Shown: positions 1-18,069, numbered from the stretch's first letter. The stretch: DNA of 18,069 bases from Bacteriovoracaceae bacterium (GCA_041586955.1 JBFGZE010000072.1:1-18069); one strand, 5' to 3'. Made by a program: numbers and translations. Notes: a model not told the origin generated them from the sequence alone.

Positions 1-280
1 GTTTTTTTAAAGTGAATCAATAAATTTCAGTATGTTAAGACCACTTGTGGACGAGTGATTATAAAGCTTTATTCTTGAGAATGACCATTATTATGGCCAC
101 CTGACTTGACTATTGTTTGCGAGATTATTTGTTCTGAATATATAGTAATAGAAAGAGCTTCTTGAGATTAATTGATCCTTATATCGGGTAAAGCTTTGAA
201 CTGCTTTCTTTCATTTCTGACCGGGCCATGATCAAACAAATCGATCTCGGTGATTAGTCGCAAACTCCCCCTTTTTTGTC

Positions 281-312
281 AAAAAAAAGGCCCTACATAT
301 TTGCAAGGCCTT
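281..312 (-). terminator. Rho-independent terminator after the 62-aa peptide gene
   Basis: Minus strand reads AAGGCCTTGCA-AATA-TGTAGGGCCTT (11-bp stem with two G-U pairs that work only on this strand), running into a T tract. It lies 30 nt after the stop at 343. Confidence 0.85.
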
Positions 313-342
313 CTTATAAGTAAGCAAAAATGATTATACTTT

Positions 343-531
343 TTATTTCTCTATACTTTCTGTCTTTTCTTCTTGAGTAATACCTGCACTGTCATTAATC
401 ACATCTTCTTGGTTTCGTGAACTTTGAATTTGTCCCTTGCAGTCTGGTTTTTGATGCTGACCAACTTCCTCTGCTGCAAAAATTAAATTCGAGGTTAAAG
501 TAACTAACATAATAATAAATAATTTTTTCAT
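343..531 (-). CDS. Small secreted acidic low-complexity peptide (62 aa), probable paralogue of the neighbouring Hit/Bd0108-like peptide
   Basis: Sec signal MKKLFIIMLVTLTSNLIFA, SD-like GGGAGAG upstream, own promoter and terminator. Shares TSNxI(F)A, VGxxQ, DC and QxxR with 677..910. Confidence 0.8.
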   Translation of the reverse strand: MKKLFIIMLVTLTSNLIFAAEEVGQHQKPDCKGQIQSSRNQEDVINDSAGITQEEKTESIEK

Positions 532-572
532 AAATAGCTCTCCCGTATTAATATACTATCTGCTATTTAATC

Positions 573-589
573 TGCATTTACCGTGCCAG
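573..589 (-). promoter_or_regulatory. sigma54 (RpoN) -24/-12 promoter for the 62-aa peptide gene
   Basis: Minus strand CTGGCACGGTAAATGCA against consensus YTGGCACGnnnnTTGCW. GG-N10-GC spacing is correct, with one mismatch. It is ~40 nt upstream of the ATG, and an IHF-like AATCAATAGTTTC lies at 605-617. Confidence 0.75.
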
Positions 590-617
590 TTTTAACCTAC
601 GTAAAATCAATAGTTTC

Positions 618-649
618 AAAAAAAAGGGTGGCCAATAAATTGCCACCCT
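618..649 (-). terminator. Rho-independent terminator ending the YD-repeat/77-aa transcript
   Basis: Inverted repeat AGGGTGGC (625-632) / GCCACCCT (642-649). The A-run at 618-625 gives a U tract on the minus strand. Confidence 0.9.
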
Positions 650-676
650 GTCAAAATTATAAACATATTATGTATT

Positions 677-910
677 TTATTTTCCTTGCCCCTTAGTCCC
701 AGGAATTTCTTCTACCTTTTCCTCTTCACTTACCTTGCCATCGCCGCGGTTGCCCTGTTTAAAGCAATCACATTCATTAGGATCAGCACAGTTTTGCTTT
801 TCTCCAACGGCCGAAGTGGATACTGGCCGGGGTTTTTCCTTTTCTTCTGCAATTATATTTGAGGTCGACAGCATTAACATTAAACATGTAAACATTGATA
901 TGATTTTCAT
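677..910 (-). CDS. Small secreted, probably disordered protein (77 aa); candidate Hit/Bd0108 counterpart
   Basis: Signal peptide MKIISMFTCLMLMLSTSNIIA and SD AAAGGTGG. Starts 20 nt after the YD-repeat gene, the position of bd0108 after bd0109. Mature part is charged and Gly/Pro-rich with 3 Cys. Confidence 0.8.
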   Translation of the reverse strand: MKIISMFTCLMLMLSTSNIIAEEKEKPRPVSTSAVGEKQNCADPNECDCFKQGNRGDGKVSEEEKVEEIPGTKGQGK

Positions 911-930
911 TAGATACCACCTTTATTAAA

Positions 931-2556
931 CTAAATGCTTAAATTTACCCCTGCAGGCTTAACAATTGTTAAAAGAGACTGAAAGGCCTGAGTGACCTGC
1001 AAGGCCATCTTATGGCCAGCTTTCGAGTCAACCTTATTGATATCCCCATAATTATCATAAGAAACAAAAATTTTGCCGACTTTACTCATCGCAATTTCAA
1101 TGGGCTTTCCAAGAGCATTGTATTTAAACGTTAGCACACGTTTCTTTTTAGTTTTCTTATTATAATCAATCATTTTAGTGATTCGTCCTTTTCTGTCATA
1201 AACGAGCAACACTGACTTACCTCGATGATTAACCGCTTTAGATAAATTTCCCTTTTTATCATAATCAAAATTTGTCCAACCTTTTTTATTCACAACTCTT
1301 GTGATCTTATTAAACTTTTTATGATAAGAAAGTTGGATAAATTCCCCACGAGTTGACGTCTTCTTTGTTAAAAGGCCTTTGGAATTATATTCAAAAGTTG
1401 TCACTTGCTTGCCACGAGTGATTTTTAAAGGAAGCGAACAACACTCAGAATAAATTGTTTCTGTCTTCACCTTATCGACAATCGTTAAAATTCGATAGGT
1501 ATATTGAGAACCATCTGGCCTTGTTTTTATTTCATACTCATAACGGTTTTTAGAAACTTCGCCACCACTTTTCTCTTTGGATACATCCGTCCAATAATGA
1601 AAATCAGGATTTTTAGGATCTGATCCGTACTCATATTTTACAGAGAGGCCGTTGCGCCCAATCACTTCACTAACAAATTGAGTCTTTTGAGTATACTTAA
1701 TCTTCATGGAAGATTTATCAGTATAATTAATAGATGTCATATTATGGTTATAATCGTAATCATACTTATAGACATTACCCGCAATATCTTTTGATTCTAC
1801 TAAGTTCTCGTTCTTATATTTATAAAACGTTTTTTTATCTCCTGCAGACCAAGTGCTTTTAATTTTCCCATCACTATACCATTCAAAAAATATTTGTTTC
1901 GCCTGGGAGTCTTTAATCGACTTGAGCATACCTGACTTATAAGTGAATTTGATTTCGTAGGCGTTTTTATCACGTATTGATAAAAGTCGCCCTTCTGCTG
2001 AAAAGGTTTCCTTTTTACCATCATTATACATTCTTAAAAAACCATTTTTCAGCTTTTTAATTTGTTGTAAACCTCTTTGATTTGAATATAGCATGGTGCC
2101 CGTTGCTAATTTTGCACGGACCTTAAATTTTCTAGCATAAGCATGTCTAAGTTCAGCATTATTGGTTAATTTATTGATAAGATTTTTAGCGACAGAAGAA
2201 GAGAGACTCGACTTCTTTCTCATTTTTTCAACAATCATTTCTGCTGCTTTCTTAGCATTAACAGCGGTACGTGGTGTAAATCGAGTTAAGGCGCCTGACC
2301 CATTTTCATGTACAGTGACTGAACCATCGGCCCCAACAGTCAAATAAGTTTCAAATTCTGATCCCCAGCCAAAGCCAAACCAGCCCTTGTCAGTCGCTTT
2401 AGAATTATAAGTCCTAGAAACCTTGAGATCCATTCCACCACCAGGCACAATGAGGTCGGTATAGGCGATATAAAAATTTCCATTTTTTAAATTAACACTG
2501 CCAAAGGATGTAGTGACAAACATCATTAACGACAATATAAAAAACAATTTACTCAT
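931..2556 (-). CDS. Secreted YD/RHS-repeat protein without a C-terminal toxin (Bd0109-like), 541 aa
   Basis: Signal peptide, then an Rhs N-terminal DUF6531-type motif (VNLKNGNF..DL..PG...L...RTYNS.....GWFGFGW) and repeated YD-type units (YDYNHNM, YNSKGLL, YDKKGNL, YDRKGRI, YNALGKP, YDNYGDI). No PxxxxDPxG core. ATG 2556 is preferred over TTG 2565 because of AAAGGA 9 nt upstream. Confidence 0.9.
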   Translation of the reverse strand: MSKLFFILSLMMFVTTSFGSVNLKNGNFYIAYTDLIVPGGGMDLKVSRTYNSKATDKGWFGFGWGSEFETYLTVGADGSVTVHENGSGALTRFTPRTAVNAKKAAEMIVEKMRKKSSLSSSVAKNLINKLTNNAELRHAYARKFKVRAKLATGTMLYSNQRGLQQIKKLKNGFLRMYNDGKKETFSAEGRLLSIRDKNAYEIKFTYKSGMLKSIKDSQAKQIFFEWYSDGKIKSTWSAGDKKTFYKYKNENLVESKDIAGNVYKYDYDYNHNMTSINYTDKSSMKIKYTQKTQFVSEVIGRNGLSVKYEYGSDPKNPDFHYWTDVSKEKSGGEVSKNRYEYEIKTRPDGSQYTYRILTIVDKVKTETIYSECCSLPLKITRGKQVTTFEYNSKGLLTKKTSTRGEFIQLSYHKKFNKITRVVNKKGWTNFDYDKKGNLSKAVNHRGKSVLLVYDRKGRITKMIDYNKKTKKKRVLTFKYNALGKPIEIAMSKVGKIFVSYDNYGDINKVDSKAGHKMALQVTQAFQSLLTIVKPAGVNLSI

Positions 2557-2602
2557 TTCTGACAATCCTTTTTAAAGAAACTCACACTATACTCCAATAT
2601 AC

Positions 2603-2629
2603 ATATCGGAATCAGAAAATCAGACTTTA
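2603..2629 (-). promoter_or_regulatory. FliA (sigma28)-type promoter for the YD-repeat/77-aa unit
   Basis: Minus strand TAAA-gtctgattttctgat(15)-TCCGATAT against consensus TAAA-N15-GCCGATAA. The -35 box overlaps the tadB stop codon. Confidence 0.75.
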
Positions 2630-3520
2630 AACTTTTATCGCCACAATTTTTAAAATGATGAAAAGACCCACGAAGTCCAATCCAATGATAAGAAGAAAAA
2701 CCAATATCCCTAAAGGGTTATTAAAGAAACTGATCATAACTTCAGGCTTATCAGAAGCGTATAAAAGACCTAATAACAAGGGCATAGAGGCGACAAGGAA
2801 ACCTTGGAAACGGCCATTCGCTGTAAAAGTATCAATTTTTTGCTGTAATCGAATCCGCTCGCGAATAATATCAATAATCGTATCAAATGTTTCTGATAGG
2901 TTACCGCCAGTTTCTCGTAAAATATTGACACTCGAAACAAACATATCATTATCTTCAGTAGGAATACGTTTCGCCAAATTGTCAAAGCAGTCCTCAAGAG
3001 TAACACCAATACGGTTTTGTTGCAGTAATAAGGTATACTCCTGACTTATAGGGTTTGGCAGTTCATCGGCGACCATACCAAGCGCCTGCGGAACCGAAAG
3101 ACCAGCTCTTATACCATTGGCCAATAATGTTAGAGCATCTACCATTTGCCCTGAGTATTGTTTAATTCTTCTCTCAACCAAAAAATCAACAAAAGGCCTT
3201 GGAATATAAAATCCGAAAAATCCGGCAGCAATAGATAAGAAAAAACCCCAACCCCATAGCCCCATGAGACCAAATAAGATAAGAACAATAAAAAAGTTAC
3301 CTATAGATAATAATAATAGGTAAAAGGTAAGTTTATCGGGATTAAACTCAATAAATAAAAAATCAAGTTTTTCAATTATATAATTACGAGTCCCAATCGT
3401 TCTATTTTCGACCCATTGGAATATTTCCTTTGAATACCGTAAAGAAAAAAGAAAGGTTAAAAGTCCCACGACTCCTATAATTCCACCTTCTCCCAAGACT
3501 TTTAATATTAAAAAATCCAT
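2627..3520 (-). CDS. tadB: Tad pilus inner-membrane platform protein TadB (T2SS F family)
   Basis: Multiple TM segments and motifs DALTLLANGIRAGLSVPQAL and ILRETGGNLSETFDTI..IIRER. Directly follows tadA. Confidence 0.93.
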   Translation of the reverse strand: MDFLILKVLGEGGIIGVVGLLTFLFSLRYSKEIFQWVENRTIGTRNYIIEKLDFLFIEFNPDKLTFYLLLLSIGNFFIVLILFGLMGLWGWGFFLSIAAGFFGFYIPRPFVDFLVERRIKQYSGQMVDALTLLANGIRAGLSVPQALGMVADELPNPISQEYTLLLQQNRIGVTLEDCFDNLAKRIPTEDNDMFVSSVNILRETGGNLSETFDTIIDIIRERIRLQQKIDTFTANGRFQGFLVASMPLLLGLLYASDKPEVMISFFNNPLGILVFLLIIGLDFVGLFIILKIVAIKV

Positions 3521-3523
3521 ACG

Positions 3524-5707
3524 CTACGCTTTCTTCTTTGTCAGAGGTTTTAATTTTTGTTTTTCATTTTGGTTTAGCGGTATAGGTTCCTTTTTCTTGG
3601 TCGGCGCTACCGTATTACTAAATAAACCGCGAGGGACGTTAAATCCCTTTCGTTCTAAAGCTTCAATGAACTTAGGAATAAACCCGGTCGCCTGAAAATC
3701 CCCTACAATTTTTCCTCGTTTGTCGATATCCTTTTGCTGAAACAAGAAGATATCTTGCAAAGTTACCACCTCACCCTGCATGCCTCCGAGTTCTGTAATA
3801 TGAGTAATTTTACGTGAACCATCATCTAATCGGGACTGCTGAACAATAAGATGAACAGAACTGGCAATCATCTCGCGAATTGACTTAGGACTAAGTCCCG
3901 CGCCTGCATATTGAACTAATGTTTCTAGTCTCCCAATGCACTCTCTCGGGTTATTCGCGTGGATGGTCGTCATGGAGCCATCATGCCCTGTTCCCATCGC
4001 CTGTAGCATATCGAGGGCCTCTCCCCCACGACACTCTCCAACAACAATTCGGTCTGGACGCATCCTTAATGTTTGCTTAACGAGACAGCGGATATCAATC
4101 TCGCCATCACCTTCCAAATTAGGAGGCCTTGTTTCGAGCCGAACAACGTGCTCTTGCGGAAAATTAAGTTCCGCTGAATCTTCGCAGGTAATAACTCGCT
4201 CATTGGCCTGAATGAAGGCGCCAAGGATATTAATTAAAGTTGTCTTACCCGATCCCGTACCTCCACTAACAATAATATTACGATGCCCTTCAACTGCTAT
4301 TCGTAAAAAGTCGGCCATATTTTGGGTAATAGAACCAAATTCAATCAAATTCTTATAAGTGAGACGCTCTTCTGGAAATTTACGGATCGTAATGGTACAC
4401 CCATCTAGGGAACTCGGAGGAATAATTGCATGAACCCTAGAACCATCATGTAAGCGAGCATCAACATATGGTGTTTTTTCATCAATCCTTCGTCCAATAG
4501 GGGCCACAATTCTCTCAATCACATTGAGAACTTGGCGATCATTAGTAAATGTAATGGTAGAACGCCTTACCTTTCCACCTTTTTCAAAAAATATTTTATC
4601 AGGTCCAACCACCATAATTTCAGAGCATTCTTTATCGGCCAATAAGTCCTCTAAAGGCCCTAGGCCGAGGGCCTCATCCAAAATTTCTTTTACGAATTGA
4701 TTAATTTCGTCGCGATTATTGATGATCCCCTTAGTATCTTCTTTGTTAAGTATTTCCACTACTATTTTCTTAGTTTGCTCACGTAAAATAAGTTTGGCCC
4801 GTGGATCATCATCATCAGTATTTTTGAGATCCATCTCCTCTACCAAGGACCGGTGAATCCGGGCCTTTAAGCTCGTCCAGGAACCACTTTTGATCGCGGC
4901 ATCCCCTACTGGCAAAGCTTTTTTCTGGCCCAAATCTTTTGGTTTGTTTAATTTAGAGAGTGTCTTTAAAACATTTTTTTGGTCTATTTTACGAACAAAT
5001 TCAATCATTCCCTTAGCGAAAGCAGAACTTTTGGCCGCCACCATGACTGGTAGCTTACGATTTAAAGCGACAACGCAAGCTTGGTCGTCCCGAGGTATCA
5101 CGCCGATAACAGGTGCACCGATCGTTTTTGAAGCAACCTCCGATGTCACAGGATGACCCTTAACTGATTGATTCATCATCAATAGAATCATATTTTTGGG
5201 AAACATCATGGTTATGAGTTCAGAATACAGTCTTTTGGTCTGGTTAATCGCCAAGATATCAGGGGTTACAACAAGAAAAATGGCAGTAGAATACTCCAAT
5301 GCCTTGAGGGTTAAGGTACCTAAATGACTACCTCCATCTATAATGATGTAAGGAAAAATGTTTGTCGCCGCCTTTAAAAATTTCCCTAACCCCTCGGGAT
5401 TAATTCCTGCCGCCGCATTAGGGTCTGACGGCATGCCGATAAAAGATACGCCCTGTTGGTTTGTTGTAATAAATTGCTGAATTGAGCGGGGGTCAATGGA
5501 ACCATTAAACTCACTCAATTCTTTTAATGTTTTTTTAGATTTTAACCCGGTAATTAAGCTTTGGTCTCCACAAGCGACTTGATCGAAATCTAAAAGTAAT
5601 GTTTTAGCTCTTTTTTGAGAGGCGTATGTGAAGGCCAAATTAGCAGCAACCTGAGATTTACCGACCCCGCCTTTTCCACCGATTATAGTAATGATAAATC
5701 CGGCCAT
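3524..5707 (-). CDS. tadA: Fusion of a MinD/ParA-type (TadZ/CpaE-like) domain and the Tad ATPase TadA/CpaF
   Basis: N-terminal deviant Walker A GKGGVGKS plus DFD. C-terminal CpaF motifs GLGPLEDLL, PYVDARL, Walker A GGTGSGKTT, Walker B LRMRPDRIVVGE and His box GHDGSMTTIH. Confidence 0.95.
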   Translation of the reverse strand: MAGFIITIIGGKGGVGKSQVAANLAFTYASQKRAKTLLLDFDQVACGDQSLITGLKSKKTLKELSEFNGSIDPRSIQQFITTNQQGVSFIGMPSDPNAAAGINPEGLGKFLKAATNIFPYIIIDGGSHLGTLTLKALEYSTAIFLVVTPDILAINQTKRLYSELITMMFPKNMILLMMNQSVKGHPVTSEVASKTIGAPVIGVIPRDDQACVVALNRKLPVMVAAKSSAFAKGMIEFVRKIDQKNVLKTLSKLNKPKDLGQKKALPVGDAAIKSGSWTSLKARIHRSLVEEMDLKNTDDDDPRAKLILREQTKKIVVEILNKEDTKGIINNRDEINQFVKEILDEALGLGPLEDLLADKECSEIMVVGPDKIFFEKGGKVRRSTITFTNDRQVLNVIERIVAPIGRRIDEKTPYVDARLHDGSRVHAIIPPSSLDGCTITIRKFPEERLTYKNLIEFGSITQNMADFLRIAVEGHRNIIVSGGTGSGKTTLINILGAFIQANERVITCEDSAELNFPQEHVVRLETRPPNLEGDGEIDIRCLVKQTLRMRPDRIVVGECRGGEALDMLQAMGTGHDGSMTTIHANNPRECIGRLETLVQYAGAGLSPKSIREMIASSVHLIVQQSRLDDGSRKITHITELGGMQGEVVTLQDIFLFQQKDIDKRGKIVGDFQATGFIPKFIEALERKGFNVPRGLFSNTVAPTKKKEPIPLNQNEKQKLKPLTKKKA

Positions 5708-5708
5708 C

Positions 5709-7205
5709 TTAACGCCTCCTCAATCGAAATTTTTTCTTAATTTTTTCTGTTCCCTCAGAGGCAGACTCAATGATTTCAGGAGTTAAGAAAACGACAAATT
5801 GGCTTTTTGTATTAGTATATGATTTCGAGCGAACAAATGAGAATAAGGGACTTGCTCCTTCAAATTCATCTTTATCACCAGGAGCATTTCGGTCAAAGTC
5901 TGTCGATGTTTTATTAATGACAATACCGCCTATTGCTGCCGACTCACGTGATTTAACAACAACCTTAGTTTTGATTGTATTGCTTAATGTTTCTGGAGGA
6001 TCACCAATTGTTGCTGAAACAGTCATCCCTAAATCTAGACTTATTTTTTCATTTTGTAAGATCACAGGCTTTACATTTAAATCAAATCCCGCTTCAGCTC
6101 GCTCCGCTTTAGTAAACTCGCCCGTTCCCACAGCAAAAGGCTTCGATTCCTTTTTATTAATATTCGCCAAAGTTTTATTTTCAACAATAATGACACCTGA
6201 TTGAATCACTCTAGCGTAACCTGCCGCTTTCGCAGAAGATAGCTTCGGTAAAAGATTAGAAATTCGGCCTGATAAGGCATCACTTGACTTTGTCGCCGTA
6301 TCACCTGCTGCCGTTTTCCCTATCCGTATCGATCCCTGACCATCTGATAATAATGGCTGCCATTTAAAACCAAAAATCTTATTATAATCTTTAGTCAATT
6401 CGACAAATTGTGCTGCAACTTTGATCAACTTGGGAATCGGCTGCGGAGAACTTTTTTCATTCACTTTAATTAAAGACTCTAAAATAGGCTTATTAACTTT
6501 TTGCACACTATCTGTTCGACGGGCAAGGCTTTCAATACGATCAGGGATATACAGACTGGCCAATTTAAATGCCTCGTCCTTTTGCGCTTTTGAAGAGACA
6601 ACCCCCTCTAAAACGAATATTTTATTAATTATTCTAACGGTAACATCTCTCATTTGACTTTTTTGGATTTCAGACTGCATTTTTCTGGCAATCACTTGCT
6701 GAGTCATTGGCGACAATTCCACAAGTCTAAGAACATCTGGGTACTTATCTAAAATGATAACCACTTTACCAATATCTTCGGGAACGATAATTTGACCACC
6801 GACAAAAACCTTATTACCCTTAATTCCTATTTTAATTCCCTCTATTCCTCCCAAATACTCTCTAAGTTCCTGCACAATTTTGGACAAATCATTCGCGGTT
6901 ATTGTTACAAAATAACGAGCTTTAATATCTCCTATATTATTACGCAAAATGACTGAAGTCCTTCCCGGCTTCACACCTTTAAATGTAATTTCTTTTTTTA
7001 CGGGAATTAATTCGTAGGTTAAAACGGATTCATTTCCTATTTGGACTTTTGCAGAGGGATTGAAGTCTAGGCGAATCACTTTATCAATTCCTACGACAAC
7101 TTCTATTTGTGTTTCGCTAGGATTATTTTCATTTTCTTCCTGGGAAAACGCCATCTCCGAAAAAGTACATAAAAATAGGCCCAAACAAATAATCAGTTTT
7201 TTCAT
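5709..7205 (-). CDS. cpaC: Tad pilus outer-membrane secretin RcpA/CpaC with BON-like N-domains
   Basis: Signal peptide, CpaC-type N-terminus (VQIGNESVL..ITFKGVKPGRTSVIL), BON-like VLEGVVSS, and secretin C-terminal motifs (PLFSFVRSKSY....SQFVVFLTPEII). Lies between cpaB and tadA. Confidence 0.9.
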   Translation of the reverse strand: MKKLIICLGLFLCTFSEMAFSQEENENNPSETQIEVVVGIDKVIRLDFNPSAKVQIGNESVLTYELIPVKKEITFKGVKPGRTSVILRNNIGDIKARYFVTITANDLSKIVQELREYLGGIEGIKIGIKGNKVFVGGQIIVPEDIGKVVIILDKYPDVLRLVELSPMTQQVIARKMQSEIQKSQMRDVTVRIINKIFVLEGVVSSKAQKDEAFKLASLYIPDRIESLARRTDSVQKVNKPILESLIKVNEKSSPQPIPKLIKVAAQFVELTKDYNKIFGFKWQPLLSDGQGSIRIGKTAAGDTATKSSDALSGRISNLLPKLSSAKAAGYARVIQSGVIIVENKTLANINKKESKPFAVGTGEFTKAERAEAGFDLNVKPVILQNEKISLDLGMTVSATIGDPPETLSNTIKTKVVVKSRESAAIGGIVINKTSTDFDRNAPGDKDEFEGASPLFSFVRSKSYTNTKSQFVVFLTPEIIESASEGTEKIKKKFRLRRR

Positions 7206-8020
7206 TATCGCCTTTTATATTTATCTAAAAAATAGGACTTCGCCTTATTTCTTTCTTCCGATGGCAAAACATCAAATAAATCGGTCGATTTTATCCTCAC
7301 CAATTTTTTATCATTATTATTTCTCAGTGAGAGATATGGCTCAAAGCCACTATAAGTAATTAGATAAACCAAGGTTTGAACCTGATAAGGATCTAGCTCT
7401 AACGTCACGGTATTATATTTAGTGTATATATTGGCATTCATAACTTTTATTTTTTTGGTATCTGGATCTGTAACACCGTTAATAGGAATGGCATTAGACA
7501 TACTCATCCCCGCAGAAAGGACAAGAACATCCTGTAAAATTGTACGTGCGGATTGCATATCCTTCCTTCCACTTGAAAAATCCAATGCACTTATGACATC
7601 CACACGATCTCCTGGTTTAATAAGCCTCGAAGCCGCTTGTCTTTCTGTAATTCTAATTGCGATCGCACGCTTCCCGACACTAACCTGACGAGACAAACCT
7701 GTTTTAGCATCAGGATAGGTGACTCGAGGTTTGGTAATTTGCTCACCCTTTAAAATAGGGACCGTCGCAATCGTATTCTCTAAGTCCTTTACAGAGTTAA
7801 AGCTTCCAGGCAACGCAAACTTTCGCGGAACGTTTTTAATGACAATTTTTCTATCATCAATCAATTCCAATTCTTTAATATCTTTTTTGGCAAAAATAAC
7901 AGGAACAGGACTGCCATAATTTTTAACAATCTCGCTTCGCTTGTCTTCGATAAAGGTATAAACCATAAACATAGCAATGATAGATATCACCAACGCCAAG
8001 GTAAATGCTCTGGTATTCAT
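7205..8020 (-). CDS. cpaB: Flp pilus assembly protein CpaB/RcpC
   Basis: N-terminal TM, SAF domain (VIFAKKDI..PILKGEQIT) and RcpC motifs GKRAIAI, LIKPGDRVDVI, ILQDVLVL, TVTLEL. ATG 8020 has GGAG 6 nt upstream, so it is preferred over TTG 8053. Confidence 0.93.
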   Translation of the reverse strand: MNTRAFTLALVISIIAMFMVYTFIEDKRSEIVKNYGSPVPVIFAKKDIKELELIDDRKIVIKNVPRKFALPGSFNSVKDLENTIATVPILKGEQITKPRVTYPDAKTGLSRQVSVGKRAIAIRITERQAASRLIKPGDRVDVISALDFSSGRKDMQSARTILQDVLVLSAGMSMSNAIPINGVTDPDTKKIKVMNANIYTKYNTVTLELDPYQVQTLVYLITYSGFEPYLSLRNNNDKKLVRIKSTDLFDVLPSEERNKAKSYFLDKYKRR

Positions 8021-8043
8021 ATTTTTCTCCAGGTAACTTCTTA

Positions 8044-8052
8044 ATTTTACCA
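8044..8052 (-). promoter_or_regulatory. Possible extended -10 sigma70 promoter for cpaB-cpaC-tadA-tadB
   Basis: Minus strand TGGTAAAAT (TGn-TAAAAT) 24 nt upstream of the cpaB ATG, in the 115-nt gap. AT-rich context limits confidence. Confidence 0.35.
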
Positions 8053-8135
8053 AAGAAATGAATAAATTTCCGCCTAGGCATTATATACTCAACTAGTTTA
8101 GTTTTATGGTTTGTTTAGAGCTTTAAAAGATCAAT

Positions 8136-8633
8136 TTAACGTACTTGGCAGGAAGAAGAGCCCTTATTGAGGTGATCCACTCTAAAGTGGTTATTACCAA
8201 AAGTAGAGTAGGACTCTCCACAAATCCCATAGAAAGTGAATACCCTTATAAAGTCTGTGCCCGTCTCACCCACTTTTGGCGCCTCACAGGTTTCTTCGTC
8301 ATTTTTACGCAATAAACTTGTCGTGGCATAACAATTCCCCCACGATACTTGATCTTGCGACTTCTCGCGCCAACCAACAGAAGACATCCCAGCATTCATG
8401 AGACCGGTGTTTTTCCATCGTATTAAATCTGTCGAAACTGGAGCGGTGGAATTACCACTTAGTAGATAATAGAAATATCGCCTCGTTGCTTTCTGTTGGT
8501 TTATTGACCCATTCAGCGAATTCCCAAAGGTCGTTAATAATGAAAAAGCGAGCATCAAAAACGGAATAAAAATAAGAAACTCAAAAATGGCCTGCCCACT
8601 ATCATTATTATTTTTAAATTCATCAGCAGCCAT
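8136..8633 (-). CDS. TadE/TadF-like minor pilin (165 aa)
   Basis: Class III signal SG|QAIFEF followed by a hydrophobic helix and a Cys-containing C-domain. ATG 8633 overlaps the upstream stop region; 8660 is an alternative start. Confidence 0.8.
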   Translation of the reverse strand: MAADEFKNNNDSGQAIFEFLIFIPFLMLAFSLLTTFGNSLNGSINQQKATRRYFYYLLSGNSTAPVSTDLIRWKNTGLMNAGMSSVGWREKSQDQVSWGNCYATTSLLRKNDEETCEAPKVGETGTDFIRVFTFYGICGESYSTFGNNHFRVDHLNKGSSSCQVR

Positions 8634-9204
8634 TATCTGAAATCGTGGTAAACATTTCACAACTCCCTCCTACTGCTTTCATCGCCGAACAAATGCGATC
8701 GACACATTCGGCCCGTGTAGGCTCTCTTCCCAAGAATGACTCTGATTTTAAATTCATTTCCCTTCTGGATCCAAAGAACGGCAAATAGAATGAATCCTTA
8801 TATTCGGAGTAATTTCCGATAAACAGCGGATTATTGGCATCTCCCGGGTAAAGTACTTTAAGGTCATTTTTGAAACCAGAGATAAAGTTTTGGATTTGAT
8901 AATGTTCAAAGACCTCCTTTGCCCTGTCCATAGCACTGGAGTCTGAGCCTGATGGCCTATTACTATTTACATCCACAACAAGAAAGGCCCTGCTGGCCAT
9001 ATAAGTCGCGTAATGAACAAGATAGCCATTGGTATATGAAAAGCCGAGTTTAGCAAAAGAAACGACAAACCCAAGGGACAAGGCCAATGCCAGAATAAAC
9101 TCAATCGTGGCCTGCCCTCGCTCGCTCTTATGGATAGGACGATCCCGTCGTAAAGAATCTCGATTTCCCTTCGTTTTTATTACTGAACGTCTCATGATCA
9201 CCAT
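8623..9204 (-). CDS. TadE-like minor pilin
   Basis: RG|QATIEFILAL prepilin motif and TadE-type LVHYATYMASR. Three C-terminal Cys plus a terminal Cys. Start is 9204, 9201 or 9195. Confidence 0.85.
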   Translation of the reverse strand: MVIMRRSVIKTKGNRDSLRRDRPIHKSERGQATIEFILALALSLGFVVSFAKLGFSYTNGYLVHYATYMASRAFLVVDVNSNRPSGSDSSAMDRAKEVFEHYQIQNFISGFKNDLKVLYPGDANNPLFIGNYSEYKDSFYLPFFGSRREMNLKSESFLGREPTRAECVDRICSAMKAVGGSCEMFTTISDNGC

Positions 9205-9448
9205 CGTAGCTAGAACTGTCCTCTAGCCCTTCTCTTCCATGCCTATAAGAATATTCTAACCTTTTACTTAAATTTGTGAAATAACTTGAATCCTCCGAGA
9301 AAAAAGACTGAAATAGTTTAGAATTATAAATAACATTGAAAATAGTAAAGACAACTATCATCACTAATAGATACTCGACCAAAGACTGACCATTTTGATC
9401 GCTTTTTATTTTAAGAGTGTTTTTATATTCCATCCAAATAAAATCCAA
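9128..9448 (-). CDS. Flp/TadE-like minor pilin (about 101-106 aa)
   Basis: NG|QSLVEYLLVMIVVF prepilin motif (Flp-type EY). Start is 9448 or 9433. Confidence 0.8.
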   Translation of the reverse strand: MDFIWMEYKNTLKIKSDQNGQSLVEYLLVMIVVFTIFNVIYNSKLFQSFFSEDSSYFTNLSKRLEYSYRHGREGLEDSSSYDGDHETFSNKNEGKSRFFTTGSSYP

Positions 9449-9909
9449 GTTAAAAATATGACCGGTGCAAAGGTGAGTTTCTTACCATAAACCCCTCTAA
9501 TCAAACTGAGTTGGTTATAGCGAAACGCATAAACTATTTTTTTTGCATCTTTTATCGTATTAAATATTAATACCGTTATTCCAAAGACTACCGTTAAAAT
9601 AATAAGTGATAATAAAGTTTTTTCATGCAGATGACTCGGAATCATTAAATAGAACGAGCATAAATATTTGGTATCCCCCGAACCCATAATCTTCACGACA
9701 AATAGAAAAAATCCTACAAATAAAAAAACGATGGGATAAAAAAAGGTAATGAGATTAAATTGATAATAATCTGGAAAGATGACACAAAATATAAAATAGC
9801 ATCCGATATTTAAAAATACCCATGCATTTTTGATTTTTTTTGTTTTGATATCAAAATAGGAAATAACCATTAATTGTATTAAGACAAAAAAATAGATGGA
9901 TAAAGGCAT
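9406..9909 (-). CDS. cpaA: Prepilin peptidase TadV/CpaA (A24 family)
   Basis: Small polytopic membrane protein with both catalytic Asp motifs (SYFDIK and MGSGDTK) and a C-terminal TFAPVI motif. Confidence 0.9.
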   Translation of the reverse strand: MPLSIYFFVLIQLMVISYFDIKTKKIKNAWVFLNIGCYFIFCVIFPDYYQFNLITFFYPIVFLFVGFFLFVVKIMGSGDTKYLCSFYLMIPSHLHEKTLLSLIILTVVFGITVLIFNTIKDAKKIVYAFRYNQLSLIRGVYGKKLTFAPVIFLTWILFGWNIKTLLK

Positions 9910-9912
9910 AAC

Positions 9913-10122
9913 CTACAACCTATTTACAAAGGCGTCATAAAAACAATATTCCTTACAGACTCCGGTACTTAAGTATTGAGTGAGAACAAAATTAAGACTA
10001 TTAAGGGAATTAGTCAGATTATCTTTCATTAATGCGAATATATTCACGGCCAAAAACCCCAAAAATCCAAATAGCAAAATGAATTCAATCAAGGCCTGAC
10101 CACGAGAATTAGTGCTAATCAT
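9913..10122 (-). CDS. Small TadE/Flp-like pilin (69 aa)
   Basis: RG|QALIEFILLFGFLGFLAV prepilin motif and C-terminal CxxxC. Confidence 0.8.
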   Translation of the reverse strand: MISTNSRGQALIEFILLFGFLGFLAVNIFALMKDNLTNSLNSLNFVLTQYLSTGVCKEYCFYDAFVNRL

Positions 10123-10128
10123 AAATAG

Positions 10129-10137
10129 ATTGTAACA
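10129..10137 (-). promoter_or_regulatory. Extended -10 promoter, leaderless start for 10122
   Basis: Minus strand TGT-TACAAT-ctattt-ATG, no SD. Confidence 0.55.
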
Positions 10138-10160
10138 AATTAGTGAATACTAACCGAGGA

Positions 10161-10195
10161 GAGAAAATATTTCTCAACAGCATGAATTATTGAGA
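10161..10195 (-). terminator. Stem-loop after flp (weak terminator or mRNA stabiliser)
   Basis: Minus strand TCTCAATA-8nt-TGTTGAGA followed by AATATTTTCTC, 10 nt after the flp stop. The U tract is imperfect. Confidence 0.45.
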
Positions 10196-10205
10196 GTACT
10201 CGACC

Positions 10206-10385
10206 TTAAAAGTTTATCTTACTGTCAGCATTTTCGAAAACTTTATTTGTTAAGCCTTCTAATCGTTCAACAGCAATGTCTTTAAATCGAAACACAATCA
10301 TCGCGACAACCGCGACCAATAGAATGTACTCTACTGATGTTTGACCTTCTTCATCACGAAGAAATTCAATGATCTTCTTCATCAT
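10206..10385 (-). CDS. flp: Flp major pilin (59 aa; 58 aa from ATG 10382), absent from the ORF track
   Basis: Hand translation gives MMKKIIEFLRDEEG|QTSVEYILLVAVVAMIVFRFKDIAVERLEGLTNKVFENADSKINF*. It has the canonical Flp motif FLRDEEGxxxxEY and SD AAGGGGAG. Confidence 0.97.
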   Translation of the reverse strand: MMKKIIEFLRDEEGQTSVEYILLVAVVAMIVFRFKDIAVERLEGLTNKVFENADSKINF

Positions 10386-10422
10386 TCTCCCCTTAGCCTT
10401 TATGCAAGTATGTGCATTTTGC

Positions 10423-10449
10423 CTATCGGCGTAAAGACCAAAATTCTTA
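10423..10449 (-). promoter_or_regulatory. FliA (sigma28)-type promoter for flp
   Basis: Minus strand TAAG-aattttggtctttac(15)-GCCGATAG against consensus TAAA-N15-GCCGATAA. Confidence 0.85.
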
Positions 10450-10513
10450 AATTAGTATGCAAAGCACTTGTATTTATTATAACATCACGCGTCAAAAATA
10501 ACAAGCAAGGGGC

Positions 10514-10526
10514 TAACCTACTGATT
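10514..10526. promoter_or_regulatory. IHF-like binding site between the divergent flp and 6S promoters
   Basis: Minus strand AATCAGTAGGTTA matches WATCARnnnnTTR exactly, flanked by A/T tracts. Confidence 0.4.
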
Positions 10527-10587
10527 TAAGGAAAATAATTTTTAAACTTTGAGATGACCATGGATAGGCGTTTTCAGCAGATTGGGT

Positions 10588-10593
10588 TATAAT
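10588..10593 (+). promoter_or_regulatory. sigma70 -10 box of the 6S RNA gene
   Basis: Perfect TATAAT 6 nt before the start of the closing stem. No good -35. Confidence 0.65.
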
Positions 10594-10599
10594 GCTATT

Positions 10600-10772
10600 G
10601 GGTCTTGTGGGGCAATTTACAGTTTCGCCCTACACATTTTATTAGGGAAGCGATCCCTGATCATGGTGAGCAAGCTCACACCGCGGTGCGGATTATAGTG
10701 AGAAGCCTAAAGTGATTACCAATCGCATCCACCTGTCATATGGCGGGCGGAACCAAGAGCACCACAAGACCT
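10600..10772 (+). ncRNA. ssrS: 6S RNA (SsrS)
   Basis: ~173-nt rod. GGTCTTGTGG (10601-10610) pairs with CCACAAGACC (10762-10771) and GTTTCGCCC (10622-10630) with GGGCGGAAC (10745-10753). A central bubble follows, then GCGAT/ATCGC and CTCAC/GTGAG. GGTGAGCAAGCTC, GAGAAGCCTAAA and CATCCACCT resemble E. coli 6S segments as I recall them (GGTGAGCATGCTC, GAGAAGCCTTAAA, CATTCACCT). Confidence 0.9.
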
Positions 10773-10781
10773 TTTCTAAGA

Positions 10782-10811
10782 TTTGACATTATCTGTTGTC
10801 AAAACCATCAT
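10782..10811 (+). promoter_or_regulatory. sigma70 promoter (TTGACA-N17-CATCAT) overlapped by the palindrome TTTGACA-N8-TGTCAAA
   Basis: TTGACA at 10783-10788, CATCAT at 10806-10811, ATG at 10819. The inverted repeat spans 10782-10803. Confidence 0.55.
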
Positions 10812-10818
10812 ATATAAT

Positions 10819-11355
10819 ATGAATAAACTAATTCCCGAAATTGATAATTATTCTCTCAAGTGGATTGAAAATTTGGCCCTTGAAGAGGTCAATATGGATG
10901 AATCAGGTGTTGTAAATATTAACAACCACTTGGATCCCATTCACCTTTTAGAGGAGTCATCCATAACTTTTATGGATAATCTACGGGAAAAAACTGAATT
11001 ATATGTTAATAAGTTCAATGAATACCGTGGAAGCAAAGGCTCAGGTTCCCAAATTAAAATCTTTAAAATATCAAATACTGTTAACGATTTCATGCTTTTT
11101 AGAAACTCTTTAAGGCTTATCTTTGCTCGTAAATCTAATGATCTGGTTTCCATTGGTTTTTTAGCTAATGGTAAAGATATTTTTGCACCCCGTCTCACCC
11201 AGAACGATTCTATGGGCCAAGGGGGATTGCACGAAGTGCGGGCGCATATAGGACCATTTAATAAAATTACTTGGCGCTTTCAAGGTGAAATTGTTGATCT
11301 AGATGCGATGGCCAGACATTATCTTTCAGAGTTTATTAAAAACTCAGCACGCTAG
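10819..11355 (+). CDS. Hypothetical soluble protein (178 aa)
   Basis: Long ORF with protein-like composition and no recognisable motif. The track's TTG 10783 is the -35 box, so ATG 10819 is preferred. Confidence 0.8.
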   Translation: MNKLIPEIDNYSLKWIENLALEEVNMDESGVVNINNHLDPIHLLEESSITFMDNLREKTELYVNKFNEYRGSKGSGSQIKIFKISNTVNDFMLFRNSLRLIFARKSNDLVSIGFLANGKDIFAPRLTQNDSMGQGGLHEVRAHIGPFNKITWRFQGEIVDLDAMARHYLSEFIKNSAR

Positions 11356-12329
11356 ATAAATATTATCCCATCTCCTTTATTCTTTTTGCTGCCTTTTTCT
11401 TCGGCTCCATTAAATCTTTTATGTGTAAATTTAAGGGAGTCCTCGATAGATGGCATTTCAATATTAAGGAAGCCCTCAAGGTTAGTAACATCCATTTTAT
11501 AGGCCATTTTTTCTTTTTTATCTCCAAGGCCTGTATCCGATAAAATCGGAATCTCCCATTTCGATCTTGCTAATAATTGCTCAGCAAACCCAAATTCATT
11601 TGAATATTTTTTAGCAAATTCATAGATACTTCCCATATCACTGGAGCTCACATGAAATAATCTATTCAACACTCCCTTTTCAATACACATATGAAGTAAT
11701 GCCGCTAAAAAATAGATATCGAGAAAGCCGGTTTTAATATAATCATCACAGGCAGTATTAATATTCAACTTGAGCCGCTTCTCAATCAGCTCAAACCAAT
11801 TACGCTTTTTAAAATCCATACCTCTTCCATATAAACGGCATGTTCTAAAGATAAGGTAATTTAACGACGTTTTTTGAACGTAAAACTCTCCTGAAGCTTG
11901 GGTTTTACCATATACAGTATTGGGGTCAGGAATATCCATTTCCAAATACGTTTTTTCATCTCCAGAAAAAACATTAAATGAAGAAAGATAAATAATTTGT
12001 GATTTATAGCGCATACAAAAGTCTGTCGCACTAAATAGCCCGCTCGTATTAAGGGCCTCAGCAAGATGCTCATTTTCATGGCAATCAATAATTGAGCTAA
12101 GCCCTGCAGCATAAATGGTAATATCTGGTCGCGTTTTATAAATGGCGAATTGGATTTCGTCACTATTCAAAACATCACACTTCATCGTTAATATACCAGG
12201 TATCTTCACTGGATTATTACAATAGGTTCCAATCACTCTGTAATGGTTCTTGAAGTATTCTGCGAGATTTGCCCCTACGAAAGAGGAAATGCCAATAATT
12301 AGTATCGTTTTAGGTGTTTTGGTTGTCAT
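11352..12329 (-). CDS. RmlD/RfbD-like extended SDR (NAD-dependent epimerase/reductase fold) with degenerate catalytic motifs
   Basis: N-terminal Rossmann ILIIGISSFVG, RPDITIYAAG, Y.E.D.PDPNTVYGKTQ..GE and LIFRTCRLYG. ATG 12329 is preferred over TTG 12347. Confidence 0.85.
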   Translation of the reverse strand: MTTKTPKTILIIGISSFVGANLAEYFKNHYRVIGTYCNNPVKIPGILTMKCDVLNSDEIQFAIYKTRPDITIYAAGLSSIIDCHENEHLAEALNTSGLFSATDFCMRYKSQIIYLSSFNVFSGDEKTYLEMDIPDPNTVYGKTQASGEFYVQKTSLNYLIFRTCRLYGRGMDFKKRNWFELIEKRLKLNINTACDDYIKTGFLDIYFLAALLHMCIEKGVLNRLFHVSSSDMGSIYEFAKKYSNEFGFAEQLLARSKWEIPILSDTGLGDKKEKMAYKMDVTNLEGFLNIEMPSIEDSLKFTHKRFNGAEEKGSKKNKGDGIIFI

Positions 12330-12335
12330 AGAATT

Positions 12336-12341
12336 ATTATA
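12336..12341 (-). promoter_or_regulatory. -10 box giving a leaderless transcript for the SDR gene
   Basis: Minus strand TATAAT-aattct-ATG, no SD, just downstream of the flagellin terminator. Confidence 0.55.
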
Positions 12342-12355
12342 GCGCAAATAAACGT

Positions 12356-12390
12356 AAAAATGCCCTAGCTTTATTCAAAGCCTAGGGCAT
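12356..12390 (-). terminator. Rho-independent terminator after the flagellin pair
   Basis: ATGCCCTAG (12360-12368) / CTAGGGCAT (12382-12390) with inner CTTT/AAAG. A T-run follows on the minus strand. Confidence 0.85.
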
Positions 12391-12402
12391 AATGTTTAAT
12401 AC

Positions 12403-13239
12403 TTAACCATTAAGTAACTTGAGGGCTATATTCGGAAATTGGTTTGCCTGCGACAGTACCGAAGTTCCTGCCTGGACAAGAATATTATTCTTGGCCATTT
12501 TAGCTGTCTCTGATGCAATATCAACGTCCCGAATTCTTGAGTTCGCCGCACTAAGGTTCTCATCACTGATTGCCAAATTACTAATGACCGATGACAACCG
12601 GTTTTGAGTTGCCCCAAGCTCGGCGCGAATTCCGTTAACACGTACAAGAGCATCATCCAATTTCTGAAGAGATAGTTGCGCGCCCTCTTTTGACGCAACT
12701 GTCTCTGCTTCCAAACCGAGTCCGGCCAAAGTCGAAGTGGCCATCGTCCCATCATAGCGAAGTCTGTCGAGCATAGGGTCATTATGTACCCCAACTTGGA
12801 ACTCAAGTATTCCCGATTGACCGTTAAGTAACTTTGTTCCATTAAACTCTGAAGACCTGGAGATTCTATCCAATTCTTCCTTAAGTTGCTGGAACTCAAT
12901 ATCGGTAAAACTACGTTCTTGAGCGCCGACAGTATCGGTGGCCGCTTGGACTGAAAGCTCCCTAAGCCTAATGATGATATTTGATATCTCATTTAATCCA
13001 CCTTCCGCTGTTTGTATTAGAGAGATAGCATCGTTAGCATTTCGCTTTGCTTGCCTACCACCTCTAATCTGGGCCCTTAAGTTTTCACTTATCGCTAACC
13101 CGGCTGCATCATCACTTGATCGCGTAATACGCAACCCTGATGATAATTTTCTTAAATTGCTATTTAGTTGATTCGTATTATTAGCCAATGTTCTCTGTGC
13201 CGAAATCGACGGAACATTGGTGTTTATTCGAAGTCCCAT
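12403..13239 (-). CDS. fliC: Flagellin (278 aa, D0-D1 only)
   Basis: MGLRINTNV, KLSSGLRI....DDAAGLAISE, QTAEGGL, RAELGATQNRL and SRIRDVD.A.E...NIL.QAG.SVL.QAN motifs. SD AAGGAG. Confidence 0.98.
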   Translation of the reverse strand: MGLRINTNVPSISAQRTLANNTNQLNSNLRKLSSGLRITRSSDDAAGLAISENLRAQIRGGRQAKRNANDAISLIQTAEGGLNEISNIIIRLRELSVQAATDTVGAQERSFTDIEFQQLKEELDRISRSSEFNGTKLLNGQSGILEFQVGVHNDPMLDRLRYDGTMATSTLAGLGLEAETVASKEGAQLSLQKLDDALVRVNGIRAELGATQNRLSSVISNLAISDENLSAANSRIRDVDIASETAKMAKNNILVQAGTSVLSQANQFPNIALKLLNG

Positions 13240-13455
13240 AATTAATCTCCTTCAAACATGCCTTACCTCCTGTAAAATACGAGCACTTCTTGTGCAAGAT
13301 ATTGTTAATATTAAAATCAGTTTTTTTGGTTAAATATTAAACATTTAAAATTTTATTTACTAAGCAATCAACTCCTGCAAGAAAGCCAACTGCATTAACT
13401 TCTTTATCCGTTCGGTCCTAACATAAAAACCTCCATTAAGTTAAACTTGTTTCCA
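13240..13455 (-). promoter_or_regulatory. GGA-rich inter-flagellin spacer (putative CsrA sites) with two SD-led mini-ORFs
   Basis: Seven GGA on the minus strand and none on the plus strand. Hairpin TTAC-AGGAG-GTAA at 13263-13275. Confidence 0.55.
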
Positions 13456-14304
13456 TTACATCTGAGACGCAGCTTGAATTAAGCTCAAGGCATTCTTCGT
13501 TGAAGAGTTCGCCTGCGCTAATACAGATGTCCCTGCTGTCATAAGAATATTATTCCTAGTCAGCTCGGCTGTTTCAGCGGCAACATCCGTGTCCCTAACC
13601 CTTGAGTTAGCGGCAGACATGTTTTCAACAGAAACTGCGATATTGTTAATGGTCGATTGTAAACGGTTTTGTAACGCACCAAAGTCTGCTCTAATTCCAG
13701 AAACTGAAATAATCGCCTGGTCAATCGCTGACAATGAATTCTGAGCAGAAATTTTATCTGCAACAGAAGCGAGATTGAGACCAAGAGCAGCGACGTTAAC
13801 ATCAGCAGATGAAGCATCAAATGTTAAACGATCTGAAATGGGGTCATTACGGGTACCAATTTGTATATCAAATACAGCACCAGTTCCGTTTAATAATGGA
13901 ACACGGTTAAATTCTGTTGAGTTTGCAATACGATCAACTTCAGAAGTTAATTGTTCAAATTCAACATTGAGAAATTTTCTTTCCGTTGGCCCAATGGTAT
14001 CAGAAGCGGCTTGCACAGATAGTTCTCTTAATCTAATAAGGATACTTGAAATTTCTGTTAACGCACCTTCAGCAATTTGAACGAGTGAAATACCATCTTC
14101 TGCATTCCGTTCTGCTTGCTTTAGACCTCTAATTTGTGCCTTTAGGTTTTCTGAAATCGCGAGGCCTGCAGCATCGTCACCGGCCCTGTTGATTCGTTGC
14201 CCTGAAGACAATTTTTCCAACGACTGGTTTAATGCCAAACGTGTCCCGCGTAAGTTTCTCTGAGCGTTCAGAGAGGCAACGTTTGTGTTGATTCGAAGTC
14301 CCAT
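13456..14304 (-). CDS. fliC: Flagellin (282 aa, D0-D1 only)
   Basis: MGLRINTNVASLNAQRNL, KLSSGQRINRAGDDAAGLAISE, RADFGALQNRL and SRVRDTDVAAE motifs. SD AAGGAGG. Confidence 0.98.
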   Translation of the reverse strand: MGLRINTNVASLNAQRNLRGTRLALNQSLEKLSSGQRINRAGDDAAGLAISENLKAQIRGLKQAERNAEDGISLVQIAEGALTEISSILIRLRELSVQAASDTIGPTERKFLNVEFEQLTSEVDRIANSTEFNRVPLLNGTGAVFDIQIGTRNDPISDRLTFDASSADVNVAALGLNLASVADKISAQNSLSAIDQAIISVSGIRADFGALQNRLQSTINNIAVSVENMSAANSRVRDTDVAAETAELTRNNILMTAGTSVLAQANSSTKNALSLIQAASQM

Positions 14305-14329
14305 GACTTATCCTCCTTGATACTGGGTT

Positions 14330-14352
14330 TCAATGAGAATCCTTCTCATTGA
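14330..14352 (-). promoter_or_regulatory. 5'-UTR hairpin with GGA loop (CsrA-type site)
   Basis: Perfect 10-bp stem TCAATGAGAA-GGA-TTCTCATTGA on the minus strand, about 11 nt before the SD. Confidence 0.75.
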
Positions 14353-14394
14353 TGAACTAAATGAATAATGACCCATATAGTTCCTTCTATTAAC

Positions 14395-14421
14395 TTTTCG
14401 TTCAAAAAATGAGAGTCTTTA
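14395..14421 (-). promoter_or_regulatory. FliA (sigma28)-type promoter for flagellin
   Basis: Minus strand TAAA-gactctcattttttg(15)-AACGAAAA. Perfect -35 and spacing, CGA core kept, -10 otherwise degenerate. Confidence 0.6.
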
Positions 14422-14480
14422 ACTAAGCTTCTTTCTAATTTTTGAAGGGAAAATAATTCCTCTCTCTAACCCAAAAGAGA

Positions 14481-15500
14481 ATGATTAATATGACTTGGCA
14501 AAACCATACTTTAAATAATTCCCCTCATTTCAAGGAACAAGTCATTTCACTAATTGAAAGTGCGCTTGATTATCCGCTAGAAAATGAATTTGAAAAAGAC
14601 TTTTACCCTTTACTAACCCCCCGCAATTACAAAAATATACACTTCCTAACCGACCGAAACGATCAAGTAGCAAGCGTTGTTTGTCTTAAGCAGAGGTTTC
14701 TTTTGGCCGGTGATGTTAAAATACCGGTTTATCTCATTGGTGGTGTTGCTACCGATCCTGATCATCGTAAAAAGGGCCTTAGTCATCTTCTTTTTAAAAA
14801 GATTTTTTCAATATATAAGGATGGTGCTTGTTATCTTTTATGGAGTGATCTAACGAACTTCTATCAAAAACTAGGCTTTACAGAGATGGGAGTAATATAC
14901 CAATCGTTAATCAGGCCTACCTCGCAATCACCATTTGAAAAAACCAACATTAGAGATCTTAAAAATCAGGAAATGGCGGAACTTATATCACTTTATAATA
15001 AAAGTGGGCACTCTGTAATGACCCTACAAAGAAACGACTTGGACTGGTGCGAGCTCAAAGGCATCAGTAGTGCTGACCTTTATATCCATAAAAAAGATAA
15101 CCATATTATTAATTATTTCTTAGTCAATAAGGGAGCAGATTTAAAGAATATCATTTATGAATCTTTTGATCCCAGTTCTCTATCAGTCCCTAGCAGTGAT
15201 TTCTCCCAAGAACTCACTCTCTGGTCACCAGCTCCACCTAAAACCATTCTCTCTCAAATCTATTTAGGTCATTTAAAAATCATCCCTAATGATTATTTTA
15301 AGTGTTTTATCCATTCCATAGGCCAGGGACACATTCAGGTGACAAAGATCACAGATAAAATCATTCATTTCCTGGTTGATGATAATGAATATCAATTACT
15401 TCATTCGGATTTTTTAAGAGGTTTATTTGGGCCTGAATATATTCAGGAGTTATCCACAAAGGCCATTCCTTTGTGGATTAGTGGCATCGATAGTATTTAA
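14481..15500 (+). CDS. GNAT-family N-acetyltransferase (Eis-like architecture)
   Basis: Acetyl-CoA motif A IGGVATDPDHRKKGLS and motif B FYQKLGF, plus a second degenerate GNAT-like domain. Start could be 14490. Confidence 0.85.
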   Translation: MINMTWQNHTLNNSPHFKEQVISLIESALDYPLENEFEKDFYPLLTPRNYKNIHFLTDRNDQVASVVCLKQRFLLAGDVKIPVYLIGGVATDPDHRKKGLSHLLFKKIFSIYKDGACYLLWSDLTNFYQKLGFTEMGVIYQSLIRPTSQSPFEKTNIRDLKNQEMAELISLYNKSGHSVMTLQRNDLDWCELKGISSADLYIHKKDNHIINYFLVNKGADLKNIIYESFDPSSLSVPSSDFSQELTLWSPAPPKTILSQIYLGHLKIIPNDYFKCFIHSIGQGHIQVTKITDKIIHFLVDDNEYQLLHSDFLRGLFGPEYIQELSTKAIPLWISGIDSI

Positions 15501-17218
15501 CTATCTGATTGAGAATATAAACTCTTAACAATAAGAAGCAGACCAAGAGACCAAAAGACCCACGTTATATTTTTAATCTCATCAATAGCTCCAGTAAATC
15601 CATCTCCCAAGAGAATCACTCCAGACAGAATAAATACTGCGGCCAAAAGACAATGCCCCAAAAATGATATCGAATAAGACAATCGCTTTGTCGACTTTTG
15701 AAGATCCACAATATTAAAGTCAAAGCGGTGCTTTTTTTTGCTGAAGTCTTTAAGGAACCATTTAAAGTGACGAGGAAGTAATCGCGTTAAGGAAGCGATA
15801 TCTCGGGTGGCCATTACCGCCTCTTCTATTAATTCTCTCTTATCAAATCCTTCCTCTAGGATTTCCTTTATATTTTTTTCTAAAATTTTATATATATCAG
15901 TATCAAATCCCAGTGAACGACCGACTCCATCAAGCGTGATCATTGCTCTGAAAACGATATACCAATCTCTTGGTAAAAATATCCCATACCTCTTTAATAC
16001 ATTTAAGATCTTTTTAAAAAGTTTTGAAAAGTTGATTTGGCCGACAGAGAGACCGACATAAGGATTAATTGCATCTCTAATATCATTTACAAGAAGGTCG
16101 ACATCAGGAATATCACCATACTCTGCCACATCCAAAAATTCATATACGAGATTTTCGTAATTAAAATTGATTAAGGAATATATTATGGCGATAAATGACT
16201 TTCGACTGCGGCTTCCCAAAAAGCCCATTAAACCAAAATCAATGACGCCAATCTGGCCGGAAGACCTGAGGTATAGGAAATTTCCTTCATGTAAATCAGC
16301 ATGAAAAAAACCGTCTGCCAAAAATGTTTTTAAGAAAATACTTAGTGATTGTTCTAATTTCTCTTTAACCTCAGGACAGTCCCCATTATCTTTATATTTG
16401 GTGAACGCTTCACCATCTAAAAACTCCATGACAAGTACATTTTCACTAGTGAACTCATCATATATTTTTGGAACATAAATAAGGTTTTCCAAATCATGCT
16501 TAGCTAAATTCGTTTTTAGCCGTTTGCAATTAAAGGCCTCAAAATAAAAATTGAGTTCACCCTCTAGGGTTGATGAAAAATCATTAATGATACGAGTAAG
16601 ACCGAGATACTTAATTTCCTCACTGACCTTTTCCATCTGAGAAACAAGAAATAATAAGATAGAAAAGTCTGTTTCTATGTCTTTTTCGATATTCGGCTTT
16701 CTTACTTTAATGACAACCTGATCGCCATTCTTAAGAACTCCGCGGTAAACTCCTCCAATCGATGCCGTGCCGATAGGACTTTCATCTATAGAAGCGAAAG
16801 ACTTGGTAAAAGACTCCCCTAGTGAATCATTAATGATCTTTTTGACTTCTACGAAGGGAATAGGCTTAACACTATCCTTAAGTTTCGCCAGCTCAAATAT
16901 AAAAGAAGGTGGAAGTAAATCATCACGGGAGGCCAACAATTGGCCAAATTTGATAAAGGCCGGGCCCAATTCTTCAAAAGATAGCTTCAAGCTCTGGCCA
17001 ATAATCTGGCCCCAATCCTTTGGCGCTTTTCCTTTCACTTCAATCGTAATGTTCTTACTTGACCTTGGTAGTACGAGATCTGGAAACTTGGGGACAACAG
17101 ATTTTCCAATCAAGTCTCCGAATCCATAACGAGCAAATACAAGGGCAATTTCTCTCAGCCTTCCTGCGTTGCGAATAGTTTTTGAAATACCCAAACTAGT
17201 TTTAACAATATCCATCAT
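15497..17218 (-). CDS. ubiB: UbiB/AarF (ABC1) atypical kinase family protein with two C-terminal TM helices
   Basis: ELGPAFIKFGQ (KxGQ), GTASIGGVY, VVIKVRKP, FFHADLHEGN and IDFGLMG motifs. ATG 17218/17215 follows GAAGGA. A role in ubiquinone synthesis is not established. Confidence 0.88.
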   Translation of the reverse strand: MMDIVKTSLGISKTIRNAGRLREIALVFARYGFGDLIGKSVVPKFPDLVLPRSSKNITIEVKGKAPKDWGQIIGQSLKLSFEELGPAFIKFGQLLASRDDLLPPSFIFELAKLKDSVKPIPFVEVKKIINDSLGESFTKSFASIDESPIGTASIGGVYRGVLKNGDQVVIKVRKPNIEKDIETDFSILLFLVSQMEKVSEEIKYLGLTRIINDFSSTLEGELNFYFEAFNCKRLKTNLAKHDLENLIYVPKIYDEFTSENVLVMEFLDGEAFTKYKDNGDCPEVKEKLEQSLSIFLKTFLADGFFHADLHEGNFLYLRSSGQIGVIDFGLMGFLGSRSRKSFIAIIYSLINFNYENLVYEFLDVAEYGDIPDVDLLVNDIRDAINPYVGLSVGQINFSKLFKKILNVLKRYGIFLPRDWYIVFRAMITLDGVGRSLGFDTDIYKILEKNIKEILEEGFDKRELIEEAVMATRDIASLTRLLPRHFKWFLKDFSKKKHRFDFNIVDLQKSTKRLSYSISFLGHCLLAAVFILSGVILLGDGFTGAIDEIKNITWVFWSLGLLLIVKSLYSQSDS

Positions 17219-17282
17219 TGGCCATCCTTCATAGCTTTTAGGGTAATAGATAATCACTATGAATTCAAAAATTGCTTATGTT

Positions 17283-17311
17283 TTGAGAAATGATGTGGTT
17301 AATGCTAAATT
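17283..17311 (+). promoter_or_regulatory. sigma70 promoter, leaderless start at 17318
   Basis: TTGAGA (17283-17288)-N17-TAAATT (17306-17311) with extended TG at 17303-17304, then 6 nt and ATG. No SD. Confidence 0.65.
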
Positions 17312-17317
17312 TATGTA

Positions 17318-17824
17318 ATGAAATTACTCGCCATTTGGTTATTTTTCCTACAAATGATTCTGCCATCCAGCTGGGCCGAAGAGACCTGCAGTCGCATAGC
17401 GTCAATATCGTACCAAGACATCCTTATTGACTCAAATAGTACACAAAAAGGTGAAGGACTGCGCTTTTACTTAGAAAAAGATCCAATCGCGAGAAGCTAT
17501 CTCGATACCTACCAAAGAAAGAATAAAATCACCTGGCCCAAGGCCATTCTGGGCACAACGGGTACCCTCCTTACTCTTTCCGGGGCACTCATGAAAAAAG
17601 ATGACGACAAGAAAAAACCTTTTCTTTTCGGTGGCCTTTCACTCATTATGGTCAACTTTTTCGTCGCCAAAACCCTTGAATACAATAATGAAAAAAACCT
17701 TTACAAGGCCATCGATGAATATAATAAAAGAAACCTTCCAAAGATCTTTCTCAAAACATCACGAGTTAGGGATAAGGATAAATGGGGGATAGGAATTGCC
17801 TGGAGCAGACCCCTATCATTCTAA
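17318..17824 (+). CDS. Hypothetical exported/membrane protein (168 aa)
   Basis: Signal peptide ending SWA, two Gly-rich hydrophobic segments and a C-terminal amphipathic strand ending in F. Confidence 0.8.
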   Translation: MKLLAIWLFFLQMILPSSWAEETCSRIASISYQDILIDSNSTQKGEGLRFYLEKDPIARSYLDTYQRKNKITWPKAILGTTGTLLTLSGALMKKDDDKKKPFLFGGLSLIMVNFFVAKTLEYNNEKNLYKAIDEYNKRNLPKIFLKTSRVRDKDKWGIGIAWSRPLSF

Positions 17825-17837
17825 GGAGAACTCACAA

Positions 17838-18069
17838 ATGCCCGAAAACTCATCATTATTATCCTGCTATAAATGTAATAAAGAGATAAGCTTTACAAAG
17901 GATCATAAAATTGGTCGTCATGATGAATGTGACCATTGTGGAGCATCGCTCCGTTGCTGTACAATGTGCCACTTTTACGACCCTAAAAGCTATAATGAAT
18001 GCAAAGAGCCTATGGCCGAAAGGAACATTGAAAAAGAAAGAGCTAATTTCTGTGATCATTATATGCTAA
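17838..18069 (+). CDS. Cys-rich putative metal-binding protein, truncated by the window edge (not in the ORF track)
   Basis: SD AAGGAG. Translation MPENSSLLSCYKCNKEISFTKDHKIGRHDECDHCGASLRCCTMCHFYDPKSYNECKEPMAERNIEKERANFCDHYML... has three CxxC motifs and no stop before 18069. Confidence 0.85.
   Translation, partial: MPENSSLLSCYKCNKEISFTKDHKIGRHDECDHCGASLRCCTMCHFYDPKSYNECKEPMAERNIEKERANFCDHYML

Follow-up and report, generated by a model that had tools for sequence, protein, structure and literature searches.

A sigma-54-gated peptide hints at a further input into the lifestyle-switch locus of Bacteriovoracaceae predators

In an 18,069-nt stretch of DNA from a marine predatory Bacteriovoracaceae bacterium (the window), a gene for a secreted, toxin-less YD/RHS-repeat protein at the end of a Tad/Flp pilus cluster is followed by genes for two small secreted peptides, peptide 1 and peptide 2, which are assigned to separate units with different promoter types (Table 1). 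We hold with high confidence that this architecture and these promoter types are real. The locus is probably the Bacteriovoracaceae form of the hit module known from Bdellovibrio, placed where a Tad/Flp operon has its 3' end, with peptide 2 as a possible signal-gated modulator. As far as the literature accessible to us goes, two small hit-like neighbours of a Bd0109 homologue are already known (B. marinus SJ), and what appears new here is the predicted sigma-54/activator control of peptide 2. This sigma-54-gated peptide hints at a further input into the predator's lifestyle-switch locus.

Table 1. Features of the YD-peptide locus and the adjoining pilus cluster, in window coordinates.
Feature	Position	Strand	Remark
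Tad/Flp pilus cluster upstream of YD gene	2627-10385	-	Pfam
Flp prepilin	10206-10385	-	Flp-type G/QTSVEY motif seen by eye
TadE-like	9913-10122	-	Tad/Flp cluster
Prepilin peptidase	9406-9909	-	Tad/Flp cluster
Three ORFs without family	8136-9448	-	Tad/Flp cluster
RcpC/CpaB	7205-8053	-	Tad/Flp cluster
Secretin	5709-7205	-	Tad/Flp cluster
TadZ-like/CpaF ATPase fusion	3524-5707	-	Tad/Flp cluster
TadB/C-like	2627-3520	-	Tad/Flp cluster; 61-nt gap to YD gene
Sigma-28 (FliA)-like motif	2604-2629	-	TAAAG-N15-CCGATA; 61-nt gap from TadB/C-like to YD
Secreted toxin-less YD/RHS-repeat protein, Bd0109 counterpart	931-2565	-	544 aa from TTG
Peptide 1, positional counterpart of Bd0108	677-910	-	77-aa precursor with Sec-type signal
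Putative bEBP activator site, palindrome TGTTTATAATTTTGACA	649-665	-	TGTCT-N7-AGACA
Intrinsic terminator of YD-peptide 1 unit	617-649	-	Hairpin 625-649 and U-run
Sigma-54 promoter TGGCACGGTAAATGCA	573-588	-	11/12 consensus, correct GG/GC spacing
Peptide 2	343-531	-	62-aa precursor with Sec-type signal
Intrinsic terminator of peptide 2 unit	276-315	-	Hairpin 284-315 and U-run

The YD gene forms the 3' end of the Tad/Flp cluster and lies on the same strand as the genes for TadB/C-like, CpaF, secretin, RcpC, prepilin peptidase and Flp proteins; the small ORFs of the cluster gave no match in NCBIfam. An ATG at 2556, 9 nt past an AGGA, is a likelier start than the TTG. The product matches Pfam RHS_repeat (8e-19), an N-terminal DUF6531 (1.3e-15) and the NCBIfam model YD_repeat_2x, TIGR01643 (1.6e-14), and its N-terminus has a Sec-type layout by inspection (a basic start, then a hydrophobic core, with small residues ahead of the polar stretch). 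Its AF2 model (pLDDT 88.5) matched Rhs cores and teneurins in Foldseek, the best matches being 7q97 RhsA (E 3.9e-22) and 8qja (TMq 0.47); teneurins and Tc BC came next. What it shares with the Rhs/Tc cocoon toxins (T6SS Rhs effectors, TcB-TcC, teneurin YD shells) is the YD-repeat beta-sheet fold; unlike them, it has only 544 aa, a Sec signal and no C-terminal toxin domain, and Pfam showed no PAAR or VgrG linkage. We rejected a canonical Rhs toxin as the identity of this protein, since no domain follows the repeats, the last element of the model is one helix (residues 518-538), and RHS_core scores only 24 bits against an NCBIfam cut-off of 2000. The mature protein contains 74 Lys in 522 residues (14.2%) and has a pI of 9.86, in line with the initial annotation, which had called it very Lys-rich.

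Peptide 1 starts 20 nt past the YD stop with no hairpin in between, and the hairpin at 625-649 that follows it is strong (-14.8 kcal/mol, z -2.94, with none of 200 shuffles as good). The YD gene and peptide 1 are thus predicted from sequence to form one transcription unit, as had been proposed at the outset, and its transcription is predicted to come both from read-through of the operon and from an internal promoter of sigma-28 type. Mature peptide 1 has 56 aa with three Cys (C-x6-C-x-C) and is acidic, with a pI of 4.9 and 13 D/E against 10 K/R. The number of Cys in its family is mostly odd, and CxxC occurs in peptide 1 of some relatives (e.g. L005, L097, L101). A sigma-70-like promoter of its own seems present before peptide 1 in 40 of 89 relatives.

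The peptide 2 unit is self-contained, comprising the palindrome, a -24/-12 promoter, a ribosome-binding site, the peptide and a terminator. The promoter, scored against the sigma-54 consensus TGGCACG-N4-TTGCW, ends 41 nt before the peptide 2 ATG. Between the stop codon of peptide 1 and the stem of the terminator lies the palindrome, whose start is 77 nt upstream of where the -24 element has its 5' end; the form of the palindrome, TGTCT-N7-AGACA, is one that we take to resemble known EBP sites. The terminator hairpin at 284-315 reaches -18.8 kcal/mol (z -3.79), again with 0/200 shuffles as good. With a sigma-54 promoter of its own and terminators on either side, peptide 2 is indeed the separate, insulated unit that the initial annotation had described; a simple terminator consensus scan of the window listed neither the 625-649 nor the 284-315 hairpin. 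Mature peptide 2 has about 43 aa, a pI of 4.5 and a single Cys in GxxxxxxDC-x7-R, and it too is acidic (10 D/E vs 5 K/R); the charges given earlier for both mature peptides were exact. The Sec signals attributed to the two peptides, as to the YD protein, agree with a Sec-type layout judged by inspection. A Flp/type IVb pilin identity for the peptides was considered and rejected: their signals are of Sec type with no G/XXXXEY motif, and the Flp-type motif sits in the ORF at 10206-10385. Among 106 aligned peptide 2 family members, Cys31 and K2 are the sole nearly invariant positions besides M1, and conservation is confined to some 15 residues around the Cys. Exactly one Cys is present in 102/111 candidate ORFs, and C-x6-9-[RK] in 89/111. 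Where relatives carry tandem copies, each has its own promoter.

The proposal that the two units use different promoter types, FliA-type and sigma54-type, holds in that both are conserved in relatives, though they are at chance level in the window alone. For sigma-28, TAAA-N17-CGATA at 2604-2629 is the sole match in the window (0.21 expected by chance), and 42 of 200 shuffled windows contain at least one; the motif fits the consensus, of the type TAAA-N15-GCCGATAA, at 10 of 12 positions, and the tadB/C-like gene upstream has its stop codon within this TAAA. The sigma-54 promoter is likewise the sole window match at one mismatch or fewer (0.47 expected), with at least one match in 71/200 shuffled windows. 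The window by itself thus gives significance to neither motif; that comes from their conservation in the same slots in relatives. TAAAG-N14-16-CCGA occurs in the equivalent slot in 44 of 86 loci, with five matches elsewhere in 1.25 Mb, and the union of four loose sigma-28 variants matches upstream of YD in 69/86 loci. The source genome encodes fliA (TIGR02479, 268 bits, above cut-off). The two flagellin genes in the window gave no match to the strict sigma-28 pattern; one of them has a looser TAAAG-N16-CGAAAA. For B. bacteriovorus, the available text of Avidan et al. (PMC5430801) places Bd0108-Bd0109 in the attack-phase class, not regulated by FliA.

The source genome has one Sigma54_DBD match for rpoN (1.1e-64) and 13 Sigma54_activat matches for bEBP genes, of which 10 are strong. 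The four sequencing runs listed for it are all of DNA and belong to one study. Genome-wide, 22 sigma-54 sites at 11/12 or better are seen against about 9 expected from our own base-composition estimate. Within 1.38 Mb of related loci, 82 of the 121 matches at 10/12 or better lie 10-80 nt upstream of a signal-peptide ORF. The palindrome in the form TGTC-N9-GACA (at least 7/8) is found in 66/107 sigma-54 upstream regions compared to 15.8% of 2000 control windows; its spacer is 9 in 61 of these 66 regions and its distance to the promoter is fixed.

In the survey of relatives, 394 were confirmed in genome contigs and 76 loci were taken; 74 of these loci are titled Bacteriovoracaceae/Halobacteriovorax-type or higher BALO taxa, the other two being L041 ('bacterium') and L049 ('Sulfitobacter sp.'). 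A YD homologue was found in 37/41 related genomes. Conservation in Bacteriovoracaceae was counted over 94 usable unique loci: peptide 1, defined as a signal-peptide ORF within 200 nt of the YD stop, is present in 89, and a sigma-54-preceded signal-peptide ORF lies downstream of YD in at least 74, with two or more in 33. The second peptide is therefore retained in relatives, and its absence there, which the initial annotation had named as a refuting finding, was not observed; the 20 loci scored without one by our thresholds include threshold misses (e.g. L008, L016) and others with a flank of 1.5 kb only. In class Bdellovibrionia, 120 of 121 genomes have a YD homologue, and small signal-peptide ORFs preceded by sigma-54 motifs lie behind the CxxC peptide in 21 of the 28 loci with enough downstream DNA. 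These ORFs mostly have a single Cys, at or just past the predicted cleavage site, and a related palindrome, TGTCTC-N5-GAGACA, stands upstream of them. The split into a YD-peptide 1 unit and a sigma-54 unit is thus a conserved feature of Bacteriovoracaceae and is found again in class Bdellovibrionia, where the loci with the same layout appear to include some from Bdellovibrio itself.

Several features tie the locus to the hit locus of B. bacteriovorus HD100. In the accessible parts of two reports (PMC3818213, PMC4267844), a secreted RHS/YD protein ends the tad (type IVb pilus) genes there, and the YD gene is followed by a small secreted Cys protein, Bd0108, which is disordered and co-transcribed; Bd0108 and Bd0109 also interact in vitro (PMC3818213). 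The window YD protein aligns over its full length with that of locus L131 (33% identity, 549 columns, E 2e-95), which we infer to be the Bdellovibrio orthologue from its gene position and from an adjacent 97-aa peptide with C55/C58, compared to the published C56/C59. This identity and the tad synteny bear out the link to the Bd0108/Bd0109 module drawn in the initial annotation. The systems differ in their cysteines: Bd0108 has a CXXC disulfide (two Cys) in the published account available to us, whereas peptide 1 has C-x6-C-x-C and peptide 2 one Cys, and the window YD family has a conserved vicinal CC that Bdellovibrionia homologues lack. At the level of the peptides, the peptide 1 and peptide 2 HMMs scored at most 9.0 and 4.5 bits against 29 presumed Bd0108-like mature peptides (shuffles 9.2 and 9.5), and hhalign of the two families against such peptides gave E 0.83 and 0.38. 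Over both the Bd0108-like and the sigma-54 peptides of Bdellovibrionia, no homology to the window peptide families was detectable (scores within the shuffled range; hhalign E 0.46-0.83, or down to 0.38 with the peptide 2 family against the Bd0108-like set), with the isolated exception of the sigma-54 peptide L126_1, which scored 11.8 bits with the peptide 1 HMM against a shuffle top of 8.1.

A similar arrangement is seen in Halobacteriovorax (Bacteriovorax) marinus SJ, where the Bd0109 homologue BMS_0182 is followed by two small signal-peptide proteins, BMS0183 and BMS0184. In the text available to us, Crossman et al. (PMC3526173) describe these as a tandem duplication of hit with 'limited similarity' to Bd0108, and Prehna et al. 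(PMC4267844) note the two small signal-peptide neighbours and report 'no significant homology' to Bd0108. The earlier statement that no description of this arrangement was known is overtaken by these two publications. Still, the SJ pair is treated in their available text as duplicates and no promoters are given, whereas in the window the second peptide comes with an activator site, terminators of its own and a sigma-54 promoter that is conserved, and it has further paralogues. Neither the accessible portions of the literature on the Bd0108/Bd0109 and BMS_0182 loci nor our literature searches turned up a second peptide driven by sigma-54 or activator control of one. A locus titled Halobacteriovorax marinus (L038) shows the same layout and sigma-54 motifs.

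Sigma-54 promoters are silent without their ATPase activator, and peptide 2 should therefore be made only when a particular EBP is switched on. Under the reading that we prefer, the YD protein and peptide 1 would be made with the pilus and flagellar (attack-type) programme, while a signal would switch on that enhancer-binding protein and so lead to peptide 2, which would serve as a signal-gated periplasmic or surface modulator of the YD/pilus module. Contact between peptide 2 and the YD protein would then be probable, and the one conserved Cys of peptide 2 may work by forming a disulfide. Control of pilus genes by sigma-54 and EBPs is familiar from PilS-PilR acting on pilA and from FleQ-type sites; the likeness lies in a small exported pilus-linked protein, a -24/-12 promoter and a palindromic site some 70-95 nt from the promoter, and the difference from pilA-type targets is that peptide 2 is not a pilin and has a Sec-type signal. 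A predicted complex of peptide 2 with the YD protein gave a median ipSAE of 0.39 (0.29, 0.46, 0.39) against 0.00 for the best of three controls, a value in the weak-score band, described as 'more often wrong than right unless likely beforehand', and obtained with our own alignments. The partner pLDDT was about 44-46 in these runs, and at least 67% of contacts were common to them. In calibration, the mark was reached by 116/157 solved complexes and 2/215 mismatched pairs, and scores of 0.60 or lower comprised just 18 of the 157 solved complexes together with both passing mismatches. We put the chance that peptide 2 acts on the YD/pilus module at somewhat short of even.

Peptide 2 may instead not be a YD partner but one of the small secreted single-Cys proteins of a sigma-54/activator regulon scattered over the genome. 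It could then be, for example, an exported signal, an envelope/redox factor or a surface/matrix component, and would sit beside the hit module by duplication or synteny inertia. Genomes often hold three or more peptide 2 copies, some unlinked to a YD gene: many relatives have a paralogue some 2.3 kb downstream, on the far side of an unrelated gene of 460 aa that by eye looks aldehyde-dehydrogenase-like, and in the source genome one is found on another contig beside a CheY-like gene. The pairing of palindrome and sigma-54 motif also precedes a 59-aa single-Cys secreted ORF (contig C26), a 344-aa lipoprotein-like ORF (C18) and secreted ORFs on C141 of the source genome, so adjacency to YD need not mean a shared target. 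The restriction of peptide 2 conservation to the residues around its Cys and the weak complex score fit this account as well. However, a copy lies directly behind YD-peptide 1 in 74/94 Bacteriovoracaceae and 21/28 Bdellovibrionia loci, this adjacency is kept across deep divergence, with YD identity down to about 33%, and all three complex controls scored 0.00. We regard a regulon unconnected to YD as on the unlikely side.

The initial annotation had favoured another scheme, in which peptides 1 and 2 are interchangeable ligands competing for one YD site, each produced in its own phase of the life cycle (sigma-28 for attack, sigma-54 for a different phase), giving a two-input switch. The two different and conserved promoter types suit this scheme, as do the opposite charges (pI 4.9 and 4.5 for the peptides vs 9.86 for YD), the complex score of 0.39 against a best control of 0.00, albeit in the weak band, and the binding of Bd0109 by Bd0108 as published in the available text (PMC3818213). 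The similarity claimed for the two peptides stands for their signal peptides, which alone align by BLASTP in the window (E 0.016), but not for the mature parts. Among peptide 1 sequences, 13 of 85 score above the best of 425 shuffles (10.2 bits) with the peptide 2 HMM, and some peptide 1s therefore seem to carry a peptide-2-like module; yet the window's own peptide 1 reaches 6.6 bits, within the shuffle range, and the profile-profile comparison of the families gives E 0.17, such that the relation at family level is patchy. The frequency of three or more peptide 2 copies, some unlinked to YD, also speaks against a pair of alternative ligands. We find this two-input switch improbable, and strict competition of the peptides for one site equally doubtful. 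It is hardly credible that the promoter motifs arose by chance and that peptide 2 is no real gene. The single window matches, the shuffles that reproduce them (42/200 and 71/200) and the roughly 9 sigma-54 sites expected genome-wide, against 22 seen, give this view some footing, but the ORF, signal, Cys, promoter, activator site and terminator recur, in unchanged order and placing, in about 100 loci from two classes.

Returning to the reading of peptide 2 as a signal-gated modulator, we know of no upstream signal for the hit locus, and how this locus (Bd0108/Bd0109) links the state of the pilus to the shift from predatory to host-independent growth or back has, to our knowledge, been a question since the 1990s. 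A sigma-54 promoter and palindrome beside this locus in both major predator classes are a concrete handle on the lifestyle switch, and the sensor domain of the EBP binding TGTCT-N7-AGACA, once this is found, would name the signal. Knockout and binding experiments in genetically tractable cultured strains could target the small peptides, some of which may be missing from the annotation of model strains. Should peptide 2 prove to have nothing to do with YD, the finding would still illustrate neatly a small sigma-54 regulon of secreted micro-proteins among predatory bacteria. A bolder version, which we consider speculative and rather unlikely, is that sigma-54/EBP-gated secreted single-Cys micro-proteins form a third part of the hit switch, ancient and shared throughout the predatory Bdellovibrionota, and present even directly behind bd0108 in Bdellovibrio itself. 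They would be exported on a signal, engage YD (possibly via the Cys) and re-set how the pilus behaves and whether the cell grows as a predator or independently of a host. Were this true, the EBP activator would be the missing sensory input of the lifestyle switch.

The genome behind the window comprises 3.46 Mb in 194 contigs and is 88% complete, and the stretch itself is present in four DNA runs, all from one marine-metagenome study, with no RNA run listed for it. A complete Tad/Flp pilus cluster is encoded on its minus strand, with genes assigned by Pfam and small ORFs by eye, and behind the cluster lie the genes for the YD-repeat protein (YD) and for two small precursors, peptide 1 (77 aa) and peptide 2 (62 aa). 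Signal peptides were called by eye for all three proteins. Every element named in the initial annotation was found at its reported position. Two tandem flagellin genes (12403-13239 and 13456-14304, minus strand) are located 2 kb from the pilus cluster.

Features of the Tad/Flp pilus cluster and the adjoining YD-peptide region.
Feature	Position	Strand	Remarks
Flp prepilin	10206-10385	-	small ORF, assigned by eye
TadE-like ORF	9913-10122	-	
Prepilin peptidase	9406-9909	-	
Three ORFs without family match	8136-9448	-	
RcpC/CpaB	7205-8053	-	
Secretin	5709-7205	-	
TadZ-like/CpaF fusion, 727 aa	3524-5707	-	ParA/MinD-like (TadZ-type) N-terminal domain and CpaF/T2SSE ATPase
TadB/C-like protein	2627-3520	-	
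Sigma-28-like motif TAAAG-N15-CCGATA	2604-2629	-	sole match in window
YD ORF	931-2565	-	ATG at 2556, 9 nt past AGGA, is the likelier start
Peptide 1	677-910	-	begins 20 nt past the YD stop
Palindrome TGTTTATAATTTTGACA	649-665	-	between peptide-1 stop and terminator stem
Terminator hairpin and U-run	625-649	-	-14.8 kcal/mol, z -2.9 (folding)
Sigma-54 motif TGGCACGGTAAATGCA	573-588	-	sole match in window
Peptide 2	343-531	-	
Terminator hairpin and U-run	284-315	-	-18.8 kcal/mol, z -3.8 (folding)

A simple consensus terminator scan picked up neither hairpin; both were instead detected by folding, and for each of them none of 200 shuffles folded as well. The promoter motifs are less distinctive, as at least one match occurred in 42 of 200 shuffled windows for the sigma-28-like motif and in 71 of 200 for the sigma-54 motif. 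The window by itself therefore proves nothing about promoters, and a series of homologous loci was compared.

Within the Bacteriovoracaceae, a YD homologue is found in 37 of 41 related genomes, and 394 relatives were confirmed in a species-level genome collection, where a 20-row family YD alignment served as query. Of 106 fetched loci, 94 were analysed, the remainder being three in which a C-terminal motif filter did not recognise the YD gene (L026, L027 and L030), six exact duplicates, and three with less than 700 nt downstream. Peptide 1, defined as a signal-peptide ORF no more than 200 nt past the YD stop, is present in 89 of the 94 loci. This survey of small signal-peptide ORFs also bears out the second peptide described in the initial annotation: at least 74 of the 94 loci have an additional such ORF preceded by a sigma-54 motif (at least 9/12, with GG and GC required and the motif end 10-80 nt before the ORF start), with two or more in 33 loci and three or more in four. 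These counts are lower bounds, as L008 and L016 have such genes that miss the hydrophobicity or start-site thresholds. Each tandem peptide-2 copy has its own sigma-54 promoter. When both strands of the 1.38 Mb of sequence were scanned at 10/12 or better, 82 of 121 matches fell 10-80 nt before an ORF of this type. At 11/12, the window's genome has 22 sites, where a base-composition estimate gives about nine by chance. A few loci are unusual in other respects. L049 (JBLHVN010000002.1) is a 1.27-Mb contig titled Sulfitobacter sp. MAG that carries a typical Bacteriovoracaceae YD-peptide locus (YD identity 69%), and the taxon in its title looks wrong. In L014 the YD gene is interrupted by an in-frame TAA, and the longest open frames in L051 and L074 are 325 and 258 aa, respectively; these are possible broken copies or assembly errors.

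The sigma-54 promoters are preceded by a palindrome with the consensus TGTCTAAAATTTAGACA. Matches to TGTC-N9-GACA at 7/8 or above were found in 66 of 107 distinct regions upstream of these promoters; among 2000 control windows of 200 nt, drawn at random from these loci, the share was 15.8%. Of the 66, 61 have a spacer of 9, the centre is mostly 50-80 nt from the -24 element, and several loci have two palindromes about 19 nt apart. A palindrome paired with a sigma-54 promoter in this manner is the layout expected for an enhancer-binding protein. The genome encodes one rpoN and approximately ten enhancer-binding ATPases; a look for the activator's gene near its sites with this palindrome found no strong bEBP hit on the contigs concerned. 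The pairing also occurs elsewhere in the genome, at C26:32956, C18:43761, C79:7813, and C141:2421 and 3634 (contig:position), where the ORFs behind it include a secreted one of 59 aa with a single Cys, a lipoprotein-like one of 344 aa and other secreted products. These sites may form a small regulon.

For the YD gene itself, TAAAG-N14-16-CCGA occurs in a 140-nt slot upstream of YD in 44 of 86 loci, against five matches elsewhere in 1.25 Mb. The union of four loose sigma-28-like variants extends this to 69 of 86 loci, against 62 matches elsewhere, while a strict sigma-28 score (10 of 12, CGAT fixed) recovers only 29 of 95 loci. Many relatives have -10 elements of the CCGAAA type. The window's genome contains fliA. 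Avidan et al. (PMC5430801) demonstrated that FliA controls the TAD operon, and class bd0108-bd0109 as not FliA-regulated in B. bacteriovorus. The second flagellin gene of the window is preceded by the looser element TAAAG-N16-CGAAAA, whose spacing equals that of the YD promoter motif.

The YD protein was labelled toxin-less in the initial annotation, and this is correct: at 544 aa, it has neither a toxin domain nor a cleavage domain at its C-terminus. Pfam identifies RHS_repeat and DUF6531 and no other family, and the NCBIfam RHS_core score is 24 bits, where the cut-off is 2000. An AlphaFold2 model built from 91 sequences is confident (pLDDT 88.5, pTM 0.76) and shows a signal helix, β-hairpins spanning residues 21-514 with a helical insert at 104-146, and a single C-terminal helix at 518-538. 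Foldseek matches include T6SS Rhs cores (7q97, E 3.9e-22; 8qja, TMq 0.47), teneurins and Tc BC shells. The mature protein has 14.2% Lys and a pI of 9.86, in agreement with its description as Lys-rich, and the earlier charge counts for the mature peptides are exact (13 D/E and 10 K/R in peptide 1; 10 D/E and 5 K/R in peptide 2). A vicinal Cys-Cys pair at residues 375-376 (window 1438-1443, motif YSECCSLPLK) is shared by 93 of 97 Bacteriovoracaceae YD homologues, and in 86 of the 97 these are the only two Cys residues. Unlike these proteins, the 30 homologues from the class Bdellovibrionia have 4-9 Cys and no CC. The vicinal pair was considered as a required covalent tether for the free Cys of the peptides, an idea countered by these CC-less homologues and by L016 and L020, which have peptides alongside a Cys-free YD.

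The two peptides had been described as similar. Their signal peptides do align (BLASTP E 0.016), but nothing beyond the signal peptides does, and Pfam and NCBIfam scans gave no match for either. Across 111 candidate peptide-2 ORFs, which include a few overlapping false frames, exactly one Cys is found in 102, C-x6-9-[R/K] in 89 and a net acidic composition in 70. The only nearly invariant columns in a 106-row alignment are M1, K2 and the Cys. A conserved core of about 15 residues, (V)GE-x3-5-[DE]C-x7-R, directly follows the signal peptide and is succeeded by a low-complexity tail. An ESM Atlas search with peptide 2 gave no lead, the best score being 0.83, to unnamed clusters. The window's genome has a second peptide-2 copy on another contig (C24, 33158-33382, minus strand), encoding 74 aa with a single Cys (HMM E 0.016) and preceded by a sigma-54 motif (9/12) and by a palindrome that keeps the same register. 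Its neighbours, named by eye, are a 112-aa ORF, a CheY-like gene and a Lon-like gene, and this neighbourhood matches that around the third peptide-2 copy of relatives such as L038. In many relatives the third copy is found about 2.3 kb downstream, behind a 460-aa gene that is aldehyde dehydrogenase-like by eye.

Peptide 1 is more variable than peptide 2, at 54-127 aa. Its predicted mature form mostly has an odd number of Cys residues (78 of 89 loci: one in 37, three in 24, five in 14 and seven in three), a share to be read with caution as it moves between 61 and 85 of 89 with the assumed signal cleavage site. Together with the single Cys of peptide 2, such a free thiol per peptide suggests intermolecular disulfides. 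A peptide-2 HMM scored 13 of 85 mature peptide 1 sequences above the best of 425 shuffles, that of the window (6.6 bits) not being among them, and a profile-profile comparison gave E 0.17. Any relation between the two families is therefore partial at most, with some peptide 1 sequences holding a peptide-2-like module. The gap between YD and peptide 1 is at least 70 nt in 40 of 89 loci (L002-L104), against 20 nt in the window. Long gaps often start, as seen by eye, at a conserved short hairpin of the tgcc-N-ggca type and contain a TATAAT-like element about 30 nt before peptide 1; in these loci peptide 1 may have a separate promoter or processing site.

With the YD protein of genome G040 as query, a YD match was found in 120 of 121 genomes of its class, the Bdellovibrionia. 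Among the 30 best loci, the layout was read in the 28 with about 1 kb or more downstream. In 21 of the 28, the YD gene is followed by a signal-peptide protein of 90-120 aa (usually with two Cys, as CxxC), a terminator, and one or two sigma-54-preceded ORFs. The latter encode peptides of 50-95 aa, in most of which the only Cys falls on the predicted cleavage site or just past it, and the palindrome TGTCTC-N5-GAGACA recurs upstream. In L129-L137, from the genus inferred below to be Bdellovibrio, the second sigma-54 peptide has its sole Cys right where the signal peptide ends (…SFAAC, …SYGAC); this could be a lipoprotein-type cleavage site instead of a free Cys. Peptide homology between the two classes was undetectable, with scores in the shuffled range for all except one isolated hit, L126_1 (11.8 bits, the best shuffle reaching 8.1). 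In one genus, sampled with 27 genomes of which most are single contigs of 3.6-4.2 Mb, the first peptide has 97 aa with C55/C58 and the YD gene is about 100 kb from the start. Because this peptide resembles the published Bd0108 (101 aa, C56-C59 disulfide; Prehna et al., PMC4267844), we infer that the genus is Bdellovibrio and that sigma-54 peptides lie directly behind bd0108. The YD protein of the window and that of a locus from this putative Bdellovibrio genus share 33% identity over their full length (E 2e-95).

Finally, complex prediction was performed for mature peptide 2 with mature YD, both supplied as alignments. The ipSAE values were 0.29, 0.46 and 0.39 (median 0.39; best of three controls 0.00), on a scale where 116 of 157 solved complexes reach the mark, as do 2 of 215 mismatches, and where scores of 0.60 or below comprise only 18 of the 157 solved complexes plus both passing mismatches. 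At least 67% of contacts were common to the runs, and the pLDDT of the partner was about 44-46 (45, 45 and 46 by run, at least 44 in the overall verdict), which fits a disordered peptide, as published for Bd0108. The model lends weak support to a putative binding of YD by peptide 2, and lifts the odds of such binding a little without settling the matter. Capeness et al. (PMC3818213) report co-transcription of bd0108 and bd0109 with tad genes and an in vitro interaction of the two products, and call Bd0108 Bdellovibrio-specific.

The initial annotation knew of no description of this arrangement, but the three-gene layout is already in print, in Crossman et al. (PMC3526173) and Prehna et al. Literature searches combining the Bd0108/Bd0109 (hit) locus or Bdellovibrio with sigma-54/RpoN, Halobacteriovorax with RpoN, and on Bd0105-0107, found no paper on point, supplements and subscription journals being outside their scope. 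In short, the anatomy is real, as is the split in regulation, and both are old; the peptides as alternative ligands of one YD scaffold are plausible but unproven. The activator behind TGTCT-N7-AGACA is a testable lead.
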